DNA from: Gammaproteobacteria bacterium
GTDB taxonomy: Bacteria > Pseudomonadota > Gammaproteobacteria > Steroidobacterales > UBA11654
Direction of reading: 5' to 3'
Assembly: GCA_029242945.1 (NCBI GenBank)
Contig: JAQWSZ010000004.1
Span: 8,671-72,670 of the forward strand
DNA length: 64,000 nucleotides
How positions within the stretch are numbered: the stretch's first letter is position 1; every line of letters begins with the position of its first letter. Below, piece after piece: positions 1 through 64,000 of this stretch. A program made the position numbers and the translations under genes. The notes beneath the pieces were generated by a model. It was not told the DNA's origin and did not search any database. It was given only the letters and a program-made list of their open reading frames with translations.

Positions 1-2
1 TT

Positions 3-125
3 GGTTATGTTTTAAATGTTGATGAAATTGAGAAAGGCTATGTGCTTGCTTGTCAAAGTGAACTGAAATCTGACATTGAGGTCGAAATAAAATTATTAAA
101 TAGAATAAAAAAGGAGAAAAAATGA
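3..125 (+). CDS. 3' end of a gene encoding a plant-type [2Fe-2S] ferredoxin domain (typical C-terminus of an oxygenase/desaturase reductase component); the 5' end is outside the window
   Basis: Frame 3 reads GYVLNVDEIEKGYVLACQSELKSDIEVEIKLLNRIKKEKK*. 'GYVLACQ' is the characteristic C-terminal block of 2Fe-2S ferredoxin domains. Stop TGA 123-125 overlaps the next ATG (ATGA). Confidence 0.5.
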   Translation, partial: GYVLNVDEIEKGYVLACQSELKSDIEVEIKLLNRIKKEKK

Positions 126-325
126 AAAACATAAAAGCATTTTTATATATGGGTTCTTGGACGTTAATAATAGCAATTATTTTATATTCACAAGGTGCTC
201 ATATTCACTTTCGTGAATTAAATTGGGCTATTGGTACATCTTTGATATTGCTTATTACTCATATGGTTAATATGGCAATCTATTTCAAAGTTGCTGGGAA
301 TGAACCTTATAAATGGTTTAAGTAA
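122..325 (+). CDS. Small (67 aa) two-helix membrane protein, function unknown
   Basis: ORF with two hydrophobic stretches (WTLIIAIILY, GTSLILLITHMVNMAIYF). ATGA overlap with the upstream gene suggests translational coupling. Confidence 0.45.
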   Translation: MKNIKAFLYMGSWTLIIAIILYSQGAHIHFRELNWAIGTSLILLITHMVNMAIYFKVAGNEPYKWFK

Positions 326-352
326 GTTTAAAAAAATTGAGGAGCAATATAA

Positions 353-436
353 ATGATATATCAAGACAATATTGTTCCTAATCGTAGTTTTTATATAGGG
401 AAATTAATAATTAATAACATCAAGAGTAGAGTATAA
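353..436 (+). CDS. Candidate 27-aa small ORF / leader peptide upstream of ompW
   Basis: ATG at 353 is preceded by a strong SD (gaggag, 340-345; 7-nt spacing). It encodes MIYQDNIVPNRSFYIGKLIINNIKSRV*. The stop (434-436) lies inside the 5' arm of the stem described for 428-522. Confidence 0.25.
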   Translation: MIYQDNIVPNRSFYIGKLIINNIKSRV

Positions 437-522
437 CTCTCGCCAACCTGCTGACCTAAGCAAGGTGGACTAGAATGTGGCTTCGGCAACAAAATAGGTC
501 TAGGCAATTGTTATACCACTCT
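428..522 (+). promoter_or_regulatory. Candidate structured RNA leader (closing stem + hairpin + loop pseudoknot) between the small ORF and ompW
   Basis: Hand-folded. The closing stem pairs 428-432/518-522 and 433-437/510-514 (3-nt bulge). The hairpin pairs 443-451/460-468 (8 bp, two 1-nt bulges). Its loop GACCTA (453-458) is complementary to TAGGTC (495-500). A C(UUCG)G mini-hairpin lies at 480-487. No known riboswitch consensus recognised. Confidence 0.25.
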
Positions 523-539
523 AAAATTAGGAGAATAGT

Positions 540-1214
540 ATGCAAAATTCAAAAAAAATAACTTTCAGTTTCTTAGTAATAATCTTTATTTTTTCAGAAA
601 CAATTCTGAGTAATGAAGTAGAGACGATTAATCAAAAAAAAGAGAACTGGATTATAAGAAGTGGATTCACTAATGTTAATCCTCAAACCAATAATGGGGA
701 TGTAGTATCTATTGGTGATCGAAAAAACTTCACAACTTCATTTACCTATCTTTACAGTGATCATATTGGAATTGAATTGTTGGCAGGTCTAGCTTTTAAA
801 CATAATATTTATGACAAAGCGCTCGGAACTGGAGCTAAAATTGCCTCCGCTTCTCACTTACCTCCCACATTGACAGTCCAGTATTATTTTAAGAACAATA
901 GTACGTTCACTCCATATGTAGGTCTTGGTCTTAATCACACACTTTTTTTTAAAGAAAAAACTATTGGGCCTTTGGAAGGTGCTGACTTGAAAATTGGATC
1001 ATCAACTGATTTTGCTTTTCAGCTAGGAGCTGATTGGTCTATTTCTGATCAATTAACACTTAACTTGGATATAAGAAAATTTAAAATTAAATCTAAAGCA
1101 ACGGTCACTAATATAGACAATTCATCACTAAGAGATATTTTACCTAGTGAATTAGTTTTTGATGTTCCTATAGACCCATTAACGATTGGTGCAAATCTTA
1201 CTTGGCATTTTTAG
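540..1214 (+). CDS. ompW: OmpW-family outer-membrane beta-barrel protein
   Basis: 224 aa with an N-terminal signal peptide. OmpW blocks HIGIELLAG, HLPPTLTVQYYF and PYVGLGLNHTLFF. C-terminal ...LTWHF. SD aggaga upstream. Confidence 0.9.
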   Translation: MQNSKKITFSFLVIIFIFSETILSNEVETINQKKENWIIRSGFTNVNPQTNNGDVVSIGDRKNFTTSFTYLYSDHIGIELLAGLAFKHNIYDKALGTGAKIASASHLPPTLTVQYYFKNNSTFTPYVGLGLNHTLFFKEKTIGPLEGADLKIGSSTDFAFQLGADWSISDQLTLNLDIRKFKIKSKATVTNIDNSSLRDILPSELVFDVPIDPLTIGANLTWHF

Positions 1215-1223
1215 TGAACCCTG

Positions 1224-1259
1224 ATGAGATGATCTTAATTCCCCTTAAGATCATCTCAT
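1224..1259 (+). terminator. Hairpin terminator after ompW
   Basis: Perfect 15-bp inverted repeat ATGAGATGATCTTAA / TTAAGATCATCTCAT with a 6-nt loop (TTCCCC), 10 nt after the stop. The trailing T-tract is weak (TTAATA). Confidence 0.6.
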
Positions 1260-1319
1260 TTAATACTCTCCATCTGATAATATAGTTTTTATTATTTAAT
1301 TATATGGAGACTAAAAATT

Positions 1320-1802
1320 ATGCCATCATTGGATATCAAGTCTGAAATAGATTCACATGAGCTACTTAATGCAATAGATCAAGCGAATAGAGTTATCAAC
1401 AATAGGTTTGATTTCAAAGGAAAAGATGCAAAATTTATTTTGGATAATGAAGAAATTACACTATCTTCACAAGAAGAATTTCAAATTAATCAAATGATGC
1501 CAATTCTAAAAGAGTCACTGGTTAAAAGAAATATAGATGTGAAAAGTCTTGATCCTCAGAAAATCGAAGTCTCTAATTTTAATGCTTCGCAGAAAGTATT
1601 GTTAAGACAAGGAATTAATCGAGAGTTAGCTAAGAAAATTACTGCACTGGTTAAAAAATCAAAACTTAAAATACAGGCTCAAATTCAAGGTGAAGAAATT
1701 AGGGTGTCTGGTAAAAAAAGAGATGATCTACAACAGATTATGAAAATAATAAAAGATGGTAAATTTAATATACCACTGCAATTCGTAAATTTTAGAGATT
1801 AA
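1320..1802 (+). CDS. yajQ: YajQ-family (UPF0234) nucleotide / c-di-GMP-binding protein
   Basis: 160 aa. N-terminus MPSLDIKSEIDSHELLNAIDQANRVINNRFDFKG and overall length are typical of YajQ. Confidence 0.9.
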   Translation: MPSLDIKSEIDSHELLNAIDQANRVINNRFDFKGKDAKFILDNEEITLSSQEEFQINQMMPILKESLVKRNIDVKSLDPQKIEVSNFNASQKVLLRQGINRELAKKITALVKKSKLKIQAQIQGEEIRVSGKKRDDLQQIMKIIKDGKFNIPLQFVNFRD

Positions 1803-1807
1803 CTAAA

Positions 1808-2002
1808 ATGATTTGTATTAACGTAGAAATACCAGAAGAAATATGCAATATAGATGATGAATTAAAGGCAATTTATCACAGTAAAAACTCAGTATGTATC
1901 TGGGTTTTCAAATCTCGCGACCATAGAAATAAATTTTTGGATGAAACGATAGGAATGGATAAAGAGCAAAGAGAAAAGTATTTTATTTCAAGATTTAATT
2001 AA
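1808..2002 (+). CDS. Hypothetical 64-aa protein
   Basis: ORF starting 5 nt after the yajQ stop. No recognisable motifs. Confidence 0.4.
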   Translation: MICINVEIPEEICNIDDELKAIYHSKNSVCIWVFKSRDHRNKFLDETIGMDKEQREKYFISRFN

Positions 2003-2031
2003 CATTAAAATAACCTTCACTGCTTTAACTT

Positions 2032-2226
2032 TTAATTAGATTCAGACTCATTAAACCAAGCAATTTTTTTATATTCATTTGCTTGGTCTATTTTCATGAT
2101 AATAGGACTGCAACATACAGAACAATCCTCAACATATTCTTGTTGATCAATGGATAAGTCAATAACCACCGTAATTAATTCACCACAATTAGGGCAATCA
2201 ATTTCCTGTTCTTCAAGAAGAGACAT
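2032..2226 (-). CDS. CPXCG-motif cysteine-rich (zinc-ribbon-like) small protein
   Basis: 64 aa. CPNCG near the N-terminus and CSVCC later, with acidic content typical of the CPXCG family. Confidence 0.7.
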
Positions 2227-2333
2227 TTTAATAGGTTGAAATTAAAAATAATATGAGTAGGGCATTAATAGATCCAAAATTAAGTCTTTGGACTAGGTTT
2301 ACTTTTTTTTGATTTTCTAATTGAGGCAATACG

Positions 2334-2399
2334 ATGAAAGATATGAGCCAAACTATAGTTGCAATTATTATTTCCATAATTTTCCTTCTCTTTTTTTAA
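2334..2399 (+). CDS. Candidate 21-aa hydrophobic micro-ORF upstream of glcB
   Basis: ATG 2334 with gagg 8-9 nt upstream. Encodes MKDMSQTIVAIIISIIFLLFF* (one predicted TM helix). Ends 63 nt before the glcB start. Confidence 0.25.
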   Translation: MKDMSQTIVAIIISIIFLLFF

Positions 2400-2462
2400 T
2401 TATTGTAATGTTATCAGAATCTAAAATCTTGATGATGATTTGTTGTCAGGTAGAATAGTCTA

Positions 2463-4607
2463 ATGAAACTAGAAATATCCCAAGATCTACATAGCTTTGT
2501 GAGCAATGAACTCCTCGATGGCCTTGACATCACTCCGGAATATTTTTGGTCTTCATTTGAGAAAATTCTGAGTGAATTTAGTCCACGAAATGAAGAACTA
2601 TTGAACAAAAGAAATCTCATACAATCACAAATCGATCAATGGCATATCAGCAGAAAAGATAAAAATCATGATCATCTTGAGTATAAGAACTTTTTGAAAC
2701 AAATTGGCTATATCCTCGAAGATCAAGGGGACTTCACTATTTCTACTTCTAATGTCGATCCAGAAATTAAAACTATTGCTGGACCACAATTGGTTGTCCC
2801 TGTTATGAATGCAAGGTTTGCACTTAATGCAACCAATGCTCGTTGGGGTAGCTTGTATGATGCATTGTATGGTACAGATTTAATTTCTGAAGAAGGTGGA
2901 GCCAATAGAAGTGATTCATATAATCCTAAAAGGGGTGAAAAGGTTATAACATTTTCTAAAAAATTCTTAGACTCAACCATACCTTTGTCACATGGTTCAT
3001 ATTTGGATATTAAAGAATTTATATTTGAGAATGGTTATTTATCGGTTCTATTAAATGACGATTCTATAACTGACTTAGTTCAACCGGAAAAATATATTGG
3101 CTACATGGAGAAAGAAGAGAACGGATATGGATTATTATTTAGAAATAATAATTTACATTTTGAAATACAAATTGATAAAGAAGATGCTATTGGTAAAACT
3201 GACAAAGCAGGCATTAAAGACATTCTTATTGAGTCTGCAATAACTACTATTCAAGATTGTGAAGACTCAGTAGCAGCGGTAGATGGTCCTGATAAAACCA
3301 TTGTTTATAAAAATCTATTAGGCTTAATGAAAGGAAATCTAAAGGAAACATTTAGAAAAAATGGAAAACATATTACTAGAACATTAAGAGAAGACAGAAA
3401 CTATAAAACTAGAGATGGTTCCTCTTTGACCTTATCTGGTAGGAGTCTGATGCTAATGAGGAATGTTGGCCATTTAATGACAAACCCAGCTGTTCATGAT
3501 GCCAATGGCAATGAAGTACCTGAAGGCATACTTGATGCAATGTTTACAATCTGCATAGCAAAGCATGATCTGATGGAAAATGGCTCTCATAAAAATTCAA
3601 AAACAGGAAGTATTTATATCGTAAAACCTAAAATGCATGGCCCCGAAGAGGTGCAATTCACCTGTGATTTGTTCCATGCTATAGAGACTGCATTAAGCAT
3701 TGAACCGCTGACAGTTAAAATAGGAATTATGGATGAAGAAAGAAGAACCACTGTCAATTTGAAGGAATGTATCCGAGTTGCAAAAGACAGAGTGATTTTT
3801 ATCAATACTGGTTTTTTAGATCGCACGGGAGACGAGATTCATACCAGTATGGAAATGGGTCCAATGATGAGAAAAGATGAAATAAAAAAACAAAAATGGA
3901 TCAGTGCTTATGAAGACTGGAATGTTGATTGTGGATTAGAGACTGGATTCAAGGGGAGAGCTCAAATTGGTAAAGGAATGTGGGCAATGCCAGACGAAAT
4001 GTTAAATATGTACAAGACGAAGGATATGCATCCTAAAGCTGGTGCAAATTGTGCTTGGGTTCCATCTCCAACGGCAGCGTCATTGCATGCAATTCATTAT
4101 CATCAGGTTCTAGTGAGTAAGCAACAAGAACTCTTAGCTGAGAGAACCAAAGCAAGTCTTGATGATATTTTAACAGTACCTATTCTTAGGGATCCTCATA
4201 AGTTAACGCACGATGAAATACAAGCAGAATTAGACAATAATGCTCAAGGAATTTTAGGGTATGTTGTCAGATGGGTTAATGAAGGGGTGGGCTGCTCTAA
4301 GGTTCCCGATATCAATAATGTTGGCTTAATGGAAGACAGAGCAACTTGCAGGATATCATCTCAGCATATTTCTAACTGGCTTTATCATGATTTATGCACA
4401 AAAGAACAAGTCATAGAAACCATGAAGCGTATGGCTGTAGTTGTCGATAAGCAGAATAAAAATGATTCAGGTTATATTAATATGGCCCCTGACTTTAATG
4501 GTGCTGCATTTTCTGCAGCATGCGATCTTGCAGTTGAAGGAAGAGGCCAACCAAGTGGCTATACTGAACCTATTCTTCATGCGAAAAGACTGGAATACAA
4601 AGGGTAA
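2463..4607 (+). CDS. glcB: Malate synthase G
   Basis: 714 aa, full-length resemblance to MSG. Blocks [32 protein letters not shown] and [17 protein letters not shown]. Confidence 0.95.
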
Positions 4608-4611
4608 GGCA

Positions 4612-5466
4612 ATGAATTACACATGTTTTGATTATGAAATAAAAGACCATATTGCACATGTAAATATGTGCAGAGGCGATGATTTCAATACTATGACAAA
4701 ATCTTTCTGGTCAGAGTTACCAACATTGATAGATCAAATTTCTGATCAAGCTGAGGCAAGAGTTGTTTTACTTACAGCCAGTGGTAAACATTTTTGTGCT
4801 GGGATGGATCTAGCTAATTTTGATGAGGGAGTTATTCATTCTGGAGATTCAAAACACAAAGTAGGACAAGGTAGAAAGAACGAAGCTGGATACAGAATAA
4901 CCCGTGATTTACAATATACAATTACTAGCTTAGAAAAATCCAGAATCCCAGTAATTGCTGCTATACAAGGAGCTTGTATAGGAGGTGGCGTTGATTTAAT
5001 TACCGCCTGTGATATTCGTTATGCCACCAAAGATGCTTTCTTTTGCATTCAAGAAATTAATATTGGTTTGGCAGCTGATGTTGGCACTCTACAAAGACTT
5101 CCATATTTAATGAATGAGGGAATTGTTCGTGAGCTTGCACTCACAGGTAGAAAATTCTCTGCAGAACAAGCTTCAGATTATGGTTTGATTAATGAAGTTT
5201 TTGATAATCAAAAAGAGATGATTGAGCATGCTTTAAATATTGCAAAAGAGATAGCTCAAAAAGCCCCACTAGCAGTAACAGGCGTTAAAGAGATTTTGAA
5301 TTATAATCGAGATCATTCTATTGAAGATTCACTGAACTACATAGCGCTTTGGAATAATGCAATGAATTATACTGATGATATGACTGAGGCATTTAAATCA
5401 GAGGCTGAGAGGAGAGAACCAGATTTTGAAAACCTAGTCAAAAGAAAAAAATATTTAGAAGATTAG
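4612..5466 (+). CDS. Enoyl-CoA hydratase/isomerase (crotonase) family protein, dienoyl-CoA-isomerase-like
   Basis: Crotonase blocks GKHFCAGMDL and AIQGACIGGGVDLITACDIRYA. I use ATG 4612 (MNYTCFDYEIKDHIAHV...), 4 nt after the glcB stop, not the track start 4441, which overlaps glcB by 167 nt. Confidence 0.85.
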   Translation: MNYTCFDYEIKDHIAHVNMCRGDDFNTMTKSFWSELPTLIDQISDQAEARVVLLTASGKHFCAGMDLANFDEGVIHSGDSKHKVGQGRKNEAGYRITRDLQYTITSLEKSRIPVIAAIQGACIGGGVDLITACDIRYATKDAFFCIQEINIGLAADVGTLQRLPYLMNEGIVRELALTGRKFSAEQASDYGLINEVFDNQKEMIEHALNIAKEIAQKAPLAVTGVKEILNYNRDHSIEDSLNYIALWNNAMNYTDDMTEAFKSEAERREPDFENLVKRKKYLED

Positions 5467-5472
5467 TTAATT

Positions 5473-6063
5473 ATGTTTAATCCACACATACAAGTTCCAA
5501 AGAAGTTACGTGCCAATCATTCAAAATTCTCTCAATGGATTGGAAGGTTCTTATTACAATTAACTGGCTGGAAAATTAAAGGAGTTTTTCCAGAAGAGGA
5601 ACGTATAGTCTTAGTTGCTGGACCGCATACATCTAACTGGGATTTTATTTTAGCTCTTACAGCTATGTTTGGTTTAAATGTAAATGTACATTGGATCGGG
5701 AAACATACAATTTTTAAAAATGGTTTTTCAAAAATTATGAGAAAATTAGGCGGAATTCCTGTTGATAGGTCCTCTCCTGAGTTATTAATGAATGATATTA
5801 CTGATATTGTTAATAAATATAGAGGAATTATTATTGCTATCTCTCCTGAAGGCACAAGAAAAAAAGTAAAAAAATTAAAATCTGGATTTTTACGTATTGC
5901 TCAAGAAACAAATTCAAAAATTATGCTTGCAGGTATTGATTTTTCAACAAAATGTATTCATTTAAGTGAATTATTTCAACCAACAGGAAACAAAGACGTG
6001 GATTTAGAAACCGTCCAGAATTACTTTAATAATTTTGAAGGAAAAAGACCTGAGTTTTCTTAA
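5473..6063 (+). CDS. Lysophospholipid (1-acyl-glycerol-3-phosphate-type) acyltransferase family protein
   Basis: 196 aa. HX4D acyltransferase motif (HTSNWD) and an ISPEGTR block. Confidence 0.75.
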   Translation: MFNPHIQVPKKLRANHSKFSQWIGRFLLQLTGWKIKGVFPEEERIVLVAGPHTSNWDFILALTAMFGLNVNVHWIGKHTIFKNGFSKIMRKLGGIPVDRSSPELLMNDITDIVNKYRGIIIAISPEGTRKKVKKLKSGFLRIAQETNSKIMLAGIDFSTKCIHLSELFQPTGNKDVDLETVQNYFNNFEGKRPEFS

Positions 6064-6068
6064 ATAAG

Positions 6069-6377
6069 TTATTTAATGTATTGGAAATCTTTTAGTTTTT
6101 TTCTAGCTATAGCAGGTACTTTCTTTTCCACACACCATTGAGCAAGATCCGATCCATCCAATTTATATGCCAATATATATTTTAGGTCTACGCCTGAATC
6201 AAGTATGACTGCATTTATGCTGCCACAGGAAAGGCAAAACAGAGCCATTACCTCTGAACCAGAATAATCAGTATGACTAGACCACATAAAGAAATTAGTT
6301 TCTAGATCTAATTCAATATTATTTTCTATTTCTGCGGATAATCCACAAGCCTGACATTCAACTTTTATTAAAGACAT
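6069..6377 (-). CDS. Hypothetical protein with two CxxC pairs (possible zinc ribbon)
   Basis: 102 aa. CQAC near the N-terminus and CLSC about 40 residues later. No family recognised. Confidence 0.45.
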   Translation of the reverse strand: MSLIKVECQACGLSAEIENNIELDLETNFFMWSSHTDYSGSEVMALFCLSCGSINAVILDSGVDLKYILAYKLDGSDLAQWCVEKKVPAIARKKLKDFQYIK

Positions 6378-6408
6378 GAAGTCCTCCTAAAATTAGTAAT
6401 CATGGCTA

Positions 6409-7809
6409 CTAGTCAGTTCTTTTGTTTTTAATTTTTGCATTCTCTTTATTTCTCCATGCATTCTTTTTACTCTTATTTTTCTTATTAAATGGACTTTTTC
6501 TTTTGTTATTAGAACTTTTTCTTTGATTAGTATTTTTCTTATTTTTGCTTGATGATTTCTTTTTCTTTCTCCAAGGTGATTTTTTATTATCAGAAACTTT
6601 TTTTCTTAATTTTTTATTTTTGTTGTAAGGATTCTTTTTTTGATTACTGTTAGATTTTAGATTTGTTGTATTAAGATGCTGTGTTGTTTCAAAGCCTTCA
6701 ATTTCTTCTCTTGGTATTCTAAAATTTAGTAAACGTTCTATTCCACTCAATAAATTAAAATCATCTGCACAGACCAGTGAAATCGCAGTTCCTTCTTTTC
6801 CTGCTCTGGCAGTTCTTCCAATGCGATGAATGTAATCCTCAGGAACCAAAGGTAAGTCGAAGTTAATAACATATGGAAGTAAACTGATGTCGATTCCCCT
6901 AGCAGCAACATCAGTAGCTACAAGCACTTGAATTTCTCCATCCTTAAAACTTTTTAAGGCTCTACTTCTTGCAGCTTGTGTTTTATCACCATGAATGGCA
7001 TTGGCATTGATTTTCTGTTTATTCAGAACTTTGGTTAATTTGTCTGCACCTCTTTTTGTTTTTGTGAAAACTAGTACACGAAACCATTTCTCTTCTTTTA
7101 TACAGTGTATTAATAGCTCTTTTTTTCTTGCACGATCAACAGGATAGATTATTTGCTTAACTTTCTCAGCAGTGGAGTTTTGAGAAGATATCTGTATTTC
7201 TTTTGGTGAATGCAAAAGTTTTGAGGCCAAAGTTCTTATTTCTCTAGGAAATGTTGCTGAAAATAGTAGATTTTGTCTTTTATATGGCAGTGATTTTATG
7301 ATTTTCTTTATATCTACAATAAAGCCCATATCAAGCATTCTATCGCCTTCATCTAATACAAAAACTTCTACCTCAGATAGATCTACTGTTTTCTGACTTA
7401 AGTGATCAAGTAATCTACCTGGTGTAGCTACAATTATATCCACTCCCATTCTTAACTTATCTTTTTGGGTTTTAATACTTACACCACCATACAAAACCGC
7501 TGTTTTAAAACGTAATTTACTGCCATAATCTCGGAAGCTATCTGCAACTTGTGATGCTAACTCTCTTGTAGGCGTTAACACTAATGCACGTACTCTTCGT
7601 CTTTTTGATTTAGATTTTTGTAATTTATTGAGTATGGGTAGAGCGAAAGCTGCAGTTTTACCTGTTCCAGTTTGAGCCCCAGCTAATATATCCAGACCTT
7701 GAATAATGTATGGTATAGCTTTGCTTTGGACTGGCGTTGCTTTTAAGTAGTTTTTTTCTTGAAGGGCACTCAATAACTCATCTGAAAGTCCAAGCTTGTT
7801 GAATGACAT
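6409..7809 (-). CDS. rhlE: DEAD-box ATP-dependent RNA helicase (RhlE-like) with a long lysine-rich C-terminal tail
   Basis: Q-motif region, AQTGTGKT (motif I), PTRELA (Ia), motif II read as DEGD, SAT (III), HRIGRTARAG (VI). The last ~85 aa are K/N/S-rich low complexity. Confidence 0.9.
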   Translation of the reverse strand: MSFNKLGLSDELLSALQEKNYLKATPVQSKAIPYIIQGLDILAGAQTGTGKTAAFALPILNKLQKSKSKRRRVRALVLTPTRELASQVADSFRDYGSKLRFKTAVLYGGVSIKTQKDKLRMGVDIIVATPGRLLDHLSQKTVDLSEVEVFVLDEGDRMLDMGFIVDIKKIIKSLPYKRQNLLFSATFPREIRTLASKLLHSPKEIQISSQNSTAEKVKQIIYPVDRARKKELLIHCIKEEKWFRVLVFTKTKRGADKLTKVLNKQKINANAIHGDKTQAARSRALKSFKDGEIQVLVATDVAARGIDISLLPYVINFDLPLVPEDYIHRIGRTARAGKEGTAISLVCADDFNLLSGIERLLNFRIPREEIEGFETTQHLNTTNLKSNSNQKKNPYNKNKKLRKKVSDNKKSPWRKKKKSSSKNKKNTNQRKSSNNKRKSPFNKKNKSKKNAWRNKENAKIKNKRTD

Positions 7810-7919
7810 GTTATACCCCTATGAAAGATCAACAGTCTATAGGTTTTTTTATTGAAGATGTGTTTTTATTTGAGAAGAGGGGTTTATTCTTTTGTTTTTA
7901 ATGTATGAATTGCTTTAAA

Positions 7920-8141
7920 TTATTTTTTCATAATTTTAGAAAAATAAGAATGGATCAGAAATGATAATGTCATGCCAGTAGCAAGTATTGCAACAGACAT
8001 TTTACCACGATGTGCTGTCTCGCTAGTCCATGTACCACTGGAGTCAAGTGAATAAAGTATATAGAGAGAAATAAGCCATGGTAAGAATGCTATAGCGATT
8101 TTAATCATTTGAAATGCATGTTTTTTGGGATTTGAAAACAT
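7920..8141 (-). CDS. Small (73 aa) two-helix membrane protein
   Basis: ORF with two hydrophobic segments. No family recognised. Confidence 0.4.
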   Translation of the reverse strand: MFSNPKKHAFQMIKIAIAFLPWLISLYILYSLDSSGTWTSETAHRGKMSVAILATGMTLSFLIHSYFSKIMKK

Positions 8142-8250
8142 ACAAAAAATACTACCATGAAATATATCGATCGTATACGATACTAGTTGGTATATAAATA
8201 CCTCTTATGAAAAACATAATGCTTCTTTTATCTTTTCACAATGAAAATAT

Positions 8251-9150
8251 ATGAGCTTTGATCTTAAAAAAATATTAAAAAATAAAGTCATCAATAGTTG
8301 GAATTTGTTTTCTCTTATTTCTATTCCTATGTGTATTGCCATGATTATCAATTTATTATCAACCGATTTAAATTCGGGACCTGGTATTTCTTCTATGATT
8401 CAATATTCCGTTCGTTGGGCTGTTCCTTTTATTTATTTGGTTGTAGCAGCATCTTCATTACATATACTTTTCCCCAGTTCATTCTCTTCTTGGTTGTTAA
8501 AAAATAGAAAATATATTGGTTTATGCTTTGCTGTTGCAATGGCATGGCAAGGTTTATTTATTTTTATAATGTCTTATTTTTTTCATGACTACTATTACGC
8601 TGATGTTTATTTCCTTAGAGATGAACTTGAAGGAAGTATTGGCTATATTTTTCTACCAGCGATGGTAATTACATCTTTTCATTTTGGTCGTAAATATTTA
8701 AGTTCAAAGCAGTGGACATTGCTTCACAAGAGTGGGGTCTATTTTTTATGGGCTTATCCATTCAGTGTTTATTGGTGGAATCTTTCATATTATGAAGATC
8801 CTGGGGTGATTGATTACCTATTTTATTGGGCTGGATTTACTGCTTTTGCACTAAGAGTGGCAGCTTGGGGTAAAAAAAATAAAATTCATAACCATGAAGA
8901 TTCATCAATGATTGTTAGAATATGTGGTGGATTATTTATTGGTGTTGGTCTTCTTATGTCAGTTACTAGCCTTTATTGGCAAGAATACATAACTTCTTTT
9001 TTAACGGCCACAAATTGGTCAGCAAATCTTGAATTATGGATACCGTTTTGGCCCTTTGAGCCATACTTATCACTAGTATTCATTGCTTTTGGAACAATGC
9101 TTTATATTAAGCCTAGGTATAAGAGTGAATTGGAATCATTTCTGAATTGA
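8251..9150 (+). CDS. Polytopic inner-membrane protein, unknown function (faint ferric-reductase/MsrQ-like feel)
   Basis: 299 aa with about 7-8 hydrophobic segments, aromatic-rich. No diagnostic motif. Confidence 0.5.
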   Translation: MSFDLKKILKNKVINSWNLFSLISIPMCIAMIINLLSTDLNSGPGISSMIQYSVRWAVPFIYLVVAASSLHILFPSSFSSWLLKNRKYIGLCFAVAMAWQGLFIFIMSYFFHDYYYADVYFLRDELEGSIGYIFLPAMVITSFHFGRKYLSSKQWTLLHKSGVYFLWAYPFSVYWWNLSYYEDPGVIDYLFYWAGFTAFALRVAAWGKKNKIHNHEDSSMIVRICGGLFIGVGLLMSVTSLYWQEYITSFLTATNWSANLELWIPFWPFEPYLSLVFIAFGTMLYIKPRYKSELESFLN

Positions 9151-9403
9151 GTTAATACTCTACAATTTCTTATTTTTCTTTTTAAGCTTTCTCAATCTTG
9201 CAAACAATCTCTCTTGTTTTCCTTTGATAATGTCTTTTAGAATATGACGCTTTTTTCGTGCTACTTGGGATTTGAAGTTTCTGATGTCTTTTTTTATCTT
9301 TATTTACCCATTTTTAATCTTTAATAAAATCATATCAAAAATATTCAATTAAATCATTATGTCTAAAAAAAGCATTAAAAACTTTCTATTTTTTTTAGAA
9401 TTA

Positions 9404-10225
9404 TTAAAATTTATTGTCCCATTTCAATATTAGATCTCGGTTATCTTGTTCCCATGGATGAAAATCAGATCTTAGAAATCTTAACCATGAAAAAAAACAA
9501 CGTCTAAGAATTCCAGGCTTGAAAAATAAGAAAGAAAAAGCATCAAGCCATGTTCTTGGGTTCCAGATTTTTCCATCATGTTTTAGCATTTTAAAACTTA
9601 TCACGAAGATATCTTTAAAAATAAAGTAAGTAACAAAGAATAGAGCTTTCCGCCTTTCTTTTATGGTTCCGCCAACAGCTTGATGAACATCAAAGGCAAC
9701 CGCCTTATGTTCTGTTTCCTCTATTGCATGCCAATACCAGAGTTTGGATATCATTGGGTCTGTATTTTTAAAATGATCTTTATTTCTCAATAAATCATCA
9801 GCTAGAATTGCAGTTAAATGTTCGGCTGCAACTGTTCCAGCCAGCCTTCTTTTTGGAGGCAATGTATTTTTTGCCCAATCGTATCTCTTTTTTTGAGCAT
9901 CCAGTAATGATTCCATATTATAACCACGTAGTTGACATAGTAGTTCATTGTAGTTTTGATGTTCTTTTCTGTGAACAGATTCTTGGCCATAGAATTGCTT
10001 CATTTCATTTAATAAAGATGGATCATTAATTTGTTTTTCAAAGTATTTAACGCTCTCAATAAAAGATCTCTCACCTAATGGAAATAACATTGAGAATGCA
10101 TTTTCAAATGCTGTTCTAAAAGCATTTCCATCATACCAATCAGAAGCCAAAGCTTGCTGAAGGGAAAAATTTGGTTTCCTAGGACTGAATTGATGTCCTT
10201 CAGGACTATTGCTTAGTTTTTTCAT
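9404..10225 (-). CDS. Predicted metal-dependent hydrolase (Pfam Metal_hydrol / PF10118-like)
   Basis: 273 aa. N-terminal ...WYDGNAFRTAFENAFSMLFPLGERSFIESV..., later QESVHRKEH and HAIEETEHKAVAFDV His/Glu blocks typical of this family. Confidence 0.7.
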   Translation of the reverse strand: MKKLSNSPEGHQFSPRKPNFSLQQALASDWYDGNAFRTAFENAFSMLFPLGERSFIESVKYFEKQINDPSLLNEMKQFYGQESVHRKEHQNYNELLCQLRGYNMESLLDAQKKRYDWAKNTLPPKRRLAGTVAAEHLTAILADDLLRNKDHFKNTDPMISKLWYWHAIEETEHKAVAFDVHQAVGGTIKERRKALFFVTYFIFKDIFVISFKMLKHDGKIWNPRTWLDAFSFLFFKPGILRRCFFSWLRFLRSDFHPWEQDNRDLILKWDNKF

Positions 10226-10457
10226 AATAATCTAGTTTTTGTATATGTAAGTAACCATAAATCATTACCATTAGAAAATTCTTAATTTTGTTGTTCTTAA
10301 TTTTTTTATAAAAAATGATAAATTCCAGACAATGAGCAGCAATTAAGAAGATTAATAAGTAATTTAAAATATTGCTTAGAGGTATAAAAATATTTGCAAA
10401 GCAAGCCAGCCAAAGTATAAGTATTACGGATTTAATTAATTTTACTTTAGACATCAA
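10206..10457 (-). CDS. Small membrane protein (DUF1145-like)
   Basis: 83 aa with 2-3 TM segments. Its 3' end overlaps the start of the downstream hydrolase gene by 20 nt. Confidence 0.4.
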   Translation of the reverse strand: MMSKVKLIKSVILILWLACFANIFIPLSNILNYLLIFLIAAHCLEFIIFYKKIKNNKIKNFLMVMIYGYLHIQKLDYYEKTKQ

Positions 10458-10489
10458 TAGTTAACCTTTAATCAATCTTATAAAAATCA

Positions 10490-11002
10490 TTACCTAAAGT
10501 ACAAGTTTTCTGGGTACTTTTTAATCATGAGTCTATCTATTCCAAACCAATGTCCCGTTGGAAATTTAACAAATAAAAAAACTAAAATGAAAAAAGGAAT
10601 CAGGGAAGCATCATAATAGCCCCCAATAGCAAAGTTTAATAGGATAAATAAACTCATGATAGCTGACCATTTTGTGGTTAAGCCGATAAGCAAACCAATA
10701 GCACTATACAGTTCGCCGACAGTTACTATATAGGCAATCATTTTATAAAAGGGTATAGCAAAATTAGATAAATATAAAACAGCCAAGCTATCGGGAGGTA
10801 ATTCTGTCAATCGCTGAAGAAATATCTCTTTCAAGATATCACTACTGATCCATTCATTTTTAACTTTATTAATCCCTGCTAGTAACCAAAATGAAGCAAA
10901 AAAAGTTCTCAATAGAATTAAGAGTAGTATACCAAAATACCTTATAGGATATGTTTTGAAGCCATGAAAAGACCATGTATGAGGATTATCTCTCATTATC
11001 AT
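10490..11002 (-). CDS. DoxX-like four-helix membrane protein
   Basis: The hydrophobic core LLRTFFASFWLLAGINKV resembles the DoxX N-terminal block. The track start (11065) overlaps the upstream gene by 80 nt, so I prefer the internal Met at 11002 (or 10996). Confidence 0.45.
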   Translation of the reverse strand: MIMRDNPHTWSFHGFKTYPIRYFGILLLILLRTFFASFWLLAGINKVKNEWISSDILKEIFLQRLTELPPDSLAVLYLSNFAIPFYKMIAYIVTVGELYSAIGLLIGLTTKWSAIMSLFILLNFAIGGYYDASLIPFFILVFLFVKFPTGHWFGIDRLMIKKYPENLYFR

Positions 11003-11549
11003 TCTTCCTATTTTTATCAATTGTATCAATCGTTTTCCATAAGGGTAATCTTTCGCAAGATCCAAGTTTCGAATTAGTTTTGGTGGACAACCAATTTGAA
11101 GTTTTTCTATCTATCTTTCGATCATTGAAATAAATAAACCAATCATGATTAGAGGAGATGATCGCTTCACTTCTAATAGTATTAGACCAATCATTATTAT
11201 CGATTGTAATAATATCAACTGGTCGTTTATGTGAATTTGTTTTTGTAGTATCAAAATTATTAAAAAAAAATTCCCAAATAGTTGAAACTTGTGACCAAAA
11301 AGTTCTAGTTCTTAAATGGTAGAGTAGATATTTTCCATCAGTGGGTATTTCATCATTGATTTCGTATTCATCGTTGCCACAGAGCAAAATTGATTCACAC
11401 ATCGTACAGAATTCTCCAAATTGACTGTAGAGTAAATAAGATGATTTATCCTTTTTTTCATCGGATATAACATTTGAAGCTGTAATTAAAAGACTTATTG
11501 CTAAGAATGATTTAAGAAGAAAAGTTAGACGTTTTTTTTTAATCCACAT
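10986..11549 (-). CDS. Secreted hypothetical protein
   Basis: 187 aa. Signal peptide MWIKKKRLTFLLKSFLAISLLITASNV. CTMC...C cluster. No family recognised. Confidence 0.5.
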   Translation of the reverse strand: MWIKKKRLTFLLKSFLAISLLITASNVISDEKKDKSSYLLYSQFGEFCTMCESILLCGNDEYEINDEIPTDGKYLLYHLRTRTFWSQVSTIWEFFFNNFDTTKTNSHKRPVDIITIDNNDWSNTIRSEAIISSNHDWFIYFNDRKIDRKTSNWLSTKTNSKLGSCERLPLWKTIDTIDKNRKNDNER

Positions 11550-11616
11550 TTTATAATCCTAAGACTAATTAATTCTTATTACTCTATAAATCATTTTTAA
11601 TAGTCATTCATAACAT

Positions 11617-12159
11617 CTATGATAGTTTTGAGATACTTTCAATATCTGTTTTTAATGTTGAATTCCAACGATTTAGAAATCCAAACAATGAAATAATTCC
11701 AATAATCTCAAGTTGTTGATTTTCATCAAAATAAATTCTTAGATTTTCATAATCACTGTCGCTCACACTATTAGGAGACTGACCGGCTCCCCATGCAACT
11801 TTTAGAGCTGCTTTCTCTTCATTAGTGAACTGATCATTGGATTCATATTCCCAAATGCATTCAATTTTATTTTTTGCTACATTTTTTTGAATTGCACTAT
11901 TGAATGTATGAGACATACAGTATTCACATCCATTTGATGTGCTGACCATTAAGCCTATTAGTGACTTTAGCTCTTCAGAAATTGAAGAAAACTGATAGAT
12001 CGTATTCACCAATATTGAAAAAGCATTTAATAGTTCGGGTTTCTTAGCCATAATAAGTACATCGTTTGCAATAAAACCCATCATTTCTAATGAGCCATCA
12101 ACTATGGCTTTATTTTCTATCGCTAATTGTTCAACAGAAGCTGGCTTAATTCTTGACAC
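11617..12159 (-). CDS. Carboxymuconolactone decarboxylase / AhpD-like family protein
   Basis: 180 aa. AhpD-type CxxC(xxH) motif NGCEYCMSH. Confidence 0.8.
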   Translation of the reverse strand: MSRIKPASVEQLAIENKAIVDGSLEMMGFIANDVLIMAKKPELLNAFSILVNTIYQFSSISEELKSLIGLMVSTSNGCEYCMSHTFNSAIQKNVAKNKIECIWEYESNDQFTNEEKAALKVAWGAGQSPNSVSDSDYENLRIYFDENQQLEIIGIISLFGFLNRWNSTLKTDIESISKLS

Positions 12160-12224
12160 AGTTTTCTCCTTTAATTATTTAGTAGTTAGATCTTAAAATT
12201 AAGCAGAAAAAAATATTTATATAG

Positions 12225-14138
12225 TTAAATTTTTATTTTTCTTTTTTCTGCTATTGAGATATGAGGATGCCATATCTGTTCCACAGGCTTTCCTCCAGGA
12301 TTCAATTGCATTATTCTCAAGTCAATTAAGAAAGGCCTTCCATTACTTGTAACATTATTGGCTTTTTTTAAGGCTGCAGAGAAAGAATCAGGATTATCAG
12401 CAATTGATCCTTGAATATTGAAACTATTTGCTAATCCAATAAAATCAACTATGGGATTGCCAAGATAACAACTGACATCTTTCCACATTTCTCTTGTATC
12501 ACTATTAGCGGCTAAGGGTGAATTCATATAAATTCTATTCCTTTCTCCATCATAGCTAAGATTATTAAAAATAATAATTGTTACGGGAATATCATATCTT
12601 GAAGCAGACCATAAGGATTCAATTTGGCCAAAGAGCATAGCTCCATCACCGACCAAGCAAACGACTTGCCGATTTGGTTCACCAATCTTTACTCCCAAAG
12701 AAGCACCTACACCCCAGCCTAAAGCAAAACCAGTTGACCCACCAATAAGTGATTTTTTTCCAGGGCCTAGATCCATCCATTTAAAAGGGGTTCTGCTGTC
12801 TAGTTCTGAAACAATAATTGCATCCTTCGTTAGATTTTTCTCAAGTTCATAAGAAGCTCTTTCCCATGAGAGTGGACTAGAATTCCAATTTTGTTTTGCT
12901 TTCTTTTGTTTTCTATCTTCAAATTTTTTATTGATTGCTTTATTTGCAAGCAGTCTTTTTTCTTTGATGGAATTAATTCTTTCTTTAGTTAGCATGGATT
13001 TGATGCTTTCTTTAATAGCATAAACTGTTTCCTTCATACCAGCGGCTATAGCTATATCAGTAGGATAGGTATTAGCAATATCATCAAATTCAATTCTTGC
13101 ATGAATGACTTTTGACTGTTTTGGGATAGGAGCTGTAAAAATAGTAGGATCAGGCATAGGAGCTCCTAGATTAAGAAAAACATCAGTTCCTGACAGACCT
13201 CTTGGCACTCCCATGCCATAGAAACCCATAAATGATGGATGTTTAAATGGCACATCACCATAGACGCTGTATCCCTGTGTCATTTTTATCCCTAGTAAAT
13301 CAGATAAATCAACTACTTCTTTATTAGCTTTCGCTCTAGTGACTTCATGACCAACACACATCAATGGATTTTTAGCTTCAATTAAGGCTTTAGCTGTTGC
13401 TTCAATCAACTCATTTTTAGGTTGAAGATCCAATGGTATTCTGAACTTACTCTGAGAGTGTATTGTTTGTTTAATATCACGCGTATTCAAAACTGTAGCT
13501 GGTAAACGAAGATAAACAGGTCCACCAGGAGGTGTTTCTGCTAATTTGATTGTTCGTCTAGTCATTTCACTGAGTTGTTGTGGATTTGTTACTTTCCATC
13601 TCCACTTAGTAAATTGAGACATAGTCTCTAACCAATCATCCATTTGTTGAAACCCATTACGACCTGAGAAATTAGAGCTGGTTCCATCCGATAAGACTGC
13701 AATGGATGATCGATCTTTCCAAGCATTATATAGGTTATTCATTGCACTAGGGATAGCAACTCCAGGTAAAAATAAAATGGCTGTTTTTCCAGTGACTAAC
13801 TCATAACCCTGTGCCATAGATGTGGCTTGTGATTCAGCAATTGAAGAAATAAATTCCATTTCATTCTTCATTGTTAATGCATCGAAGAATCCACTCATAC
13901 CTGTAGCACTGGTTCCAAATATATAATCAACATCTGCAGCCATCAGGGTTTCTGCTAAAATATCTGCTCCATTTCCAACTATGTACTTACCACTATCAGC
14001 AATAGGTTCACGAGCTTCTGCAGTGTTGGCAAGTAAAGAGTTAACCGCCATTTGACTAAAACCTAAAGCTAGTAATTTGTTAGTGAAATCTCTTCTAGAG
14101 AGATTTTGCTCAAGATATTTCTTAAACAATTCTCTCAT
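12225..14138 (-). CDS. Thiamine-diphosphate-dependent enzyme (acetolactate-synthase/Xsc superfamily) carrying an N-terminal twin-arginine (Tat) signal peptide
   Basis: 637 aa. ThDP motif GDGAMLFGQIESLWSASRYDIPVTIIIFNNLSY (GDG-x(n)-NN). The N-terminal Pyr domain starts at about residue 55 (GADILAETLMAADVDYIFG). It is preceded by MRELFKKYLEQNL-SRRDFTNK-LLALGFSQMAVNSLLANT-AEA. Confidence 0.85.
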   Translation of the reverse strand: MRELFKKYLEQNLSRRDFTNKLLALGFSQMAVNSLLANTAEAREPIADSGKYIVGNGADILAETLMAADVDYIFGTSATGMSGFFDALTMKNEMEFISSIAESQATSMAQGYELVTGKTAILFLPGVAIPSAMNNLYNAWKDRSSIAVLSDGTSSNFSGRNGFQQMDDWLETMSQFTKWRWKVTNPQQLSEMTRRTIKLAETPPGGPVYLRLPATVLNTRDIKQTIHSQSKFRIPLDLQPKNELIEATAKALIEAKNPLMCVGHEVTRAKANKEVVDLSDLLGIKMTQGYSVYGDVPFKHPSFMGFYGMGVPRGLSGTDVFLNLGAPMPDPTIFTAPIPKQSKVIHARIEFDDIANTYPTDIAIAAGMKETVYAIKESIKSMLTKERINSIKEKRLLANKAINKKFEDRKQKKAKQNWNSSPLSWERASYELEKNLTKDAIIVSELDSRTPFKWMDLGPGKKSLIGGSTGFALGWGVGASLGVKIGEPNRQVVCLVGDGAMLFGQIESLWSASRYDIPVTIIIFNNLSYDGERNRIYMNSPLAANSDTREMWKDVSCYLGNPIVDFIGLANSFNIQGSIADNPDSFSAALKKANNVTSNGRPFLIDLRIMQLNPGGKPVEQIWHPHISIAEKRKIKI

Positions 14139-15134
14139 TTAGATTTTTAGAATCTGTTTACCAAGATTTTTACCCATAAATAATCGATTTAATGTTTCAG
14201 GGCAATTCTCTATTCCTTCTTGAATATCCTCTTGATGTTTTATTTTTCCTTCCATTAACCATTTAGATAAATCCCCTATCGCCTCATCTCTTCTATTGAG
14301 ATAGTCAAGCACTAGGAATCCTTCCATCCGGGCTCTTTGTATGATGAGGCTACTAAGGTTTCTCGGCCCAACTGGCATTTCTTCACTGGCATAATTTGAA
14401 ATGGCACCACAGATAACAATCCTAGCATTTAAGTTAATCATATTGAGAGCAGTTTCAAGTAAAGGTCCGCCAATATTATCAAAATAAATATCAATTCCCG
14501 ATGTTGCAATTTTTTTCAATTCTTCATGCGGATTTGAATTTTTATAATCAATAACATGATCAATTCCAGCATCAGCTAACCAGGCACATTTCTCTTCACC
14601 ACCAGCTATACCAATAACATTGCATTCTTTTATTTTTGCAATTTGTGCAACGACAGAACCGGTTGCTCCAGCTGCTCCAGAAACAAGAACAGTGTCACCT
14701 TTTTTAGGATTGCCAATATCAAGAAGACCAAAATAAGCTGTAATGCCAGTAAGACCGAGGACATTTATCATTGTAGGTATAGGTAGTATTTCTGGGATCA
14801 CGCTAAACCCCTTACCATCACTAATAAAATGTGTTTGCCAATTAACAAAACCATTTACAAGGTTTCCTTTTTGAAATGAATCATTTTTAGATTCAATAAC
14901 CCTGCCTATTCCTCCTGAGCGAACGATTTCATCAATTTGAATTGGTGGAAGATATCCTGGCATATCAGTTAGCCACATTCTTTGAGTGGGATCTACAGAT
15001 AAATATTCATTTTCTACTAAAATCTCCCCTTCATTTAGTTCTGGTAAAATTTCTTCTACTAGTTCGAAATCATCATTACTAACAAGTCCTTGAGGTCTTT
15101 TTTTTAATAGCCATTTTTTATTATTAATCGTCAT
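14139..15134 (-). CDS. NADP-dependent oxidoreductase, medium-chain reductase family (YncB/CurA/PTGR-like alkenal/enone reductase)
   Basis: 331 aa. Nucleotide-binding block VSGAAGATGSVVAQIAK; lacks zinc ligands. The stop abuts the start of the ThDP gene (no gap). Confidence 0.85.
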   Translation of the reverse strand: MTINNKKWLLKKRPQGLVSNDDFELVEEILPELNEGEILVENEYLSVDPTQRMWLTDMPGYLPPIQIDEIVRSGGIGRVIESKNDSFQKGNLVNGFVNWQTHFISDGKGFSVIPEILPIPTMINVLGLTGITAYFGLLDIGNPKKGDTVLVSGAAGATGSVVAQIAKIKECNVIGIAGGEEKCAWLADAGIDHVIDYKNSNPHEELKKIATSGIDIYFDNIGGPLLETALNMINLNARIVICGAISNYASEEMPVGPRNLSSLIIQRARMEGFLVLDYLNRRDEAIGDLSKWLMEGKIKHQEDIQEGIENCPETLNRLFMGKNLGKQILKI

Positions 15135-15873
15135 TTTTTTTTATCCTTTTTTTTAATTCATCAGCTACAAAGCTAATTGACCAATTATGACCTAATCTGT
15201 TTCCTTTGTATAAGTCAGGGAGTTCATATACTTTGCTTCCTTTTAGATTAATCGCTTGAGGGTTAATTTCAAGATCTTTGAATGCTCCATCAAGTTCTTT
15301 TTGGGTTCTCCATTGAAAAAAAGCCACATTCTTTTTTATAGAATTTGGCGGTATATATTCACACAGATTATTTATAATTTTATTGCCAATCAAGGGAGAG
15401 GCTATTGTATGTATCTCTATTGACAATGAGGATGTCCAATTTTCTGCAAACCAAGATGCTAGGAGACCTCCATAACTATGACCAAGAATTATAATTTTTT
15501 TAATAGATGAATGTTCATCAATTACTTTATTCAATGCTTGTGACAATTTTTTTGCAGATGGTTGAGGGCATTTTGAATCATCCCATCGATAAAAAAAAGT
15601 TAAATGATTATTGGAATCCAGAGTTTTAAGTGGATAAATCCATTCATAGCCTTGACTATTACTTCCATGAACTCCAACCAAGAGTGTATTTTCTTTTTTA
15701 TTCTCATTTTCTAATAACTTTAATCCATATGTTAAATTCATTAGCTTTTCCCCAGAGTTACGACTATCTGAGGTTGGATCCATTGTAATAAGCCATGGGT
15801 ATGAATCAGCAGCTGTAAGAGTTGAAGTAAAGGTTGTAAAAACAATCGCCGTCATTATTATTTTTATCATCAT
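15124..15873 (-). CDS. Secreted alpha/beta-hydrolase (lipase/esterase-like)
   Basis: 249 aa. Signal peptide (…TSTLTAADS). Nucleophile elbow GHSYGG. Overlaps the downstream gene by 11 nt. Confidence 0.7.
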   Translation of the reverse strand: MMIKIIMTAIVFTTFTSTLTAADSYPWLITMDPTSDSRNSGEKLMNLTYGLKLLENENKKENTLLVGVHGSNSQGYEWIYPLKTLDSNNHLTFFYRWDDSKCPQPSAKKLSQALNKVIDEHSSIKKIIILGHSYGGLLASWFAENWTSSLSIEIHTIASPLIGNKIINNLCEYIPPNSIKKNVAFFQWRTQKELDGAFKDLEINPQAINLKGSKVYELPDLYKGNRLGHNWSISFVADELKKRIKKNDD

Positions 15874-15905
15874 ATAGAATATTTGATTTTGTTATGCGTT
15901 AAGAG

Positions 15906-16316
15906 TTAGTCGTCTAAGCCATAAATTCTATAGTGATTGGGTTTTAATACACCTAGACTTGTTTTTTCAATCGATAGTTCACGTTTCATTGTCTCAAGTC
16001 GTTCTTTACCAAAAGCTAGGAGTATCATTTCATTCCACATGTCATGTGCTTCTTTATCATGCCTAATATCCACCGTACCCCAAACGATAATATGGTCCAT
16101 TTCAATTGCTTTGCATATAGAAACACAAGCTCTTGGATCTCTTTCTAGATTTCTTTTTTTTTGTTTACCTGTAAAACTAAACAATAGTCCTTGTTCATGT
16201 ATGCCCATCATTAATGGAGTTACATGAGGTCCTCCATCAGGACCAATAGTTGAGAAATGAACCCAATCTAATGGGTTATGAATTTTTTTTAAAGCTTCGA
16301 CTAATGTTTCATCCAT
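15906..16316 (-). CDS. Pyridoxamine-5'-phosphate-oxidase-like (split-barrel FMN/F420-binding) protein
   Basis: 136 aa. FSTIGPDGGPHVTPLMM...KKRNLERDPRACVSI pattern typical of PNPOx-like proteins. Confidence 0.7.
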   Translation of the reverse strand: MDETLVEALKKIHNPLDWVHFSTIGPDGGPHVTPLMMGIHEQGLLFSFTGKQKKRNLERDPRACVSICKAIEMDHIIVWGTVDIRHDKEAHDMWNEMILLAFGKERLETMKRELSIEKTSLGVLKPNHYRIYGLDD

Positions 16317-16437
16317 TATTTTCTCCTGATAGAAAATTCGTAATATATTCGACTAAAAAAGGTGCCATTATACTCATAAGGTAAAAGATAAAACTGGTAA
16401 TAAGAATTGCTAAAGAAATGATAATAATTTTTTTCAT
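16309..16437 (-). CDS. Candidate 42-aa single-TM micro-protein
   Basis: Not in the track (<60 aa). Encodes MKKIIIISLAILITSFIFYLMSIMAPFLVEYITNFLSGENNG*. Its stop overlaps the ATG of the PNPOx-like gene (AATGGATGA). Confidence 0.3.
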   Translation of the reverse strand: MKKIIIISLAILITSFIFYLMSIMAPFLVEYITNFLSGENNG

Positions 16438-16498
16438 AATGCCGCTCTAAGTTTGATAGCTTAAATGAACGGTATTATTTTCAAACTAAATTAATTAT

Positions 16499-17140
16499 TT
16501 AATTTTTTGCTGCAATTATTGGGCGTAAAGCTTTAACTGTAACATTCCCATCTATACTAATATCTGAAATGGATAACTCAACACCTATTACCTCTGCAAA
16601 AGCTTGATAACGCTTTTTAATCCAAATATCATGCACTTCAGATTCGGTTAAATCGTGCTGGCCCATTCGAACTGTATTTTCTAGAATTAAGCCAAAAGGC
16701 GACTGCCAAGTACGTTCAGCATCCTTATGTTCAATTTCTATAAACAATTGATAAGCACATGCTGTTCTATCAATCATTCCAACCATGACAGTTTCTAATT
16801 GACCAGTTTTAAGGTAATTTCTTCTAACTCTTTCAAGTAATGGTCTAGTAGTTTCTACTTCATGTGCAATCAACTCATCAATCATGTCATTGTTTTTTGC
16901 AAACTGAATGGTGGTTAAAATCAATTTGATTAATGCATCATTAATATCATGTTGGTAAGGTTTTGTTTCATTAAGTGATTTAAGAACAACAGCCATTGAC
17001 CTGCCCAATTGCTGTTCTCGACCCTCATAACCACTTTGTGCACCGACAAATTTTTTCCCTTCCTTATGATTATCAGCAAAAACAATATTGCTATTCAATA
17101 AGAGGGCGAAAATACTTAAAAAATATATTCGTTTTTTCAT
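16499..17140 (-). CDS. Secreted hypothetical protein
   Basis: 213 aa. Signal peptide MKKRIYFLSIFALLLNSNIVFA. No family recognised. Confidence 0.5.
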   Translation of the reverse strand: MKKRIYFLSIFALLLNSNIVFADNHKEGKKFVGAQSGYEGREQQLGRSMAVVLKSLNETKPYQHDINDALIKLILTTIQFAKNNDMIDELIAHEVETTRPLLERVRRNYLKTGQLETVMVGMIDRTACAYQLFIEIEHKDAERTWQSPFGLILENTVRMGQHDLTESEVHDIWIKKRYQAFAEVIGVELSISDISIDGNVTVKALRPIIAAKN

Positions 17141-17265
17141 TATCTACTCCAATTACTTTTGATTAACTGTATGACAATATTGAGTTTGCCTCAACTATCA
17201 AATCATTTTTCTCCATCCACTTAATGACTTATCATATAATAAAGATCTATTTATACTAGAAAACT

Positions 17266-18402
17266 ATGCAAAAACAAAAACATTTGATGCAGCCAATACC
17301 TAGCCATGATGAATCTGTTAGGCAGGATTTTATTACTGATTTTAGAGCTTTTTTAACGGATGAAATATACCCAAAAATTACACCATATTATGTGTCAAAA
17401 ATAGAACCAGCTTTTGTAAAAGAAAAAGGAAGAATACCAGCTGATAAGAAAGAGGTTCAGGATATTATGTTAAAGGATAGTGCTTATCAAAGTTGGAGTT
17501 TTTTGCAAAGAATCAGTCAGCAAATGATGTTCACATCTGTGATAGATACAGTTGAGAGAACTCTTGAAGACTTAATAGAGGAAACAAAAAATTATACAAA
17601 GCTAGGTAGTTTAAAGCTTGATAAAAGTCTAAAAGTACCTAGGTATTTAACTGCTTATGATATACACCAACAACCAGGCGGATATCATACTGAGAATACG
17701 GAGAATGATATTGCAGCAGGTGTAGTTTATGATATTTCATTACCTATTTATTCTAGGGATGCTATGGGTGATGAAAATGATCTGCTTGCTCAAGCAACAA
17801 TTAATTATCTAATTAATAATCTTGATGTTAAACCAAAAAAAATATTGGATATGGGATGTAATATAGGCAATTCTACATTACCTTTTGTTAGAGCTTTTCC
17901 CGAATCAGAGGTTTACGGAATTGATGTTGCAGCACCTGGTTTAAGGTATGCACATGCAAGAGCAAATGCACTCAATGCTAGTGTCCATTTTAGCCAGCAA
18001 AATGCTGAATCAACATCTTTTGAAGACAACACTTTTGATATAGTAGCTTCCTGTCTTTTATTACATGAAACCTCCCATTCTGCAATTCCAAAAATTATAA
18101 ATGAATGTGCAAGAATTTTAAAACCTGGTGGATGGATGTTGCATCTTGATGTGTATCCATTTCAGAGGAATATTGTAGAACCTTTATATGATTTTCTAAA
18201 AGATTGGGAAGTTACTAATAATAATGAAGATTTCTCTGGTGTACTAAGAGAAATGGATTTACAAGGCATTTTTGAAGATGCAGGCTTTACTAAAGATACA
18301 ATTCAATTCACTTCAGCTGAGGCTAATTCTGATGCTGATAACGGCTATACAGGAGATTTTTATCTTAAATTACCTGTGTATGTTGCTCAAGTTGCAGATT
18401 AA
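17266..18402 (+). CDS. Class I SAM-dependent methyltransferase with a ~190-aa N-terminal extension
   Basis: 378 aa. Motif I ILDMGCNIGNST, then YGIDVA, post-I/II blocks and ILKPGGWMLHLD. Confidence 0.8.
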   Translation: MQKQKHLMQPIPSHDESVRQDFITDFRAFLTDEIYPKITPYYVSKIEPAFVKEKGRIPADKKEVQDIMLKDSAYQSWSFLQRISQQMMFTSVIDTVERTLEDLIEETKNYTKLGSLKLDKSLKVPRYLTAYDIHQQPGGYHTENTENDIAAGVVYDISLPIYSRDAMGDENDLLAQATINYLINNLDVKPKKILDMGCNIGNSTLPFVRAFPESEVYGIDVAAPGLRYAHARANALNASVHFSQQNAESTSFEDNTFDIVASCLLLHETSHSAIPKIINECARILKPGGWMLHLDVYPFQRNIVEPLYDFLKDWEVTNNNEDFSGVLREMDLQGIFEDAGFTKDTIQFTSAEANSDADNGYTGDFYLKLPVYVAQVAD

Positions 18403-18407
18403 GCCAT

Positions 18408-18704
18408 ATGCCTAAGAAAGTTAAGTTACCAAGAGTCGCAAAAGGAAAAAATCTAGTGTATTTGGATGATAGTTCAATTGATAATATTTTGGCAATGGTG
18501 ATGACTCTGACTCAAGAGATTTCTGTATTAACTGATAGACTTGATACTGTCGAGAATTTAATGGCTAACAAAGGTCAGATTAATAGAGATGATATCGATA
18601 GTTTTGAGCCCGATGATGAACTACAAGAGAAACGTACAGAGAGACGTAAAACACTACTCAAAAGGGTTCTATTACCAATTGAAAAGGCTTTGGACTCAAA
18701 ATAG
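18408..18704 (+). CDS. Hypothetical 98-aa charged / coiled-coil-like protein
   Basis: ORF 5 nt after the methyltransferase stop. No family recognised. Confidence 0.45.
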   Translation: MPKKVKLPRVAKGKNLVYLDDSSIDNILAMVMTLTQEISVLTDRLDTVENLMANKGQINRDDIDSFEPDDELQEKRTERRKTLLKRVLLPIEKALDSK

Positions 18705-18708
18705 CTTA

Positions 18709-19359
18709 TTAATCTGCGGGGTTTTTCCGACTCCTCCATCTTGCTTCAAATTCTTTTGTTGTATTGATAAAAGGATAATCTACATTTGGAATAGGGCATG
18801 CAAGTTGCTTGCATAAACTATCCCAGCCATCTTTGGGGTTAAAGGTAATTAATCTATCTGAATCAACCTCTTTTTTGCAACGAGCAATATTTTCATTATA
18901 AATTTTAATGCAATGTTTTTTATCATTCAGTTTTCCGTTGAATGTGCCATCAACAATGATTTCTTTTGCCATTAATATTCTTTTTCTAATTTCTTGATTT
19001 TTAGAATTTATTCCTTCATCCATGCTTTTGAAAATAGTATTTTTAGCACTTTCATACCAAGCCTCAGGTTCTCTTGTCGAGAGAATAATTTTTGCTTCAG
19101 GATAAGCTTCCATCAATTGAGGCCAAAAGGCAGCGACTGGCCAATCTACTGCTGCTTGATACCCATCAAAAATATCATCCCAGATAAACTCTCTCTTCCA
19201 CGCTCTGAGCCATAATTCTGAATGTTCAGGTTTAGTGACTACTTCTGACATGTGATAACAATTTGTGTAACCAAGTATTTCTAAAGCTTTCTTTAATGAA
19301 AGAGATGCAGTTCTGCCAAAACTAGCTCCTATAATCTTAAGACTCATTATTGTTTCCAC
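18709..19359 (-). CDS. Sulfotransferase-family protein (Sulfotransfer_4-like)
   Basis: 216 aa. N-terminal PAPS-loop-like GASFGRTAS(L)S and overall sulfotransferase-like layout. The start could be the second Met cluster (19347). Confidence 0.65.
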   Translation of the reverse strand: METIMSLKIIGASFGRTASLSLKKALEILGYTNCYHMSEVVTKPEHSELWLRAWKREFIWDDIFDGYQAAVDWPVAAFWPQLMEAYPEAKIILSTREPEAWYESAKNTIFKSMDEGINSKNQEIRKRILMAKEIIVDGTFNGKLNDKKHCIKIYNENIARCKKEVDSDRLITFNPKDGWDSLCKQLACPIPNVDYPFINTTKEFEARWRSRKNPAD

Positions 19360-19711
19360 TTGATTCTATTTTCTTCTCTAGTATTAGTTTGAAGTTTTTT
19401 ATATTGCCGTTACATTTGTCTAGTTCTTCAGATTCAATTAATAGTTCAAAACATTCTCCATCTTGTTTTAAAACACAAGGCAATTCTTTAATTAATTTTC
19501 TTGGAACATCCAATGGTACTTCATTGATATGGAGCAAAGAGTATTGATGATCTGATTCTAATTCCATCTCTTTCCATTCTTTTTTGATTCCTATGAGACT
19601 ATGTGAAAGATCACAAAGACTGCAGCTTTGCTTCTCAAAAACTTTTTTATAGAAGTAATTTAACTCTCCCATCCATGTTGAATTTGCATTGTAGATACAA
19701 ATAATTTCCAT
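19337..19711 (-). CDS. Hypothetical protein with a CxLCxxSH motif
   Basis: I prefer ATG 19711 (MEIICIYNANSTWMGELNYFYKK...CSLCDLSH...) over the track start 19768. Its 3' end overlaps the sulfotransferase start by 23 nt. Confidence 0.45.
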   Translation of the reverse strand: MEIICIYNANSTWMGELNYFYKKVFEKQSCSLCDLSHSLIGIKKEWKEMELESDHQYSLLHINEVPLDVPRKLIKELPCVLKQDGECFELLIESEELDKCNGNIKNFKLILEKKIESSGNNNES

Positions 19712-19807
19712 ATTTAACTTATTGAATAAAATAATTTGGTTAAATTGATTAAATGTTAACATAATCATTCAAAAGATATGATTGCTTCCTAGATTCGGGA
19801 TAAAAGA

Positions 19808-20926
19808 TTGCTAAAAGAAGAAATACAATTAATTCATGAAGGGCCTTTTAGGTTGGTTTTTGTTTCCAGTGGTGGAGGCAGTAAGGCGATTTCTGATCTG
19901 TTAAAGGTTCCAGGTGCTAGTAAGACAATTCTTGAGTGCCATATTCCTTATTCTAGAGAGTCAATGGACGAGTATCTTAATTTTAAACCCAGCCATTACT
20001 GCGGACTACAAACAACGATTAATATGGCTGTAATGGCTTTTTCGAGAGCAAAAATGCTATCAACTGAAACCAAACCTAAGCATCTTCTTGGAGTAGCAGT
20101 TACAGCAACTTTATCTACTACATATGAAAAATTAGGCAGTCATAGATTTTTTATTTGTATTCATGGATATGAAGCAACCCATGTTTTTTCCTGCTATCTC
20201 ACTAAAGGAAAAAGAACACGTGATCATGAGGAAGAGCTAGTATCAGAGTGTTTAGAATCCTTAATCGGGATCGCTAGTGGATTAGGCAACGAAGTGCCTT
20301 CATTAACACAACATACTGAGTATGAAAAGATATCAGCAAAAGATGAGTGGCATGCCCTTGAAAAAAAAGAAATCGAATATCTTGGTCAATGGGACGAATC
20401 TAAAAAACTAATTTTCCCTGGTACATTTAATCCATTACATGAAGGTCATAAAAAAATACAAAATATTGCGGAAGAAAAATTAAAAATACCAGTCACTTTC
20501 GAAATATCTATATCAAATGTTGAGAAAGCATTGTTGAGTTATTATGAAATTGATAAAACCATTAAACAGTTCACAGAAGATCAAAACTGGGTTATGACTA
20601 ATGCTCCCACATTTTCACAGAAATCTGAAATATTTCACAATACTACATTTATTATAGGAATGGATACTCTGCTTCGTATTTTTGATCAGCGTTTTTATAA
20701 AGGAATTGATGATATGGAGAGAAGCCTAAATGCATTTATTACTAATAATTCTCAATTCCTAGTTTTTGGCAGAGAGGTTGAGGGCCATTTTATGACATTG
20801 AATGATATTCAGATACCAAAAAATCTTCAAAATCGATTTGATTTTGTTTTAGAAAATGATTTTAGAGTTGACCTCAGCTCAAGTGAAATTAAGAGAAAAG
20901 AAGAAGCTAACAAGATTCTGACATAG
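19808..20926 (+). CDS. Two-domain protein: N-terminal CinA-C/PncC-like domain fused to a C-terminal NadD/NMNAT-like nucleotidyltransferase domain
   Basis: 372 aa, TTG start. N-terminal VSSGGGSKAISDLLKVPGASKTILECHIPYS parallels the PncC block TGG...(I/V)PG(S)S...G.V.YS. C-terminal FPGTFNPLHEGH is the (H/T)xGH nucleotidyltransferase motif, and DLSSSEIK resembles the ISSTxIR motif. Confidence 0.65.
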   Translation: MLKEEIQLIHEGPFRLVFVSSGGGSKAISDLLKVPGASKTILECHIPYSRESMDEYLNFKPSHYCGLQTTINMAVMAFSRAKMLSTETKPKHLLGVAVTATLSTTYEKLGSHRFFICIHGYEATHVFSCYLTKGKRTRDHEEELVSECLESLIGIASGLGNEVPSLTQHTEYEKISAKDEWHALEKKEIEYLGQWDESKKLIFPGTFNPLHEGHKKIQNIAEEKLKIPVTFEISISNVEKALLSYYEIDKTIKQFTEDQNWVMTNAPTFSQKSEIFHNTTFIIGMDTLLRIFDQRFYKGIDDMERSLNAFITNNSQFLVFGREVEGHFMTLNDIQIPKNLQNRFDFVLENDFRVDLSSSEIKRKEEANKILT

Positions 20927-20931
20927 GTTAT

Positions 20932-21219
20932 TTAGAGACCGTCAATAATTATAAAATCACGGGAAGATGAATTGTGAATATAGTTGATAGCCTTTTGGTA
21001 CTCATTGGATTGATAGCATGATTTAGCATCAAGAATGCTATTAAATTCAACTACTACAGTTTTGACATGAGTTCCTTTTTCCTTCTGATAATGTTCTTCA
21101 TTACCTTTGACTAGAAAATTTCCATTATATTTATTCACAGCTATGCCTGCATATCTAGCATAACTATCATAGTCCTCCATATCTTTATAAGTGCAACGCA
21201 CAACAAAGTAAGCTGGCAT
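20932..21219 (-). CDS. DUF1330 domain protein
   Basis: 95 aa. MPAYFVV...YA...A...GG.FLV.G pattern of DUF1330. Confidence 0.8.
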   Translation of the reverse strand: MPAYFVVRCTYKDMEDYDSYARYAGIAVNKYNGNFLVKGNEEHYQKEKGTHVKTVVVEFNSILDAKSCYQSNEYQKAINYIHNSSSRDFIIIDGL

Positions 21220-21225
21220 ATTTTA

Positions 21226-21708
21226 TTAGCTCAAAAGAGTTTCAATTGAGCTCAATATATCTTTAGGTTTAGTTGCAGAAGCAAAGCGTTGTATGACTTC
21301 ACCATTTTTATTGATCAAGAACTTTGTAAAGTTCCATTTGATTTTTTTTGTACCCAAAATACCTGGCTGCTCTTGAGTCAAATATTTATAAAGAGGGTCT
21401 GCTGTTTCTCCATTGACATCTATTTTACTAAATACTGGAAAAGTAGTTTTGAAGTTTACTGAACAGAAATTTTGAATTTCTTCATTGCTTCCAGGTTCTT
21501 GCCCACCAAACTGATTACAAGGAAAGCCTAAGACTGAAAAATTTTTATCGTGAAACTTTTCATGTAATTCATTCAATCCTTCATATTGAGGGGTGAATCC
21601 ACATTTACTTGCAGTATTGACAATTAATAATACTTGTCCTTGATAATCAGATAGAGAAACGTCTTCTCCCAAATGATTTTTACATACAAAATTATAAATA
21701 TTACTCAT
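21226..21708 (-). CDS. Glutathione peroxidase (Cys-type)
   Basis: LIVNTASKCGFTPQY, LGFPCNQFGGQEPG and WNFTKFLI blocks. I use the Met at 21708 (MSNIYNF...) rather than the track start 21747. 8-nt overlap with the M1 peptidase gene. Confidence 0.9.
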   Translation of the reverse strand: MSNIYNFVCKNHLGEDVSLSDYQGQVLLIVNTASKCGFTPQYEGLNELHEKFHDKNFSVLGFPCNQFGGQEPGSNEEIQNFCSVNFKTTFPVFSKIDVNGETADPLYKYLTQEQPGILGTKKIKWNFTKFLINKNGEVIQRFASATKPKDILSSIETLLS

Positions 21709-24109
21709 TAGATACTCCTTCATTAGTTGTGCCACTATGCGAGACAATCTCTTGATTTCTTTTCATCAAATCCCTCATTAAATTCTTTTTGATACCTTTT
21801 CTAGCGATTGGCTTTAATCGGGCAGGAACCATTCTTCTTGGATAGTAATTATTTTCTAAATTAGTATCAGCAATCTCCCAATAAGGATCCATGATAACTG
21901 TTTTGATTTTCCTCTCACTGCGTTTTAGCCACTTGACACTTTTTTGTTTTTTTCTCCATATTTCAGCAGGGATTTTGATGTATTCTTTTTCACCATTTTC
22001 ATAATTAATCTCTAATGGTATTGGCATAATTAATCCTCCATTATTTTTGAATTCAATAATATAGTAATTTTGATTCTTAGATAACGCCTTTTGAAGTGCA
22101 TTTTTTTTCCAATAGGGGTCACTATTGGTTTCATCTTTTAGATCTTCAAGTATTTCCTCATAATCTTCAAGTTGTTCAATACCAGGAGTAAATTCATCGT
22201 ATTCATCATAAATATCAAGTAAATCAGGTCTTTCAATAACTTTTGTAATAATCCCTTCTTGTGTGTTTCTAATATCTGCTAATGCTTCGGGTTCTTTACT
22301 CCGGTCTTCCCTATCTTTTTCAGAATCTATTTTTGGATTAAGAGTATCCAATGTTCCCTTGGATATTTTTTCGATGGATATATCAACATGATTAGTGGAA
22401 AAAAACCATCCTTGCCAAAACCAATCAAGATCAACTCCAGAGGCTTCTTCCATTGTTCTGAAGAAGTCATAAGGGGTTGGTCTTTTGAATTTCCATCGGT
22501 TGGCATATTCTTTAAAGGCAAAATCAAAAAGCTCCCTCCCTAAAATTGTTTCTCTGAGAATATTCAGAGCTGTTGCAGGCTTACCATATGCATTGTTACC
22601 AAACTGAAGTAATGATTCTGAATTAGTCATTATAGGAACTTGATTGTTACTCAACATATAATTTGTAATCCATCTTGCTTCTCCTCTATCAGAGCGGTAA
22701 TCAATATCCCACTCTTGTTCAGCAAGAAATTGTAGAAAAGTGTTTAATCCTTCATCCATCCATGTCCATTGTCTTTCATCTGAATTAACAATCATGGGAA
22801 AGTAGATGTGACCAATTTCATGAATGATAACTCCAATTAGAAATTCCTTTTCACTTCTCGAATAGGTTCTTATTCCATTTTCATCAGCCACAGTTCTAGG
22901 CCCATTGAATGTGATCATAGGATATTCCATTCCACCTACAGGCCCATTGACACTTTGTGCAGTTGGATATGGGTAATCAAAAGTATATTTTGAATAAATT
23001 TTCATGGTATGCATAACTACTTCTGTAGAGTATTTTGACCAGAGTGGTTCTCCTTCATTAGGATAGAAAGACATCGCCATAACTAAAGGGTTATCTTTTG
23101 AATTTTGTTTATAGCCTGCTGCATCCCATATGAACTTTCTTGATGAAGCCCAAGCAAAATCTCGTACATTATCAGCTTCAAATTGCCAGGTTTTCTTAGA
23201 TTGAGATTTTTCTTTTTCTATTGCTAAAGCTTCTTCTGGACTAACTATAAAAATGGGAGTTACAGAATTTTCTGCTTGTTTTAGCCTTTTTCTACGTTCT
23301 TTGCTTAAAATCTTTTCAGAGTTTGTAAGAACTCCTGTTGAAGAAACAATATGATCAGAAGGTACTGTGATAGATACATCGTAATTACCAAATTCCAGAG
23401 TAAATTCTCCATTTCCAATGAATTCTTTATTATGCCAGCCTTCATAATCACTGAATGCAACTAACCTTGGATACCACTGTGCAATCAAAAATATGTCATT
23501 GCCATCTTCAAATGTTTCATAGCCATTTCTAGAACTTAGAGCATTGGTTTCACCAATATTAAAATCCCAGTCTATCTTGATAAGAATACTTTCATCCATC
23601 GTAAGCTTTTGATTTAAATCAACTCTTACCATGGTGCCAACAATTTTTGTATGTACTTCTGAACCGTTCACTTTAATACTAAGGTTTTGAATTCCACCCT
23701 CGAATTCATCCATAAAATTAGTATTTCTTAAGGTAGAGAAATTAATTTTATTATCGCTGGCTATAGTTCTTGTTTGATAGTCAATGGAATCTTTTTTGAA
23801 GATATTTTGATCAAGTTGGATCCAGATGTACTTTAAGTCTAAGGGAGAATTATTGGTATATTTAATAGTTTCGGATCCTTTCAATCTTCTTTCATCTTCA
23901 AAAAGTTCTATATCTATTTCATAATCTGCTTGTTGTTGCCAGTATTCATTAGTTGGTTCACCTGTAGCAGCTCTGTATTGATTTGGACCTGGAAATACTT
24001 CATCAAGTTGCCTAAACTTATCTTCAAATTTGCCTTTGCTTTGATCAATAGGGTGGGCATTTAGATTAGTCGTAAGACTAAATAAACATATTATCAATAT
24101 CTTTTTCAT
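21701..24109 (-). CDS. Secreted M1-family zinc metallopeptidase (aminopeptidase-N-like)
   Basis: 802 aa. Signal peptide. HEIGH...WMDEGLNTF (HEXXH-x18-E) zinc signature and a GGMEYP (GxMEN-like) exopeptidase block. Confidence 0.9.
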   Translation of the reverse strand: MKKILIICLFSLTTNLNAHPIDQSKGKFEDKFRQLDEVFPGPNQYRAATGEPTNEYWQQQADYEIDIELFEDERRLKGSETIKYTNNSPLDLKYIWIQLDQNIFKKDSIDYQTRTIASDNKINFSTLRNTNFMDEFEGGIQNLSIKVNGSEVHTKIVGTMVRVDLNQKLTMDESILIKIDWDFNIGETNALSSRNGYETFEDGNDIFLIAQWYPRLVAFSDYEGWHNKEFIGNGEFTLEFGNYDVSITVPSDHIVSSTGVLTNSEKILSKERRKRLKQAENSVTPIFIVSPEEALAIEKEKSQSKKTWQFEADNVRDFAWASSRKFIWDAAGYKQNSKDNPLVMAMSFYPNEGEPLWSKYSTEVVMHTMKIYSKYTFDYPYPTAQSVNGPVGGMEYPMITFNGPRTVADENGIRTYSRSEKEFLIGVIIHEIGHIYFPMIVNSDERQWTWMDEGLNTFLQFLAEQEWDIDYRSDRGEARWITNYMLSNNQVPIMTNSESLLQFGNNAYGKPATALNILRETILGRELFDFAFKEYANRWKFKRPTPYDFFRTMEEASGVDLDWFWQGWFFSTNHVDISIEKISKGTLDTLNPKIDSEKDREDRSKEPEALADIRNTQEGIITKVIERPDLLDIYDEYDEFTPGIEQLEDYEEILEDLKDETNSDPYWKKNALQKALSKNQNYYIIEFKNNGGLIMPIPLEINYENGEKEYIKIPAEIWRKKQKSVKWLKRSERKIKTVIMDPYWEIADTNLENNYYPRRMVPARLKPIARKGIKKNLMRDLMKRNQEIVSHSGTTNEGVSNE

Positions 24110-24392
24110 AGCATTTAATTCCCAGTAATATTAAGATCAAAAATGATCTATAGACTAAGGATAAGTATTAAGAAATGCAAATCAAATCTAAGAAATATAG
24201 CTTTAGCTCTTGAGTTTTATAGTACTGTCTATTTTATTCATAAATCTATCCTATGCAAAAGTATTGCCCCTGACTAAGAGTCTTTTGTAAGAAGTTGTTA
24301 TTAGCGTCAATGATGTTGAAAAAACTGCAGAATTTTATAAAAATTAAAATAATGCTTCTTGATATCTTGGTTTGAACCTGAGAAGATAATTC

Positions 24393-25175
24393 ATGGTATC
24401 TTCAAAAGAACGGCTCTCCATTACAAAAGATTGGCTTCCTCGATATACTGGAATGGAAATTGATGAATTTGGTGACTATATTTTATTAACCAATTTCAGC
24501 GACTACGTGATACGTTTTTCTGAAATGTTCAATTGCGAAATTAAAGGTCTTAGAAGACCTATGCAAGCAGCTACAAATTCAGAGGGATTGAGTATTGTCA
24601 ATTTTGGCATAGGCTCTCCTAATGCTGCAATTATTATGGACTTACTGACAGCTAGAGATCCTAAAGGTGTTCTGTTTCTAGGAAAGTGTGGTGGTTTAAA
24701 AGAATCCTCAGAAATTGGTAACTTAATATTACCCATTGCAGCTATTCGTGGAGAGGGAACAAGTGATGATTATTATCCTCCTGAAATCCCAGCCTTGCCA
24801 TCCTTTAAATTACATAAGTTTGTGTCAGAGAAGGTCATTGAACAAAACCTTGAATACCGAACTGGTGTCATTTATACAACCAACAGAAGGGTATGGGAGC
24901 ATGATAAAACGTTTAAAGATAGGCTGAGAGAAACCACTGCTATAGCCATTGATATGGAGACAGCTACAATATTTATTGTTGGGCATTATAATCAAATTGC
25001 TCGAGGAGCATTGCTCTTAGTATCAGATACACCAGTGACACCCGATGGCATCAAAACTGGAAAATCCGATCAAAAAGTGACTGAAAACTGGCTTCAAAAG
25101 CACTTGGATATTGGAATCAATGCTATGACAGAAATTGGAATGACAGGTGAAACCATTCGACACTTTAGGTACTAG
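24393..25175 (+). CDS. amn: Short-form AMP nucleosidase-like protein (PNP/UDP phosphorylase fold)
   Basis: 260 aa. WLPRYTG...FG.YILLTNF, NFGIGSPNAAIIMDLL, FLGKCGGL, LPIAAIRGEGTSDDY, TNRRVWEHD and AIDMETATIF match the ~260-aa 'AMP nucleosidase' family. Confidence 0.8.
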   Translation: MVSSKERLSITKDWLPRYTGMEIDEFGDYILLTNFSDYVIRFSEMFNCEIKGLRRPMQAATNSEGLSIVNFGIGSPNAAIIMDLLTARDPKGVLFLGKCGGLKESSEIGNLILPIAAIRGEGTSDDYYPPEIPALPSFKLHKFVSEKVIEQNLEYRTGVIYTTNRRVWEHDKTFKDRLRETTAIAIDMETATIFIVGHYNQIARGALLLVSDTPVTPDGIKTGKSDQKVTENWLQKHLDIGINAMTEIGMTGETIRHFRY

Positions 25176-25185
25176 TAAATTTTAG

Positions 25186-25533
<348 letters not shown>

Positions 25534-25566
25534 GGTTGATTTTCATCAAACTAACGTCTAAATATT

Positions 25567-25995
25567 ATGAGTATGGACAAACTAAACCCATTTCATCTTG
25601 CTATACCAGTGGATGATTTAGAGGAAGCAAAATTCTTTTATCATGGACTTCTTGGAGCAAAGATAGGAAGATCTAGTGATACTTGGATTGACTTCAATTT
25701 CTTCGGTCACCAACTTGTTTGCCACCTAAATTCTAAGTCAACTGATGAGATATCTAATCAGGTTGATTTTAATGAAATTCCTGTGCCTCACTTTGGTATA
25801 GTCTTTGAATGGGATCAATTTCAGACTATTGTTTTGCAATTTAAACAGAAAAAAATTGACTTTATTATTAAGCCTACTATTCGTTTTAAGGGAGAAGTGG
25901 GAGAGCAAGCCATAGCATTTATAAGAGATCCTTCGGGTAATGCTATTGAATTCAAGTCTTTTCGTAATATGGATAATTTATTTAAAGCAGACTAA
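25567..25995 (+). CDS. VOC (glyoxalase/bleomycin-resistance/dioxygenase) family protein
   Basis: 142 aa. PFHLAIPVDDLEEAKFFY..LG N-terminal beta-alpha-beta module. HFG... and a DPSGNAIEF C-terminal block. Confidence 0.75.
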   Translation: MSMDKLNPFHLAIPVDDLEEAKFFYHGLLGAKIGRSSDTWIDFNFFGHQLVCHLNSKSTDEISNQVDFNEIPVPHFGIVFEWDQFQTIVLQFKQKKIDFIIKPTIRFKGEVGEQAIAFIRDPSGNAIEFKSFRNMDNLFKAD

Positions 25996-26059
25996 TAATC
26001 TTGTACAGTTGTGGAAATCCACAGATAATAATAAACACAAATTAATTAGGAGTGATTCA

Positions 26060-26344
26060 ATGCCTGAAAATATTTTCTTCAACGGCGATATCTTTGGAAT
26101 AATCGATAATGGAATCCTAGCATTACTATCAGTATTTGGAATAGATATAGAGAAAAGACTCGGAGGAAAAGGAGTTTACGGTGCATTATTTGGAGCACTT
26201 ATTGGTAATGCTATTAGTGATTTTGTAGCAGCTGTCATAGATCCATCGACACAAGATATTGCATTGGGTGTTTTTGCTGGATGTATGTATGTCACACTTT
26301 TTGTATATGTCTATGTTAGATTTATTAAAAAAGATAATCTATGA
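26060..26344 (+). CDS. Small (94 aa) membrane protein
   Basis: I prefer ATG 26060 (SD aggag 8 nt upstream; MPENIFFNG...) over the track start 25940, which overlaps the VOC gene. Gly-rich TM segments. Confidence 0.5.
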   Translation: MPENIFFNGDIFGIIDNGILALLSVFGIDIEKRLGGKGVYGALFGALIGNAISDFVAAVIDPSTQDIALGVFAGCMYVTLFVYVYVRFIKKDNL

Positions 26345-26712
26345 GACAGACTGCAATTGATAAATGGCATGATTGTATTAATAAAAAATTCGTCGACCCC
26401 GATGCCTTAGATAATAGTATTGCATTCTTTTCTCCTTTTGTTTTTAAGCCCATCTTAGGCATAGAGGAAGTGACTAAATATTTGAATGCTGCAAACATTG
26501 TTATTGCTAATGACCAATTTAAATATACAAAAGAGTTGGTAGGAGAAGGTACTGCTTTTTTATCTTTTGAAACAATAATAAACGATCACTACATCAATGG
26601 TGTTGATTTTTTAATATGGAATGAAGAACATAAATTGACTGAATTAAGAGTATTCATAAGGCCCTTTAAAGCGCTTACCACTGTAGGTCAAATGATGAGT
26701 AAATATCTTTAG
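26341..26712 (+). CDS. NTF2/SnoaL-like fold protein
   Basis: 123 aa. Pattern W...d...FFSPFVFKP..G.EEV..YL...F.Y......G..A.L.F...I....I.GVDFL.W.......L.VFIRP is typical of the family. ATGA overlap with the upstream gene. Confidence 0.5.
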   Translation: MRQTAIDKWHDCINKKFVDPDALDNSIAFFSPFVFKPILGIEEVTKYLNAANIVIANDQFKYTKELVGEGTAFLSFETIINDHYINGVDFLIWNEEHKLTELRVFIRPFKALTTVGQMMSKYL

Positions 26713-26714
26713 TA

Positions 26715-26990
26715 ATGATGACTGAGAAAAATTTGAAATTAGATCAGTATTGGAAAGCAAATCTTCGTTTAGTATTAAGACTATTATCAGTATGGTTCTT
26801 AGCTTCCTATGGGTGCGGTATTCTTTTTGTTGAATTTTTAGATCAATATACTTTTTTTGGTTTTAAATTGGGCTTTTGGTTTGCACAACAAGGCAGCATT
26901 TATATTTTTGTAATTTTAATTTTTGTTTATATAAACCAAATGAAAAAACTAGACGAAGCATTCAAAAACCAAAAAGAAGAAGAGAGCTAA
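26715..26990 (+). CDS. DUF4212: small subunit of a Na+/solute symporter
   Basis: 91 aa. YWKANLRLVLRLLSVWFLASYGCGILF matches DUF4212. It lies directly upstream of an SSS gene, as is usual for the family. Confidence 0.8.
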   Translation: MMTEKNLKLDQYWKANLRLVLRLLSVWFLASYGCGILFVEFLDQYTFFGFKLGFWFAQQGSIYIFVILIFVYINQMKKLDEAFKNQKEEES

Positions 26991-26991
26991 A

Positions 26992-28740
26992 TTGTCGGTT
27001 CAGTTATTAACTTATATTTTTGTAGGTATATCATTCGGAATATATTTGTATATAGCGATTCGTTCTCGAGCTAATTCCACCAGTGATTTTTATATCGCTG
27101 GAAAAGGTGTTCATCCTATTGCCAATGGCATGGCAACAGCTGCAGATTGGATGTCTGCCGCTTCTTTTATTTCAATGGCCGGTATTATTTCTTTTATGGG
27201 TAGAGATGGATCCGTCTATCTGATGGGGTGGACAGGCGGATATGTGTTGCTCGCACTTCTATTAGCTCCCTACTTAAGAAAATTTGGACAATTCACTGTC
27301 CCTGATTTTATAGGCACTCGTTATTATTCATCGTTTGCAAGAATTGTAGCCGTGATTTGTTTGATTGTTGTTTCCTTCACATATGTAGCAGGGCAAATGA
27401 GAGGGGTAGGCATAGTATTTTCACGTTTCTTGGAAGTTGACATTAATACAGGTGTTTTGATTGGAATGGGTATAGTTTTTTTCTATGCTGTTCTAGGGGG
27501 TATGAAAGGCATTACCTATACACAAGTCGCACAATATTGTGTGCTTATTTTTGCCTATCTAGTGCCAGCTGTTTTTATATCAATTTTAATTACAGGTAAT
27601 CCAATACCCCAATTAGGTTTTGGAGATCAAGTGATAGATGATCCTCAGTATTTATTGAGTAAATTGGATGGTATCATGACCCAGCTTGGATTCGAACCCT
27701 ACACTTCAGGGATTAAAAGCACTATTGATGTTTTCTGTATAACTGCTGCACTGATGCTGGGAACAGCAGGTTTACCTCATGTTATCGTAAGGTTTTTTAC
27801 CGTACCAGATGTTGCAGCAGCAAGAAAATCAGCAGGATATGCTTTGATCTTTATTGCCATACTTTATACAACAGCCCCAGCAGTAGCTTCTTTTGCTCGT
27901 TTGAATTTATTTGAATCAACACATAATGTTTCATACGAGAATGCCCCCAAGTGGTTTAAAAATTGGGAAGATATAGGCTTGATTGCATGGAAAGATAAGA
28001 ATAATGATGGAAAAATACAACATGCAAATGGGAATGCATTTGAGCCTGTCAAACCAAAATTTAATGAAAAGAAAGGAGTTTATGGGGAGCGATTAATCAC
28101 TAATGCTGCAAGCAAAGACAATAATAATGAAGTCTATATAGATAGAGATATTATTGTGTTAGCTAATCCTGAAATTGCTCAGTTACCTCCATGGGTGATC
28201 GCTTTGGTAGCAGCTGGAGCACTAGCAGCAGCGTTATCAACAGCAGCAGGACTTCTCTTAGTGATATCCACAGCTGTTTCTCATGATCTTTTAAAGAAAA
28301 CATTTGCAAAAAATCTCAGTGAAAAAAAAGAGCTTCTATTTGCAAGGCTCTCGATCCTTGTGGCAGTAATTATTGCAGGTCTTTTTGGTATTTACCCTCC
28401 AGCATTTGTGGCTCAAGTTGTAGCCTTTGCATTTGGGCTGGCAGCTGCAACATTATTTCCTGCTATATGTATGGGTATATTCTCAAAGAAAATCAATAAG
28501 CAAGGTGCAATTACTGGAATGTTAGTAGGTCTTATCTTTACTCTTAGTTATATAATTTATTTTAAATTTTTATTTCCGGAAATGAATTCTAGCGAGTATT
28601 GGTTTTTGGGAATTTCACCGGAAGGCATTGGTTTTATTGGGATGCTATTAAACTTGTTTATAAGTTTTTTGATTTCATTTTCTACAAAACCACCGCCCAA
28701 TGAAATTATTGAAATGATCAATGAGATTAGGCAGCCTTAG
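26992..28740 (+). CDS. Sodium:solute symporter (SSS) family, VC_2705/ActP-like large subunit
   Basis: 582 aa, about 13 TM. DFYIAGKGVHPIANGMATAADWMSAASFISMAG and GLPHVIVRFFT blocks. TTG start 1 nt after the DUF4212 stop. Confidence 0.9.
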   Translation: MSVQLLTYIFVGISFGIYLYIAIRSRANSTSDFYIAGKGVHPIANGMATAADWMSAASFISMAGIISFMGRDGSVYLMGWTGGYVLLALLLAPYLRKFGQFTVPDFIGTRYYSSFARIVAVICLIVVSFTYVAGQMRGVGIVFSRFLEVDINTGVLIGMGIVFFYAVLGGMKGITYTQVAQYCVLIFAYLVPAVFISILITGNPIPQLGFGDQVIDDPQYLLSKLDGIMTQLGFEPYTSGIKSTIDVFCITAALMLGTAGLPHVIVRFFTVPDVAAARKSAGYALIFIAILYTTAPAVASFARLNLFESTHNVSYENAPKWFKNWEDIGLIAWKDKNNDGKIQHANGNAFEPVKPKFNEKKGVYGERLITNAASKDNNNEVYIDRDIIVLANPEIAQLPPWVIALVAAGALAAALSTAAGLLLVISTAVSHDLLKKTFAKNLSEKKELLFARLSILVAVIIAGLFGIYPPAFVAQVVAFAFGLAAATLFPAICMGIFSKKINKQGAITGMLVGLIFTLSYIIYFKFLFPEMNSSEYWFLGISPEGIGFIGMLLNLFISFLISFSTKPPPNEIIEMINEIRQP

Positions 28741-28799
28741 GATAGAAAGCAACTAGAAAACATTTTTTCTAAACGCGATATTATTTATTTTCAAATGAG

Positions 28800-29675
28800 T
28801 TAATCTAAATTCTTTGGAGGGGCTAACAGTAATTTGGATGTTCTGTTGATGTAGTTTTTGTATTCTGAATCTGAACCCCATTTTTCCAGTGCGATCCTAT
28901 CTAAGGTTGGGATACCACTAACTTTTGTAAGCAAAAAGTAAACAAAAACAGGTGAAATTAGAGTTGCTAGTTGCCACCCATTAAGAACTGGTAGTGCGAG
29001 AAGAGATAAACCAAACCAAAGTACAATTTCACCAAAATAATTTGGATGTTGAGACCATGACCAAAGACCTGTAGTAATAAAGCGACCTTGATTGTTTGGA
29101 TCTTTTTTAAATTGTGTCTTTTGATTGTCAGCAATGATTTCAATAATAAAACCAAATAACCATAAAGAGATCCCTAGATATCCAAGGATACCCAATTCAA
29201 TAGTCATATTTGAGCTTAATGCCGCAAGACCTGCTGCCATTGTGACTAAAACCCAAAGTCCTCCCAACGTCCAAGTCAGCAGAAACCAAGAGAACTTTGT
29301 TTTCATAACTGTAAAACGACTGTCTTGTCCGACAGTTTTAACACGCCAAAATAAAAATGAGCCTAGTCGAGCTGCCCATAGAATAATCATTGAGCAGATA
29401 ATTAGATCCCTTAAATCCAGAGATGAATTTAGAAGAATCGCCAAAAATACTGTGGCAATGTAGGAAATAGAACCTGTTAAGTCAAAATAATGTTCAGTTT
29501 GAAATATATACGAAGGTATAAAAACTGCCCAATGCAAGACAAAACCAATGATGCCACATATAGCAAATAGCGGCAGACCATGAAAACTTAAACTACCTTG
29601 GCTACCAGCAAACAAAATTAATGCAGCGATGATTAATGAGATTGCAATACCCATAAGACTCTTGGATTGTGTCAT
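28800..29675 (-). CDS. DUF1295 (steroid-5-alpha-reductase / ICMT-like) membrane protein
   Basis: 291 aa, polytopic. GLWSWSQHPNYFGEIVLWFG block. Confidence 0.8.
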   Translation of the reverse strand: MTQSKSLMGIAISLIIAALILFAGSQGSLSFHGLPLFAICGIIGFVLHWAVFIPSYIFQTEHYFDLTGSISYIATVFLAILLNSSLDLRDLIICSMIILWAARLGSFLFWRVKTVGQDSRFTVMKTKFSWFLLTWTLGGLWVLVTMAAGLAALSSNMTIELGILGYLGISLWLFGFIIEIIADNQKTQFKKDPNNQGRFITTGLWSWSQHPNYFGEIVLWFGLSLLALPVLNGWQLATLISPVFVYFLLTKVSGIPTLDRIALEKWGSDSEYKNYINRTSKLLLAPPKNLD

Positions 29676-29689
29676 GTTATTTCCTTTTT

Positions 29690-30295
29690 TTATTTTTTGA
29701 GTCGCTCATACCATTTAGATTTATCCTTGGGGACAAAATGATCAACAATATCTAATGCTTCATCAATAGACTCAGAAAAAATAAGTTCATCAGATGTTGA
29801 TTGAGGTAAAAAACCCTCAGAAACTGCATGTTTAATAAAAGTTTTTAATGGGTCATAGTAGCCATCGATGTTGAGTAAAATTATTGGTTTGGATTGAATA
29901 CCTAATTGATTCCAAGTGAGTGACTCAAAAAATTCTTCCCAAGTTCCAACACCTCCAGTGAGGCAAATTACCGCTTCAGATCTTTTTGCCATTTCGAGTT
30001 TTCGTTCGTGCATTGATTCAACAATAACAAGCTCTGTTAAACCTTTATGACCAACTTCAATATCATGGAGTTGCTCTGTTATCACGCCTGTTATATGTCC
30101 TTTATTTTTTACTGCAGCGTCTGCTAAAACTCCCATCAGGCCATTGCTACCTCCACCAAATACAATACGATATCCCTTTTTAACAATTGAAGTTGCGAGC
30201 GTTTTTGCTGTTTGGCTATATATTTCTCGCTCCCCAAAACTTGAACCTGCAAATATACATATTGTTTTTATCATAAGATGATTAAAGTTGTTCAA
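29690..30295 (-). CDS. LOG-family / TIGR00730 Rossmann-fold nucleotide phosphoribohydrolase
   Basis: 201 aa. VFGGGSNGLMG and LTGGVGTWEEF (PGGxGTxxE) signatures. Confidence 0.85.
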   Translation of the reverse strand: MNNFNHLMIKTICIFAGSSFGEREIYSQTAKTLATSIVKKGYRIVFGGGSNGLMGVLADAAVKNKGHITGVITEQLHDIEVGHKGLTELVIVESMHERKLEMAKRSEAVICLTGGVGTWEEFFESLTWNQLGIQSKPIILLNIDGYYDPLKTFIKHAVSEGFLPQSTSDELIFSESIDEALDIVDHFVPKDKSKWYERLKK

Positions 30296-30296
30296 T

Positions 30297-31745
30297 TTAT
30301 ATTAAGAAATAAGGAACTAAATAAATTCCTGCCAATGAGACAATAATAATAGCTATAAAATTTATAGCTATACCCGCTCTCATCATCTGAGGTACTTTGA
30401 TTAACTCAGATCCAAAAACAATTGCATTAGGTGGGGTGGCAACAGGCAACATGAATGCACAACTTGCCGCTATGGCAATCGATGCAGTGAGCAGTAATGG
30501 ATTGAATCCAAATTGTGTTGCAATGATTGCTACGATGGGTAAAAAAGTTGCTGTAGTTGCTAGATTTGAAGTTAATTCAGTCAAAAAGATAATCAAGGTT
30601 GTAAACAGGAGTACCAGCAAGAAAATACTTAGTCCTGTTGGCATTGAGCCTCCAATCCATGCGGCCAATCCTGAACTTTGTGCAGCAGCAGCTAAGGATA
30701 ATCCACCACCAAATAGTAATAAAACTCCCCAAGGAACACCTGCTTCAGCATCTTTCCACTCGAGTAGATTATTGTCATTAGAACTTCCACTTGGGGTTAA
30801 AAATAAAATTAAACCGCATAACATTGCAATGCCTGGATCGCTAAGCCCTTCAAGACCTGGAATGTTATTGATTGAGGATCTAGAAATCCAGAGTAAGGCA
30901 GTAAAAATAAATATAAAAAACACTCTTTTTTCAGAAGTTGTTATTTTTCCAAGGTTATTTCTCATAGTGATAATCGTTTCTTGGGTTTGTGTAGAGGTTT
31001 CAAAATTAACAGGAAAACTAAATCGAGTAAGACTTAACCAGGTTAGTGGAAGAAGTAACATACTGACCGGTAAACCTACTTTCATCCAATCCAAAAAGGA
31101 GATGGAGACATCGTATTGTTCTTCCATAAAACCATTAAGAGCCATATTGGGTGCAGTTCCTATGAGAGTAGCAATACCCCCTATGTTTGCTGCATAAGCT
31201 ATACCTAATAGTAGAGCTACTTGGAAATTTATTTTATCTGCAGGACTTAATTCGTCCATTGATTCATTGATAACAGTTATAATTGCTAAACCAATAGGTA
31301 GAAGCATAATTGTGGTTGATGTATTCATAATCCACATACTCAGAATACAAGAACTTAACATGAAACCACCAATGATGGATTTACCTCTGGTGCCTGTGAA
31401 TTTAAGAACTGTTAATGCCATTCGTTTATGCAAGTTACATTTTTGTATTGCAATGGATAAGAAAAATCCACCCAGGAATAGAAAAATATTTTTATTAGCA
31501 TAAGGTGCAGCAGTCGCTTCAATGCTAGAAACGCCAAGTAATGGAAAAAATACCAGGGGGATTAATGCAGTTATAGCAATGGGCACTGCTTCTGTTGCCC
31601 ACCAAACAGCCATCCAAACAAATACAGCTGCTGCTTTTTTACCTTCTTCTGGAAGTGATTCAATATCAGGGAGTATGAGAATTATAATTGCTGAAATTAA
31701 TCCAACTAAAAATCCAACTTTTGATTTTTTATTATTTGACATCAA
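30297..31745 (-). CDS. DASS/SLC13-family Na+-coupled di/tricarboxylate or sulfate-type anion transporter
   Basis: 482 aa, polytopic. Repeated hairpin motifs ...TNLATTATFLPI... and ...ATPPNAIVFG... typical of DASS. Confidence 0.85.
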   Translation of the reverse strand: MMSNNKKSKVGFLVGLISAIIILILPDIESLPEEGKKAAAVFVWMAVWWATEAVPIAITALIPLVFFPLLGVSSIEATAAPYANKNIFLFLGGFFLSIAIQKCNLHKRMALTVLKFTGTRGKSIIGGFMLSSCILSMWIMNTSTTIMLLPIGLAIITVINESMDELSPADKINFQVALLLGIAYAANIGGIATLIGTAPNMALNGFMEEQYDVSISFLDWMKVGLPVSMLLLPLTWLSLTRFSFPVNFETSTQTQETIITMRNNLGKITTSEKRVFFIFIFTALLWISRSSINNIPGLEGLSDPGIAMLCGLILFLTPSGSSNDNNLLEWKDAEAGVPWGVLLLFGGGLSLAAAAQSSGLAAWIGGSMPTGLSIFLLVLLFTTLIIFLTELTSNLATTATFLPIVAIIATQFGFNPLLLTASIAIAASCAFMLPVATPPNAIVFGSELIKVPQMMRAGIAINFIAIIIVSLAGIYLVPYFLI

Positions 31746-31787
31746 TACTTATGCTATAAGAAAATTCGTTTTAGGATACTATATCTT

Positions 31788-32639
31788 TTATTTGAATTCT
31801 GATAAGAATTCCATGAATTTTTTTGTCGCTATAGCTAAGGGTTTTTCTTTTAAAAACATTAAATCAATCTTAAATTCAAGTTTGGGTATCAATGGTTTAA
31901 TGATTAATCCACTAAATTGGCTTAAGTTAGCAGTGAATTCATCGAGTATAGTAAAGCCATACCCATTCTTAACCATTGCTCCAGCCATCTGATAATTATC
32001 TGAAGTAATAGTGGATATGATATTGATATTATTTCGTTCAATATATTGATCGAGCTTCTTGCCTAATGGACTTTTAGAGCTGAGTTTTATAAATGGTAAT
32101 GGTTTAGAGTTTTTCACATGATTATTTCTAGATTCAAGCATGACAAATTTACCTTTTTTTAAATGCAATAAACCAATTTCTTCATCTTCTTTTTGGTCTT
32201 GAGCTATAGCTATATCCAAAGAAGTATCTTTAATTTTATTTTTTAGATCAGCGTAATGAAGAGTTGAGATTTCGAAGCTCACATTCGGGTTATTTTGTTT
32301 AAACTCTGCAATAGCTCTAGGTAAAAAATCAATACCTAGTGATGGGGTGCAAGAGACCCTGAGTCTATCAGTAGGAAATTCAGTCAGACTTTCTGATATC
32401 TGATTGATATCTTGTAATACATCTGCCATAACAGCAGTGTGTTTAAAAAGAATATTCGCTTCAGGAGTGGGAACTAATTTCATGCGAATTCTTTCAAATA
32501 GAGGAAACCCAAGTTGTTGCTCTGCATGAGCCAAAACTTTACTCACAGAGGGCTGAGATACATTTAAGAGCTTGGCAGCAGATGTTACTGAACCAGTTTT
32601 ATAGATGCTATTAAAAACTTCAATATGTCTTGTTCTCAT
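31788..32639 (-). CDS. LysR-family transcriptional regulator
   Basis: 283 aa. N-terminal wHTH MRTRHIEVFNSIYKTGSVTSAAKLLNVSQPSVSKVLAHAEQQLGFPLFER. C-terminal substrate-binding fold. Confidence 0.9.
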   Translation of the reverse strand: MRTRHIEVFNSIYKTGSVTSAAKLLNVSQPSVSKVLAHAEQQLGFPLFERIRMKLVPTPEANILFKHTAVMADVLQDINQISESLTEFPTDRLRVSCTPSLGIDFLPRAIAEFKQNNPNVSFEISTLHYADLKNKIKDTSLDIAIAQDQKEDEEIGLLHLKKGKFVMLESRNNHVKNSKPLPFIKLSSKSPLGKKLDQYIERNNINIISTITSDNYQMAGAMVKNGYGFTILDEFTANLSQFSGLIIKPLIPKLEFKIDLMFLKEKPLAIATKKFMEFLSEFK

Positions 32640-32669
32640 TGTATCCCATAGATAGAATTTATATTTAAA

Positions 32670-32686
32670 TATAACATAAAGTTATA
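32670..32686. promoter_or_regulatory. Candidate LysR-type operator (T-N11-A palindrome) in the LysR / TonB-receptor divergent spacer
   Basis: Perfect inverted repeat TATAAC-ATAAA-GTTATA, 31 nt upstream of the LysR start codon. Confidence 0.4.
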
Positions 32687-32776
32687 CCTTATCAATAAAG
32701 AAGAATAGTTTGTGACAACTAGATTTCTGGGTTGTGTGATATATTGAATTATTTATAAAATTACATAGGGGGAAAT

Positions 32777-35700
32777 ATGTATAAATCATATTCAAAAATA
32801 TGGACTATAACAGTATTATTTTTATTCACAGTACAGGGTGTTCTAGCCCAAGAAGATTCATCTCAAGAAGTTGAAGAAATAACTGTCACAGGTACACAAA
32901 TTAAAGGTGCAAAGATTTCTGGAGCTCTTCCTGTTTCTGTTATTAGTATAGAAGATATTGAAGGTTTGGGCGTAGATTCTGGTGAGGAGTTGCTAGAGAA
33001 TATTGCTGAAAATGGAATGAACCTTTTTAATGAAGCTGAGAATGCATCAGGCGGTGTTAATTCAGCTCGTGGTGATATGGGTGCCTATAATTTAAGAAAT
33101 ATGGGTACTGGTAATACATTAACCCTCCTTAATGGAAGAAGGCTAGTCAACTCTCCTGGCTATCAAACTGAATTAATTGGTGGTGACTATGTTCCTGCTA
33201 TGACTGTTAATTCAAATTTAGTGCCTGTTTGGGGCATTGATAGAATGGAAATTCTTCGTGATGGTGCTTCTGCTATTTATGGTGCAGATGCTGTCGCTGG
33301 TGTTGTTAATAATGTACTGCAAAAAGATTATGAAGGATTTCAGTTCAGAACTAAATTTGGATGGTTTGATAATTTTGATGCTGAAGATAAAACATTTACA
33401 GCTAAATTTGGTAAAAACTTTAATGGTGGAGCAACCAATATTAGTATTTTCTTTGATCACTATGATCGAGAACCGATCAGTGCGCAAGAAGATCCAAGAT
33501 GGGGTAATTCTGATCACAGACAATGGACGACATGTGATTTAGCTGATGGTGTTGACCCAGAAGGAAGATGTCTTCCCGCAGGGTCTCCATGGGCAAATTC
33601 AACTAGCTTTAGAAACACAAGTGCTAATAACAACTATGGCCAGTTTGATATGGTTACATCCAGTGAACATGGTAGTAGCAATCCTTATAACCATGTCTTT
33701 ACAGATTCTAACGGCGAGTTTGAAGTATTTCCTTTGGGGGATTCTCGATGTAGTAATAGATCCAGCCAGGGTGGTGAAGTATTTGATACAGGATATGGTA
33801 CATGTATAGCTCAAGATGGTAATGGCACAGAACGATACAATCTTTGGGGATTTACTGATGCAAGATCTGATTTACAAAGAAACAATGTCTTTGTCTATAT
33901 CAATCATGATTTAGGGAATGGAATAGAATCCTTTACAGAAGCAAGTTTTTATACATCCGATTATAAAATTACTAGACATCCTTCGGCTCCTTTCTCATCA
34001 GTAAAGCATAGAGTTGGACCTGATAATTATTGGCTTAATCAAATGAAACTAGCAGATGGGACAGCACATTTTGCTGGAAAACAACTTTACGTAGACAACT
34101 ACCGATTTGCAGAAAAAATGAGAAGGGTTGAAGTTGAGAAAAAAACTTATCGATTATTACAAGGATTTAGAGGTAGTTTTGATGAATGGGATTGGGAAGG
34201 AGCTTTACTTATTTCGAAAGCAACTAGTGATGATATTACAAAAGATAGAATCTCAAATACTCTCTTGAAAGAAGCACTGTGGGACTCAACTGCAGCTGCC
34301 TATAATCCTTTTTCTGCTGGTGTTGACTCAAACATTGAAAGACTTCTTATCGACGTCTATAGAAAAGGTGAAAGTGAACTAAATATGCTTGACTTTAAAG
34401 TAGCTAACAATGAAGTATTTGAAATGCCAGCAGGTCCAATTGGGATGATGTTTGGTTTTGAATACAGGCATGAAACCGTTGTTGATGATCGTGACCCAAG
34501 ATTAGACGGCACAATCAATTATATTGATTATGAGAGTGATACGTATCCAGAAGTTTCGGATGTTGTAAATTCAAGTCCAACCGGCGATGTTTACGGTAAA
34601 CGTGATGTGATGTCTTTGTTTACAGAAGCTCAGATTCCTCTTGCTGAGAATGTGAATGCCCAAGTAGCAATGCGTTATGAAGATTTATCCGATGTGGATA
34701 GAGCACTTGTTGGCAAAATTGCAATAGGTTGGGAAATTACCGATGGTATTTTATTTAGAGCCTCAGCTTCTACAGCTTTTAGAGCACCTAATATTATTCA
34801 GATCAATGAAAAGATTGTTGTTAGATCTGGCACGCGGAATGATTATGCTATGTATCGAGTAGAGCAGTTGAATGGTTTGGATAAAGATGACCTTAATTCA
34901 AGACTCTCTATGCAAAGACAAGCAACAGGAGCCAGCAACCTGGTTTCTGAAGAATCTGATAATACCTCTATTGGTTTTGTTTTCTCTCCTCCACAAGTGG
35001 ATGATTTAACCATCACAGCTGATTATTGGTCTATAGAAAAAGAAAATACCATTGGTCTCTTTGGTAGAGATAATCATACTGTTCAAGACATGGCTCTTCG
35101 TTTTGCTAATGGTACTAATAACTGTGATAGTTTCGTTGGTAATCCAGCCGTTGTAAGAGACGATCCAGATCCTGATGAAGCGGATTATTTTGCAACAGCA
35201 GGAGTCTGTCCTTTTGGAAATGTAAAACACGTTGAGGATAATTATCTGAACTTAGCAACTAGGACGATTGAGGGCTTTGATGTTGGAGTTTATTACAATG
35301 TTGATACAAGTTTTGGTGATATTGGAATTCGCTATATTGGAAGCTTTATAGATACATTTGAACAAGTTCCAGGAGGAGCTTTCCAAGATTTAGCTCAAAA
35401 ACAAGCAGCAGGCGAGATACCAGCTGATATTCCACTCAGTGGTTTTGGTGATTTACTTCTAATGGATGGCAATTATGATAATAAACACTCTATAAGAGTT
35501 TCTTGGAGAAAAGGTCCTTATGGAGCTACATTGACTGCTCTTCGTAAAGGTGAATTTTATCAAAATAGCTTAACTCAAAGTGATGGAACTAGATTTATTA
35601 TTGACTCAATGACAACTATGGATTTGAATCTTAGTTATCGCTTTGATATTTCTGATTATAATTCAAGGCTTACTCTAGCAGTTAAAAACTTAGCTGATGA

Positions 35701-35797
35701 GAGAGCACCATTAGCTGATCGTTATTATGGGTATTTTGCGGATGCTCATCAAGACTTAGGTAGAAATTACTATCTTGATTTTAGAGTCAGCTTCTAA
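32777..35797 (+). CDS. TonB-dependent outer-membrane receptor
   Basis: 1006 aa. Signal peptide, plug region (EEITVTGTQIKG..., ILRDGASAIYGADAVAGVVN), long barrel, C-terminal ...YYLDFRVSF. Confidence 0.9.
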   Translation: MYKSYSKIWTITVLFLFTVQGVLAQEDSSQEVEEITVTGTQIKGAKISGALPVSVISIEDIEGLGVDSGEELLENIAENGMNLFNEAENASGGVNSARGDMGAYNLRNMGTGNTLTLLNGRRLVNSPGYQTELIGGDYVPAMTVNSNLVPVWGIDRMEILRDGASAIYGADAVAGVVNNVLQKDYEGFQFRTKFGWFDNFDAEDKTFTAKFGKNFNGGATNISIFFDHYDREPISAQEDPRWGNSDHRQWTTCDLADGVDPEGRCLPAGSPWANSTSFRNTSANNNYGQFDMVTSSEHGSSNPYNHVFTDSNGEFEVFPLGDSRCSNRSSQGGEVFDTGYGTCIAQDGNGTERYNLWGFTDARSDLQRNNVFVYINHDLGNGIESFTEASFYTSDYKITRHPSAPFSSVKHRVGPDNYWLNQMKLADGTAHFAGKQLYVDNYRFAEKMRRVEVEKKTYRLLQGFRGSFDEWDWEGALLISKATSDDITKDRISNTLLKEALWDSTAAAYNPFSAGVDSNIERLLIDVYRKGESELNMLDFKVANNEVFEMPAGPIGMMFGFEYRHETVVDDRDPRLDGTINYIDYESDTYPEVSDVVNSSPTGDVYGKRDVMSLFTEAQIPLAENVNAQVAMRYEDLSDVDRALVGKIAIGWEITDGILFRASASTAFRAPNIIQINEKIVVRSGTRNDYAMYRVEQLNGLDKDDLNSRLSMQRQATGASNLVSEESDNTSIGFVFSPPQVDDLTITADYWSIEKENTIGLFGRDNHTVQDMALRFANGTNNCDSFVGNPAVVRDDPDPDEADYFATAGVCPFGNVKHVEDNYLNLATRTIEGFDVGVYYNVDTSFGDIGIRYIGSFIDTFEQVPGGAFQDLAQKQAAGEIPADIPLSGFGDLLLMDGNYDNKHSIRVSWRKGPYGATLTALRKGEFYQNSLTQSDGTRFIIDSMTTMDLNLSYRFDISDYNSRLTLAVKNLADERAPLADRYYGYFADAHQDLGRNYYLDFRVSF

Positions 35798-35813
35798 GAA
35801 GTTCATGACAGAT

Positions 35814-35840
35814 AAAAAGGGAGCTACGGCTCCCTTTTTT
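35814..35840 (+). terminator. Rho-independent terminator after the TonB-dependent receptor
   Basis: AAAAA-GGGAGC-TACG-GCTCCC-TTTTTT, 17 nt after the stop. Confidence 0.85.
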
Positions 35841-35934
35841 GTAAAAGTAGCCAATTGATTGTTTATTCAAAGCTAATTATGATTTAGCTGCTTATAAAAG
35901 CTACACTAAATAATAAAATTTTAACTTAAGAGAA

Positions 35935-37647
35935 ATGCTCAAATATCTATTAATCTTTTTTATACCTTTTAATGCTTTTAGCCAACAAAGTTATATAGAT
36001 TATCAGTCTCCCTATCATCCCACTATTAATAGTAGAGGGATGATAGCATCTCAAAATATTGAGTCTTCCAATATAGGATTGGACATACTTAATAAGGGTG
36101 GAAATGCAGTTGATGCCGCTGTCGCTATTGGTTTTTCTTTAAACATTACCCTACCAAGAGCAGGAGCTCTGGGAGGAGGAGGCTTTATGCTTGTCTATAT
36201 TAAAGACAGAGATGAGCTATTTGCTATTGACTATAGGAGTCAATCTTCCTTGAATGCAGATCTTCAAACTATATTCCAAGTTGATTTACCAAATGATTAT
36301 GAAAGTGCAAATTTTAATACAGTTAAATATGGGTATAAGGCGTCAAATATACCAGGAACAGTTTCAGGTTTACTGAAAGCTCACAAAGAGTTTGGCAAAC
36401 TAAGTCTCACGGAGGTTCTAGAGCCTGTTATCAAACAAGCGAGAGAAGGCATTGTGGTTTCTTATGACTTAGAGAAAGCGATTGATAGTACTCCCCAATT
36501 ATTTAATGATCCCGAATCCAAGAGTATATATTTTCTAAATAATGAGCCACTAAAAGAAGGCTCAATTATGAAAAGACCCGATTTAGCTAAAACAATCCAA
36601 TCAATTTCTGATAATGGTTTGGATGGCTTCTATAAAGGTTCAATAGCACAAAAATTTGTCGAGGCAATGAACTCGAATAACGGATTTATAGACGCCAATG
36701 ATATGAAAGCTTATGAAGCCAGATTTACTGATCCAATTGGTATCAACTATAGAGGTAATAAAGTTTTTACGCATGGGCCGCCATCAGGTGGAGGCGTAGT
36801 TTTACTCACAGCATTGAGTTTGTTGGAAGCTTATGATTTAAAAAAGTACAAAAGTAAATCCACTAAAACTTATCACTTATTGGCTGAAGTCTTAAGAAGG
36901 GGTCATAATAATCGATCGCATCAGATTGGAGATCCTTCCTTTTATAATGTTCCTATCAAAAAGATACTTTCAAAACAGAGAATCAAAGAATTATTTAATG
37001 GAATGAGTCTTAATAAAGCCAGCCCAGCATCAAAGGTGAAGCCTCTAAGAGTCATTGAGGAAAGCAAAGATACAACGCATTATTCCATTATCGATGAGGA
37101 TGGCAATGCGGTTTCAAATACCTATACATTAGGTTATTCATTTGGATCGGGAGTGACTATTCCTGGGACTGGAATTTTAATGAATAATCAAATGAATAAT
37201 TTTGCTTATCGTTATGGGGATAAAAAAATTGAGGGAAGAGCAGCCAGTCCAGGAAATCAATTTAAACCCGGTAAAAGGCCTATGAGTACCATGGCCCCAA
37301 CGATGATTTTCGATAAACAAGATCAGTTAACATTAATTACAGGATCGCCAGGTGGTTCATTTATTCCAGATGCTATTCTGAGAATGGTGACTGGAATATT
37401 GGATTTTAACTTGAATATTGGAGAAGCAACAATGCTTCCTAGGTTACATAAGGATTGGCCTTATTCTGAATTAGAATATGAGTCGACTATTAGCTCAGAT
37501 ATTCTTAAAAATCTTAAAAAAATGGGTCATGATATTAAAGCTTCAAAAACAATGGGTAGCACACAAAGTATTCATATAAGAAATAATATAAACTATGGAT
37601 TCTCTGATCTTAGAAGACCCAATGCAGGCGTGACTAAGCAACAATGA
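35935..37647 (+). CDS. ggt: Gamma-glutamyltransferase (periplasmic)
   Basis: 570 aa. Signal peptide. Autoprocessing/nucleophile block DTTHYSIIDEDGNAVS, GSPGGS and MSTMAPTM blocks. Confidence 0.95.
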   Translation: MLKYLLIFFIPFNAFSQQSYIDYQSPYHPTINSRGMIASQNIESSNIGLDILNKGGNAVDAAVAIGFSLNITLPRAGALGGGGFMLVYIKDRDELFAIDYRSQSSLNADLQTIFQVDLPNDYESANFNTVKYGYKASNIPGTVSGLLKAHKEFGKLSLTEVLEPVIKQAREGIVVSYDLEKAIDSTPQLFNDPESKSIYFLNNEPLKEGSIMKRPDLAKTIQSISDNGLDGFYKGSIAQKFVEAMNSNNGFIDANDMKAYEARFTDPIGINYRGNKVFTHGPPSGGGVVLLTALSLLEAYDLKKYKSKSTKTYHLLAEVLRRGHNNRSHQIGDPSFYNVPIKKILSKQRIKELFNGMSLNKASPASKVKPLRVIEESKDTTHYSIIDEDGNAVSNTYTLGYSFGSGVTIPGTGILMNNQMNNFAYRYGDKKIEGRAASPGNQFKPGKRPMSTMAPTMIFDKQDQLTLITGSPGGSFIPDAILRMVTGILDFNLNIGEATMLPRLHKDWPYSELEYESTISSDILKNLKKMGHDIKASKTMGSTQSIHIRNNINYGFSDLRRPNAGVTKQQ

Positions 37648-37675
37648 GTAGTTCAATAAATTAAGTGGTAAAAAT

Positions 37676-38983
37676 ATGATACAAATGAAAGTAATCTACT
37701 GGCTAATTTTAATATCTACTTTCATAGGTATTTACTATCTAGGTGCAAAAACAAACTTAAAACTCTGGGGCAGAGTTATTATTGCACTAGTTTTGGGCAT
37801 CATTATCGGATTTATATTTGGCGATCTTGCTGAAACTTCAAAATGGATAGGTGATGTGTTTGTAAGACTCATCAGAATGTTAGTAGTACCATTAATATTC
37901 ACTTCTTTAGTTTCAGGAGTAGTGGCAATGGGTGATCCTAAAAAATTAGGATCCATTGGAATTAAATCAATCAGTCTTTATTTAGTGACTACCTTATTTG
38001 CTATTATTATTGGCTTAATACTTGGAACAATGTTTAAGCCTGGAGACGGCATAGATCTGAGTGGTGTGGATCCGTTTACATCGGGCGTTGCTTCAATGAG
38101 TGTTGCTGAAAGATTGTTTGGCATTATACCGATGAACCCTTTTGCATCTTTGGCTAATGGAGAAGTTTTGCCAATTATCTTCTTCTCAATTCTTCTTGGA
38201 ATTGGAATTATTATGGGCGGTGAGAAAACTAAACCAATAGGTAATTTTTTCTCAGCAGCAGCAGAAGCGGTCTTGAAGGTTGCTCATATGGTTATGCAAG
38301 TGGCTCCCTATGGCGTTTTATCTTTGGTTGCATGGGTTTCAGGAACCATGGGCTTAGCAGCGTTACAGAATTTACTCGTTCTTACACTGATTCTCTATTT
38401 TGGTTGTTTGTTTCATATGGTTTTTGTCTATGGCAGTTTGATTAGAATCTTTGCCAAGCTGCCATTAAAGAATTTCTTTAGAGGGATACTCGATGCACAA
38501 GCCGTCGCTTATTCAACGTCCTCTAGTTCAGCAACTTTGCCGGTGACATTGCAATGCGTGCAAGAGAATCTGGGTGTGAAGAAAACTGTTGCTTCATCTG
38601 TTTTGCCATTGGGTGCAACAATTAATATGGATGGAACAGCTCTTTATTTAGGTATAGTTGCATTATTCGCAGCACAAATATTTGGAATTGATTTAACTTT
38701 TACAGACTACTTGCTCATTGCTATGACAGCTACATTAACTTCAATTGGTACCGCAGGAATCCCTTCAGCCTCATTATTTCTTTTGGCTACAGTTTTATCT
38801 GTTATTGGTGTTAGTGATAATCAAACGGCTTTAATTGTAGGCTTTGTTTTGCCCTTTGATAGAATTTTAGACATGGCAAGAACTGCTGTTAATATCACAG
38901 GAGATGCAACTGTCTCAGTTCTTGTAGCTAAGTCTGAGAATGAAATAGATGAAGATGTTTTTCGTAAAAATGCTGTAATATAA
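37676..38983 (+). CDS. Dicarboxylate/amino-acid:cation symporter (DAACS; GltP/GltT-like)
   Basis: 435 aa. AYSTSSSSATLP, INMDGTALY and DRILDMARTAVNITGD blocks. Confidence 0.9.
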   Translation: MIQMKVIYWLILISTFIGIYYLGAKTNLKLWGRVIIALVLGIIIGFIFGDLAETSKWIGDVFVRLIRMLVVPLIFTSLVSGVVAMGDPKKLGSIGIKSISLYLVTTLFAIIIGLILGTMFKPGDGIDLSGVDPFTSGVASMSVAERLFGIIPMNPFASLANGEVLPIIFFSILLGIGIIMGGEKTKPIGNFFSAAAEAVLKVAHMVMQVAPYGVLSLVAWVSGTMGLAALQNLLVLTLILYFGCLFHMVFVYGSLIRIFAKLPLKNFFRGILDAQAVAYSTSSSSATLPVTLQCVQENLGVKKTVASSVLPLGATINMDGTALYLGIVALFAAQIFGIDLTFTDYLLIAMTATLTSIGTAGIPSASLFLLATVLSVIGVSDNQTALIVGFVLPFDRILDMARTAVNITGDATVSVLVAKSENEIDEDVFRKNAVI

Positions 38984-39001
38984 AAATCTTAAATTTCATA
39001 T

Positions 39002-40441
39002 ATGAGAAAAACCAAAATAATTGCCACCTTAGGTCCTGCAACAGATGATCCTAAAATACTAACCAAGCTTCTTCAACGAGTTGATGTTGTTAGAATAAAT
39101 CTTGCTCATGGATCATGGGGCGCTAAGGATAAAGCCAGTCACCAAAAAAAAATTAGGATGGTTCGAAAGATCTCTAAAAAGATCAAAAAACCCATTGCTA
39201 TTTTGGTAGACCTTAAAGGAAATAAAATACGAATTGGCAACTTCAAAAATGAAGCCATAGAACTTAAAAAAAATAGTTTGATCACAATTCGTTTTACCGA
39301 AGAAGAAATAAGTCGACATGACAAAGAGATTGTAGTCAATGCAGATTATGTTTTTGATAATGTAGCAGTGAAAGATACTATCCTGCTTGATGATGGCTTG
39401 ATAAAACTTGAGGTAAAGAAAATACAATCCAAGAAAAGACAATTGACTTGTAAAGTCCATGAAGGAGGTTTACTTCTAAGAGGAAAGGGATTGGAAGTCA
39501 GCAATAAAATCATTAATCAACCAGGATTGAATGAGGGGGATAAAAAGGACTTAAAAAGATTAGCTAAACTAGATATTGATTGGGTTGCGTTATCATTTGT
39601 CAATCAAGCAAGCGATGTTAATCAAGCTAGAGAAGTATTATCTGGGCTTAATAGTAACACTAAACTTATTGCTAAGATTGAAAGAGTAGCTGCTATTAAT
39701 CAACTGTATTGGATTATAAAAGCCAGTGATGGAATCATGGTTGCTAGAGGTGATTTAGCATTGGAATGTGGACCTGGAGAATTAACTGGCCTTCAAAAAA
39801 ATATTATTAAGCAGACTGTACAAGGAAATAAAATTGTTATTACAGCCACTCAAATGATGGAGTCAATGATACATAATCCAACTCCAACTAGAGCTGAAAT
39901 GACAGATGTTTCTAATGCGGTTTTGGATGGAACGGATGCGGTTATGCTCTCTGCTGAAACAGCAATTGGAAAATATCCAATAGAAACAGTTGAGTCAATG
40001 TCAGAGGTTTGTTCAGGTGCAGAGCTTTATGAAGAATCTATCAGCAAGAGTGATACATTTAAATTTTCAGAGTTACAGCGAGTTGATGAAGCCATTGCTG
40101 TAAGCTCGATCAGTATTGCAAGGAATATGAATATCAAAGCAATTGTTGCCCTGACTGAGTCAGGCTCCACAGCATTGATGATGTCACGTATTAGATCTGG
40201 TATTCCAATCTATGCTTTTACAAGAAATGAACCCACGCAAAGAAGAGTAGGCCTTTATCGGGGTGTAATTTCTTACTCTTATAAATTTCAAGCAACTAAT
40301 TTCTCAGAGGTTTTATCTGAAGTTTCAAATGAACTTCTTAACTCTGAAATATTCAGTAAGGGAGACTTAATCATCATAACATCGGGCTCTCCTTTAAAAG
40401 TTGAAGGTTTCACTAATAGTCTTAGGATTGTTGAAATTTAA
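39002..40441 (+). CDS. pyk: Pyruvate kinase
   Basis: 479 aa. MRKTKIIATLGPA, VARGDLA.E, MLSAETA and the C-terminal regulatory domain. Confidence 0.95.
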   Translation: MRKTKIIATLGPATDDPKILTKLLQRVDVVRINLAHGSWGAKDKASHQKKIRMVRKISKKIKKPIAILVDLKGNKIRIGNFKNEAIELKKNSLITIRFTEEEISRHDKEIVVNADYVFDNVAVKDTILLDDGLIKLEVKKIQSKKRQLTCKVHEGGLLLRGKGLEVSNKIINQPGLNEGDKKDLKRLAKLDIDWVALSFVNQASDVNQAREVLSGLNSNTKLIAKIERVAAINQLYWIIKASDGIMVARGDLALECGPGELTGLQKNIIKQTVQGNKIVITATQMMESMIHNPTPTRAEMTDVSNAVLDGTDAVMLSAETAIGKYPIETVESMSEVCSGAELYEESISKSDTFKFSELQRVDEAIAVSSISIARNMNIKAIVALTESGSTALMMSRIRSGIPIYAFTRNEPTQRRVGLYRGVISYSYKFQATNFSEVLSEVSNELLNSEIFSKGDLIIITSGSPLKVEGFTNSLRIVEI

Positions 40442-40515
40442 TAACTCATACAAATCACTTCCAGTACCGATAATATAAGTCTACAATCATTTTTTAATCT
40501 TAAACTTTAACCATT

Positions 40516-41985
40516 ATGGAAAATCTGAAAGTAGGAATTAGTGGATTAGCAACGTACGTGCCACCATATCGAGTTGATCTTGAGCAATGGTGTCAATGGT
40601 CTGATAATTCATGGGATAAAATAAAAAATATCGTTGGTTCTGGTTTCAGAGTTTTAGGACCTAACCAAACAATATATTCAATGGCGGCAAACGCAGTTCT
40701 TGATCTTATATTATCTCATGAGGTTAGCCCCTCAGAAATAGGATATTTAGCACTAGGTACTGAGTCAAGTACTGATAATTCTGCAGGATCTATCATTATC
40801 AAGGGTATGGTTAATGAAGAATTAAGAAATAGAAAAATGGATACCATTTCAACTCGATGTGAGGTCCCAGAGTTCAAACAAGCATGCTTATCAGGTATTT
40901 ATGCTATGAAGAGTGCTGTTCGCTTTATTAAAACAGATGCACCTACTTTGAAAGCAATTGTTGTTTGTTCCGACATTGCTCTTTATCAAATAGGAGCTAG
41001 TGGAGAACCCACTCAGGGAGCAGGGGCAATTGCTACTCTTATTGAAAAAGATCCAAAAATTGCTGAAGTTAGAACAGAAATCTCAGGTACATCATCTGAT
41101 TATCGTTTATTGGATTTTAGAAAGCCAATACAGTATAGGGCTAAACAATCAAACGACCACTCTGATTTTGATATTGATTTACCAATATTTAATGGTAAAT
41201 ATTCTTCATCTTGTTATATAGATGAAACCATTGCAGCAATTGATGACATGGTAGAAAAAAGAAAAATAGATTCAGCTGAATATCTTAGGAATATTAGTGC
41301 TGTATTTCTTCATAGACCATTTCATAAAATGCCTATCACTGCTTTTTCAATCGTTTATTTGCATGCCTTAGCGCATGGCAACAAAGATGATAAAAAGGAA
41401 TTAGAGGGTTATGCACTAGTCTCCAATGTAAATTATGAAGAGCTCATTGGTGAATTAATTAATAGGGTAAATGTCTCAGAATTTGCTCATAATGATGTTA
41501 ATTCGGATTTTCTTCCTCTATCTAATAGGGTAATTAAGACAATCAAAGAGAATGATCAATTCCAAAATAATGTTTTAGCTAAGATAGAATTTGGGAGTTC
41601 ACTAACAATGGAAATGGGTAATATTTATTCAGGTTCTGTGTTTGGATGGCTTGCTGCAGGAATAGAGGATGCAATAAATAAAGACATTGATTGGTCAAAT
41701 AAAGAGGTTCTATTATTTGGCTATGGCAGTGGCGATGCAGCAGAAGTGATACCACTTATTTTTACAAACGATTGGAAAGAAGCATCAACTAAAACTAGTT
41801 TTTCTAATGCATTTAAAGATCAATACAATTTAAGTCATCAGCAATATCTTACTTTAAGAACAGAAAAAACAACTAATGGAATTGATTTTAAGTTAAAAAA
41901 TCAATTCATTGTTAAAAGAATAGGAACAGAAGAAAGGGATGATTTTCAGGATGCTGGAATAGAGTATTACGAATACTTAAATTAG
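40516..41985 (+). CDS. Hydroxymethylglutaryl-CoA synthase family protein (long, 489-aa form)
   Basis: HMGS catalytic blocks: GTESSTD (Glu), KQACLSGIYAMKSA (Cys), LHRPFHKMP (His), GNIYSGSVF (Asn/Ser). Confidence 0.75.
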   Translation: MENLKVGISGLATYVPPYRVDLEQWCQWSDNSWDKIKNIVGSGFRVLGPNQTIYSMAANAVLDLILSHEVSPSEIGYLALGTESSTDNSAGSIIIKGMVNEELRNRKMDTISTRCEVPEFKQACLSGIYAMKSAVRFIKTDAPTLKAIVVCSDIALYQIGASGEPTQGAGAIATLIEKDPKIAEVRTEISGTSSDYRLLDFRKPIQYRAKQSNDHSDFDIDLPIFNGKYSSSCYIDETIAAIDDMVEKRKIDSAEYLRNISAVFLHRPFHKMPITAFSIVYLHALAHGNKDDKKELEGYALVSNVNYEELIGELINRVNVSEFAHNDVNSDFLPLSNRVIKTIKENDQFQNNVLAKIEFGSSLTMEMGNIYSGSVFGWLAAGIEDAINKDIDWSNKEVLLFGYGSGDAAEVIPLIFTNDWKEASTKTSFSNAFKDQYNLSHQQYLTLRTEKTTNGIDFKLKNQFIVKRIGTEERDDFQDAGIEYYEYLN

Positions 41986-41988
41986 TAT

Positions 41989-43524
41989 CTATTGCAAATT
42001 GTTTTCAATCGAGGAATCTTCAGAAGCATAATGACTTCTTAATGTTTTTATCATCGATATTACAAAGATGGGTGATAGGAATAGAAGAGGAGGAGACATC
42101 AATAAAATAAGATCCATTGCTGTTCTATTGCTTCCTATAAGAAAAAGGCAAGCTGGGAGGATAGCAAGAACTAAAGCCCAAAAGAGTCTCATATTCTTAC
42201 TAGGTTCATAGGCTTCACTAGCAGTACTTTTTACATGATAAGAAAGAATATAAGAAACTGAATCATAAGACGTTACTATAAAAATAATAACGATCAAACA
42301 GTAAGCTAAAACAAAAAATTCTCCAAAAGGCAGTTGCATCAGTATGGACGTAGCTGCAATTTGATGACCGTCATTAGCTAAAATCTCAGACACCATGAGT
42401 TGATTATTAAGCTCTAAGTTAATCGCATAATTTCCTATAATGGAGAAAAAGATAAAGCAACCAAAGCTACCAATGATCAGCATACCCATTATCAATTCTC
42501 TCAAGGTTCTCCCTTTGGAAATTCTAGCAACAAATAACCCTACTTGTGGACCCAAAGCAAGCCACCATGCCCAATAAAAAATAGTCCAATCGTCTGCAAA
42601 ATCAGACCTCTCAGTTATACCCAAAGTATTCATTCCAAAGTAGTTTGTAAAAAGTGATTTAATTGCTTCAATAGATAAAACAATGATTTCTTGAAAAGGT
42701 CCCAGTACTAGAATTAATAATAGAAATGTTAATGCTAGTAGAACATTAAAATTGCTCAAAATCTTAATGCCTTTGTTTATTCCTCTATAGACACTTGCAC
42801 CAAATAGTAATGTACATAACGAAAGCATACTTAAATCAAGAATGAGTCCATGATTGATTTTAAACACTTCTGATAAGCCAGCTCCAATAATAGGAACATA
42901 CATACCTATCGTTCCTCCTGATGCACCGATTAAAATAATTACAAAAATAAAATCAACCAATCGTCCAATAAACGAGTTCTCTATAGCGCTATTTTGATTC
43001 GTTCTAAGGCCTGAACTTAATCGTAATGATCCAAGATTATAATGGTAAAAGGGTATAGCTATAGCTATAGCTGGAAGACAATAAAGTGCCCAGCCCGTAA
43101 ACCCCCAATGGAACATGCCATAGGCTGACGCAAGGTGATAAGCTCCTTCTGAGAATGGCTCAATATCAAAAGGTGGACGCTTAACGTAATAAGCCCATTC
43201 AACTCCTGACCAATAGAGTATTCCACCTCCAATACCTGAGCAAAATAACATACTTGACCAGCTAAAATTAGAAAACTCAGGAGTGCTGTTATCTCCACCC
43301 AGCTTATATTTTCCATATTTTGAAGCGGATAAAAAAATAAGAAACAATAAAGTCAGGATACCCAAGATCATATAAGAGGATCCAAAAATATCCACAGTTC
43401 TTTGATAAGTTGTGGAGATGAAAATTTGTGCTTTATTCGGATCTATTACTATAGGGATTGTGATGCATAATATTGCCAATATAACACTGACAATGGTGTA
43501 GTTATCTGATTTATTATTTTTCAA
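41989..43524 (-). CDS. BCCT-family (betaine/carnitine/choline-type) transporter
   Basis: 511 aa. Signature WTIFYWAWWLALGPQVGLFVARIS. TTG start. Confidence 0.9.
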   Translation of the reverse strand: MKNNKSDNYTIVSVILAILCITIPIVIDPNKAQIFISTTYQRTVDIFGSSYMILGILTLLFLIFLSASKYGKYKLGGDNSTPEFSNFSWSSMLFCSGIGGGILYWSGVEWAYYVKRPPFDIEPFSEGAYHLASAYGMFHWGFTGWALYCLPAIAIAIPFYHYNLGSLRLSSGLRTNQNSAIENSFIGRLVDFIFVIILIGASGGTIGMYVPIIGAGLSEVFKINHGLILDLSMLSLCTLLFGASVYRGINKGIKILSNFNVLLALTFLLLILVLGPFQEIIVLSIEAIKSLFTNYFGMNTLGITERSDFADDWTIFYWAWWLALGPQVGLFVARISKGRTLRELIMGMLIIGSFGCFIFFSIIGNYAINLELNNQLMVSEILANDGHQIAATSILMQLPFGEFFVLAYCLIVIIFIVTSYDSVSYILSYHVKSTASEAYEPSKNMRLFWALVLAILPACLFLIGSNRTAMDLILLMSPPLLFLSPIFVISMIKTLRSHYASEDSSIENNLQ

Positions 43525-43654
43525 TTGATTCCTTCATTTCATCTATATTTTTGAATTGATCTTTTGATAGGTTACCAGTGATATAGAAATCAATCGCTAT
43601 GATAAAAATAAAAAGAAATAAGAAAATCATCAAACTTATAATTGTTTCTTTCAT
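43514..43654 (-). CDS. Candidate 46-aa single-TM micro-protein translationally coupled to the BCCT gene
   Basis: Not in the track. Encodes MKETIISLMIFLFLFIFIIAIDFYITGNLSKDQFKNIDEMKESIEK*. Its stop (43514-43516) overlaps the first codons of the BCCT ORF (11-nt overlap). Confidence 0.3.
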   Translation of the reverse strand: MKETIISLMIFLFLFIFIIAIDFYITGNLSKDQFKNIDEMKESIEK

Positions 43655-43764
43655 TTTAATCCCTTGTTGTGTATCTAAAAATTAGGTAATAAGTAAATAA
43701 TTAATAGTATTTATCAATCTTTCTATTATATTACTAAGTAGTTAAAATTTATTAAATATTATTT

Positions 43765-44571
43765 ATGACTGAGCCTAAGAACATTGATAGATCAAACGGT
43801 GCCCTTCCTCAAAAAGAAAAGGGTTCACTTCAGCCAATTATGCCCCAATCCATTGAAGAACAGAGGCGATTGCAACTTGAGAGGTTAGCAGCTGGTTTTC
43901 GCTTATTTGCATTGTATGGTTTTGATGAAGGATTAGCGGGACATATAACATTGAGAGATCCAGAGTTTAATGATCATTTCTGGGTTAATCCATTGGGCAT
44001 GAATTTTAGTCAAATCTCAGTTTCTGATTTATTGTTAGTCAGAGAAGATGGTCAAATTATTCAGGGTACACGCCCAATTAATCCTGCTGCATTTGCAATA
44101 CACTCGTCCATTCATAAGGCAAGACCGGATGTTAATTCAGCAGCACATGCTCACTCTATCTACGGAAGAACATTTTCTAGTTTAGGTAAGTTGCTGGACC
44201 CTATTACCCAAGATGCAGCACTTTTTTTTCAAGAACAGGCGATCTATGACAGTTACGGTGGAGTTGCTTTTGATATAGAAGAAGGTTTAGCAATCGCGGA
44301 AGCATTAGGGGAAAAAAGGACTGCAATTTTACAAAATCATGGGTTATTGACTACTGGTGCAAGTGTGGATATAGCTTTATGGTTATTTATAGCTATGGAT
44401 AAGTGTTGTCAAAGTCAATTGTTAGCTGACTCAGCAGGATCTCCTATTATTATCTCAGATGAAATTGCGCTTCAAGCTAAGGCCCAAGCGGGAACTGATA
44501 TGATTCTTTGGGCTAGCTTTCAACCACTTTATGATCTAATTTATGAACTGGAACCTGATTTCCTTAAGTGA
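43765..44571 (+). CDS. Class II aldolase/adducin-family protein
   Basis: 268 aa. GHITLRDP, HSSIH and AAHAHS zinc-ligand His blocks, LQNHGLLTTG. Confidence 0.85.
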   Translation: MTEPKNIDRSNGALPQKEKGSLQPIMPQSIEEQRRLQLERLAAGFRLFALYGFDEGLAGHITLRDPEFNDHFWVNPLGMNFSQISVSDLLLVREDGQIIQGTRPINPAAFAIHSSIHKARPDVNSAAHAHSIYGRTFSSLGKLLDPITQDAALFFQEQAIYDSYGGVAFDIEEGLAIAEALGEKRTAILQNHGLLTTGASVDIALWLFIAMDKCCQSQLLADSAGSPIIISDEIALQAKAQAGTDMILWASFQPLYDLIYELEPDFLK

Positions 44572-44574
44572 GAA

Positions 44575-45984
44575 ATGATGAAAAAAACCTTAGAAAAACA
44601 AAAAAATAATATACTTAACGATACACTACCGAGTTTAAAAACACGAATTGATCGACTTGATCGATTGATTGAGATGTTATTAGAATTCCAGGAAAAAATT
44701 CCAGAAGTGTTATCCAATGATTTTGGACACCGATCACCAGTGATGTCCAAGTTCGCAGATGTTGCTGCAGTTTTTGATTCTATTCACTATACAAAGAGTA
44801 ATCTTAAGAAATGGATGAAGCCTGAGTCTCGAAATGCTTCGTTTCCTTTTAATGTTTTATTAGCAAAAGCCTATGTTCAGTATCAACCTGTTGGTTGCGT
44901 TGGTATTATTAGCCCTTGGAATTATCCATTTAGTTTAACTTATGCACCGCTCGCTGTGATTCTTGCAGCTGGTAATCGAGCAATGATTAAACCATCAGAA
45001 TACACACCTCAATCTTCCCAATTGATGAAAACAATGATTGAGAAATACTTTGATGAGGATGAAGTCGCTGTATTCCCTGGCGGCCCTGAAGTCGGGGAAG
45101 AATTTACCAGTTTACCGTTTGATCATCTCTTGTTTACTGGATCAACATCAGTGGCTAAAAAAGTTATGGAAGCTGCTTCTAAAAATTTAGTACCAGTCAC
45201 TCTAGAATTGGGAGGAAAATCACCTGTAATTGTAGGTGATACAGCTGATATGACTGTGGTTTCTGACAGAGTATGGAATGGTAAATTGATGAACTGTGGA
45301 CAAACTTGTATTGCACCTGACTATTTATTTATTCCTGAAAGAAAGAAGGAGGCTTGGATTGAAGCTTCACAAAAATCAATCACTGCGATGTTTCCATCTG
45401 TTTATTCCAATGACGATTATTCATCAATTATTAATGAAAAACATTTTAGTCGTTTGCAATCATATCTAGATGATGCAAAAGAGAAAGGAGCTAGAATCAT
45501 AGAGATTAATCCAGCTAAAGAAAATAGTGACAAAAGAAATTATCATAAAATGATGCCTACTCTTGTACTGGGTGCAACAGATGAAATGTTAATAATGAAA
45601 GAGGAAATATTTGGACCGATTCTTCCTGTTAAAACCTACAGACAAGTCAATGAAGCCATTGATTATATTAATAATAAAGATCGACCTTTAGGAATGTATT
45701 ATTTTGGTAATGATGCATCTGAAGAAAGTAGCGTCATTAATAAAACAGTGTCTGGCGGTGTCTGTTTGAATGATGTTATTTTTCATTATGTACAAGAAGA
45801 TCTGCCTTTCGGCGGAATTGGTCCCAGTGGCATGGGACGTTACCATGGCATTGAAGGATTCAAGACTTTTAGTAATCCAAGGGGGATTTACAAGCAAACT
45901 CCATTTAACACTATTTTAAAGTTAATGCGTCCACCGTACGGTAAATTATTTGATGGTTTAATTTCTTCAAGAATTAAAAAATAA
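44575..45984 (+). CDS. NAD(P)+-dependent aldehyde dehydrogenase (coniferyl-aldehyde-DH-like class 3 type)
   Basis: 469 aa. ELGGKSP (catalytic Glu), NCGQTCIAPDY (catalytic Cys), EEIFGPILP. Confidence 0.9.
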   Translation: MMKKTLEKQKNNILNDTLPSLKTRIDRLDRLIEMLLEFQEKIPEVLSNDFGHRSPVMSKFADVAAVFDSIHYTKSNLKKWMKPESRNASFPFNVLLAKAYVQYQPVGCVGIISPWNYPFSLTYAPLAVILAAGNRAMIKPSEYTPQSSQLMKTMIEKYFDEDEVAVFPGGPEVGEEFTSLPFDHLLFTGSTSVAKKVMEAASKNLVPVTLELGGKSPVIVGDTADMTVVSDRVWNGKLMNCGQTCIAPDYLFIPERKKEAWIEASQKSITAMFPSVYSNDDYSSIINEKHFSRLQSYLDDAKEKGARIIEINPAKENSDKRNYHKMMPTLVLGATDEMLIMKEEIFGPILPVKTYRQVNEAIDYINNKDRPLGMYYFGNDASEESSVINKTVSGGVCLNDVIFHYVQEDLPFGGIGPSGMGRYHGIEGFKTFSNPRGIYKQTPFNTILKLMRPPYGKLFDGLISSRIKK

Positions 45985-45987
45985 ACA

Positions 45988-46350
45988 ATGAACAATAAAG
46001 AGCATGCTCTGACTCAAAAGTTAGATGAATTAGGCGTTGATAAAATAAAGAGACATATTTTTCTTTGCGCTGATCAGACAGAAGCAAATTGTTCTCCATA
46101 TAAAAAGACAATGGAGTCGTGGGATTTTTTAAAGCAGCGTTTGAGTGAACTTAATCTTGATACTAAAGGAGGTATCTTTCGCTCTAAGGTTAACTGCCTA
46201 AGAATTTGTTCGCATGGCCCTATTGCGGTTGTTTATCCTGAGGGTGTTTGGTATAAAAAATGCACTCCTGTAGTCTTAGAAAAAATTATACAAGAGCATT
46301 TAATTTCAGGTCAACCAGTCGAAGAATTTATTATTTCAAAGCCGAATTAA
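45988..46350 (+). CDS. Thioredoxin-like [2Fe-2S] ferredoxin family protein
   Basis: 120 aa. [15 protein letters not shown] ... [20 protein letters not shown] Cys pattern. Confidence 0.7.
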
Positions 46351-48430
46351 GTGTTTCCAGGTAATAGGTTTCTTTTGCTCTTTGAATTAAATAAGCGTGT
46401 ACATCTTTTGCATCCTGTTCGGAGATTTTATCAGCAAAACTGACCATACCTTTGTTTGTATATAGACCACCTAGAGTGATTGCTAAAAAATTATCATGAG
46501 TTTTTTTATTCATGTATCGCAGGTCTGCAATAACTCCACCTCCCATTGCACCAGCACCATGACACATGTGGCATTGATAATGATAAATTTTTTCACCATT
46601 AGCAATTGAGGCTTCATCACCCATTGATTTAGGAGGTTTTGGCATGACTTTATCAGCTATTCTTTTTGGTAGTTGTTGTTTTGCATTTAAGGCAAATGTA
46701 ACAATTCGACCATTGATGGGACCACCTGAGTATTTAGGTGCTAAACCTGCTTGTAATGCAAATACTCCTCCATATCCAGCAACAACACTTAAGTATTGTT
46801 TACCATTAATGGAATAGGTAATAGGAGGAGCAACAATACCTGTTTGGAGATCATAAGACCAAAGTTGATCTCCAGTTGTGGCATTGTAAGCTACTAGTTC
46901 ACCATCGGATGTACCTTGAAATACTAAATTACCAGCAGTGGATAAAACACCTCCATTCCATGGCAGTGTTTGATATTTCTTCCAAACTTCCTTCTGTGCA
47001 ATAGGGTCCCATGCACTGAGTCGTCCTCTAATACTTTTTATAACTAGATTAAGCTGTAATAGATTTTTAGGCGGTATAATTGCTGATAAGTCTATACCGG
47101 TATTCCAACTGTCTTTTTTAAAGGTATATTCTTTATCTTTTTCAAACGGTAAATAGAGTTCTTGAGCAGGGATATATACCAATCCAGTGTCTGGATTATA
47201 TGACATAGGCATCCAGTTGTGACCACCAAGTGCTCCTGGTGATACTAACCGATCTTCTGTTTCATAATCACCCAAGGGGATCTTATTAGGTTTTCCTGTT
47301 TTAATATCAACCCCATTAGCCCAAGTGACTCTCACATAATTTTCTGCTGAGATTAATTCTCCAGTTATTCGATCAATAACATAAAAGAAACCATTTTTTG
47401 GAGCTTGCATTAATATTTTTCTGTTTTCACCATCAATCATTAAGTCAGCCAAAATAATATGTTGTGTTGCCGTATAATCCCAATTATCTCCTGGAGTTGT
47501 TTGATAATGCCAAACGTATTCTCCGTTATCAGGCCGAAGGGCAACAATGGAAGATAAAAATAAATTGTCTCCTCCATCTGGACTTCTGACTTTATAATTC
47601 CATGGAGAACCATTGCCAGTTCCAACATATAAAAGATCCAATTCAGGATCATAAGCCATTGAATCCCAAACAGTGCCACCACCCCCATATTCCCACCAAT
47701 TTGATCCACTCCATGTAGAAGCAGCAAATTTCATAGCCTCATTCTCAAAGCCATCTTCTGGATTTCCCGGTACAGTATAAAATCTCCAAATCATTTTACC
47801 TGTTTCAGTATCGTAGGCACTGACATAGCCTCTGACTCCAAAATCAGCTCCGCCATTGCCAATAATAACTTTACCTTTAATAATCCTTGGCGCACCTGTG
47901 ATGCTATAGGCATTAGAATCTTCAACTGTGGTTTTTTCCCATATTAATTCACCACTAGTTGCATCCAATGCTATAAGTCTTCCGTCTAGTGTTCCAAGAT
48001 AAATTTTACCCTCCCATATAGCCACACCTCGATTGACTGCATCACAACATAGATAGTAGGCCTTTTCTCTAGGTACTTGTGGGTCGTATTTCCATATGAG
48101 TTCACCAGTTGAGGCATCATTAGCGAAGACGACACTCCAAGCACCTGTTGAAAACATAATGCCATTTACAACTAGTGGTGTTGATTCATGACCGCGACTA
48201 CTATCTAAATCATGAAACCATTCAATACCTAATTGATTTACATTGTTTTCAGTAATTTGATTTAAACCACTGAATCGTTCTTCACTGTAGGTTCTTCCGT
48301 GAGTTATCCATTCTTCTTGATTGGACTTGGCTCCATTAATTTTCTCAGCATCAATATTAAAATCTGAAGCAATAGTTATATTGGTCACTAAGCCCAATAA
48401 GAATAGGTGTATTATTTTTGAATCCATCAC
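46331..48430 (-). CDS. PQQ-dependent quinohemoprotein alcohol dehydrogenase (type II, fused C-terminal cytochrome c domain)
   Basis: 699 aa. Signal peptide, propeller W-motifs, vicinal CC ([11 protein letters not shown]), C-terminal heme motif CHMCHG. Its 3' end overlaps the convergent ferredoxin gene by 20 nt. Confidence 0.9.
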
Positions 48431-48555
48431 TGCTTAATAATTGTAAATAAAAATGGTTATCAATCTAGTATTACTCTAATAATATAGTTTATCGAGTCTA
48501 TTTTATTAAGTTTCTTATAGTAGTATGCTTAATTAATATTAAACATGAGAGCATT

Positions 48556-49974
48556 ATGAAAAGTATTCTAGAAAATAAAGCATGGATTGTATTAATTTTT
48601 ATATCCTTAAATATTTCATCCCAACCGGCTTATAGTAAAAGTGAATCTGATTTAATTAATCAGGCTTATCAATCCACTTATAAACCTATAGCAAGTCCAA
48701 GAATACTAATTAAGAATGCAAATATTCTCACTGGAACAGGAGAACTGATAGAGAGTTCTTCAATTCTTATAGAGAATAATAAAATTGTTTCATTGGGCAA
48801 TGATGATGCTGATGATGCAGAAATTATTGATGCTAAGGGTAAGTGGATTACACCTGGTATTATTGATATCCATTCCCATATGGGAGTTTACCCTGCACCG
48901 TCACTCAGAGGTAATAGTGATGGCAATGAAGCAACCAGTCCTGTGACTCCTCATGTTTGGGCAGAACATTCTGTCTGGACCCAAGATCCTCAGTTTACTC
49001 TTGCTCTTAAAGGTGGGGTTACTACTTTTCATGTTTTACCTGGTTCAGCGAACCTATTTGGGGGTAGGGGCGTTACTCTTAAAAATATTAGGAGTGTTAC
49101 AGTTCAAGGCATGAAATTTCCAAATGCACCTTATACCCTTAAGATGGCATGCGGTGAAAATCCAAAAAGAGTTTATGGCAATAGAGAAAGTGAGCCTTCT
49201 ACACGTATGGGGAATGTAGCTGGTTATAGAGATGCTTGGATCGATGCTCAACACTATATGGAGCAAATGGCATTAAATGATGCAAGCAACTTAGAAGATG
49301 ACTCTAACGATGATCAGGAATCATTTAAAAGAGATTTAAAAATGGAAACATTATCTGGCGTTCTCAGAGGGGAAATTCTGATTCAAAATCATTGCTATCG
49401 AGGAGAGGAAATGGCGGTAATGATGGATATAGCTAAAGAATTCAATTATAAAGTCACTGCTTTTCATCATGCTATCGAAGCTTATAAGGTTGCAGATCTA
49501 CTAGCTGAAAATGGAGTTTGTGCCGCTATGTGGGCTGACTGGTGGGGTTTTAAAAATGAAGCTTATGATATGGTCTGGGAAAATGTCGCTATGGTTGATC
49601 AAGCTCTCAATGCTAACGGTTGTGCAATTGTTCATTCTGATTCTGCTGTTGGCATCCAACATCTCAATCAAGAAGCCTCTAAAGCTAGATCTGCTGGCTT
49701 AAGAGCAGGATTGAATATTTCTAAAGCCAGAGCTATAAGATGGATCACTATTAACCCAGCTAAGGCCCTGGGAATTGCTGATCGTGTTGGAAGTCTTGAA
49801 GTAGGTAAAATGGCAGATCTTGTTATTTGGGATGGCGATCCTTTTAGTACTTTTACTAAAGCTGAAAGAGTATTTATAGATGGCCATTTATCATTCGATG
49901 CAACCAGTGATAACAGTTTTATAAGAACAGACTTTGATCTAGGCATTATAGAACCAGGGCGTGATAGATTATGA
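48556..49974 (+). CDS. Secreted amidohydrolase-superfamily enzyme (COG1228-type dipeptidase/imidazolonepropionase-like)
   Basis: 472 aa. Signal peptide. GIIDIHSH metal-binding block. C-terminal GSLEVGKMADLVIWDGDP. Confidence 0.85.
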   Translation: MKSILENKAWIVLIFISLNISSQPAYSKSESDLINQAYQSTYKPIASPRILIKNANILTGTGELIESSSILIENNKIVSLGNDDADDAEIIDAKGKWITPGIIDIHSHMGVYPAPSLRGNSDGNEATSPVTPHVWAEHSVWTQDPQFTLALKGGVTTFHVLPGSANLFGGRGVTLKNIRSVTVQGMKFPNAPYTLKMACGENPKRVYGNRESEPSTRMGNVAGYRDAWIDAQHYMEQMALNDASNLEDDSNDDQESFKRDLKMETLSGVLRGEILIQNHCYRGEEMAVMMDIAKEFNYKVTAFHHAIEAYKVADLLAENGVCAAMWADWWGFKNEAYDMVWENVAMVDQALNANGCAIVHSDSAVGIQHLNQEASKARSAGLRAGLNISKARAIRWITINPAKALGIADRVGSLEVGKMADLVIWDGDPFSTFTKAERVFIDGHLSFDATSDNSFIRTDFDLGIIEPGRDRL

Positions 49975-51209
49975 AAATTTTAAAAACGTATCTGTTTTTC
50001 TTATTGTGCACACCTTTGTATGCAGAGAACCAAGAGATAATTTTGATTAAGAATGCCACGATTATGACTGCAATGGAGGCAGGGATACTCGAAGATACTG
50101 ATCTTCTTATTAATAATGGCTTAATAGCAGAAGTAGGACAAAATCTTGAATACAATGGAGCGTTTGTTATTGATGCATCCAATCATTTTATAACACCAGG
50201 CTTGATAGCACCACAGAGTATGATTGGCATTCAAGAAATAGAGCTTGAGACTGAAACAAGAGATGATTCAAGTCATTACTTCTCTTCTGGATTCAGTATT
50301 ATTGATGCTTTTAACCCTTCTTCTGCTTTGATTCCATATAACAGAACAGGGGGCATCACTACTGCTATTGTCTCTCCATCTTCTGGTAATCATATTTTTT
50401 CAGGAATGGCTTCAGCTTTTAAACTTGATGGGAAATTAACAGAAGAAGCAATTGGTGAGAATGTGGCTATGATTATGAGTTTCGGAGGCAGTGAGGACTC
50501 AAGAGCCTCAAAGATGTTAATGCTAAAAGACTCAATTATAAAAGCTAAAAATTATCATAAATCAAGATCACAAATAATGAGAGGAGGCTATTTTGATTTT
50601 GGTAATTATACGCCGAGAGACTTAGAAGCAATATTAAGGCTTATTGGTAGAGAAATTCCTTTAATTATTAGAGTCAATAGGGCGAGAGATATGTTAAGGA
50701 TGATTCGATTCTCTAATGAAAATAAAATTGAGATTATTTTTTCAGGAGCAAAAGAAGCTTGGCGAATTGCTGACAAAATTGCAATTGAATCAATACCAGT
50801 AATCTTAGATCCTATGGATAATATCCCTAGTTCCTTTGATTCCATAGCTGCTAGGATGGACAATGCCGTGATACTTAATAATGCAGGCGTTAAATTACTG
50901 ATTACATCTCAAGTCACTCATAATTCTTATCTTAGTAGGCAAGGTGCTGGTAATGCTGTTGCTTATGGGCTTCCAGAACACGAAGCATTAAAAGCATTAA
51001 CTATAAATGTGGCTACTGTATTCGGACTATCTGAGTCAATTGGTTCTATAGAGGTTGGAAAAGATGCTGATATTTTAATTTGGAATGGTCATCCTTTAGA
51101 AGTTTCCTCATTTACAAAAGAAATATATATTGATGGGAAAAACATTGATACCCTCACTAGATCTCAGATGCTGAGAGATCGTTATCTTAAAAGACTGGGT
51201 TTGGATTAG
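49971..51209 (+). CDS. Secreted amidohydrolase-superfamily paralogue
   Basis: 412 aa. Signal peptide. C-terminal GSIEVGKDADILIWNGHP. The N-terminal metal block is degenerate (no HxH seen). ATGA overlap with the upstream paralogue. Confidence 0.75.
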   Translation: MKILKTYLFFLLCTPLYAENQEIILIKNATIMTAMEAGILEDTDLLINNGLIAEVGQNLEYNGAFVIDASNHFITPGLIAPQSMIGIQEIELETETRDDSSHYFSSGFSIIDAFNPSSALIPYNRTGGITTAIVSPSSGNHIFSGMASAFKLDGKLTEEAIGENVAMIMSFGGSEDSRASKMLMLKDSIIKAKNYHKSRSQIMRGGYFDFGNYTPRDLEAILRLIGREIPLIIRVNRARDMLRMIRFSNENKIEIIFSGAKEAWRIADKIAIESIPVILDPMDNIPSSFDSIAARMDNAVILNNAGVKLLITSQVTHNSYLSRQGAGNAVAYGLPEHEALKALTINVATVFGLSESIGSIEVGKDADILIWNGHPLEVSSFTKEIYIDGKNIDTLTRSQMLRDRYLKRLGLD

Positions 51210-52978
51210 TTAAAGTTTTCTCTATCATTAATGGTTTGGTCCATTAGATTCATATACTCAGAAACATCACTAGGCTTGGTCATTGTATTAATATCTAAAT
51301 TATAGTTTGAGTTTGATAAACTCTCAATTCCAAGACTGGATTTTGATGCAAAGACTTCTCCATTGTTTCTATCTAATGAAACCTTATCAACCAATAAAAT
51401 AATCTCATTTAGTTCAAGATCATTCAATAAAAGGTATTGATCTATTGAAAAAGGGTCTTTTGCAATAGGTTGCTGAGTAATTTCTTCATCACTCACTTCA
51501 ATTAGCTCTAGATAATCTGAATAATTTCTAGATTCAGAAGAATTGATAGTGGCGTCCTTAACCCAAGCTAAATATATTCTAGGTTCATTTTCTGAATCAC
51601 CAGTTATTTTATCTTTATAAAGATCTATGCCAAGTCCAATATCAAAACTGCCCAGTCCAATATCAAACCAATATAAATCAAACTGATAGCCCAGATCAAA
51701 ATTAACATAGTCTGTTCTATTGCCTCTTAGTTGATAAGCAGCAGTAGATCCTTTATTTAGTTGACCAATAGATAAGCTTGATTTGAATAATTGAGAATTC
51801 TCACCAATTAAAATGCCTCCCATTGAGAGAAGAAGTGAATCACCATCTATACTATGACCAATATTCATTCCCTCATATCTATAGCCCTCTTGATAGAAAG
51901 GATTTTGATATGCACAACCATTATTCAACGAGTTATTTTTATAAAAAGCACAAGTGGTTGAGGCCAACTCCGTGAATATACGATATCCTTCAAGATTTTT
52001 AAAGTCTTCGATTGAGCCCCAAGTTTCAAAACCAAAAAGACCCATAGAATCTTTCAATGACTCGCCCATTATTTGACCATATATAGCAAAAGGAAGATCT
52101 CTCAATTGGTGAGAAGACCTAAAGTCAAAACCTAGTAATGTATAGGATGAGTCTTCATTATATAGACTTGATGTTATGCATAGCTCATTACATATTATTT
52201 TTTTCCCGTTATCGATAGAAGTTCCAACTAGACCAATTTCTAAATTATCTAATGGTCTGGTTCCAACTCTCATACCATAGAAATTTCTTGAGTTTTCTAT
52301 TTCACTAATCAATAAAGAGAGATCCCATGGTCCTATCCAATTCAAAATTCCTGACTCTATAGGATCTGAAAAATTTCTTTCAATGGAGAGGCCAGTTAAT
52401 GGCCGGGCATTAGTTGATAGTGCCAAACTTCCATTCCAGCCTGGCCCCCACCAATTCTTTTTAGATCCTAATGAAAATGAATAATTACCTTTAGCAACAG
52501 ATATGTATGATTCATCCATAGTTGACATACCATTTGTTTTATCAACTTTGAGATTGACTGCAATATTTTTAGAAAAATAAGAAGCATTAGCTGCGATGTA
52601 TTTACTATTAGTAATTACATTATCAAATGATGTTATTCGCTTTGGATTTTTTGAGATTTGTATTTCTGTTGCTCCAAATACACCTAATTCTTGTGCGTTC
52701 ATCAAGGATTCTCGAATACGATTATAAGATGCCAATTCAATTAAAGACATCTCAGATTCACTTTTGGATAAATTGTAGGCTATATCACCCCAAGATAATG
52801 GCCATGTTGTGATTGGAATATTTAATACTCCAGAATCAACCAAGAGATGAATATCATGTCTAATCAATAGATCATCAGGGTTTGACCATGGCTCAGCCTT
52901 GATAGAGTATGAATTAATCATTAAAGCAAAAGCTAAATTTGCTACAAAGATATTCTTAAATATGATTCTGTTTTTCAT
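51206..52978 (-). CDS. Wzi-like (capsule-assembly family) outer-membrane beta-barrel protein with an acidic C-terminal extension
   Basis: 590 aa. Signal peptide. The N-terminal block PDDLLIRHDIHLLVDSGVLNIPITTWPLSWGDIAYNL resembles the Wzi helical bundle, followed by beta-strand-like alternation. Confidence 0.5.
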   Translation of the reverse strand: MKNRIIFKNIFVANLAFALMINSYSIKAEPWSNPDDLLIRHDIHLLVDSGVLNIPITTWPLSWGDIAYNLSKSESEMSLIELASYNRIRESLMNAQELGVFGATEIQISKNPKRITSFDNVITNSKYIAANASYFSKNIAVNLKVDKTNGMSTMDESYISVAKGNYSFSLGSKKNWWGPGWNGSLALSTNARPLTGLSIERNFSDPIESGILNWIGPWDLSLLISEIENSRNFYGMRVGTRPLDNLEIGLVGTSIDNGKKIICNELCITSSLYNEDSSYTLLGFDFRSSHQLRDLPFAIYGQIMGESLKDSMGLFGFETWGSIEDFKNLEGYRIFTELASTTCAFYKNNSLNNGCAYQNPFYQEGYRYEGMNIGHSIDGDSLLLSMGGILIGENSQLFKSSLSIGQLNKGSTAAYQLRGNRTDYVNFDLGYQFDLYWFDIGLGSFDIGLGIDLYKDKITGDSENEPRIYLAWVKDATINSSESRNYSDYLELIEVSDEEITQQPIAKDPFSIDQYLLLNDLELNEIILLVDKVSLDRNNGEVFASKSSLGIESLSNSNYNLDINTMTKPSDVSEYMNLMDQTINDRENFN

Positions 52979-53070
52979 TGTTCTGTATTCTACTACTTAT
53001 GATCATCCAATGTTAAAAATATATAGATAATTGAAAATAATCATTTTTGAAATATAATCAAGGCAGCATT

Positions 53071-54930
53071 ATGAAAATCAGAAATAAATTAATCTTTTTT
53101 ACACTCGCTATTACCTTTGTGAGTTCTTGTAGTATTTTTTTAGAGAAAACTGCAGTTGATCCTAATACCATAAGAATGACACAATCGGGAAGTGTTATTG
53201 GTCTTGATAATGGCAAAACATATCAGTGGTTAGGTATTCAGTATGGGAGTATTCCTAATGCTAATTTTAGATGGAAAAAAGCTAAACAACCCACCCCTTG
53301 GGAAGGCATAAAAGAAGCTATTAAATTTGGTGATTTTTGCACTCAAAAAGCTTCATTGATTAATTCCAGCGTAGGCCTATGGAACAACACTGTTGGCTCA
53401 GAAGATTGTCTTAATTTGAATATCTGGACCCCCAAAACATTCAAGGATGAGGTTGATAATATTTCAAAATATCCCGTGATGGTATGGATACACGGGGGAA
53501 GTAATATGTCAGGAAATTCTGATTTCTATAATCCTACGCAATTGGTTCAAAGTCATGATGTTATTGTGGTGACCATTAATTATAGATTAGGGCCTTTTGG
53601 GTGGTTTAATCATCCTAGTATCAATCAATTTTCAAATGAAATTAATTCTTCAGGTAATTATGGCAATCTCGATACCATTCAAGCGTTAGAATGGATACAA
53701 AATAATATTAGTAATTTTGGTGGTGATAAGAATAATGTCACAATTTTTGGAGAGTCAGCGGGCGGCTATAATGTTGCAGCTTTACTTGCATCACCAATAG
53801 CAGTAGGCCTATTCCATAAAGCCATTATACAAAGTGGAGGCATTAAGCCTGGAGACATTGATCATGCACAAAGTTATTTATCCAACCCTATACCCTGGAA
53901 GAATTACACCTCAAGGGAGCTTTTTAATCATCTGTTAATCATTAAAAATATGGCTGCAGAAAGAGAGGAAGCTTTACAAGTTCAATTGAAAATGGATGAT
54001 CAAGTTATTAATGACATTTTAAGATCTGCCACAACAGATGAGATTTATAAAGCCTATATGGATTCGAAAATTAACACCAATGAGATGCTAAGGCCATTTC
54101 CTGATGGTAATGTTTTAAATGAGAAAGGGATCATTGAATCTATGAAAAGTGGATATTCTGCAAGAATTCCTGTTATTTTTGGAACAAATAGGGATGAAAA
54201 TAAACTTTTCCTAATAGAAAATGAAAGACTCACTAGAAGTATTTTTGGATTGCCATTCATTAAGGATATCGAAGTTTACAATTCAGTTTCAAAACATCGT
54301 TCTAATACTTGGAAATTATTAGCGGTTGATAATCCAGCTAGGCTCTTAGTAAATTCTGGTAAGGAGTCTGTTTTTGCATATCGCTTTGATTGGGATGAAG
54401 AACCAAAAAAATATGGCCTTGATTTATCAGATTTGCTTGGAGCAGCACATGCATTTGAGATTCCATTTGTTATGGGAGATTTTGAAATGGATACATTATC
54501 AGATTATATGGTGAGCAGAAAGAATAAAAAATCAATGAAGCAATTGTCAGATTCAATGATGAGTTATTGGGCTGAATTTGCATACAATGGTGATCCTGGA
54601 AATGGTAGAAGCAATGACCTGCCTGTTTGGAACTCATGGTCGGAAATAAACGAGCAATCACCAAGATACATCATTTTTGATTCATATAGAGACCGTGGTA
54701 TTAGAATGTCATCTAAGAATCTTACCAAGGAATCTTTATTTCTTCAGATAGCAGAAGATGAAAATCTTAATGATAAGTATAAATGCGAAATGGTTGATAT
54801 TGCTATTCAATACGATGACTTGGAAAACCCAGAATATTTATATGAATTCGATGAAGGGCTTTGCAAAGACTTTAATCCAGACATAGAATGGAGACAATAT
54901 TGGTATGAAGAAATGGATGAACCATGGTAA
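53071..54930 (+). CDS. Type-B carboxylesterase/lipase, probable lipoprotein
   Basis: EDCLNLNIWTP, FGESAGG nucleophile elbow. The ATG at 53071 gives MKIRNKLIFFTLAITFVSSC, a lipobox-like signal; I prefer it over TTG 53047. Confidence 0.85.
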   Translation: MKIRNKLIFFTLAITFVSSCSIFLEKTAVDPNTIRMTQSGSVIGLDNGKTYQWLGIQYGSIPNANFRWKKAKQPTPWEGIKEAIKFGDFCTQKASLINSSVGLWNNTVGSEDCLNLNIWTPKTFKDEVDNISKYPVMVWIHGGSNMSGNSDFYNPTQLVQSHDVIVVTINYRLGPFGWFNHPSINQFSNEINSSGNYGNLDTIQALEWIQNNISNFGGDKNNVTIFGESAGGYNVAALLASPIAVGLFHKAIIQSGGIKPGDIDHAQSYLSNPIPWKNYTSRELFNHLLIIKNMAAEREEALQVQLKMDDQVINDILRSATTDEIYKAYMDSKINTNEMLRPFPDGNVLNEKGIIESMKSGYSARIPVIFGTNRDENKLFLIENERLTRSIFGLPFIKDIEVYNSVSKHRSNTWKLLAVDNPARLLVNSGKESVFAYRFDWDEEPKKYGLDLSDLLGAAHAFEIPFVMGDFEMDTLSDYMVSRKNKKSMKQLSDSMMSYWAEFAYNGDPGNGRSNDLPVWNSWSEINEQSPRYIIFDSYRDRGIRMSSKNLTKESLFLQIAEDENLNDKYKCEMVDIAIQYDDLENPEYLYEFDEGLCKDFNPDIEWRQYWYEEMDEPW

Positions 54931-55388
54931 AGAATATACAATACTGGCTAATGAAATCTGAACCAGATACTTATAGTATTGATGACTTAGAGTCATTTGG
55001 TATTGATCACTGGGATGGCATTAGAAATTATCAAGTTAGGAATTTCTTCAGGGATAAGATGCAAATCAAAGATAAAGCTTTCTTTTATCACTCAAATTGC
55101 AAAGAACCTGGCATCGTTGGTTTGATGGAGATAGCCAGTAATGCCTACCCAGATCATACGGCTTTCATTAAAGGAGAAAAGTACTTCGATTCAAAAAGTG
55201 ATCCAGAGAAACCAAGATGGTTAATGGTTGATGTTAAGTATCAAAGACATTTAAAAAGAAAGATTACACTCAGTGATCTTAGAAATCAGAAATCTTTAGA
55301 ATCAATGCGACTTCTGCAACGAGGAAATAGACTATCAGTAATTCCATTGGAAAAAAAAGAATGGGATTATATTATTGAAATGGAGTAG
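54924..55388 (+). CDS. EVE (PUA-like) domain protein
   Basis: 154 aa. YWLMKSEPDTYSIDDL...WDGIRNYQVRNF... is typical of EVE. The ATG overlaps the esterase stop (ATGGTAA). Confidence 0.85.
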   Translation: MVKNIQYWLMKSEPDTYSIDDLESFGIDHWDGIRNYQVRNFFRDKMQIKDKAFFYHSNCKEPGIVGLMEIASNAYPDHTAFIKGEKYFDSKSDPEKPRWLMVDVKYQRHLKRKITLSDLRNQKSLESMRLLQRGNRLSVIPLEKKEWDYIIEME

Positions 55389-55395
55389 CCAAGCC

Positions 55396-55824
55396 ATGAT
55401 TATCAGGAATAAAAACTATCTTTTAGTAATCTTAGCGATCTTATTTTCTAGCATTGCATTTGATATTGTTGCTGATGACTATAAACGTGGTGAAGTTTCT
55501 ATTACTAGTCCATTGGATGGTGAAATTGTCAGCCAAACCTTCAGAGTTGTGTTTGATATCAAGAATTTTGATTTATCTCCTGCAGGTACCTTTGATGAGA
55601 ATACAGGACATCATCATTTAATTATTGATGCAGCATTACCAAATTTAAATTCTCCAATTCCAAGTAGTGCTAATTATCTACATTTTGGCAAAGCCCAGGA
55701 GTATGCAGATATTACGTTAGCTCCAGGTAAGCATACCCTACAGCTATTATTGGGCGATGGAAATCATATTCCTCACAAAAAACCCATATTTTCAAAACCA
55801 ATTGAAATTAAAGTCAAACCCTAG
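55396..55824 (+). CDS. Secreted DUF4399-domain protein
   Basis: Signal peptide from the Met at 55396. The GHHHLIID block is characteristic of DUF4399. Confidence 0.6.
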   Translation: MIIRNKNYLLVILAILFSSIAFDIVADDYKRGEVSITSPLDGEIVSQTFRVVFDIKNFDLSPAGTFDENTGHHHLIIDAALPNLNSPIPSSANYLHFGKAQEYADITLAPGKHTLQLLLGDGNHIPHKKPIFSKPIEIKVKP

Positions 55825-56623
55825 TTGGCAGTTCTATATCTATTAAAAATTCATCTAAAAGTTTGACAGTTAATTGTGTATCAAGTTCTGGAGAAGCAAT
55901 CAGTGTTTTTCCTAATCTTGCAATTCTTGCAGATGGTATATCTTTCTTAATAGTTTCTAATTTATCAATAAAAAAATCATTAACTGCTGACATCACCAGA
56001 ATAGGGCACTTAACTTGACGAAGAACATCAGCAAAGTCTTGCTCTTTTAGAGAGGCAAAGGCTTGATTTCTTCCGTCTATAGATCTTAAGCCTCCAATGA
56101 GTTCTGAATTAACCAAGGTTTCATCAAAAATTGGAAAAAGACTTTTAATAAGAGCAAAACGTTCATGTAGGTATTTACCAGCAGTATCTGGTTTTGGAAC
56201 TGGTTTAAAACTTTTAAAAAATAGTTCTCTTTCATTCTTTGAGAAATAAGCTGCTCCATTTAAAGTCATTGATATTACCCTCTTAGGCCACAGCAATGCT
56301 ATTTCAGCTGCAAAGTGTGTGCCTGTATGATGTGCATAAATATGAAAGAGATCAATATTTAGAGCATCTATAGCTTCACAAAGCCAGTCTCTATAATGAT
56401 TAATACTTGGCATTGCTTCAGGGTCAAAAGAGTTACCAAATCCAGGTGTATCAATTGCATAAATTGGTCTTTTGCCTCTAAATTCATACATCATTCTTTC
56501 ATACATTACAGAGCTGCTAGGAGTTCTATGAAATAGAACGAGCGGTATTCCTATGCCTTCAGAGTATCTATAGTGTATTTGTCCTGAATTGATGTTGATG
56601 TAGGATTTTTTTATTTCTACCAT
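55814..56623 (-). CDS. Alpha/beta-hydrolase-fold protein with an atypical nucleophile elbow
   Basis: 269 aa. Abhydrolase layout (…PLVLFHRTPSS…, DTPGFGNS). The elbow reads Y-A-H-H-T-G-T (His where Ser/Asp is expected). Confidence 0.65.
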   Translation of the reverse strand: MVEIKKSYININSGQIHYRYSEGIGIPLVLFHRTPSSSVMYERMMYEFRGKRPIYAIDTPGFGNSFDPEAMPSINHYRDWLCEAIDALNIDLFHIYAHHTGTHFAAEIALLWPKRVISMTLNGAAYFSKNERELFFKSFKPVPKPDTAGKYLHERFALIKSLFPIFDETLVNSELIGGLRSIDGRNQAFASLKEQDFADVLRQVKCPILVMSAVNDFFIDKLETIKKDIPSARIARLGKTLIASPELDTQLTVKLLDEFLIDIELPTRV

Positions 56624-56735
56624 GAGTAAAATATACTAGAGTTAGCTGTCTAATTTAATTCAAAAAAAATATAAAATTATGTATCGTAATCACTGATATA
56701 GATTAATTTAATAGTTTGTAAATTGATATAATGAA

Positions 56736-57305
56736 ATGATGAAAAAAAGAATAATTATAGGTATATCAGGAGCGAGTGGCGTTATTTATGGAATACGTTT
56801 GCTTCAGGTATTGAAAGATGATCTAGAAATTGAAACGCATTTAGTTTTGACTAAAGGTGGAAAACTTAATATTACGCTTGAAACTGATTTTGATATTAAA
56901 TCAATTGAGGCTATGGCAGATGTAGTTCATAGCGACAAAAATCTAGGCGCCAGTATTGCTAGCGGTTCATTTCAAACATTGGGGATGATTATTGCACCAT
57001 GTTCGATGAAAACACTATCTGGCATAGTTAATTCATATGCCACAAATTTAATTGTAAGAGCCTCTGACGTTATTTTAAAGGAAAGCAGACAACTTATTAT
57101 AGTACCAAGAGAAACGCCTCTGCATACAGGGCATTGTGAATTACTATATAAAGCTTCAGTGATGGGTGCTCATATTGTTCCACCAAATCCTGCTTTTTAT
57201 AATAATCCTGAATCTTTAGACGACATTATTAATCACACAGTGGGGAGAGTTTTAGATTTGATGGGTCTAGATAATGATATTGTTTCTCGATGGGATGGTG
57301 TTTAA
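56736..57305 (+). CDS. ubiX: UbiX-family flavin prenyltransferase (prFMN synthase)
   Basis: 189 aa. IIIGISGASGVIYGIRLL, IAPCSMKTLSGI, PRETPLH blocks. Confidence 0.9.
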   Translation: MMKKRIIIGISGASGVIYGIRLLQVLKDDLEIETHLVLTKGGKLNITLETDFDIKSIEAMADVVHSDKNLGASIASGSFQTLGMIIAPCSMKTLSGIVNSYATNLIVRASDVILKESRQLIIVPRETPLHTGHCELLYKASVMGAHIVPPNPAFYNNPESLDDIINHTVGRVLDLMGLDNDIVSRWDGV

Positions 57306-57312
57306 TTCGAGA

Positions 57313-57831
57313 ATGGATGGTAGCACTTCAGTTGATGATTTACTCACCAAAGTTAAATTATTATTAACTTCACATAATACAATCTCTATTGCTTCAACCC
57401 AGGAAAAGAAAGTATCAGCGGCAAGTGTTTTCTATGTATCCGATACCAATCTAAATATTTATTTTCTTTCTTTTGATAAAAGTACCCACTCAAAAAATAT
57501 TTTTAAAAATAGAAATATAGCCGCTACCATCAATAAGGATGTTGAGGATTGGTCAGATATTAAAGGGCTTCAAATTAAGGGATATTCAGAGAAGCTAGAT
57601 ATACATCAAAGAGAAGAAGTACTTAATAGATACAAAAGAAAGTTCAAATACTTGGATCAAATTATAAACGCACCTAAAAATAGTAATGAACAAAAAATAG
57701 CAGAACAATTCCAAACAATCAGTGTTTTTGTTTTCACTCCAATCTTTCTTAGGTTAATTGATAATTCTCTAGGGTTTGGAAAAAAGATGGAGTTAACACG
57801 TGCAAATGGAGAATGGTTAAGAACCAGTTGA
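57313..57831 (+). CDS. Pyridoxamine-5'-phosphate-oxidase-like split-barrel flavoprotein
   Basis: Starts 7 nt after the ubiX stop (MDGSTSVDDLL...). The pattern ...TISIAST...VSAASVFYV.D.NLNIYFLS...S.HSKNI..N.NIAATI....D...IKGLQIKG is typical of the PNPOx/GSP26 family. Confidence 0.55.
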   Translation: MDGSTSVDDLLTKVKLLLTSHNTISIASTQEKKVSAASVFYVSDTNLNIYFLSFDKSTHSKNIFKNRNIAATINKDVEDWSDIKGLQIKGYSEKLDIHQREEVLNRYKRKFKYLDQIINAPKNSNEQKIAEQFQTISVFVFTPIFLRLIDNSLGFGKKMELTRANGEWLRTS

Positions 57832-57847
57832 CGATAAACTAAGTCAA

Positions 57848-58633
57848 TTACTCTCCACTGGAGTAAGCGGGTAATGTTCCTAGATGAACTCCACTATCCA
57901 TAATAAGAACCTCACCTGTTATTAGTTTTGCACCTTCAAGAAACCAAATTAAGGTTTCCGCAACATCCTCAGCAGTTGCTACCTCTTGTAGAGGTAGTTT
58001 TTTTCTTGACCCTTCAAGCATATTCTCATAATTCTCTTTGCTCATACCATCTTTGAGCCAACGAGTTTGAATCATTCCTGGAGCAACACTGTTAATACGA
58101 ATCTCAGGGCCAAGAATATGAGCTAATGATTTCGTCATCATATTTAATGCAGCTTTTGATGAAGCATAAGCAATGGATGAACCTATACCTGTAACACCAG
58201 CAAGAGACGAATCATTCACGATTGCGCCTTTTCCTACTTTTCTCATATGAGGTTCTACAGCTCTTACCATTTGATAGGCTCCCACTACATTTACGGCATA
58301 AATGTCCAGAAAGTCATCTTTAGTCAGTCCATCTAGATTTGAAAAGGCATTGAATTTTGTTTTGCCAGCATTATTAATCAAATAATCAATTCTTCCCCAT
58401 TTATCGACTGCAGCCTTAGCCATAGATTGACAATCATCATCATTGGATACATCACCTTGACATACCAAAACTTCAACTCCTTGTTGTTCAGCTAGTAAGG
58501 CAGTTTCTTTTGCTTCTTTTTCACTTCGAGTGTAATTAATAACAACATTACATCCTTTTTTGGCTAGTAAAATTGCAGCAGCAGAACCTACTCCTGTTGC
58601 TGATCCAGTGACTATTGCTACTTTTCCTTTCAT
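57848..58633 (-). CDS. Short-chain dehydrogenase/reductase (FabG-like)
   Basis: 261 aa. TGSATGVGSAAA cofactor motif, NNAG, catalytic S...YASSK. Confidence 0.9.
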   Translation of the reverse strand: MKGKVAIVTGSATGVGSAAAILLAKKGCNVVINYTRSEKEAKETALLAEQQGVEVLVCQGDVSNDDDCQSMAKAAVDKWGRIDYLINNAGKTKFNAFSNLDGLTKDDFLDIYAVNVVGAYQMVRAVEPHMRKVGKGAIVNDSSLAGVTGIGSSIAYASSKAALNMMTKSLAHILGPEIRINSVAPGMIQTRWLKDGMSKENYENMLEGSRKKLPLQEVATAEDVAETLIWFLEGAKLITGEVLIMDSGVHLGTLPAYSSGE

Positions 58634-58802
58634 TTGGATTCCTGATTTAAATAAGATTGTTAGTTATTTTATAGATTACTGGAAATAAAATCTTAATTTT
58701 GATGACTGATTTTCAGTATTAGATTTAATACAGCATAAACAATTACTCATAAATGTATTAAGATACTTCTAATTTAGTGTAGTTTTTTTAGAGGAGACAA
58801 CA

Positions 58803-60299
58803 ATGGTTTTTAATGACATGAGAGATTACATCCAGCACTTAAGAGATCGAGAGCAGCTGATAGATGTGAATACTGAATTGAATGTGGCTAGGGAAACTAC
58901 TGAACTGCAGCCATTGATGAGACATTTGCATAATATTAATGGCCCAGCACTTATGCTAAATAATTTGTCTGGGTATAATACTAATGATATCCCTGTTTTA
59001 TTTAACCCCTATGGTACGAGAGAAAGAACTTCTATGATTCTGGGGGAAGAGGGTGCGTTTGACGGGAAAGTTAAACATGCGAGCGTTCTGACTAATCCGT
59101 CCAGTTGGCTTAAACCAAATTGTATTGATTCATCATCAGCTTCCTGTAAAGATGTTAAAATTGAGAAAAAAGACATCAATATTGGTAAGCAAATCCCTCA
59201 TGTATGGTTTGGGAAAGAAGGACCTTCTTATATTACCAATGCCATCGTCATTACTAAAGATCCAGAAACTGGTATCCCAAATACAGGATGTTACCGATTA
59301 ACACAATTGTGGAATGCATCGCATCCAAATGGTGAAGTTTATTCTGAAGAAGAGCAGAGACAATGCCTTTCTATTTTTGCTTTCTGGAACCCACCTGGAA
59401 ACCATATCGGCTTACATTGGGCTAAAGCGCAAGAAATGAATAAACCACTAGAGGTTGCTATAGCTTGCGTTGTCGATCCTGTCATACAATTGGCCAGTGC
59501 CACTGGCATACCTTTCGGCTTAGATGAAATGGATTTTGCAGGTGGTTTGAGAGGCAAACCTGTTGATGTTGTTAAATGTGAAACTGTTGATATTGAAGTC
59601 CCAGCCACTGCAGAATGGGTTCTTGAGGGTAAATTTCTTCCCAATAGAGATGTTACAATAGGTCCTCATTCCAATCCTGTTGGTTATTATGATGATGCTC
59701 AGTTATTTCCTTTGATTGAATTGGATTGCATTACACACAGAAAGGATCCTATATGGTATGCCACAATGGAAATGGAACCTCCATTTGATCATAATTACAT
59801 GGCTTGCCTTCCCATGGAAGGAGAACTATTGAGTGATTTACAATCTAAGATACCAGAAGTTAAAGATGTTGTTGTTACTCCAAATCTTAGTTATTTTATA
59901 CAACTGTCTGTGGATGGGCCTCAAAAACCTCATCCAGAATTTGGTAAGCATGTGCTCCATGCTGTCTGGGGAGCTAGCGGTAGATGGGGTAGAACAGCAA
60001 AAGTGATAGTTGTTGTTGGCCCTGACGTTAATCCCTATGATCTATCAGAAATTGAATGGGCTATTCAGACAAGAGTTCAACCAATTACTGATACTATAAT
60101 GAATAAATCAGGACAAGCATTCTTGATGGATCCATCGGCACCAAAGGATCCAGGCCATGGAATTGCACTTCAGTCTGAGCAGATTGGTATCGATGCTACG
60201 ATAAAAGTTTTTGAGCGTTTTACCTCTTACCCAGAGTACAGTAATGCAAAACCTGAGGATGTTGCTCTTATTGCAGAGAAGTTAAAAGATATTTTTTAG
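58803..60299 (+). CDS. UbiD-family (prFMN-dependent) decarboxylase homologue, atypical active-site motif
   Basis: 498 aa. MRDYIQHL...N-terminus, NTGCYRLTQ (G.YR), DEMDFAGGLRGKPVDVVKCETVDIEVPATAEWVLEG, then IGPHSNPVGYY in place of the usual EGPFGE/DxxGYY. SD agaggaga upstream. Confidence 0.9.
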   Translation: MVFNDMRDYIQHLRDREQLIDVNTELNVARETTELQPLMRHLHNINGPALMLNNLSGYNTNDIPVLFNPYGTRERTSMILGEEGAFDGKVKHASVLTNPSSWLKPNCIDSSSASCKDVKIEKKDINIGKQIPHVWFGKEGPSYITNAIVITKDPETGIPNTGCYRLTQLWNASHPNGEVYSEEEQRQCLSIFAFWNPPGNHIGLHWAKAQEMNKPLEVAIACVVDPVIQLASATGIPFGLDEMDFAGGLRGKPVDVVKCETVDIEVPATAEWVLEGKFLPNRDVTIGPHSNPVGYYDDAQLFPLIELDCITHRKDPIWYATMEMEPPFDHNYMACLPMEGELLSDLQSKIPEVKDVVVTPNLSYFIQLSVDGPQKPHPEFGKHVLHAVWGASGRWGRTAKVIVVVGPDVNPYDLSEIEWAIQTRVQPITDTIMNKSGQAFLMDPSAPKDPGHGIALQSEQIGIDATIKVFERFTSYPEYSNAKPEDVALIAEKLKDIF

Positions 60300-60326
60300 T
60301 ACTGCATTTAATTACAGTTAAAAATG

Positions 60327-60355
60327 AAAAAAAGGCCCAATATTTGGGCCTTTTT
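60327..60355. terminator. Bidirectional rho-independent terminator between convergent genes
   Basis: AAAAAAA-GGCCCAA-TAT-TTGGGCC-TTTTT. A-tract and T-tract flank a 7-bp GC-rich stem. Confidence 0.85.
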
Positions 60356-60375
60356 AATTAAAAAATCTTTATTTT

Positions 60376-60981
60376 TTACATAAAGAAACCATGACCAGCA
60401 CCAACCATACTCATTAACATGGGTATTGATAGCATAGTGTTAGTTCTTGAAGCTAGAAATGCTATTCTAGCACCTTTGGCTTTTTCCTCTGGCGTTGCTT
60501 CAACAATACCAAGAACTTTCTTTTGATTAGGCCAAATGAGAATCCACACATTAAATAACATAATAGTTCCCATCCAAGCACCTATACCAATCGTAGTAGC
60601 ATAAGGATTACCGGTTCTCATACCCAATTCAAAGGCATCTCCTAAGTTACCATTATGTAATAAGAAAGCCGCACCTGAAATCCAGGTTAATAGAGCTGCC
60701 CAACGGAACCATAGCAATGCTCTTGGGGCTACATATTTTGATATTGCCGCTGGACCTGGTCCACCTTCATCTGCATTTGCTTCAGCTACAGATGGAACTT
60801 GAACAAAATTAAAATAGTAAAGCAACCCTATCCAAGCAACACCAGCTAAAACATGGATCCAAATGATTAATGAATTTGCAGCATTAGCACCTGAAAGATC
60901 AGTTCCTTGTGCTATCAAAACAGCAATGACAACTCCTGAAATAATTGTCCCTGTTATTTTATCTAATAGTTTCATTTTCAT
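60376..60981 (-). CDS. Integral membrane protein resembling the membrane domain of PuuD-type urate hydroxylases (no cytochrome c domain)
   Basis: 201 aa, about 5 TM. The block HVLAGVAWIGLLYYFNFVQVP is what I associate with that family. Assignment from memory only. Confidence 0.45.
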   Translation of the reverse strand: MKMKLLDKITGTIISGVVIAVLIAQGTDLSGANAANSLIIWIHVLAGVAWIGLLYYFNFVQVPSVAEANADEGGPGPAAISKYVAPRALLWFRWAALLTWISGAAFLLHNGNLGDAFELGMRTGNPYATTIGIGAWMGTIMLFNVWILIWPNQKKVLGIVEATPEEKAKGARIAFLASRTNTMLSIPMLMSMVGAGHGFFM

Positions 60982-61136
60982 ATAATTACCCCTAAAATTT
61001 TTAAATTAAAAGAAAATTATACCAATTTTTAGAAATAGATGAATAAATAGAAAAATAATCTATTTTTAAAAATAATAAACATTTCTTTGCAGTAAGAATT
61101 TATAATAGTTTTTAGTAATCTGTATTAGGAGAAATA

Positions 61137-61448
61137 ATGGATATAAATGAAAGAATTAAAACTCAATTAAGCGAGTTCCCTTTATTGTTATATATGAAAG
61201 GCACACCTGATTTTCCTCAGTGTGGATTCTCAGCGAAAGTATGTGGAATACTGAAAGCTTCTGAAAAACGATTTGCGTTTGTTAATATTTTAGAGGATCC
61301 AGAAATCAGAGATGGATTAAAAACGTATTCAAATTGGCCAACTTTTCCACAACTATACATTAACGGTGAGCTTGTGGGTGGGTGCGATATTATTGAACAA
61401 ATGTTTGATAATGGTGAATTAAAAACACTACTTGATAATTTAGAATAG
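61137..61448 (+). CDS. grxD: Monothiol glutaredoxin (Grx4/GrxD)
   Basis: 103 aa. CGFS active site, WPTFPQLYINGELVGGCDI. Confidence 0.95.
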   Translation: MDINERIKTQLSEFPLLLYMKGTPDFPQCGFSAKVCGILKASEKRFAFVNILEDPEIRDGLKTYSNWPTFPQLYINGELVGGCDIIEQMFDNGELKTLLDNLE

Positions 61449-61480
61449 AATACTTAAATAATCCTTAGAGGAGAATTTAT

Positions 61481-62785
61481 ATTCCTAGTAAAAACAAAAT
61501 TCTTGTTCCAGATTTGGGAGATTTCGATGATGTAGAAATCATTGATGTCTTTATTGCAGAGGGTGATTATGTCAGTGTTGATGACCCATTAATCACTTTA
61601 GAAACAGAAAAAGCAGCAATGGATATTCCTTCTCCATTTTCAGGAAAAGTCGCTAGTCTTTTTGTTAAAACAGGAACAAATATTAGTGAAGGAGATGATA
61701 TTTGTGAATTAATCACAGATGACAATGATGCTAATGAAGGCTCAAAAGAAAAAATAAGTGAATATACAGAGACTAATAAAAAAGACGATACTCAACAAAC
61801 AGCGACCCAAAAAGAAATCATTGAACAGCCAATCGTATCTGAATCTAGCATAGATAATAAAGTCATTAATAAATCCTTCTCAGGCGTGCATGCCAGTCCT
61901 TCCGTTAGAAAATTAGCAAGAGAATTAGGCGTAGATCTAACCTTGATTCAAGGAACAGGCATGAAAAAAAGAATTCTCCCGGAAGATTTGAAATCACATG
62001 TGAAAGCTATATTGACAGGAGATAAAAAAAATACATCCAATGCTCTACCCAATGTTCCTATTATTGATTTTTCAGTTTTTGGTGAAATAGAAACCGTATC
62101 TCTCAGTCGAATTAAAAAAATATCAGGCCCCCGTTTGCAAGCCAGTTGGATTAATATACCCCATGTAACACAACACGATGAAGCTGATATCAACGAATTG
62201 GAAAAAATAAGAATTGATATGAACAAAAGTGCAAAGGAGGGCAGTATAAAATTATCTATTTTGCCTTTTATTGTTAAAGCTATCACTAATGCTTTATCAA
62301 GGTTTCCAGATTTTAATTCATCGCTCAGCTCTGATGGAAAAAAGCTCATTAAAAAGAAATATATTAATATAGGATTTGCTGCAAATACAGAAAAAGGACT
62401 AATGGTTCCTGTTTTAAAAAATGTTCAGAACAATAGCATTGAAGATATTGCTAAAGAAATGAGTGCATTGAGCGAACGGGCACGATCTGGGAAAATCAGA
62501 ATAGAAGATTTGGAAGGTGGAACTTTTACTATATCCAGTTTGGGTGGTTTTGGTGGAACTGCTTTTACCCCTATCATCAATGCTCCTGAGGTTGCAATAC
62601 TTGGTATAGCGAGAGCGCAAGTCAAACCTATATTTAATAAAGGACAGTTTTTACCAAAACTTATTCTTCCCGTTTCATTATCTTATGATCATCGAGTCAT
62701 CGATGGTGTTGGAGGCATAGAATTTACAACTTATTTGAAAGAGTTGCTAGAAAATCCTGAAACATTCATCAATGAGCCTTCTTAA
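61481..62785 (+). CDS. aceF: Dihydrolipoamide acetyltransferase (2-oxoacid dehydrogenase E2, AceF-type, single lipoyl domain)
   Basis: Lipoyl domain (...LITLETEKAAMDIPSPFSGK), E3-binding domain (HASPSVRKLARELGVDL), catalytic domain (SLSYDHRVIDG). The start is uncertain: only TTG 61514 is canonical, but SD agaggaga (61467-61474) is placed for ATT 61481 (see findings). Confidence 0.85.
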   Translation: MPSKNKILVPDLGDFDDVEIIDVFIAEGDYVSVDDPLITLETEKAAMDIPSPFSGKVASLFVKTGTNISEGDDICELITDDNDANEGSKEKISEYTETNKKDDTQQTATQKEIIEQPIVSESSIDNKVINKSFSGVHASPSVRKLARELGVDLTLIQGTGMKKRILPEDLKSHVKAILTGDKKNTSNALPNVPIIDFSVFGEIETVSLSRIKKISGPRLQASWINIPHVTQHDEADINELEKIRIDMNKSAKEGSIKLSILPFIVKAITNALSRFPDFNSSLSSDGKKLIKKKYINIGFAANTEKGLMVPVLKNVQNNSIEDIAKEMSALSERARSGKIRIEDLEGGTFTISSLGGFGGTAFTPIINAPEVAILGIARAQVKPIFNKGQFLPKLILPVSLSYDHRVIDGVGGIEFTTYLKELLENPETFINEPS

Positions 62786-62788
62786 AAT

Positions 62789-64000
62789 ATGACTAAATTA
62801 ATTATTCCTCAATTAGGTGATTTTGACGCAGTAGAAGTCATTGAAGTTCATATTAAAGAAGGAGATTATATAGAGATAGATGATCCACTAGTGACTTTGG
62901 AGACTGAAAAAGCAGCTATGGATGTTTCTGCTGAATTTAGTGGAAGAATAATATCCTTAAATATTCAATTAGGCGATAAAGTTTCTGAAGGAGATTTAAT
63001 CGGTGAATTACATATTGAGAATAATAAACCAGAAGGCAAACCATCAAGTGATTCAAAAGAAGAAGTGTATGATTTAGTTGTTATTGGTGCTGGACCTGGA
63101 GGATATACAGCAGCATTTAGAGCAGCAGATCTTGGATTAAATGTAGCATTAGTAGATAAGAATTCAAATTTAGGCGGAGTTTGTCTCAATGTTGGTTGCA
63201 TTCCATCAAAGGCTTTTTTGCATGCAGCTAAATTAATAGATGATTCTAAAGAAGCTAATATTGCAGGAGTTAGCTTCAAAGACCCAGAGATTGATATTGA
63301 AAAAATGAAATCTTGGAAAAATAATTTGATTGATGGGTTAACTAATGGTTTAGATTTTCTAGCAAAAAAACGAAATGTTTCCATATTTTTTGGCGAAGCT
63401 TTATTTCAGTCGAAAGAAACACTAAGAATACAGTCAGCATCTGATCAAATAATATTAAGTTTTAAACAATGCATAATCGCAGTAGGCTCTGAACCATTAA
63501 CACTTCCTTTTTTACCAGAAGATCCAAGAGTCATTGATTCAACAGGCGCATTGGACCCTGATCATATTCCTGAGAGCATATTGATCATAGGTGGGGGAAT
63601 TATAGGGCTTGAAATGGCTACCATTTATTCTTCATTAGGGTCCAAGGTGACAATTGTTGAATTAACAAAGAATTTAATGCCAGGAACTGACTCAGATCTC
63701 GTCAGGCCACTTGAAAAATACCTTACAGAGAAATGTAAAGCAATTAAAAAATCAACCCAAGTGATCTCTGGAGAAGCTACAGAAGAGGGTATTGCAATAC
63801 AATTTAAGGAATCAGGTCATATCAACAAAGAAACATTTGATATAGTTTTGGTAGCTATAGGCAGAAAATCCAATGCACCTTTAATTAGTCTAGAAAAAGC
63901 TAGCATTCAGCTAGATAGCAATGGATTTATTGAAGTGGATAATCAAATGAAGACCAATGTTGATAATATTTATGCAATAGGCGATGCAGTTGGTAATCCA
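62789..64000 (+). CDS. lpdA: Dihydrolipoyl dehydrogenase (E3) with an N-terminal lipoyl domain; 3' end outside the window
   Basis: Not in the ORF track (no stop in the window). MTKLIIPQLGDFDAVEVIEV...LETEKAAMDV (lipoyl domain), then YDLVVIGAGPGGYTAAFRAADLG (FAD) and GGVCLNVGCIPSK (redox disulfide), LIIGGGIIGLEMA (NAD). Starts 3 nt after the E2 stop. Confidence 0.9.
   Translation, partial: MTKLIIPQLGDFDAVEVIEVHIKEGDYIEIDDPLVTLETEKAAMDVSAEFSGRIISLNIQLGDKVSEGDLIGELHIENNKPEGKPSSDSKEEVYDLVVIGAGPGGYTAAFRAADLGLNVALVDKNSNLGGVCLNVGCIPSKAFLHAAKLIDDSKEANIAGVSFKDPEIDIEKMKSWKNNLIDGLTNGLDFLAKKRNVSIFFGEALFQSKETLRIQSASDQIILSFKQCIIAVGSEPLTLPFLPEDPRVIDSTGALDPDHIPESILIIGGGIIGLEMATIYSSLGSKVTIVELTKNLMPGTDSDLVRPLEKYLTEKCKAIKKSTQVISGEATEEGIAIQFKESGHINKETFDIVLVAIGRKSNAPLISLEKASIQLDSNGFIEVDNQMKTNVDNIYAIGDAVGNP

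Follow-up and report, generated by a model that had tools for sequence, protein, structure and literature searches.

To our knowledge, enzymes that depend on thiamine diphosphate (ThDP) are considered to act in the cytoplasm or in organelles, and a Tat-exported or periplasmic member was not described in the full-text literature searched, the scope of which excluded most subscription journals. Several described systems nevertheless touch on parts of such a case. The peroxisomal 2-hydroxyacyl-CoA lyase HACL1, a eukaryotic member of the same superfamily, crosses a membrane in folded and cofactor-bound form by PTS1/Pex5-dependent import. Pyruvate oxidase PoxB (pyruvate:quinone oxidoreductase), a ThDP- and FAD-containing enzyme of the superfamily, transfers electrons from the decarboxylation of a 2-oxo acid to the respiratory chain and reaches the membrane as a peripheral protein via its amphipathic C-terminal helix. 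The HKA synthase BbmA and a 2-hydroxyacyl-CoA lyase/synthase illustrate that carboligase/lyase chemistry is possible on the same scaffold. Regarding the targeting signals, the twin-arginine leaders of TorA, DmsA, NapA and the small subunits of [NiFe]-hydrogenases contain long, conserved n-regions which bind proofreading chaperones, while the non-exported enzyme NarG retains a vestigial Tat-like N-terminus, which has lost the RR pair and serves chaperone binding. Here, we describe a gene for a ThDP enzyme with a twin-arginine leader from a gammaproteobacterium of the order Steroidobacterales. It was analysed within a window of 64,000 nucleotides, representing positions 8,671 to 72,670 of contig JAQWSZ010000004.1 (assembly GCA_029242945.1).

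The gene and its enzyme family

The ORF is located at positions 12225–14138 on the minus strand and codes for a protein of 637 amino acids plus a stop codon. Its ATG start codon directly abuts the TAA stop codon of the upstream gene (14139–15134, minus strand), which codes for a 331-aa NADPH-dependent oxidoreductase resembling enone/curcumin reductases and lacking a signal peptide. Three Pfam domains were recognised in the product, all scoring above the gathering thresholds: the N-terminal ThDP-binding (Pyr) domain at residues 56–167 (13638–13973; PF02776, TPP_enzyme_N, E = 2.9e-21), the central (TH3) domain at residues 245–374 (13017–13406; PF00205, TPP_enzyme_M, E = 3.2e-18) and the C-terminal ThDP-binding (PP) domain at residues 471–606 (12321–12728; PF02775, TPP_enzyme_C, E = 1.6e-21), all encoded on the minus strand. 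The Mg-ThDP motif GDG-x(24–27)-N(N) is represented by GDG at residues 497–499 and NN at residues 525–526, with a span of 27 residues from D498 to N525. Within the Pyr domain, Glu102 is invariant in the family alignment and occupies the position of the cofactor-activating Glu in benzoylformate decarboxylase. We assign the ORF product to the decarboxylase/carboligase superfamily of ThDP enzymes (ALS/BFDC/POX/OXC type). A preliminary description made from the sequence had already reported the ORF, without naming its strand, together with the three domains, the GDG-x(n)-NN motif and a Pyr domain starting only at about residue 55, and the ORF list, the translation and the Pfam assignments agree with it in all these points. 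A family-specific tail follows at residues 611–637 (12228–12308, minus strand), beyond the region that the alignments to solved structures cover; its residues W623, P625, I629, A630 and R633 are invariant, and the tail is also retained in the distant relative P0141.

The AlphaFold2 (AF2) model of the complete protein reached a pLDDT of 82.8, and its best Foldseek matches in the PDB were ThDP decarboxylases and lyases with E-values around 1e-38. The predicted fold is closest to those of benzoylformate decarboxylases, 2-hydroxyacyl-CoA lyases and HKA synthase. We rejected an assignment to any of the established functions considered, as the scores stayed below the respective cut-offs for the benzoylformate decarboxylase equivalog (NF005485, 175 vs. 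493 bits), the acetolactate synthase large subunit (TIGR00118, 177 vs. 538 bits), sulfoacetaldehyde acetyltransferase Xsc (TIGR03457, 154 vs. 676 bits), the NCBIfam pyruvate oxidase model (135.7 vs. 742 bits) and even the best NCBIfam match, PRK08327 (198 vs. 456). At the site which we take to be equivalent to the G-[AG]-G motif of the FAD-containing families, as read manually from the alignment, the window protein contains G-H-E and the family consensus G-A-E.

Searches for homologues of the protein yielded 610 close relatives at E ≤ 1e-20, and leader-bearing members make up 34 clusters at 50% identity; all genome records retrieved for the family are metagenome bins of uncultured organisms. 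The protein belongs to a distinct, uncharacterised clade, whose defining feature is a conserved N-terminal leader about 42 residues in length, in which the twin-arginine motif is invariant.

The twin-arginine leader

The leader comprises residues 1–42 (14013–14138, minus strand) and consists of an amphipathic n-helix (residues 2–9), the motif S14-R15-R16-D17-F18, an uncharged A/G/L-rich stretch from L22 to A40 and a putative signal-peptidase site A40-E41-A42 (14013–14021, minus strand), with cleavage predicted before R43. This reading matches the N-terminus quoted in the preliminary description to the residue. The leader is followed by a variable linker of residues 43–55 (13974–14012, minus strand), which is predicted to be disordered (pLDDT of 54 in the full AF2 model and <50 in an N-terminal model) and is Pro-rich in the orthologues, with the consensus xxPPPAxGV. 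Because the alignments of all solved relatives and of all NCBIfam models begin only at residues 53–64, the first ~55 residues represent a true extension of the enzyme.

Whether orthologues keep this extension had been suggested as a check on its role; the leader was present in 119 of 120 close homologues with the RR pair invariant, and in 34 of 149 distant cluster representatives (50% identity), 33 of which retained RR. The two arginines, encoded by AGA AGA in the window (14091–14096, minus strand), were invariant in all 31 leaders of a diverse set, and L4, R15, R16, G26 and A31 did not vary among 48 diverse orthologues. The leader does not vary in length, indels being absent down to about 30% identity, and its hydrophobic positions recur with helical periodicity. 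Compared with an orthologue of 91% identity, the leader codons showed 13 synonymous and 9 non-synonymous changes, and by this codon comparison they are under purifying selection. The alignments also indicate that the leader is translated and conserved to a degree beyond chance.

The preliminary description had called the leader a textbook Tat signal. The twin arginines, the S-R-R-x-F motif and the AxA site stand, but the label is too strong: the window leader did not match either of the curated Tat models TIGR01409 and PF10518 (cut-offs of 16.7 and 22.7 bits), the L and K positions of the consensus are occupied by T and N in its motif S-R-R-D-F-T-N-K, and it shows a conserved amphipathic n-region, a fixed length and a predicted three-helix structure. 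The leaders of close orthologues likewise stayed under the cut-offs, with maxima of 9.6 bits (TIGR01409) and 14.1 bits (PF10518). Distant family members carry the canonical SRRxF[ILV]K (e.g., SRRGF[ILV]K). Of the 21 family leaders tested, 6 exceeded the TIGR01409 cut-off; this model also misses a classic-looking Tat signal encoded in locus L082 (12.7 bits). In P0141, which is nested inside the clade, the leader is replaced by an ordinary Tat signal that is not homologous to it and reaches 28.3 bits. Weak similarity of the family leaders to the Tat regions of TorA, hydrogenase-2 and formate dehydrogenase was observed as well.

As a family consensus, we obtained [IL]-S-R-R-x-F-[ILV]-K, followed by at least 11–12 uncharged A/G/L/S/T residues; a small-x-small site and then a disordered linker rich in Pro come next. 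The uncharged stretch of the window protein extends over 19 residues with a mean Kyte-Doolittle value of 1.17 and qualifies as a weakly hydrophobic h-region, for which a length of about 12–20 residues was demanded. In a simplified TATFIND-like test, which demands RR and an uncharged run of ≥13 residues, such a run was present in 14 of the 31 diverse leaders; the uninterrupted run is limited to 12 residues in most members because position 33 is usually charged (polar or charged in 31 of 31 leaders and charged in 71%). A small-x-small site at positions 34–48 occurs in 30 of the 31 leaders. No tatA-like or other Tat-like ORF was found in the 64-kb window, and related loci encode further proteins with Tat-type signals.

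We also considered that the leader may be a portable module shared with other enzyme families; a profile of the 31 leaders searched against 5.8 billion proteins retrieved only short fragments and frameshifted pieces of the same ThDP family. One family fragment carries the NCBI name 'twin-arginine translocation signal domain-containing protein'. When 1,029 neighbouring ORFs were scanned with an HMM, the matches were limited to the ThDP genes and a single ordinary Tat signal.

Gene neighbourhoods and the case for export

Genes for Sec-exported c-type cytochromes lie beside the ThDP gene in five divergent lineages. In loci L077, L078, L079, L083 and L087, the gene for a CxxCH cytochrome with a Sec signal adjoins the ThDP gene with a gap of 24–38 bp, and in L082 and L086, the order is ThDP enzyme, cytochrome c and a DUF1838 protein with a Tat signal. 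Direct neighbours of the ThDP gene code for a tri-haem cytochrome in L088 and a mono-haem cytochrome in L089, both with Sec signals, and L091 shows the order TonB receptor, ThDP enzyme and di-haem cytochrome. Every plausible small cytochrome c gene in ~1.5 Mb of related loci adjoins such a ThDP gene, an association that is narrowly sampled on the cytochrome side, with five close homologues of the partner cytochromes retrieved by word index. Like the window protein, the cytochrome-paired orthologues of L077 and L083 possess a leader of the 'degenerate' SRRDFG type. The most frequent neighbours are TonB-dependent receptors, which occur in 17 of 77 loci and adjoin the ThDP gene in 8 of them.

The window gene itself does not adjoin a cytochrome c, TonB receptor or tat gene. 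Its cluster contains genes for Sec-exported proteins of unknown function, cytoplasmic reductases and a DoxX membrane protein, and we discarded an attempt to derive a pathway from these neighbours, as the cluster is mixed and conserved only among close relatives. The pairing of the NADPH reductase and ThDP genes recurs in 11 related loci, 7 of them with adjacent genes, and the neighbours of the ThDP gene in other lineages include genes for signal-less aminotransferases, aldo-keto reductases or arginase-family proteins. A gene for a dedicated Tat chaperone of the TorD/NapD type was not present near the ThDP gene in any of the contexts examined.

We consider it probable, at a confidence of roughly 0.6, that the window protein is exported by the Tat system. 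The comparative sequence evidence strengthens this case beyond the preliminary description because the RR leader is a family trait, with distant members which show SRRxF[ILV]K and pass TIGR01409, and because P0141 carries an ordinary Tat signal and the genes of five divergent lineages adjoin those for c-type cytochromes. In the proposed sequence of events, the enzyme would fold, dimerise and bind ThDP and Mg2+ in the cytoplasm. The Tat translocase would recognise S14-R15-R16-D17-F18 and the weakly hydrophobic stretch after the motif, the enzyme would be exported to the periplasm, and the leader would be removed near A40-E41-A42. The unusual conservation and helicity of the leader suggest an additional role, e.g., in retaining the enzyme or a chaperone before cofactor loading is complete. 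Its periplasmic substrate may be a 2-oxo acid or a related carbonyl compound. In the related lineages, the substrate would enter via TonB-dependent receptors, and the ThDP chemistry would be coupled, directly or via a pathway, to the small periplasmic c-type cytochromes.

Should the leader function as a Tat signal, ThDP would be added to the cofactors carried over the membrane by this system, and carbanion chemistry on 2-oxo acids would become possible in the periplasm. In that case, the repeated pairing with cytochromes and TonB receptors would indicate a hitherto unrecognised route, by which abundant uncultured marine Gammaproteobacteria may oxidise dissolved organic acids extracytoplasmically. 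Only tentatively do we go further and suggest that these proteins may form an undescribed class of periplasmic, Tat-exported ThDP oxidoreductases, which would decarboxylate 2-oxo acids oxidatively, or oxidise related carbonyl compounds, supplied by TonB-dependent receptors and pass the electrons to dedicated small c-type cytochromes. Such enzymes would constitute a new type of periplasmic respiratory dehydrogenase and would allow uncultured marine and soil Gammaproteobacteria to use dissolved keto acids as an energy source with no need to import them.

The predicted structure of the leader would also suit a different fate. In the AF2 model of the full protein, it forms helices at residues 2–9, 15–24/25 and 29–42 with pLDDT values of 72–82, and residues 1–59 folded alone yielded three amphipathic helices (pLDDT 86/89/94/84); such a confidently modelled three-helix unit is not typical of signal peptides. 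The enzyme may stay in the cytoplasm and possess a 42-residue three-helix domain, possibly a vestigial Tat leader as in NarG. This domain would dock a partner or chaperone, have a regulatory function or attach the enzyme peripherally to the membrane in the manner of PoxB, and the enzyme would decarboxylate 2-oxo acids within an Ehrlich-type route together with its aminotransferase, reductase or aldehyde dehydrogenase neighbours. We regard this as rather unlikely, even if a number of the points which we counted against export fit it well: besides the three-helix unit, these are the amphipathic n-region and fixed length of a leader with invariant L4, G26 and A31 and helical periodicity, the polar or charged position 33 in all diverse leaders, the failure of the curated Tat models on the window protein, and the abutting gene for the cytoplasmic NADPH reductase together with the signal-less neighbours in other lineages; the lack of an adjoining cytochrome, TonB or tat gene in the window was also counted against export. 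A recurrent similarity of the leader to domain III of RuvA would agree with such a domain, but we rejected a UBA/RuvA-domain-III-like fold, since the sequence similarity was weak (E = 0.0027 and 0.032) and a Foldseek search with the AF2 three-helix mini-domain did not reveal a significant structural relative (best E-value 3.4), which we also count against the cytoplasmic alternative. A structural role alone hardly accounts for an invariant RR in S-R-R-x-F-[ILV]-K, nor does a cytoplasmic location account for the ordinary Tat signal peptide in place of the module in P0141 or for the repeated cytochrome c adjacency in five lineages, which implies a periplasmic partner. Moreover, the evolutionary rate of the leader is about double that of the catalytic core, as expected of a signal peptide.

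Export might also occur without cleavage. The helical N-terminus would then tether the enzyme to a partner or to the inner membrane on its periplasmic side, where the enzyme would operate within a membrane-associated dehydrogenase complex that includes cytochrome c. The leader including its n-region is far more conserved than targeting alone would need, a tether of 12–13 residues between leader and catalytic core is predicted to be disordered, and cytochrome partners occur in relatives. However, the uncharged stretches of 12–19 residues with mean Kyte-Doolittle values of ~1.2–1.9 are too weak for a stable anchor, and the small-x-small site is kept in 30 of 31 leaders, so we judge a permanent tether improbable.

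The preliminary description excluded any internal Met from which an entire enzyme lacking the signal might be translated. This is incorrect, since an in-frame ATG lies at codon 30, ahead of the Pyr domain; a TTG is present at codon 4. Starts at either codon were rejected because residues 1–29 are conserved at the protein level, whereas M30 is replaced by I, V or A in orthologues. A clear Shine-Dalgarno sequence precedes neither codon 1 nor M30 in the window, whereas the orthologues in L015 and L016 show a GAGG-like one ahead of codon 1. On these grounds, we retain M1 as the real start. An annotation artefact, with translation beginning at M30 or an untranslated extension and, consequently, an ordinary leaderless cytoplasmic ThDP enzyme, is thus highly implausible, given that residues 1–29 are conserved across 30–100% identity with synonymous changes predominating.

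Comparison with known systems

Among the described enzymes, benzoylformate or 4-hydroxybenzoylformate decarboxylase (MdlC; PDB 1bfd, 7orx) is the best structural match and one of the top sequence matches, with the same three-domain ThDP fold at ~22% identity (Foldseek E = 7.7e-39, TM ~0.8 on the target; sequence E ~1e-32). The activating Glu and the GDG...NN motif are shared and His281 is kept as H300 in the window protein, whereas the catalytic residues Ser26, Glu28 and His70 correspond to T79, M81 and P125 in the HMMER alignment. Benzoylformate decarboxylase also lacks the 55-residue RR leader, a long helix insertion (residues 385–417) and the conserved C-terminal tail of the window protein. 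BbmA (PDB 8x3x) is the best sequence match in the PDB (1e-33) and, together with the 2-hydroxyacyl-CoA lyase/synthase (PDB 8vzd), is among the best structural matches. Both are ~19–22% identical to the window protein and leaderless, and the likeness is one of fold and sequence. The targeting signal of HACL1, which addresses PTS1/Pex5 and not Tat, has no sequence relation to the window leader.

TorA, DmsA, NapA and the [NiFe]-hydrogenases resemble the window protein in placing a twin-arginine leader ahead of a cofactor-loaded oligomeric enzyme. Their cofactors are molybdopterin, FeS or Cu, whereas the window family contains ThDP and is encoded without a nearby TorD/NapD-type gene; the window leader also differs from those of Tat-exported cofactor enzymes in failing the curated Tat model. 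NarG provides the model for a cytoplasmic enzyme with a vestigial leader. It lacks the RR pair, whereas RR is invariant in the window family and is followed by a hydrophobic stretch and an AxA site, and relatives are associated with putative periplasmic partners. An analogy to periplasmic dehydrogenases linked to cytochrome c may be drawn from the relatives, in which a gene for a Sec-exported cytochrome adjoins the ThDP gene, and not from the window gene, which has no such neighbour. For an oxidative function of the family, PoxB serves as the working analogue: it acts at the cytoplasmic face, contains FAD and donates electrons to quinone, whereas the putative acceptor of the window family would be a periplasmic cytochrome c.

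The ThDP enzyme and its N-terminal extension

The thiamine-diphosphate (ThDP) enzyme gene (12225..14138, minus strand, 637 codons) starts with an ATG immediately after the TAA that ends the preceding gene. Pfam confirmed, above gathering scores, all three domains assigned in the preliminary description (TPP_enzyme_N, residues 56-167; TPP_enzyme_M, 245-374; TPP_enzyme_C, 471-606); the cofactor motif consists of GDG at 497-499 and NN at 525-526, and the cofactor-activating glutamate of benzoylformate decarboxylase (BFDC) aligns with Glu102. The protein reached no NCBIfam equivalog cut-off, scoring 175 bits with the BFDC model (cut-off 493), 177 with acetolactate synthase (538), 154 with sulfoacetaldehyde acetyltransferase (Xsc; 676) and 136 with pyruvate oxidase (742), and its identity to the nearest solved structures (4-hydroxybenzoylformate/benzoylformate decarboxylases, 2-hydroxyacyl-CoA lyases, HKA synthase) does not exceed about 22%. 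The catalytic Ser26, Glu28 and His70 of BFDC are replaced by T79, M81 and P125, whereas His281 is retained as H300. The protein belongs to the ThDP decarboxylase/carboligase superfamily but to none of the families characterised within it. Two family-specific segments are not covered by the alignments to solved structures: a C-terminal tail with conserved W623, P625, I629, A630 and R633 (window 12228-12308, minus strand) and a long predicted helix between the central and PP domains (residues 385-417, window 12888-12986, minus strand).

Because the alignments to all NCBIfam models and all solved structures begin at residue 53-64, the first ~55 residues represent an extension, which matches exactly the N-terminal sequence quoted before. 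It contains S14-R15-R16-D17-F18, an uncharged run from L22 to A40, and A40-E41-A42 followed by R43. The claim that no internal Met could give a complete leaderless enzyme had to be abandoned, because an in-frame ATG is present at codon 30, ahead of the Pyr domain. M1 stays the real start, since M30 is not conserved among homologues whereas residues 1-29 are.

Conservation and probable Tat character of the leader

A search of 5.8 billion proteins yielded 610 homologues with E<=1e-20. Of these, the top 120 show 55-100% identity, and almost all have 637 aa. Orthologues do keep the RR extension, a point left to be checked by the preliminary description: it is present in 119 of these 120, the lone exception being a truncated fragment, and L4, R15, R16, G26 and A31 are invariant in 48 diverse orthologues. 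Compared with a 91%-identical orthologue, the leader codons carry 13 synonymous and 9 non-synonymous changes vs. 202 and 42 in the core, indicating that the leader is constrained yet evolving about twice as fast. When 1.84 billion cluster representatives were searched exhaustively with HMMER, 34 of the top 149 matches shared the same leader at 29-41% identity (RR kept by 33), and leaderless relatives begin at the equivalent of residue ~56. All leader-bearing sequences fall into one clade separate from the leaderless ones in a rough neighbour-joining tree. Judged from these comparisons, the extension is a trait of the whole leader-bearing family and is under selection.

To call this leader a textbook Tat signal is too strong. 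It has the uncharged run and the AxA site, and its motif includes S, RR and F but reads SRRDFTNK, with T and N at the L and K positions; it matches no curated model and is predicted to fold into helices. Across the family the motif runs [IL]-S-R-R-x-F-[ILV]-K; behind it come an uncharged stretch rich in A/G/L/S/T, a small-x-small site in 30 of 31 diverse leaders, and a linker of low conservation for which disorder is predicted. Neither of the curated Tat-signal models TIGR01409 and PF10518 reported a match to the window leader, and 6 of 21 family leaders passed the TIGR01409 cut-off of 16.7 bits. We judged TIGR01409 insensitive because it also misses the leaders of cytochrome-paired orthologues and the classic-looking Tat signal of a neighbouring DUF1838 protein (12.7 bits; see below). 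One family fragment is named 'twin-arginine translocation signal domain-containing protein' in the NCBI annotation, and in P0141, a related protein nested inside the clade, an ordinary Tat signal peptide of other length and composition (28.3 bits) replaces the conserved module.

The main rival explanation, that the enzyme stays in the cytoplasm and has a structured Tat-like N-domain resembling the vestigial leader of NarG, is in our view less probable than export. The leader contains a conserved amphipathic helix (residues 2-13), its register is fixed without indels down to 30% identity, and position 33 is hydrophobic in none and charged in 71% of diverse leaders, which in most members limits the uncharged run to 12 residues. 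AlphaFold2 predicted three helices (2-9, 15-24, 29-42) with pLDDT values of 72-82 within the full protein and 84-94 for residues 1-59 folded alone, and in these models the leader resembles a small folded unit more than it does a flexible signal peptide. No significant structural relative of the three-helix unit emerged from Foldseek. The leader segment 'AL.ALG[FL]S..A..S[VL]' weakly and recurrently resembles the RuvA C-terminal domain (Pfam RuvA_C, E=0.0027; TIGR00084, E=0.032) in the window protein (14013-14138, minus strand) and in P0083-type and L083 orthologues.

Gene neighbourhoods and cytochrome partners

The related loci sampled comprise 80 from GTDB species genomes, all of them bins from uncultured organisms, and several metagenome contigs; the bins are labelled Woeseia/Woeseiaceae, Chromatiales, Ca. 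Foliamicus, unclassified Gammaproteobacteria and a few Alphaproteobacteria. The neighbours of the ThDP gene vary among 77 loci and include TonB-dependent receptors (17 loci, adjacent in 8), aminotransferases (12, adjacent in 7), NADPH enone reductases (11, adjacent in 7), arginase-family enzymes (8, adjacent in all) and aldo-keto reductases (7, adjacent in 6). The neighbouring enzymes checked have no signal peptide, and the window gene abuts a cytoplasmic reductase gene and has no cytochrome or receptor neighbour.

Several related ThDP genes adjoin genes for small c-type cytochromes with a Sec signal and a CxxCH motif. In five loci (L077, L078, L079, L083, L087), the gene for a mono-haem cytochrome of 91-93 aa precedes the ThDP gene by 24-38 bp. 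In L082 and L086 the order is a paralogous RR-ThDP gene, a homologue of that cytochrome gene and the gene for the Tat-signal DUF1838 protein. A tri-haem cytochrome follows the ThDP gene of the P0125 protein lineage in L088, in L089 two ThDP paralogues in tandem precede a mono-haem one, and L091 contains, in order, a TonB receptor, a ThDP enzyme with an ordinary Tat signal and a di-haem cytochrome. Scanning about 1.5 Mb of related loci for small signal-bearing CxxCH ORFs returned nine, namely six plausible cytochromes, each adjoining an RR-ThDP gene, and three apparently spurious ORFs in GC-rich DNA. The window clade is nested among the cytochrome-paired lineages in the same rough neighbour-joining tree, and its nearest cytochrome-paired orthologues (L077, L083) share its SRRDFG-type leader. 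Because c-type cytochromes mature and act solely outside the cytoplasm, this repeated pairing independently supports a periplasmic function of the ThDP family, and the gene neighbourhoods tip the balance in that direction and away from a cytoplasmic enzyme.

The cytochromes at L077:7698-7976, L083:3798-4079, L087:7894-8169 and L082:3944-4267 belong to one conserved mono-haem family (91-107 aa, Sec signal, one CxxCH). Their genes are 13-38 bp away from an RR-leader ThDP gene, upstream of it in one ThDP subfamily and downstream in the paralogous one. The three-gene clusters (L082:2033-5338, L086:2037-5333) encode a DUF1838 protein of 353 aa, with another RR-ThDP gene 2.7 kb downstream amid genes for several signal-peptide proteins. 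In L089:1-4034, the first tandem RR-leader-family gene is cut by the contig end; the 101-aa mono-haem cytochrome there belongs to a different repeat family, whose repeat is also present in three copies in L088:7956-8873 and in two in L091:6381-6914. Two lineages have, 1.5-4.4 kb from the RR-ThDP gene, a gene for a flavin amine oxidase that bears a Tat-type signal (L002:7093-8538, TRRDILHG...; L051:2153-3601, TRRSILKG...), which hints at a periplasmic route from an amine or amino acid to a carbonyl compound.

Within the window, a 699-aa PQQ-dependent dehydrogenase of the quinohaemoprotein type, which ends in a cytochrome c domain (46331-48430, minus strand), indicates that the organism already runs cytochrome-linked periplasmic oxidation. 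A TonB-dependent receptor (1006 aa) followed by a gamma-glutamyltranspeptidase (32777-37647, plus strand) provides a further case in which uptake across the outer membrane is coupled to an enzyme of the periplasm. On the strand of the ThDP gene (minus), genes for cytoplasmic enzymes are interspersed with three that encode Sec-signal proteins: a 213-aa protein of no named family (16499-17140), recurring in 10 related loci, a 249-aa lipase-class-3-like alpha/beta hydrolase (15124-15873) and a 187-aa protein of no named family (10986-11549). The end of the latter ORF overlaps by 80 bp a DoxX-family ORF (10490-11065, minus strand) called from a TTG, whose true start is probably further downstream. 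A gene for a 378-aa SAM methyltransferase, the first ~180 residues of which match no family, is followed by a 98-aa ORF (17266-18704, plus strand), and the two keep their synteny with the RR-ThDP gene in 8-9 loci, L002 and L005 among them.

Proposed location and chemistry

Taken together, we favour genuine Tat export of the window protein, with a probability of roughly 0.6, over a cytoplasmic enzyme; an uncleaved tether or an artefact accounts for the small remainder. Going by the superfamily and by the products of nearby genes (aminotransferases, reductases, aldehyde dehydrogenases, cytochromes), our best guess for the substrate is a 2-oxo acid or related carbonyl compound. More speculatively, the family may represent a novel type of ThDP:cytochrome c oxidoreductase in the periplasm. 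We found no Tat-exported or periplasmic ThDP enzyme described in the full-text literature covered, which leaves out most subscription journals. The exported enzyme would work like TorA, NapA and the hydrogenase small subunits, which are Tat-exported cofactor enzymes with conserved leaders, and, if its reaction is oxidative, it would resemble in its working a periplasmic counterpart of pyruvate oxidase.

Follow-up and report, generated by a model that had tools for sequence, protein, structure and literature searches.

A conserved gammaproteobacterial neighbourhood of ubiX, a YhbP-like gene, an SDR gene and a UbiD-like gene with an altered active-site loop: a candidate prFMN enzyme system

Introduction

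In the UbiD enzymes characterised so far, (de)carboxylation is considered to require an E-R-E network. The archaeal mevalonate pathway combines phosphomevalonate dehydratase, a member of the aconitase superfamily, with anhydromevalonate-phosphate decarboxylase of the UbiD family and UbiX, and in the biosynthesis of pantaphos LeuCD-like enzymes make phosphonomethylmaleate. Proteins that assist UbiD enzymes at the level of the cofactor have been described as well. PhdC, an HpaC-like flavin-binding split barrel, is a demonstrated prFMN maturase: it takes the prFMN radical to the iminium form by oxidation and, in vivo, activates E. coli UbiD (EcUbiD); its homologues are reported from Actinomycetota only (PMC13040415). 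YclD and the chaperone LpdD likewise activate UbiD enzymes, and EcUbiD is unable to self-mature (PMC13040415, PMC10865409). A split-barrel accessory in such a cluster, which a preliminary description of the locus studied here had considered unprecedented, therefore has a precedent in the PhdC maturase, next to the activators YclD and LpdD (PMC13040415, PMC10865409).

Layout of the locus

The window, i.e., the whole 64-kb stretch of DNA analysed, contains all four open reading frames at the coordinates and on the strands first reported for them, and the gaps of 7, 16 and 169 nt between them match its sequence, as does the bidirectional terminator after the UbiD-like gene, which has A/T runs on either side. 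The features are the following:

55814-56623, minus strand: alpha/beta-hydrolase-fold protein gene, divergent from ubiX (Abhydrolase_1, E 2.9e-9)
56736-57305, plus strand: ubiX, 189 aa, flavin prenyltransferase yielding prFMNH2 (PF02441, PRK06029, TIGR00421)
57313-57831, plus strand: split-barrel gene of the YhbP/UPF0306 family, 172 aa (AF2, Foldseek, hhalign)
57848-58633, minus strand: SDR gene, classical NADP(H)-type, 261 aa (adh_short_C2)
58634-58802: divergent spacer between the SDR and UbiD-like genes, 169 nt, AT-rich
58803-60299, plus strand: UbiD-family gene of a distinct "HSN" clade, 498 aa (three UbiD Pfam domains)
59658-59675, plus strand: codons of UbiD-like residues 286-291, I-G-P-H-S-N (HMMER alignments)
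60329-60355: bidirectional intrinsic terminator, 12-bp stem, loop of 3, T-run
60376-60981, minus strand: PF06181 membrane-protein gene, convergent with the UbiD-like gene at the same terminator

Between the ubiX stop and the split-barrel start the sequence reads TAA ttcgaga ATG; this start, at 57313, was set by 19 aligned homologues, and the ORF lister also gives an ATG at 57274. The terminator, whose stem arms are AAAAAGGCCCAA/TTGGGCCTTTTT, serves both the UbiD-like and the PF06181 genes; its place is taken, in genomes of the sister clade, by a phosphonate island of about 9 kb. The divergent spacer carries a Shine-Dalgarno sequence, AGAGGAG, ahead of the UbiD-like start and a box, TTATTnTATAGnTTA, at about 58653-58668, which is kept across the window's clade in an alignment of 8 spacers; the spacer matches no Rfam family, and a promoter scan gave a signal no higher than the shuffle expectation. 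Upstream of ubiX, the hydrolase-fold gene occurs in the window's own clade only (15 loci, 52-84% identity), with a nucleophile elbow that reads A/G-H-H-T-G in 15/15 sequences, and this clade-specific neighbour is possibly a peripheral part of the module.

Pfam and NCBIfam scores uphold the family assignments made earlier for UbiX, the SDR and UbiD. UbiX matches PF02441 (E 2.7e-41) and exceeds the cut-offs of PRK06029 (255 bits, cut-off 188) and TIGR00421 (225 bits, cut-off 108.9). The SDR matches adh_short_C2 (E 1e-54), scores under the cut-off of every NCBIfam equivalog model and carries the motifs TGSATGVGS (9-17), R36 in NYTRS, NNAG (87-90), N115, S142/143 and Y156-x3-K160.

The UbiD-like enzyme and its active site

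The UbiD-like protein possesses all three UbiD Pfam domains and passes TIGR00148 (273.7 bits, cut-off 244.85), and it falls under the cut-off of every characterised-clade model, i.e., those of UbiD, VdcC, MqnL-type, PpcA/B and BagN. The proposal that it is not a canonical ubiquinone UbiD is borne out by its score of 156 bits on the E. coli UbiD model PRK10922, for which the cut-off is 788, and by an identity to EcUbiD of 27-32%. It has more than 1,700 homologues, with about 60% identity across Gammaproteobacteria MAGs, and among solved structures HmfF, ShVdcC and EcUbiD come nearest to it; the E277Q and E282Q variants of Fdc1 are also among its Foldseek matches.

HMMER alignments against HmfF (EGPFGE) and EcUbiD (EGPYGD) confirm the altered active-site motif noticed in the preliminary description: residues 286-291, I-G-P-H-S-N, replace the E-G-P-F/Y-G-E/D loop, so that both catalytic Glu are replaced, while the cofactor ligands, the metal ligands and the catalytic Arg are kept. 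The change is shared by relatives, the I-G-x-H-S-N pattern being near-invariant among 203 family members (I in 196, G in 203, H in 202, S in 203 and N in 201), and the combination of the His with a PPFDH motif is confined to one small clade. Invariant ligands and Arg, together with a near-invariant loop, point to a selected alternative active site and not to decay.

The YhbP-like split-barrel protein

The second gene had been described as encoding a PNPOx-like flavoprotein, and here the fold stands, on evidence weaker than that name implied. The protein has no Pfam match and reaches 59.6 bits on the YhbP model, an NCBIfam equivalog with a cut-off of 176; it aligns with E. coli YhbP at an hhalign probability of 98.6, with a common C-terminal DNxLGFG motif, and its AF2 model (pLDDT 84.8) matches PNPOx, HugZ and PhzG split barrels in Foldseek with TMq of 0.6-0.7. 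As this fold is also found in heme-binding and F420-dependent proteins, the binding of flavin or prFMN is putative.

A YhbP-like gene is present in 42 of the 82 related loci described below and lies directly 3' of ubiX on the same strand in 39/40 loci, with gaps mostly of -4 to +41 nt, so the two are probably translationally coupled. Of 41 distant YhbP-like loci, 16 are flanked by ubiX or a UbiD-family gene, directly adjoining in 13 of these 16, and the UbiD genes concerned belong to other subfamilies with canonical E-G-P-F-G-E loops. Judged by gene neighbourhood, this type of split barrel is tied to UbiX/UbiD systems generally and not to the window's clade. Because in other lineages distant members adjoin ubiX or UbiD-family genes of the canonical type, the YhbP-like protein most likely handles prFMN and is best predicted to be an accessory of the maturase or chaperone kind, as are the maturases PhdC and YclD; this linkage favours, at the level of the cofactor, the earlier idea of a role in maturation or supply.

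Conservation of the neighbourhood

The comparison covered 82 related genome loci of 35-73% GC, 80 of them read from a genome scan and all of these from Gammaproteobacteria MAGs. The arrangement recurs in at least 80 species-level genomes, and the four genes are neighbours in hundreds of marine and sediment Gammaproteobacteria, so that they probably make up a so far uncharacterised enzyme system distinct from the ordinary ubiquinone decarboxylase. The possibility of a chance adjacency, raised at the outset, is ruled out by this conservation. An SDR orthologue occurs in 68/82 loci (median identity 70.5% where the UbiD-like gene has less than 70%), divergent from and adjoining the UbiD-like gene in 51, which makes the SDR the best-conserved member of the module; a ubiX orthologue lies within 10 kb in 51/82 (median identity 64%). 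Rearranged loci keep the linkage: the SDR gene is downstream in L049, it adjoins ubiX in Foliamicus-type loci, and in L096 the YhbP-like gene is directly upstream of a paralogue. Other neighbourhoods are those of small-molecule metabolism, with acyl-CoA synthetase and thioesterase, Rieske oxygenase, OYE, MFS and GntR genes.

In 44/82 loci genes for ApbA, AcnL, AcnS, PrpB-like, PhyH and/or a PepM::NTP-Ppd-AEP transaminase-NTP set come after the UbiD-like gene on the same strand; where the next gene is ApbA or PepM, the ORF-level gap is about 10-60 nt. These operons encode a LeuCD-type dehydratase, a methylisocitrate-lyase-like enzyme and 2-aminoethylphosphonate (AEP) biosynthesis; PepM, Ppd, ApbA and AcnL/S exceed the cut-offs of their models, the AEP transaminase narrowly misses its own, and the PrpB-like and PhyH-like proteins score under theirs. 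PepM itself occurs in 24 loci, and two clades that are deeply separated both show the phosphonate link, each with other genes in between. A tblastn search of the 64-kb window found no phosphonate or aconitase-like gene, so the substrate hinted at by those neighbours may not apply here.

Proposed function and alternative explanations

We give an even chance to the reading that the module is a self-contained prFMN enzyme system acting on a further substrate and not a ubiquinone decarboxylase. UbiX, by its family membership, would make prFMNH2. The YhbP-like protein, translated right after UbiX, may then bind the flavin product, as its fold and recurrent linkage suggest, and would either oxidise prFMNH2 to the active iminium form or hand it over, like PhdC, YclD and LpdD. 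The UbiD-like enzyme would bind prFMN via the conserved Asn160, His205 and Glu242 and use the conserved Arg165; with both Glu of the E-R-E network absent, the part of acid/base must fall to something else, most likely to the invariant His289 (with Ser290, Asn291 and the clade-specific PPFDH), or to the substrate itself. The expected substrate would be an alpha,beta-unsaturated or heteroaromatic acid that is small, soluble and strongly anionic, and the expected reaction its reversible (de)carboxylation. Finally, the SDR, whose gene is expressed from the common divergent spacer, could plausibly use NADP(H) to reduce or oxidise a carbonyl or alcohol of the substrate or product, a role to which its very tight linkage points. 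Counting against this reading, no sequence similarity was detected between the YhbP-like protein and PhdC, the YhbP-like protein evolves fast (35% identity where its partners hold 62-71%), and it is absent from all 16 Foliamicus-type loci.

The loss of both catalytic Glu, which also counts against the preferred reading, could mean non-decarboxylase chemistry. It is unlikely, in our estimate, that the enzyme performs another prFMN reaction (isomerisation, hydration, cycloaddition or SDR-coupled redox) or is a non-catalytic prFMN-binding protein. The importance attached to the E-R-E network in characterised UbiD enzymes, the invariance of the replacement itself and a tightly linked NADP(H) enzyme, atypical of UbiD systems, would fit; however, Arg165 and the entire cofactor site are kept, an invariant His stands in the loop that needs an acid/base, and the known family members are all (de)carboxylases.

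Rather unlikely is a housekeeping role, in which the HSN-type enzyme would be the lineage's functional UbiD for 3-polyprenyl-4-hydroxybenzoate, served by UbiX and the YhbP-like protein, with the SDR as a bystander. The public annotation is indeed 4-hydroxy-3-polyprenylbenzoate decarboxylase, the gene is single-copy with housekeeping-like conservation, ubiX adjoins, yhbP of E. coli is some 1 kb away from ubiT-ubiU-ubiV, and neither the 64-kb window nor about 1.6 Mb of related loci showed a canonical ubiD. Against this stand the low PRK10922 score and EcUbiD identity, the disappearance of the acidic catalytic pair that EcUbiD keeps (E-G-P-Y-G-D), the lack of any adjoining ubi gene in the window or in any of the 82 loci, the position of paralogues in catabolic-looking clusters, and the fact that the most conserved partner, the SDR, is dispensable for ubiquinone synthesis.

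We regard as quite improbable that the UbiD-like enzyme decarboxylates an unsaturated phosphonate acid delivered by the LeuCD-type dehydratase (e.g., 2-phosphonomethylmaleate to 2-(phosphonomethyl)acrylate), with the SDR or the ApbA-like reductase finishing the product, in parallel to the archaeal pair of aconitase-type dehydratase and UbiD-type decarboxylase. The operons of the relatives and the pantaphos pathway speak for it, and the exchange of two Glu for neutral residues plus a His would suit a polyanionic substrate. However, the window and loci L007, L008 and L010-12 retain the module (83-95% identity) and have neither phosphonate nor aconitase-like genes near, Foliamicus-type loci also do without them, and PepM, Ppd and the AEP transaminase already suffice for AEP surface decoration (Glyphos_transf, sulfatase-type transferase), so that a decarboxylase is unneeded; phosphonomethylmalate synthase was not seen, and a literature search gave no paper connecting UbiD with phosphonates.

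That the genes are neighbours by descent within one gammaproteobacterial lineage, the SDR and perhaps the YhbP-like protein working elsewhere, is very unlikely: part of the synteny could be inherited, as all 80 scanned loci are from Gammaproteobacteria MAGs, the unrelated PF06181 membrane protein, Grx4 and NadC are also syntenic in part of the clade and the SDR has separate transcription, but the four genes persist from 35% to 73% GC while other neighbours vary (pilus genes, his operon, transposases), the linkage is re-created in other gene orders, and that of the YhbP-like gene to ubiX/UbiD recurs in unrelated UbiD subfamilies.

Comparison with known systems

The E. coli pair UbiX/UbiD, the 3-octaprenyl-4-hydroxybenzoate decarboxylase system of ubiquinone synthesis, resembles the window's module in a UbiX above the family cut-off, in the three-domain UbiD fold (Foldseek TMq 0.72-0.74) with N/H/E cofactor-metal ligands and catalytic Arg, and in a flavin-related helper gene nearby, fre being directly 3' of ubiD. 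It differs in the loop (E-G-P-Y-G-D vs I-G-P-H-S-N, at 27% identity and 156 bits against a cut-off of 788) and in its unlinked ubiX, whereas in the window ubiX adjoins, with an SDR partner and no ubi genes nearby. Of the proteins with solved structures, HmfF of HmfF/HmfG, the 2,5-furandicarboxylate decarboxylase of Pelotomaculum/Cupriavidus, is the best match by both sequence and structure (6h6x: E 5.5e-47; Foldseek E 3e-33, TMq 0.72, 28% identity). This soluble UbiD enzyme acts on a small dianionic acid and has a UbiX partner; however, HmfF keeps E-G-P-F-G-E, the strong alignment is limited to the C-terminal two-thirds, and no hmf genes lie near the module.

The operons of the relatives recall the archaeal mevalonate pair in placing an aconitase-type dehydratase beside UbiX and a UbiD-type enzyme, and in an anionic substrate that bears phosphorus, although the archaeal dehydratase is AcnX-type and that of the relatives LeuCD-type, and the window lacks any dehydratase gene. 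Further genes of the mevalonate pathway were not noticed; an HMG-CoA-synthase-like gene is remote and unlinked to the module.

E. coli YhbP (UPF0306, "putative FMN binding protein") belongs to the same family as the split-barrel protein, with 26-31% identity, although its gene is not beside ubiX or ubiD. PhdABC of Mycolicibacterium fortuitum, and the systems with YclD and LpdD, share with the module an operon in which UbiX and a UbiD enzyme are joined by one more small protein, which in those systems handles prFMN; PhdC is of the HpaC-like branch, whereas the window's protein, encoded right after ubiX and a putative maturase, is of the PNPOx_N/YhbP branch.

Gene layout and predicted products

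The window has a GC content of 30-38% throughout, and its prFMN module consists of four genes, whose ORFs and intervals of 7, 16 and 169 nt are exactly those claimed in the preliminary description:

56736-57305, +, ubiX, 189 aa
57313-57831, +, split-barrel (YhbP-like) gene, 172 aa
57848-58633, -, SDR gene, 261 aa
58803-60299, +, UbiD-family gene, 498 aa

The ORF listing offers an alternative upstream start for the split-barrel gene at 57274, and the distance of 7 nt from the ubiX stop is adopted because 19 homologues start at the equivalent of 57313. The SDR gene converges on the split-barrel gene with a 16-nt gap and diverges from the UbiD-like gene across a 169-nt spacer, which contains a good Shine-Dalgarno sequence for the latter. 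The same spacer holds a box, TTATTnTATAGnTTA (58653-58668), that is kept across relatives although the flanking spacer sequence has diverged; it is a candidate operator or -10 region. The terminator proposed downstream is indeed present as a GC-cored hairpin with a 12-bp stem (60329-60355) and T-runs on both strands, with the UbiD-like gene on one side of it and a convergent gene for a membrane protein on the other. A promoter scan of the module gave no excess over shuffle expectation, and a search of the module for riboswitches or leaders with Rfam at E <= 1 returned sub-threshold matches on the terminator only.

Model scores assign the ubiX product unambiguously to the UbiX flavin prenyltransferases (255.1 bits to PRK06029, cut-off 188; 225.4 bits to TIGR00421, cut-off 108.9). 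The SDR carries the motifs expected of a complete classical SDR (TGxxxGxG at residues 9-17, NNAG at 87-90, and the tetrad N115, S142/143, Y156/K160), and R36 suggests the NADP(H) type. It scores 172.3 bits against the FabG model TIGR01830, under the cut-off of 297.75, all 25 top NCBIfam equivalogs lie below their cut-offs, and among solved proteins it is closest to an unnamed 'putative SDR'. The public annotation of this gene as a 3-oxoacyl-ACP reductase is probably wrong.

Conservation of the neighbourhood

When one genome per species was scanned by pattern, tblastn confirmed 571 stretches as relatives of the HSN type, i.e., UbiD homologues in which an I-G-x-H-S-N loop replaces E-G-P-F-G-E. 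The best 80 of these 571, at 60-95% identity, are all Gammaproteobacteria MAGs, with Woeseia/Woeseiaceae, Chromatiales and Ca. Foliamicus among their labels. Identical copies of the window proteins occur in NCBI marine MAGs whose only label is 'Gammaproteobacteria bacterium', and these proteins are found, the UbiD-like protein included, on >100 metagenome contigs, Tara samples among them. On plasmids of cultured bacteria, no homologue of >30% identity was detected.

The preliminary description had allowed that the four genes might be neighbours by chance; their association proved to be conserved among 82 loci of 35-73% GC. An orthologous SDR gene occurs in 68/82 loci (divergent and adjacent in 51), ubiX in 51/82 and the YhbP-like gene in 42/82, and where the last two co-occur the YhbP-like gene follows ubiX on the same strand in 39/40 loci, and the interval between them is mostly -4 to +41 nt. 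Median identity of the UbiD-like protein over all 82 loci is 62.7%; where it is <70% identical, the medians are 70.5% for the SDR, 64% for UbiX and 35% for the YhbP-like protein. Other neighbours, such as pilus genes, the his operon and transposases, vary freely among the relatives. In one locus (L049) the SDR gene lies downstream, so that linkage is kept despite rearrangement, and in 16 Foliamicus-type loci it adjoins ubiX, while an acyl-CoA synthetase and a hotdog thioesterase flank the UbiD-like gene. We regard the module as a UbiX/UbiD variant: a large clade in which the active site is rewired and the SDR partner is constant (68/82 loci).

Some contexts depart from this arrangement. The 149-kb contig ena:ERZ25039600:contig_31426 (loci L095 and L096) carries two HSN-type paralogues ~30 kb apart, of which one is near ubiX and an orthologous SDR gene (68% identity) and the other has a YhbP-like gene ahead of it. 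Around them lie several DUF1838 proteins, alpha/beta hydrolases, an OYE-type reductase, a xanthine-dehydrogenase-family enzyme, AFOR and Fe-ADH, and the region looks like a catabolic island. The orthologous SDR gene is absent from OZ244928.1 (L001/L034, 4950-9494) and from L052, where the order is a Rieske/VanA_C/PCP_red oxygenase (weakly SdmA-like), an unrelated SDR (27% identity), a 143-aa protein and the UbiD-like gene; this context hints at a methyl group being oxidised to a carboxylate, which is then decarboxylated. A role in tetrapyrrole or chlorophyll catabolism, considered in view of RCC_reductase and PAO-like Rieske genes near two relatives, was rejected, these being confined to single lineages and without NCBIfam support.

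A rewired active site in a UbiD-family fold

The UbiD-like protein matches the UbiD_N, UbiD and UbiD_C Pfam domains above cut-off, as it does the generic model TIGR00148 (273.7 bits, cut-off 244.85). Its predicted fold (pLDDT 75) aligns by Foldseek with HmfF, VdcC, UbiD, AroY and Fdc1 at a TMq of about 0.7, and HmfF, EcUbiD and ShVdcC are its closest relatives among solved proteins, by sequence as well as by predicted fold, with weaker PDB sequence matches to PhdA-like 6da6 (E 2e-24), AroY (5e-22), Fdc1 (2e-19) and HudA (2e-18). Models of characterised subfamilies all fall short of their cut-offs: VdcC/BsdC (221.8 bits, cut-off 650), MqnL-type menaquinone decarboxylase (SCO4490; 193.5, cut-off 495.9), phenylphosphate carboxylase alpha and beta (77.3 and 109.3, cut-offs 564.6 and 468.95) and BagN/FevL (107.7, cut-off 1000).

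In HMMER alignments, the loop I286-G-P-H-S-N291 lies opposite E-G-P-F-G-E of HmfF and E-G-P-Y-G-D of EcUbiD. The altered motif reported in the preliminary description is therefore real, and the replacement is itself conserved in 203 family members (I in 196, G in 203, H in 202, S in 203, N in 201). The aligned cofactor-metal ligands are kept in the same members (N160 in 203/203, H205 in 201/203, E242 in 203/203); these Asn, His and Glu residues are the predicted Mn2+/K+/prFMN-phosphate ligands, N168/H191/E233 in Fdc1. Catalysis in Fdc1 depends on E277, R173 and E282, the Glu-Arg-Glu network. An E(D)-R-E network is not found in the UbiD-like protein: the catalytic Arg165 is retained, invariant or nearly so among the 203 members, and both acidic residues of the loop are gone, being replaced in 196-203/203. 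When cluster representatives of 1.84 billion proteins were compared, only about seven clusters proved more than 40% identical to the UbiD-like protein. These alone lack the loop Glu pair, place a His in the loop and share a PPFDH motif; E-G-P-F-G-E or a close variant is found in nearly all other UbiD clusters. Because the replacement is conserved and the cofactor ligands and Arg are (nearly) invariant, we read the HSN loop as a selected alternative catalytic apparatus next to a predicted intact prFMN site, and not as gene decay.

The public annotation of the HSN-type gene, 4-hydroxy-3-polyprenylbenzoate decarboxylase, would imply a role in ubiquinone synthesis. Such a role is improbable: the E. 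coli UbiD model PRK10922 gives 156.1 bits, under its cut-off of 788, identity to EcUbiD is 27%, the catalytic residues are lost, no ubi genes adjoin the HSN-type gene in the loci examined, and the contexts of the paralogues look catabolic. A BLAST search with EcUbiD, covering the window and every ORF in the fetched loci, detected no canonical ubiD, the HSN-type gene being the only match (27-32% identity), and Pfam on 48 window ORFs revealed no other ubi or mevalonate gene except a remote HMG-CoA-synthase-like one. The annotated name is probably wrong, and genes misnamed in this way could distort surveys of the distribution of the ubiquinone pathway.

Phosphonate genes downstream in relatives

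In 44/82 loci, further metabolic genes follow the UbiD-like gene on the same strand, and if the first of them is an ApbA-like or PEP mutase (PepM) gene, the gap is about 10-60 nt at ORF level. Together these genes encode an ApbA-like reductase, the large and small subunits of a LeuCD/DmdAB-type dehydratase (AcnL/S), a methylisocitrate-lyase (PrpB)-like protein, a PhyH-family dioxygenase, a PEP mutase-nucleotidyltransferase fusion, phosphonopyruvate decarboxylase (Ppd), a 2-aminoethylphosphonate (AEP) transaminase and a second nucleotidyltransferase. PepM, which is present in 24 related loci, Ppd, ApbA and AcnL/S exceed their own model cut-offs; the AEP transaminase falls just short of its own, and the lyase-like and PhyH-like proteins also fail to reach theirs. 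In the window's sister clade, PepM begins 17 nt past the UbiD-like stop, and the PF06181 membrane-protein gene lies beyond a stretch of about 9 kb that encodes AEP decoration (TagF-like, sulfatase-type transferase and YidC-like genes); in other clades the ApbA, LeuCD-like and PrpB-like genes precede the AEP operon. Where this operon directly follows the UbiD-like gene, it takes the following form:

L009, L013-L021 (e.g. L014:11508-20677) and L003:9557-17497, AEP operon: PepM::NTP, Ppd, AEP transaminase, NTP, TagF-like, sulfatase-type transferase, YidC-like

The phosphonate island is absent from the window and from five of the genomes closest to it (L007, L008, L010-L012), a terminator taking its place, and tblastn detected no PepM, Ppd, AEP transaminase or aconitase-like gene in the 64-kb window. 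Since positions 60300-60375 hold the terminator only, the island was lost or never inserted there. The phosphonate link is thus real in relatives and unnecessary for retention of the module, as the window and these five relatives do without it. Its recurrence suggests unsaturated polyacids, aconitate-like or phosphonomethylmaleate-like, as candidate substrates. Our literature search found no paper connecting UbiD with phosphonates.

Other genes in the window

Divergent from ubiX is a gene for an alpha/beta-hydrolase-fold protein (55814-56623, -) with the elbow A/G-H-H-T-G-T-H. The nucleophile-elbow position is His, not Ser, Asp or Cys, in 15/15 sequences (window and 14 relatives), and the protein may be non-canonical or non-hydrolytic. 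It was rejected as a general member of the module, occurring in the window's clade only; the hydrolases near the paralogue in L096 are not orthologous.

Beyond the terminator, a 201-aa membrane protein of PF06181 (Urate_ox_N-like; 60376-60981, -) and a monothiol glutaredoxin (61137-61448, +), form a syntenic pair, of which the former accompanies the locus in 27 relatives and the latter in 16; the pair is probably unrelated to the module. A gammaproteobacterium is expected to use the MEP pathway, which makes unusual a 489-aa protein (40516-41985, +) with weak but significant matches to the N and C domains of HMG-CoA synthase (E 5e-16 and 3e-12); its gene is 17 kb from the module and unlinked, and no other mevalonate-pathway genes were noticed in the scan of 48 window ORFs. 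The window encodes a second, unrelated PNPOx_N-family protein of 136 aa (15906-16316, -); the other genes of its minus-strand run specify a lipase-like protein, a zinc-type dehydrogenase, a 637-aa TPP enzyme and a CMD-family protein. The gene at 46331-48430 (-), some 10 kb away from the module, codes for a PQQ-dependent dehydrogenase whose C-terminal domain is a cytochrome c, and a similar gene (L087:1532-3607) lies near the distant HSN-like homologue P0242; this recurrence may be a coincidence.

The split-barrel protein and its probable link to prFMN

The split-barrel protein has no Pfam match and reaches 59.6 bits against the YhbP/UPF0306 model PRK03467 (cut-off 176), and profile comparison identifies it as a homologue of E. 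coli YhbP (probability 98.6). Its AF2 model is a confident split barrel (pLDDT 84.8, pTM 0.80), which 141 PDB entries match at E <= 1e-3, PNPOx, PhzG, HugZ and HutZ among them. As modelled, it has the FMN-binding (PNPOx-like) split-barrel fold and may bind flavin.

The generality of the linkage was assessed by scanning metagenome contigs with the alignment of this protein. Among 41 distant YhbP-like homologues (27-37% identity), 16 have a ubiX or UbiD-family gene in the fetched flank, directly adjacent in 13 of these; we estimate the chance expectation at well below 1% if a genome has one to three UbiD genes. In the UbiD genes concerned the loop is canonical (E-G-P-F-G/S-E), and they fall into other subfamilies, e.g., phenylphosphate-carboxylase-like ones, and the idea of an HSN-specific partner was accordingly discarded. 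Because the partner is common to different UbiD subfamilies and to UbiX, the YhbP-like protein most plausibly acts on the cofactor they share, prFMN, and the results point to YhbP-family proteins as prFMN accessory factors, a broader and testable prediction. In E. coli MG1655, yhbP is about 1 kb from ubiT-ubiU-ubiV (3299472-3303367, L093), the genes of O2-independent ubiquinone synthesis, and the flavin reductase gene fre starts 45 nt after ubiD (4026527-4027228, L097); as support for a YhbP role these proximities are suggestive only. No paper addressing YhbP function was found in the literature.

A working model and its significance

The scheme that we consider best supported builds on the family membership, ligand conservation and linkage established here. 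UbiX would make prFMNH2, the YhbP-like protein would mature or deliver prFMN, the HSN-type enzyme would carboxylate or decarboxylate a small anionic acid via His289 or another non-Glu acid/base, and the SDR would handle a neighbouring carbonyl or alcohol. Tentatively, and well aware that it may prove wrong, we combine this into one reading: YhbP/UPF0306 would be an unrecognised, widespread family of prFMN maturases or chaperones, to which E. coli YhbP beside ubiTUV would belong, and the HSN clade would be a prFMN enzyme with a new acid/base apparatus, in which His replaces the Glu pair, with an NADPH-dependent SDR partner and a polyanionic unsaturated acid as substrate, possibly a phosphonate intermediate from the LeuCD-type dehydratase of the downstream operon. 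If true, this would explain how active cofactor is supplied, possibly without O2, to UbiD enzymes that do not activate themselves, EcUbiD included, and would add a new class of prFMN reaction and a new branch of phosphonate metabolism.

There is demand for prFMN enzymes as reversible (de)carboxylases with which to fix CO2 or produce alkenes, and the locus bears both on cofactor maturation for non-self-maturing enzymes and on the breadth of the UbiD catalytic repertoire. The HSN clade is large and abundant in marine and sediment settings (571 genome stretches; >100 metagenome contigs for the window's own protein), and the presence in E. coli of a family (YhbP) tied to UbiX/UbiD systems of several subfamilies makes for a cheap, direct experiment.

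Comparison with known prFMN accessory proteins

The preliminary description suspected the module of being an uncharacterised system apart from housekeeping ubiquinone genes, and knew only small BsdD/VdcD-type subunits as accessories. The conserved neighbourhood, the altered motif and the unlikeness to ubiquinone UbiD support the first view, but a split-barrel accessory has precedent, since the literature now adds LpdD, PhdC and YclD (PMC10865409, PMC13040415). LpdD is a prFMNH2-binding chaperone (PMC10865409). PhdC is a dedicated prFMN maturase with an HpaC-like split-barrel fold, which converts the prFMN radical into the iminium and, in vivo, makes EcUbiD about 10-fold more active, and YclD, a distant PhdC homologue, has a similar effect (PMC13040415). 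EcUbiD itself cannot self-mature, and no E. coli chaperone is known (PMC10865409, PMC13040415). A protein of the PhdC type was defined by homology to PhdC/YclD, including the conserved Glu47/Glu136 and the ExW motif; single-sequence and profile searches of the PDB at E <= 10 with the window's split-barrel protein returned PNPOx-like proteins only, and PhdC is absent from the top 50 fold matches of its model. Although no sequence similarity between the two was detected, the window's protein and PhdC have the split-barrel fold in common.

Follow-up and report, generated by a model that had tools for sequence, protein, structure and literature searches.

Results

Genomic setting of the UbiD-like gene

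The window analyzed here is a 64,000-nt stretch of a gammaproteobacterial contig, in which an open reading frame of 498 amino acids on the forward strand (58803–60299) encodes a UbiD-family protein, assigned from the reading frame, Pfam, NCBIfam and a structural model, and belonging to a clade with the signature I-G-x-H-S-N...GYYD. A Shine-Dalgarno sequence (GAGGAG) lies 8 nt 5' of its ATG, and a 101-aa reading frame within the gene on the reverse strand (59339–59644) is an antisense shadow. A divergent intergenic region of 169 bp (58634–58802) separates the gene from that of a classical SDR oxidoreductase on the reverse strand (57848–58633), identified by Pfam adh_short/adh_short_C2 and its TGxxxGxG, NNAG and YxxxK motifs; its PDB relatives are generic, led by a 'putative SDR' (5iz4), and do not point to a substrate. 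The intergenic region contains a block conserved among close relatives (~58664–58703), and across 16 aligned intergenic regions TATT.TAT.G.TTA...AAATCTT...TTTAATTT and AGGAGA are conserved. Further upstream, on the forward strand, are the genes for a UbiX flavin prenyltransferase (the prFMN synthase; 56736–57305; NF004685, 255 bits vs 188; TIGR00421, 225 vs 109) and a small protein of the YhbP/PNPOx fold (57313–57831). The latter can be called from 57274, with homologues beginning at the Met at 57313, and its assignment draws on a weak YhbP-family match and on homology to PNPOx_N proteins: it is 35% identical to a protein annotated as PNPOx_N at another locus (L002), 26 of the 27 members of its family match Pfam PNPOx_N, and the family profile matches the split-barrel structures of general stress protein 26 and Rv2991.

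Downstream, a bidirectional hairpin terminator whose 12-bp stem lies between runs of A and T (60329–60355) stands between the UbiD-like gene and a convergent membrane-protein gene, and the UbiD-like gene is thus read as monocistronic in the window. Where the window has this terminator, the PepM ATG of an orthologue that is 84% identical (L011) follows the stop codon by 5 nt. Roughly half of the loci have the UbiD-like gene just 5' of phosphonate-biosynthesis genes with which it shares a strand, an arrangement that does not apply to the window, where the context consists of housekeeping genes (PDH E2/E3, Grx4 and MetRS).

Linkage was counted over the 60 loci whose upstream sequence extends for 4 kb or more. 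UbiX occurs within 8 kb upstream in 48, the PNPOx-like gene is linked in 38 and the SDR gene in 53; at ~70% identity the SDR is more conserved than the UbiD-like protein itself (~62%). The PNPOx-like gene is also found directly upstream of two distant members of the superclade described below (L089 and L092; 43% and 60% identical), in other contexts; the 10-kb surroundings of the type-2 superclade members examined lack UbiX, the PNPOx-like gene and the SDR gene alike. Genes interspersed between those of the cassette (IS110, MFS, acyl-CoA ligase, NMO and hydrolases) vary by lineage and were placed outside the core, and two seemingly 'conserved' small upstream reading frames (up167 and m170) were discarded as antisense shadows of the SDR and of the UbiX/PNPOx-like genes. 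Literature searches found no paper that links UbiD to PEP mutase or pepM to UbiX, none that brings sequence-similarity networks together with UbiD/prFMN, and nothing relevant on UbiD with UbiX and an SDR.

Family membership

Membership in the UbiD family is clear at the level of domains and fold. The UbiD (PF01977, 163.8 bits), UbiD_C (PF20696, 77.2 bits) and UbiD_N (PF20695, 38.4 bits) domains all score above cutoff, as does TIGR00148 (273.7 bits vs 244.85). The AF2 model (pLDDT 81.4, pTM 0.84) has the three-domain UbiD fold according to Foldseek (probability 1.00), with TM scores of 0.72–0.77 to VdcC, HmfF, UbiD, AroY, HudA and Fdc1. Longer homologues (523–616 aa), checked for Rosetta-stone fusions, contain UbiD domains only. 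Automated annotations name the protein as a ubiquinone-pathway decarboxylase.

Models of defined function score far lower: 156.1 bits against a cutoff of 788 for the 4-hydroxy-3-polyprenylbenzoate decarboxylase UbiD equivalog (NF008175), 221.8 against 650 for VdcC (NF041204, the second-best NCBIfam model), 193.5 against 495.9 for the menaquinone, futalosine-pathway decarboxylase mena_SCO4490 (TIGR03701), and 77.3 against 564.6 and 109.3 against 468.95 for phenylphosphate carboxylase alpha (TIGR02723) and beta (TIGR02724). On the best reading of the evidence, the protein is neither a ubiquinone UbiD nor a phenylphosphate carboxylase subunit. The phenylphosphate carboxylase alpha/beta subunits of Thauera aromatica have the UbiD fold, were reported to be active without prFMN, and offer a precedent for non-canonical sites; a preliminary description of this locus had drawn the comparison, which fails as a claim of membership. 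A prFMN-independent protein of this kind, keeping only the fold and metal site, would match the absence of the canonical acids and the presence of other non-canonical UbiD lineages among the nearest representatives, but UbiX is adjacent in most loci, the Arg and the phosphate/metal ligand positions that hold prFMN are conserved, and no ppc-type partner subunits are encoded nearby; this explanation is very improbable. A housekeeping ubiquinone decarboxylase, a divergent functional counterpart of E. coli UbiD with 3-polyprenyl-4-hydroxybenzoate as its substrate, is improbable as well. It would be in keeping with the automated annotations, the UbiX linkage, the housekeeping neighbors in the window, the rank of E. 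coli UbiD as best PDB match of the clade profile and the replacement of UbiD/UbiX in some lineages (PMC10626278), but the equivalog score is remote, VdcC, HmfF and UbiD are about equally distant, the known pathway has no place for SDR and PNPOx-like partners, some genomes carry two clade paralogues in catabolic-looking islands (see below), and the gene of close relatives is read as co-transcribed with PEP mutase.

Substitution and conservation of the acid loop

In canonical members the acid pair of the Glu-Arg-Glu/Asp network (E277 and E282 in Fdc1) is carried by an E-G-P-F/Y-G-E/D loop. The codons at 59658–59675 on the forward strand (ata ggt cct cat tcc aat) instead encode I286-G287-P288-H289-S290-N291. 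HMMER alignments of the single sequence to HmfF (6h6x) and to E. coli UbiD (2idb), as well as the clade-profile alignment, are ungapped through VPAxAExVxEG...xGPxxx..GYY, the profile alignment with maximal posterior there. In this register E285 and D290 of E. coli UbiD (EGPYGD) face I286 and N291, respectively, and so do the two glutamates of HmfF (EGPFGE). Gaps between positions 284 and 297 are absent from all 108 canonical representatives. The preliminary description, which had proposed that Ile and Asn replace both catalytic acids and had raised the doubt that its hand alignment was shifted, is thereby borne out on the substitution, and a shift as the cause is rejected. The elements that it listed as retained are likewise present: N160-T-G-C-Y-R165, D241-E-M-D-F-A-G-G and G294-Y-Y.

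The replacement residues are themselves strongly conserved. Among 79 orthologues, position 286 is Ile in 78, and H289, S290 and N291 are invariant (79/79) despite synonymous turnover, with CAT/CAC at 44:35 for H289, four Ser codons in use at S290 and AAT/AAC at 41:38 for N291. The Asp directly after GYY (D297; 59691–59693, forward strand) is also invariant in the 79 clade members, while only 4 of the 108 canonical representatives have Asp there and 73 have Gly or Ser. H289, S290, N291 and D297 are under strong purifying selection and are not decaying.

This pattern bears on the possibility of a pseudoenzyme, a non-catalytic paralogue acting as a cofactor carrier or as a regulatory or structural subunit. 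Such a protein would explain an essential network that lacks both acids. In Fdc1 only Glu-to-Asp swaps stay active, and E282Q and E277Q are inactive (PMC5818171). Degeneration does occur in the lineage: two superclade members (P0125 and P0348), in which D297 is replaced by Asn, have also lost R165 and E242. Conversely, invariance under synonymous turnover is unexpected at a relaxed site, the Arg and the cofactor/metal ligand positions are kept, a new invariant acid has been gained, and a second, canonical UbiD that could act as the catalytic partner is absent from the window and from the flanks of all 96 loci (a count that covers flanks and not whole genomes). A pseudoenzyme is accordingly held to be doubtful, at about the same low level as the ubiquinone assignment.

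It had been noted at the outset that other Asp residues might occupy the acid positions. D283 and D298 were rejected as substitutes, being variable (Q/D/E/T and K/D/A, respectively); D297 is the one candidate left standing by its clade-specific invariance, and the catalytic acid may have moved rather than been lost, with D297 as a candidate partner of H289. D297 cannot occupy the backbone position of E282. In the AF2 model, where the loop has a pLDDT of ~62–81, DSSP assigns two-residue bridges at 289–290 and 296–297 that flank a five-residue turn, and these probably pair with each other.

Retained sites and wider remodeling

The cofactor-phosphate and metal (Mn/K) ligand positions, N168/H191/E233 in Fdc1, have their counterparts here. 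The N160-T-G-C-Y-R165 motif (59280–59297, forward strand) is clade-invariant and aligns to N175...R180 of E. coli UbiD; R165, equivalent to R173 in the Fdc1 network, is invariant while encoded by six synonymous codons, and among canonical representatives the Arg is present in 100% and the Asn in 89%. The D241-E242-M-D-F-A-G-G block (59523–59546, forward strand) retains the metal/phosphate-ligand Glu, with E242 opposite E241 of E. coli UbiD. Neither E242 (79/79) nor N160 varies, and H201 is present in 73/79, the rest having Asp or Gln.

Overall, 46 of 57 family-conserved positions are kept, including N160, R165, H201, E242 and K400. Switches cluster in the acid loop, where 5/6 family-conserved positions have changed, accounting for 5/11 of all switches (Fisher p = 6e-4). 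Additional changes relative to canonical members are D139E, G223x, D406G and K460Q. Between the Arg and the metal-binding His, residues 166–200 (59298–59402, forward strand) contain a superclade-specific insertion of ~18 residues, recognized by segment length and conservation: the segment has 35 residues compared to a median of 17 (range 15–32) in the 108 canonical representatives, its consensus is WN..HP.G..Y....Q...Ls.FafWNPP, and HMMER alignments to PDB UbiDs break across it. On these comparisons the acid loop is one part of a wider remodeling that takes in the insertion and the D139E, G223x, D406G and K460Q changes.

Phylogeny and distribution

The preliminary description had asked whether homologues with Ile and Asn at these positions form a clade, and they do: the I-G-x-H-S-N clade is monophyletic in 60/60 bootstraps, and the superclade around it, which shares the ~18-residue insertion, E139 and G406, is recovered in 59/60. 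As judged from these trees, the loop change arose once and characterizes a large clade. Other non-canonical UbiD lineages (P0128, P0130, P0136 and P0141) are found among the nearest representatives, and Mo-hydroxylase genes recur near superclade members. Two genomes have two clade paralogues each, located in catabolic-looking islands.

Reference genomes contain 234 matching loci, and an identical copy of the window protein is present on >100 assembled contigs, including contigs from Tara Oceans samples; the subfamily is environmentally abundant. Among the loci listed, 80/80 derive from MAGs or SAGs. The plasmid collection contained nothing with >30% identity to the UbiD-like protein, and neither it nor the listed genome loci included a cultured or characterized clade member. 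This is a previously undescribed branch of UbiD made up of uncultured bacteria only, on the evidence of the 80 listed loci.

Discussion

The reading that best accommodates these observations, with a probability of roughly 0.5, is that the protein would be an active enzyme that depends on prFMN and belongs to a distinct UbiD subfamily of single origin, with a relocated acid/base and a remodeled pocket. The preliminary description had offered three options, namely an altered acid/base arrangement, another chemistry or a paralogue without catalysis; purifying selection, the single origin, the retention of the Arg and ligand positions and the presence of UbiX in most loci favor the first two and disfavor the third. 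The subfamily probably performs UbiD-type chemistry in a new way. It would retain the scaffold, the cofactor-phosphate/metal site (N160, H201 and E242) and the carboxylate/CO2-binding R165, while the Glu-Arg-Glu acid/base network would have been exchanged for the I-G-x-H-S-N loop and the gained Asp297. His289 would assume the proton-transfer role of the lost Glu, Asp297 would probably polarize His289, and Ser290 and Asn291 may position it. The ~18-residue insertion may rebuild the substrate pocket, and the loss of two carboxylates could fit that pocket to a substrate other than polyprenyl-hydroxybenzoate, plausibly one that is more anionic or N-heteroaromatic. Reversible (de)carboxylation may still be the likeliest reaction, acting on an acid that is unsaturated or heteroaromatic, with UbiX as the presumed source of prFMN and the PNPOx-fold protein and NADP(H)-type SDR as possible accessory or pathway partners. 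The clade apparently still uses prFMN, and the linked UbiX, which is not universal, might be there for a canonical UbiD encoded at another site in the genome. In Fdc1, E282 is the catalytic acid and R173 matters for cofactor maturation, and E282Q still matures prFMN (PMC5818171, PMC6644310), so an enzyme without this Glu can hold a mature cofactor but needs another proton donor.

Comparison with characterized systems shows a shared scaffold and a divergent site. E. coli UbiD (2idb, 5m1c-e), the best PDB match of the clade profile (210 bits; TM ~0.74–0.77; identity ~25%), shares the three-domain fold, GYY and N175/R180/E241 (here N160/R165/E242), but the window protein has I286, H289, S290 and N291 in place of E285, Y288, G289 and D290, the insertion after the Arg, and a gene context of SDR, PNPOx-like and adjacent UbiX genes. 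HmfF, the 2,5-furandicarboxylate decarboxylase of Pelotomaculum thermopropionicum (6h6v/6h6x), is the best single-sequence PDB match (164 bits) and differs in its EGPFGE loop and in lacking the insertion (identity ~26% by structural alignment); in hmf clusters its gene, too, has a UbiX-type companion. The ferulic acid decarboxylase Fdc1 of A. niger (4za4; TM 0.74; identity ~20%) has the same fold and the equivalent of R173, but its E277 and E282 correspond to Ile and Asn. The hydroxyarylic acid decarboxylase subunit VdcC/BsdC (7ae4), the top Foldseek match, resembles the window protein in using accessory proteins, but its catalytic Glu is kept (E278; PMC8379154) and its partner is the small VdcD subunit and not a PNPOx-fold protein or SDR. 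Xanthine-8-carboxylate decarboxylase (XCDC) of Cupriavidus sp. LA-1 is a UbiD-family enzyme, phylogenetically isolated and characterized only recently, with an adjacent UbiX and an N-heteroaromatic acid substrate, encoded next to Mo-hydroxylase genes (PMC12391406). Compared by description and not by sequence, it is similar in the adjacent UbiX and in the Mo-hydroxylases, which also recur near superclade members, while its cluster (lumazine dehydrogenase, isomerase) is unlike the UbiX/PNPOx-like/SDR cassette.

Loss of both acids could also mean that decarboxylase activity is lost, given the inactivity of E282Q and E277Q Fdc1. It is possible, if unlikely, that the protein is an active prFMN enzyme performing a reaction other than decarboxylation, such as isomerization, cycloaddition-type C-C chemistry or hydration, perhaps in redox coupling with the SDR and the PNPOx-fold flavoprotein; its Glu-free His/Asn/Asp site would then use the azomethine-ylide/iminium cofactor. 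The remodeling of the entire acid loop and pocket segment and not of a single residue, together with linkage to two redox-type partners that are dispensable for canonical UbiD decarboxylases, would suit such a reaction, and the canonical acid is described as essential to decarboxylation (PMC5818171, PMC6644310). The invariant R165, however, is the equivalent of the Arg that in Fdc1 binds the substrate carboxylate or CO2 (PMC5818171), all characterized UbiD-family enzymes are (de)carboxylases, and positive evidence for any alternative reaction is lacking.

PNPOx enzymes oxidize a C-N bond, and the maturation of prFMNH2 to the iminium form is formally the same type of oxidation. A more speculative and rather unlikely proposal is that the His-x-Asn superclade constitutes a new functional class of prFMN enzymes with Glu-independent chemistry, an obligate PNPOx-fold flavoprotein partner (acting either in redox partnership or as an oxidase/maturase dedicated to prFMN) and an NADP-dependent SDR as a further partner. 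In lineages that co-transcribe the gene with PEP mutase and LeuCD-like genes, the enzyme would carry out an unrecognized reaction whose substrate is a phosphonate or dicarboxylate, unsaturated and anionic; were this true, the anionic substrate would explain the removal of two active-site carboxylates.

The Glu-Arg-Glu/Asp network is treated as defining and essential for UbiD/prFMN catalysis. A large UbiX-linked subfamily in which both acids have been swapped for an equally conserved His-Ser-Asn/Asp set would provide a natural experiment in prFMN chemistry with a different proton relay, and it represents a pool of enzymes mislabeled by current annotation as ubiquinone or furandicarboxylate decarboxylases. 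The PNPOx-fold and SDR partners could open new metabolism in uncultured marine and sediment Gammaproteobacteria, as could the repeated same-strand adjacency to phosphonate-biosynthesis operons.

Catalytic loop and its alignment

The UbiD-like protein of the window (ORF 58803..60299, + strand, 498 aa) scores above the cutoffs of NCBIfam TIGR00148 and of each of the three Pfam UbiD domain models. HMMER alignments to solved structures place VPATAEWVLEGKFLPNRDVTIGPHSNPVGYY of the window protein opposite VPAGAEIVIEGKILPGVREVEGPFGEYPRYY of HmfF, ungapped in the loop region; the E. coli UbiD structure aligns to the same segment equally without gaps, and a clade profile of 34 sequences returned the register of the single-sequence alignments with maximal posterior. 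In this register I286 corresponds to E285 of E. coli UbiD, N291 to D290, N160 to N175, R165 to R180, and E242 to E241. From position 284 to 297, all 108 canonical representatives, a set chosen for its acids at 286 and 291, align without a gap. The hand alignment of the preliminary description, which put Ile and Asn where the two conserved acids should be (I286-G-P-H-S-N291; codons 59658-59675, + strand, ata ggt cct cat tcc aat), is therefore correct. An antisense ORF of 101 aa with a TTG start lies inside the gene (59339-59644, - strand), without independent support.

Conservation and origin of the loop

The pattern [I/V/L]-G-[W/P/N]-H-S-N-x-x-G-Y-Y-D is present in 120/120 of the closest database clusters (58-95% identity), and among 79 coding sequences from reference-genome loci position 286 is Ile in 78, with H289, S290, N291, and D297 invariant in all 79. 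The underlying codons turn over freely, with CAT/CAC at 44:35 for H289, AAT/AAC at 41:38 for N291, GAC/GAT at 57:22 for D297, and TCC, TCG, TCT, and TCA all used for S290. Invariance despite this synonymous turnover is the mark of purifying selection on the new residues, and the I/N loop is a fixed trait of the clade and not decay. It is improbable that the window protein is a pseudoenzyme.

When 1.84 billion representatives were searched exhaustively, a sharp gap in score appeared after a handful of relatives. Those just before the gap (43-56% identity) are also non-canonical, with loops such as D-G-P-H-G-N and N-W-G-H-S-H, and the canonical EGPFGE motif first appears at ~35% identity. Whether homologues with the I/N loop form a clade had been proposed as a check, and they do: neighbour-joining recovered the clade in 60/60 bootstrap replicates and the wider His-x-Asn/His superclade that encloses it in 59/60, and therefore the loop change arose once. 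The EGPFGE loop is also missing from several unrelated UbiD lineages in the set of nearest representatives (P0128, P0130, P0136, and P0141; loops of such lineages include DGPPSS and PEGAEAV), and these four reached no named NCBIfam equivalog. Non-canonical acid loops are not confined to the I/N clade.

The remaining active site

Canonical UbiDs have 57 positions with conservation of at least 80%, and the clade keeps 46 of them, including N160, H201, and E242 (the Asn/His/Glu of the cofactor-phosphate/metal site), K400, and the R165 and GYY motif that had already been described as retained. Five of the 11 switched positions fall within the six-residue loop (Fisher p = 6e-4), where the independent evidence consists of positions 288-290 only, because acids at 286 and 291 were the criterion for calling a sequence canonical. 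Switches outside the loop are D139E, D406G, F52L, K460Q, and G223, a position that is Gly in 100% of canonical UbiDs and variable in the clade. Throughout the superclade a conserved insertion (WN..HP.G..Y....Q...Ls.FafWNPP) extends the stretch from the Arg to the metal-binding His to 35 residues, versus a canonical median of 17. This stretch supplies pocket residues in Fdc1 structures, and the insertion indicates a different substrate pocket.

Of the neighbouring acids that the preliminary description had considered as possible occupants of the Fdc1 positions, D283 and D298 drop out as not conserved, while D297, the acid in GYY-D, is invariant in the clade. Canonical representatives have Gly or Ser at this position in 73/108 sequences and Asp in only 4/108, and it is Asn in two superclade members that also lack R165 and E242. 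Within the superclade, P0122 and P0346-P0351 carry a type-2 loop (D-G-P-H-G-N). In some members the metal-ligand Glu is replaced by Lys (E242K) and His201 by Asp, and P0125 and P0348 have lost the Arg (R165L) as well as D297. Side branches of the superclade thus show metal-site remodelling and probable true degeneration.

Fold and family placement

The AF2 model of the window protein (pLDDT 81.4, pTM 0.84; loop blocks 81 and 62) has two-residue beta bridges at 289-290 and 296-297 with a five-residue turn between them; should these bridges pair mutually, H289 and D297 would be cross-strand neighbours. Foldseek gave a probability of 1.00 and TM of 0.72-0.77 for VdcC, HmfF, E. coli UbiD, AroY, HudA, and Fdc1, none of which stood out. 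The protein scored far below all curated NCBIfam equivalog or exception cutoffs: those for VdcC (222 bits, cutoff 650), mena_SCO4490 (193, cutoff 496), phenylphosphate carboxylase beta (109, cutoff 469) and alpha (77, cutoff 565), and UbiD (156, cutoff 788). It belongs to the UbiD family but lies outside every named functional subfamily. The automated names 'polyprenyl-hydroxybenzoate decarboxylase', 'menaquinone biosynthesis decarboxylase', and 'furandicarboxylate decarboxylase' are unsupported by these cutoffs, and no characterised, cultured, or annotated clade member was found.

A canonical UbiD was found neither in the 64-kb window nor in 96 locus flanks. A role of the protein as a functional equivalent in the ubiquinone pathway is improbable. 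Against it speak the low UbiD equivalog score and two genomes that each encode a pair of clade paralogues, P0083 with P0112 on a 149-kb contig (149,277 bp; loci L091 and L092) and P0025 with P0369 on a 3.57-Mb chromosome (3,573,947 bp). The islands that hold these paralogues contain GntR regulators, hydrolases, TonB receptors, MFS transporters, an OYE-type reductase, and Mo-hydroxylases, which likewise argues against the ubiquinone role. Catabolic-looking islands with paralogues of the I-G-W-H-S-N clade also hold DUF1838, AFOR, and a xanthine-dehydrogenase-type enzyme.

Linked genes and regulation

The UbiD-like gene is preceded by UbiX (56736..57305), which passed curated cutoffs, a YhbP-related PNPOx-like small protein (57313..57831), and a divergently transcribed classical SDR (57848..58633, - strand). 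A genome scan identified 234 matching loci, all of them in uncultured Gammaproteobacteria (Woeseiaceae, Chromatiales, and 'Ca. Foliamicus' labels). In the 60 loci with at least 4 kb of upstream sequence the SDR is linked upstream in 53, UbiX in 48, and the PNPOx-like gene in 38; the SDR is ~70% identical across loci versus ~62% for the UbiD-like protein, and genes inserted inside the cassette differ by lineage. None of the three lies within 10 kb of two type-2 superclade members. The PNPOx-like copy in the window is too divergent for a Pfam match, and 26/27 of its homologues have a PNPOx_N split-barrel; its annotated start at 57274 overlaps UbiX and is probably an overcall by 13 codons. Two further PNPOx-like genes, L089:1120-1638 and L092:9344-9841, lie immediately upstream of a superclade member with 43% identity and of a clade paralogue with other surroundings, respectively, which suggests a partner of the UbiD-like enzyme rather than of UbiX, and a physical or functional partner of the UbiD branch.

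The UbiD-like gene has its own Shine-Dalgarno sequence and a 169-bp intergenic region in common with the SDR. A block at 58664-58703, conserved in 16 close relatives (TATT.TAT.G.TTA...AAATCTT...TTTAATTT), may be a shared promoter or operator; most relatives have a short inverted repeat within it (AAATC-TTT-GATTT). Directly after the gene is a strong bidirectional terminator (60329-60355), and a convergent gene for a 201-aa membrane protein (60376-60981, - strand) with only a partial Urate_ox_N match follows. This convergent gene recurs at 19 related loci, including 'Foliamicus'-type ones, whose downstream genes also include a QPRT (nadC-like; 16 loci). The sub-lineage of the window has the terminator, the membrane protein, Grx4, and PDH E2/E3 in place of the phosphonate genes of its relatives. 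Upstream genes conserved only in the close lineage (54924-55824 and 51206-52978) encode EVE-domain, DUF4399, Wzi-like capsule-assembly, and 619-627-aa carboxylesterase-like proteins and two amidohydrolases. The sole Rfam match in the window is a SAM-I/IV riboswitch aptamer (412-503, + strand; RF01725, 63.8 bits, gathering score 41.1).

Phosphonate genes in relatives

Unbiased clustering of all ORFs in 80 loci revealed same-strand phosphonate-biosynthesis genes directly downstream in 27 of the 52 loci whose downstream sequence extends to 6 kb or more, or 28 with L011, an 84%-identical orthologue overlooked by the automated filter (examples at L011:9495-14094, L015-L023, and L002-L004:9557-17497). 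One arrangement consists of a PepM-nucleotidyltransferase fusion, a Ppd-like TPP enzyme, a class-V aminotransferase, and a second nucleotidyltransferase; the other, in 'Chromatiales'-labelled lineages, places an ApbA-like reductase, LeuC/LeuD-like subunits, a PEP-mutase/ICL-family protein, and a PhyH dioxygenase ahead of that set. In L011 the PepM ATG is 5 nt past the UbiD-like stop codon, and the two genes are therefore co-transcribed. The association occurs in two of three major subclades and is a lead, not a defining feature, because the window's own sub-lineage lacks it and PepM, Ppd, and LeuCD-like genes occur nowhere in the 64-kb window. No literature tying UbiD or UbiX to PEP mutase was found.

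Predicted mechanism and substrates

In Fdc1 the Glu-Arg-Glu network is needed for catalysis, and Glu-to-Asp changes are the only ones tolerated (PMC5818171). E282 serves as the catalytic acid, but the E282Q variant still yields mature prFMN, and R173 is the residue with an effect on maturation (PMC5818171; PMC6644310); the corresponding Glu of VdcC is E278 (PMC8379154). By analogy, a Glu-less enzyme that retains the Arg and the cofactor site could plausibly hold mature prFMN. Such an enzyme would need another proton donor, with the invariant His289, the gained Asp297, Ser290, and Asn291 as candidates. At roughly even odds, the window protein is predicted to be a catalytically active (de)carboxylase that depends on prFMN and whose acid/base has been relocated; a prFMN enzyme with a different reaction type is unlikely, and a prFMN-independent protein is improbable. 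Soft hints as to candidate substrates favour N-heteroaromatic or anionic unsaturated acids, for which XCDC (PMC12391406) is a precedent: Mo-hydroxylases near three superclade members, a kynurenine-formamidase-like cyclase and an aminotransferase adjoining one, the downstream QPRT gene, and the LeuCD-like and PepM genes downstream in relatives. What is new for the UbiD family is a subfamily whose catalytic loop has been rebuilt and which has accessory genes of its own.
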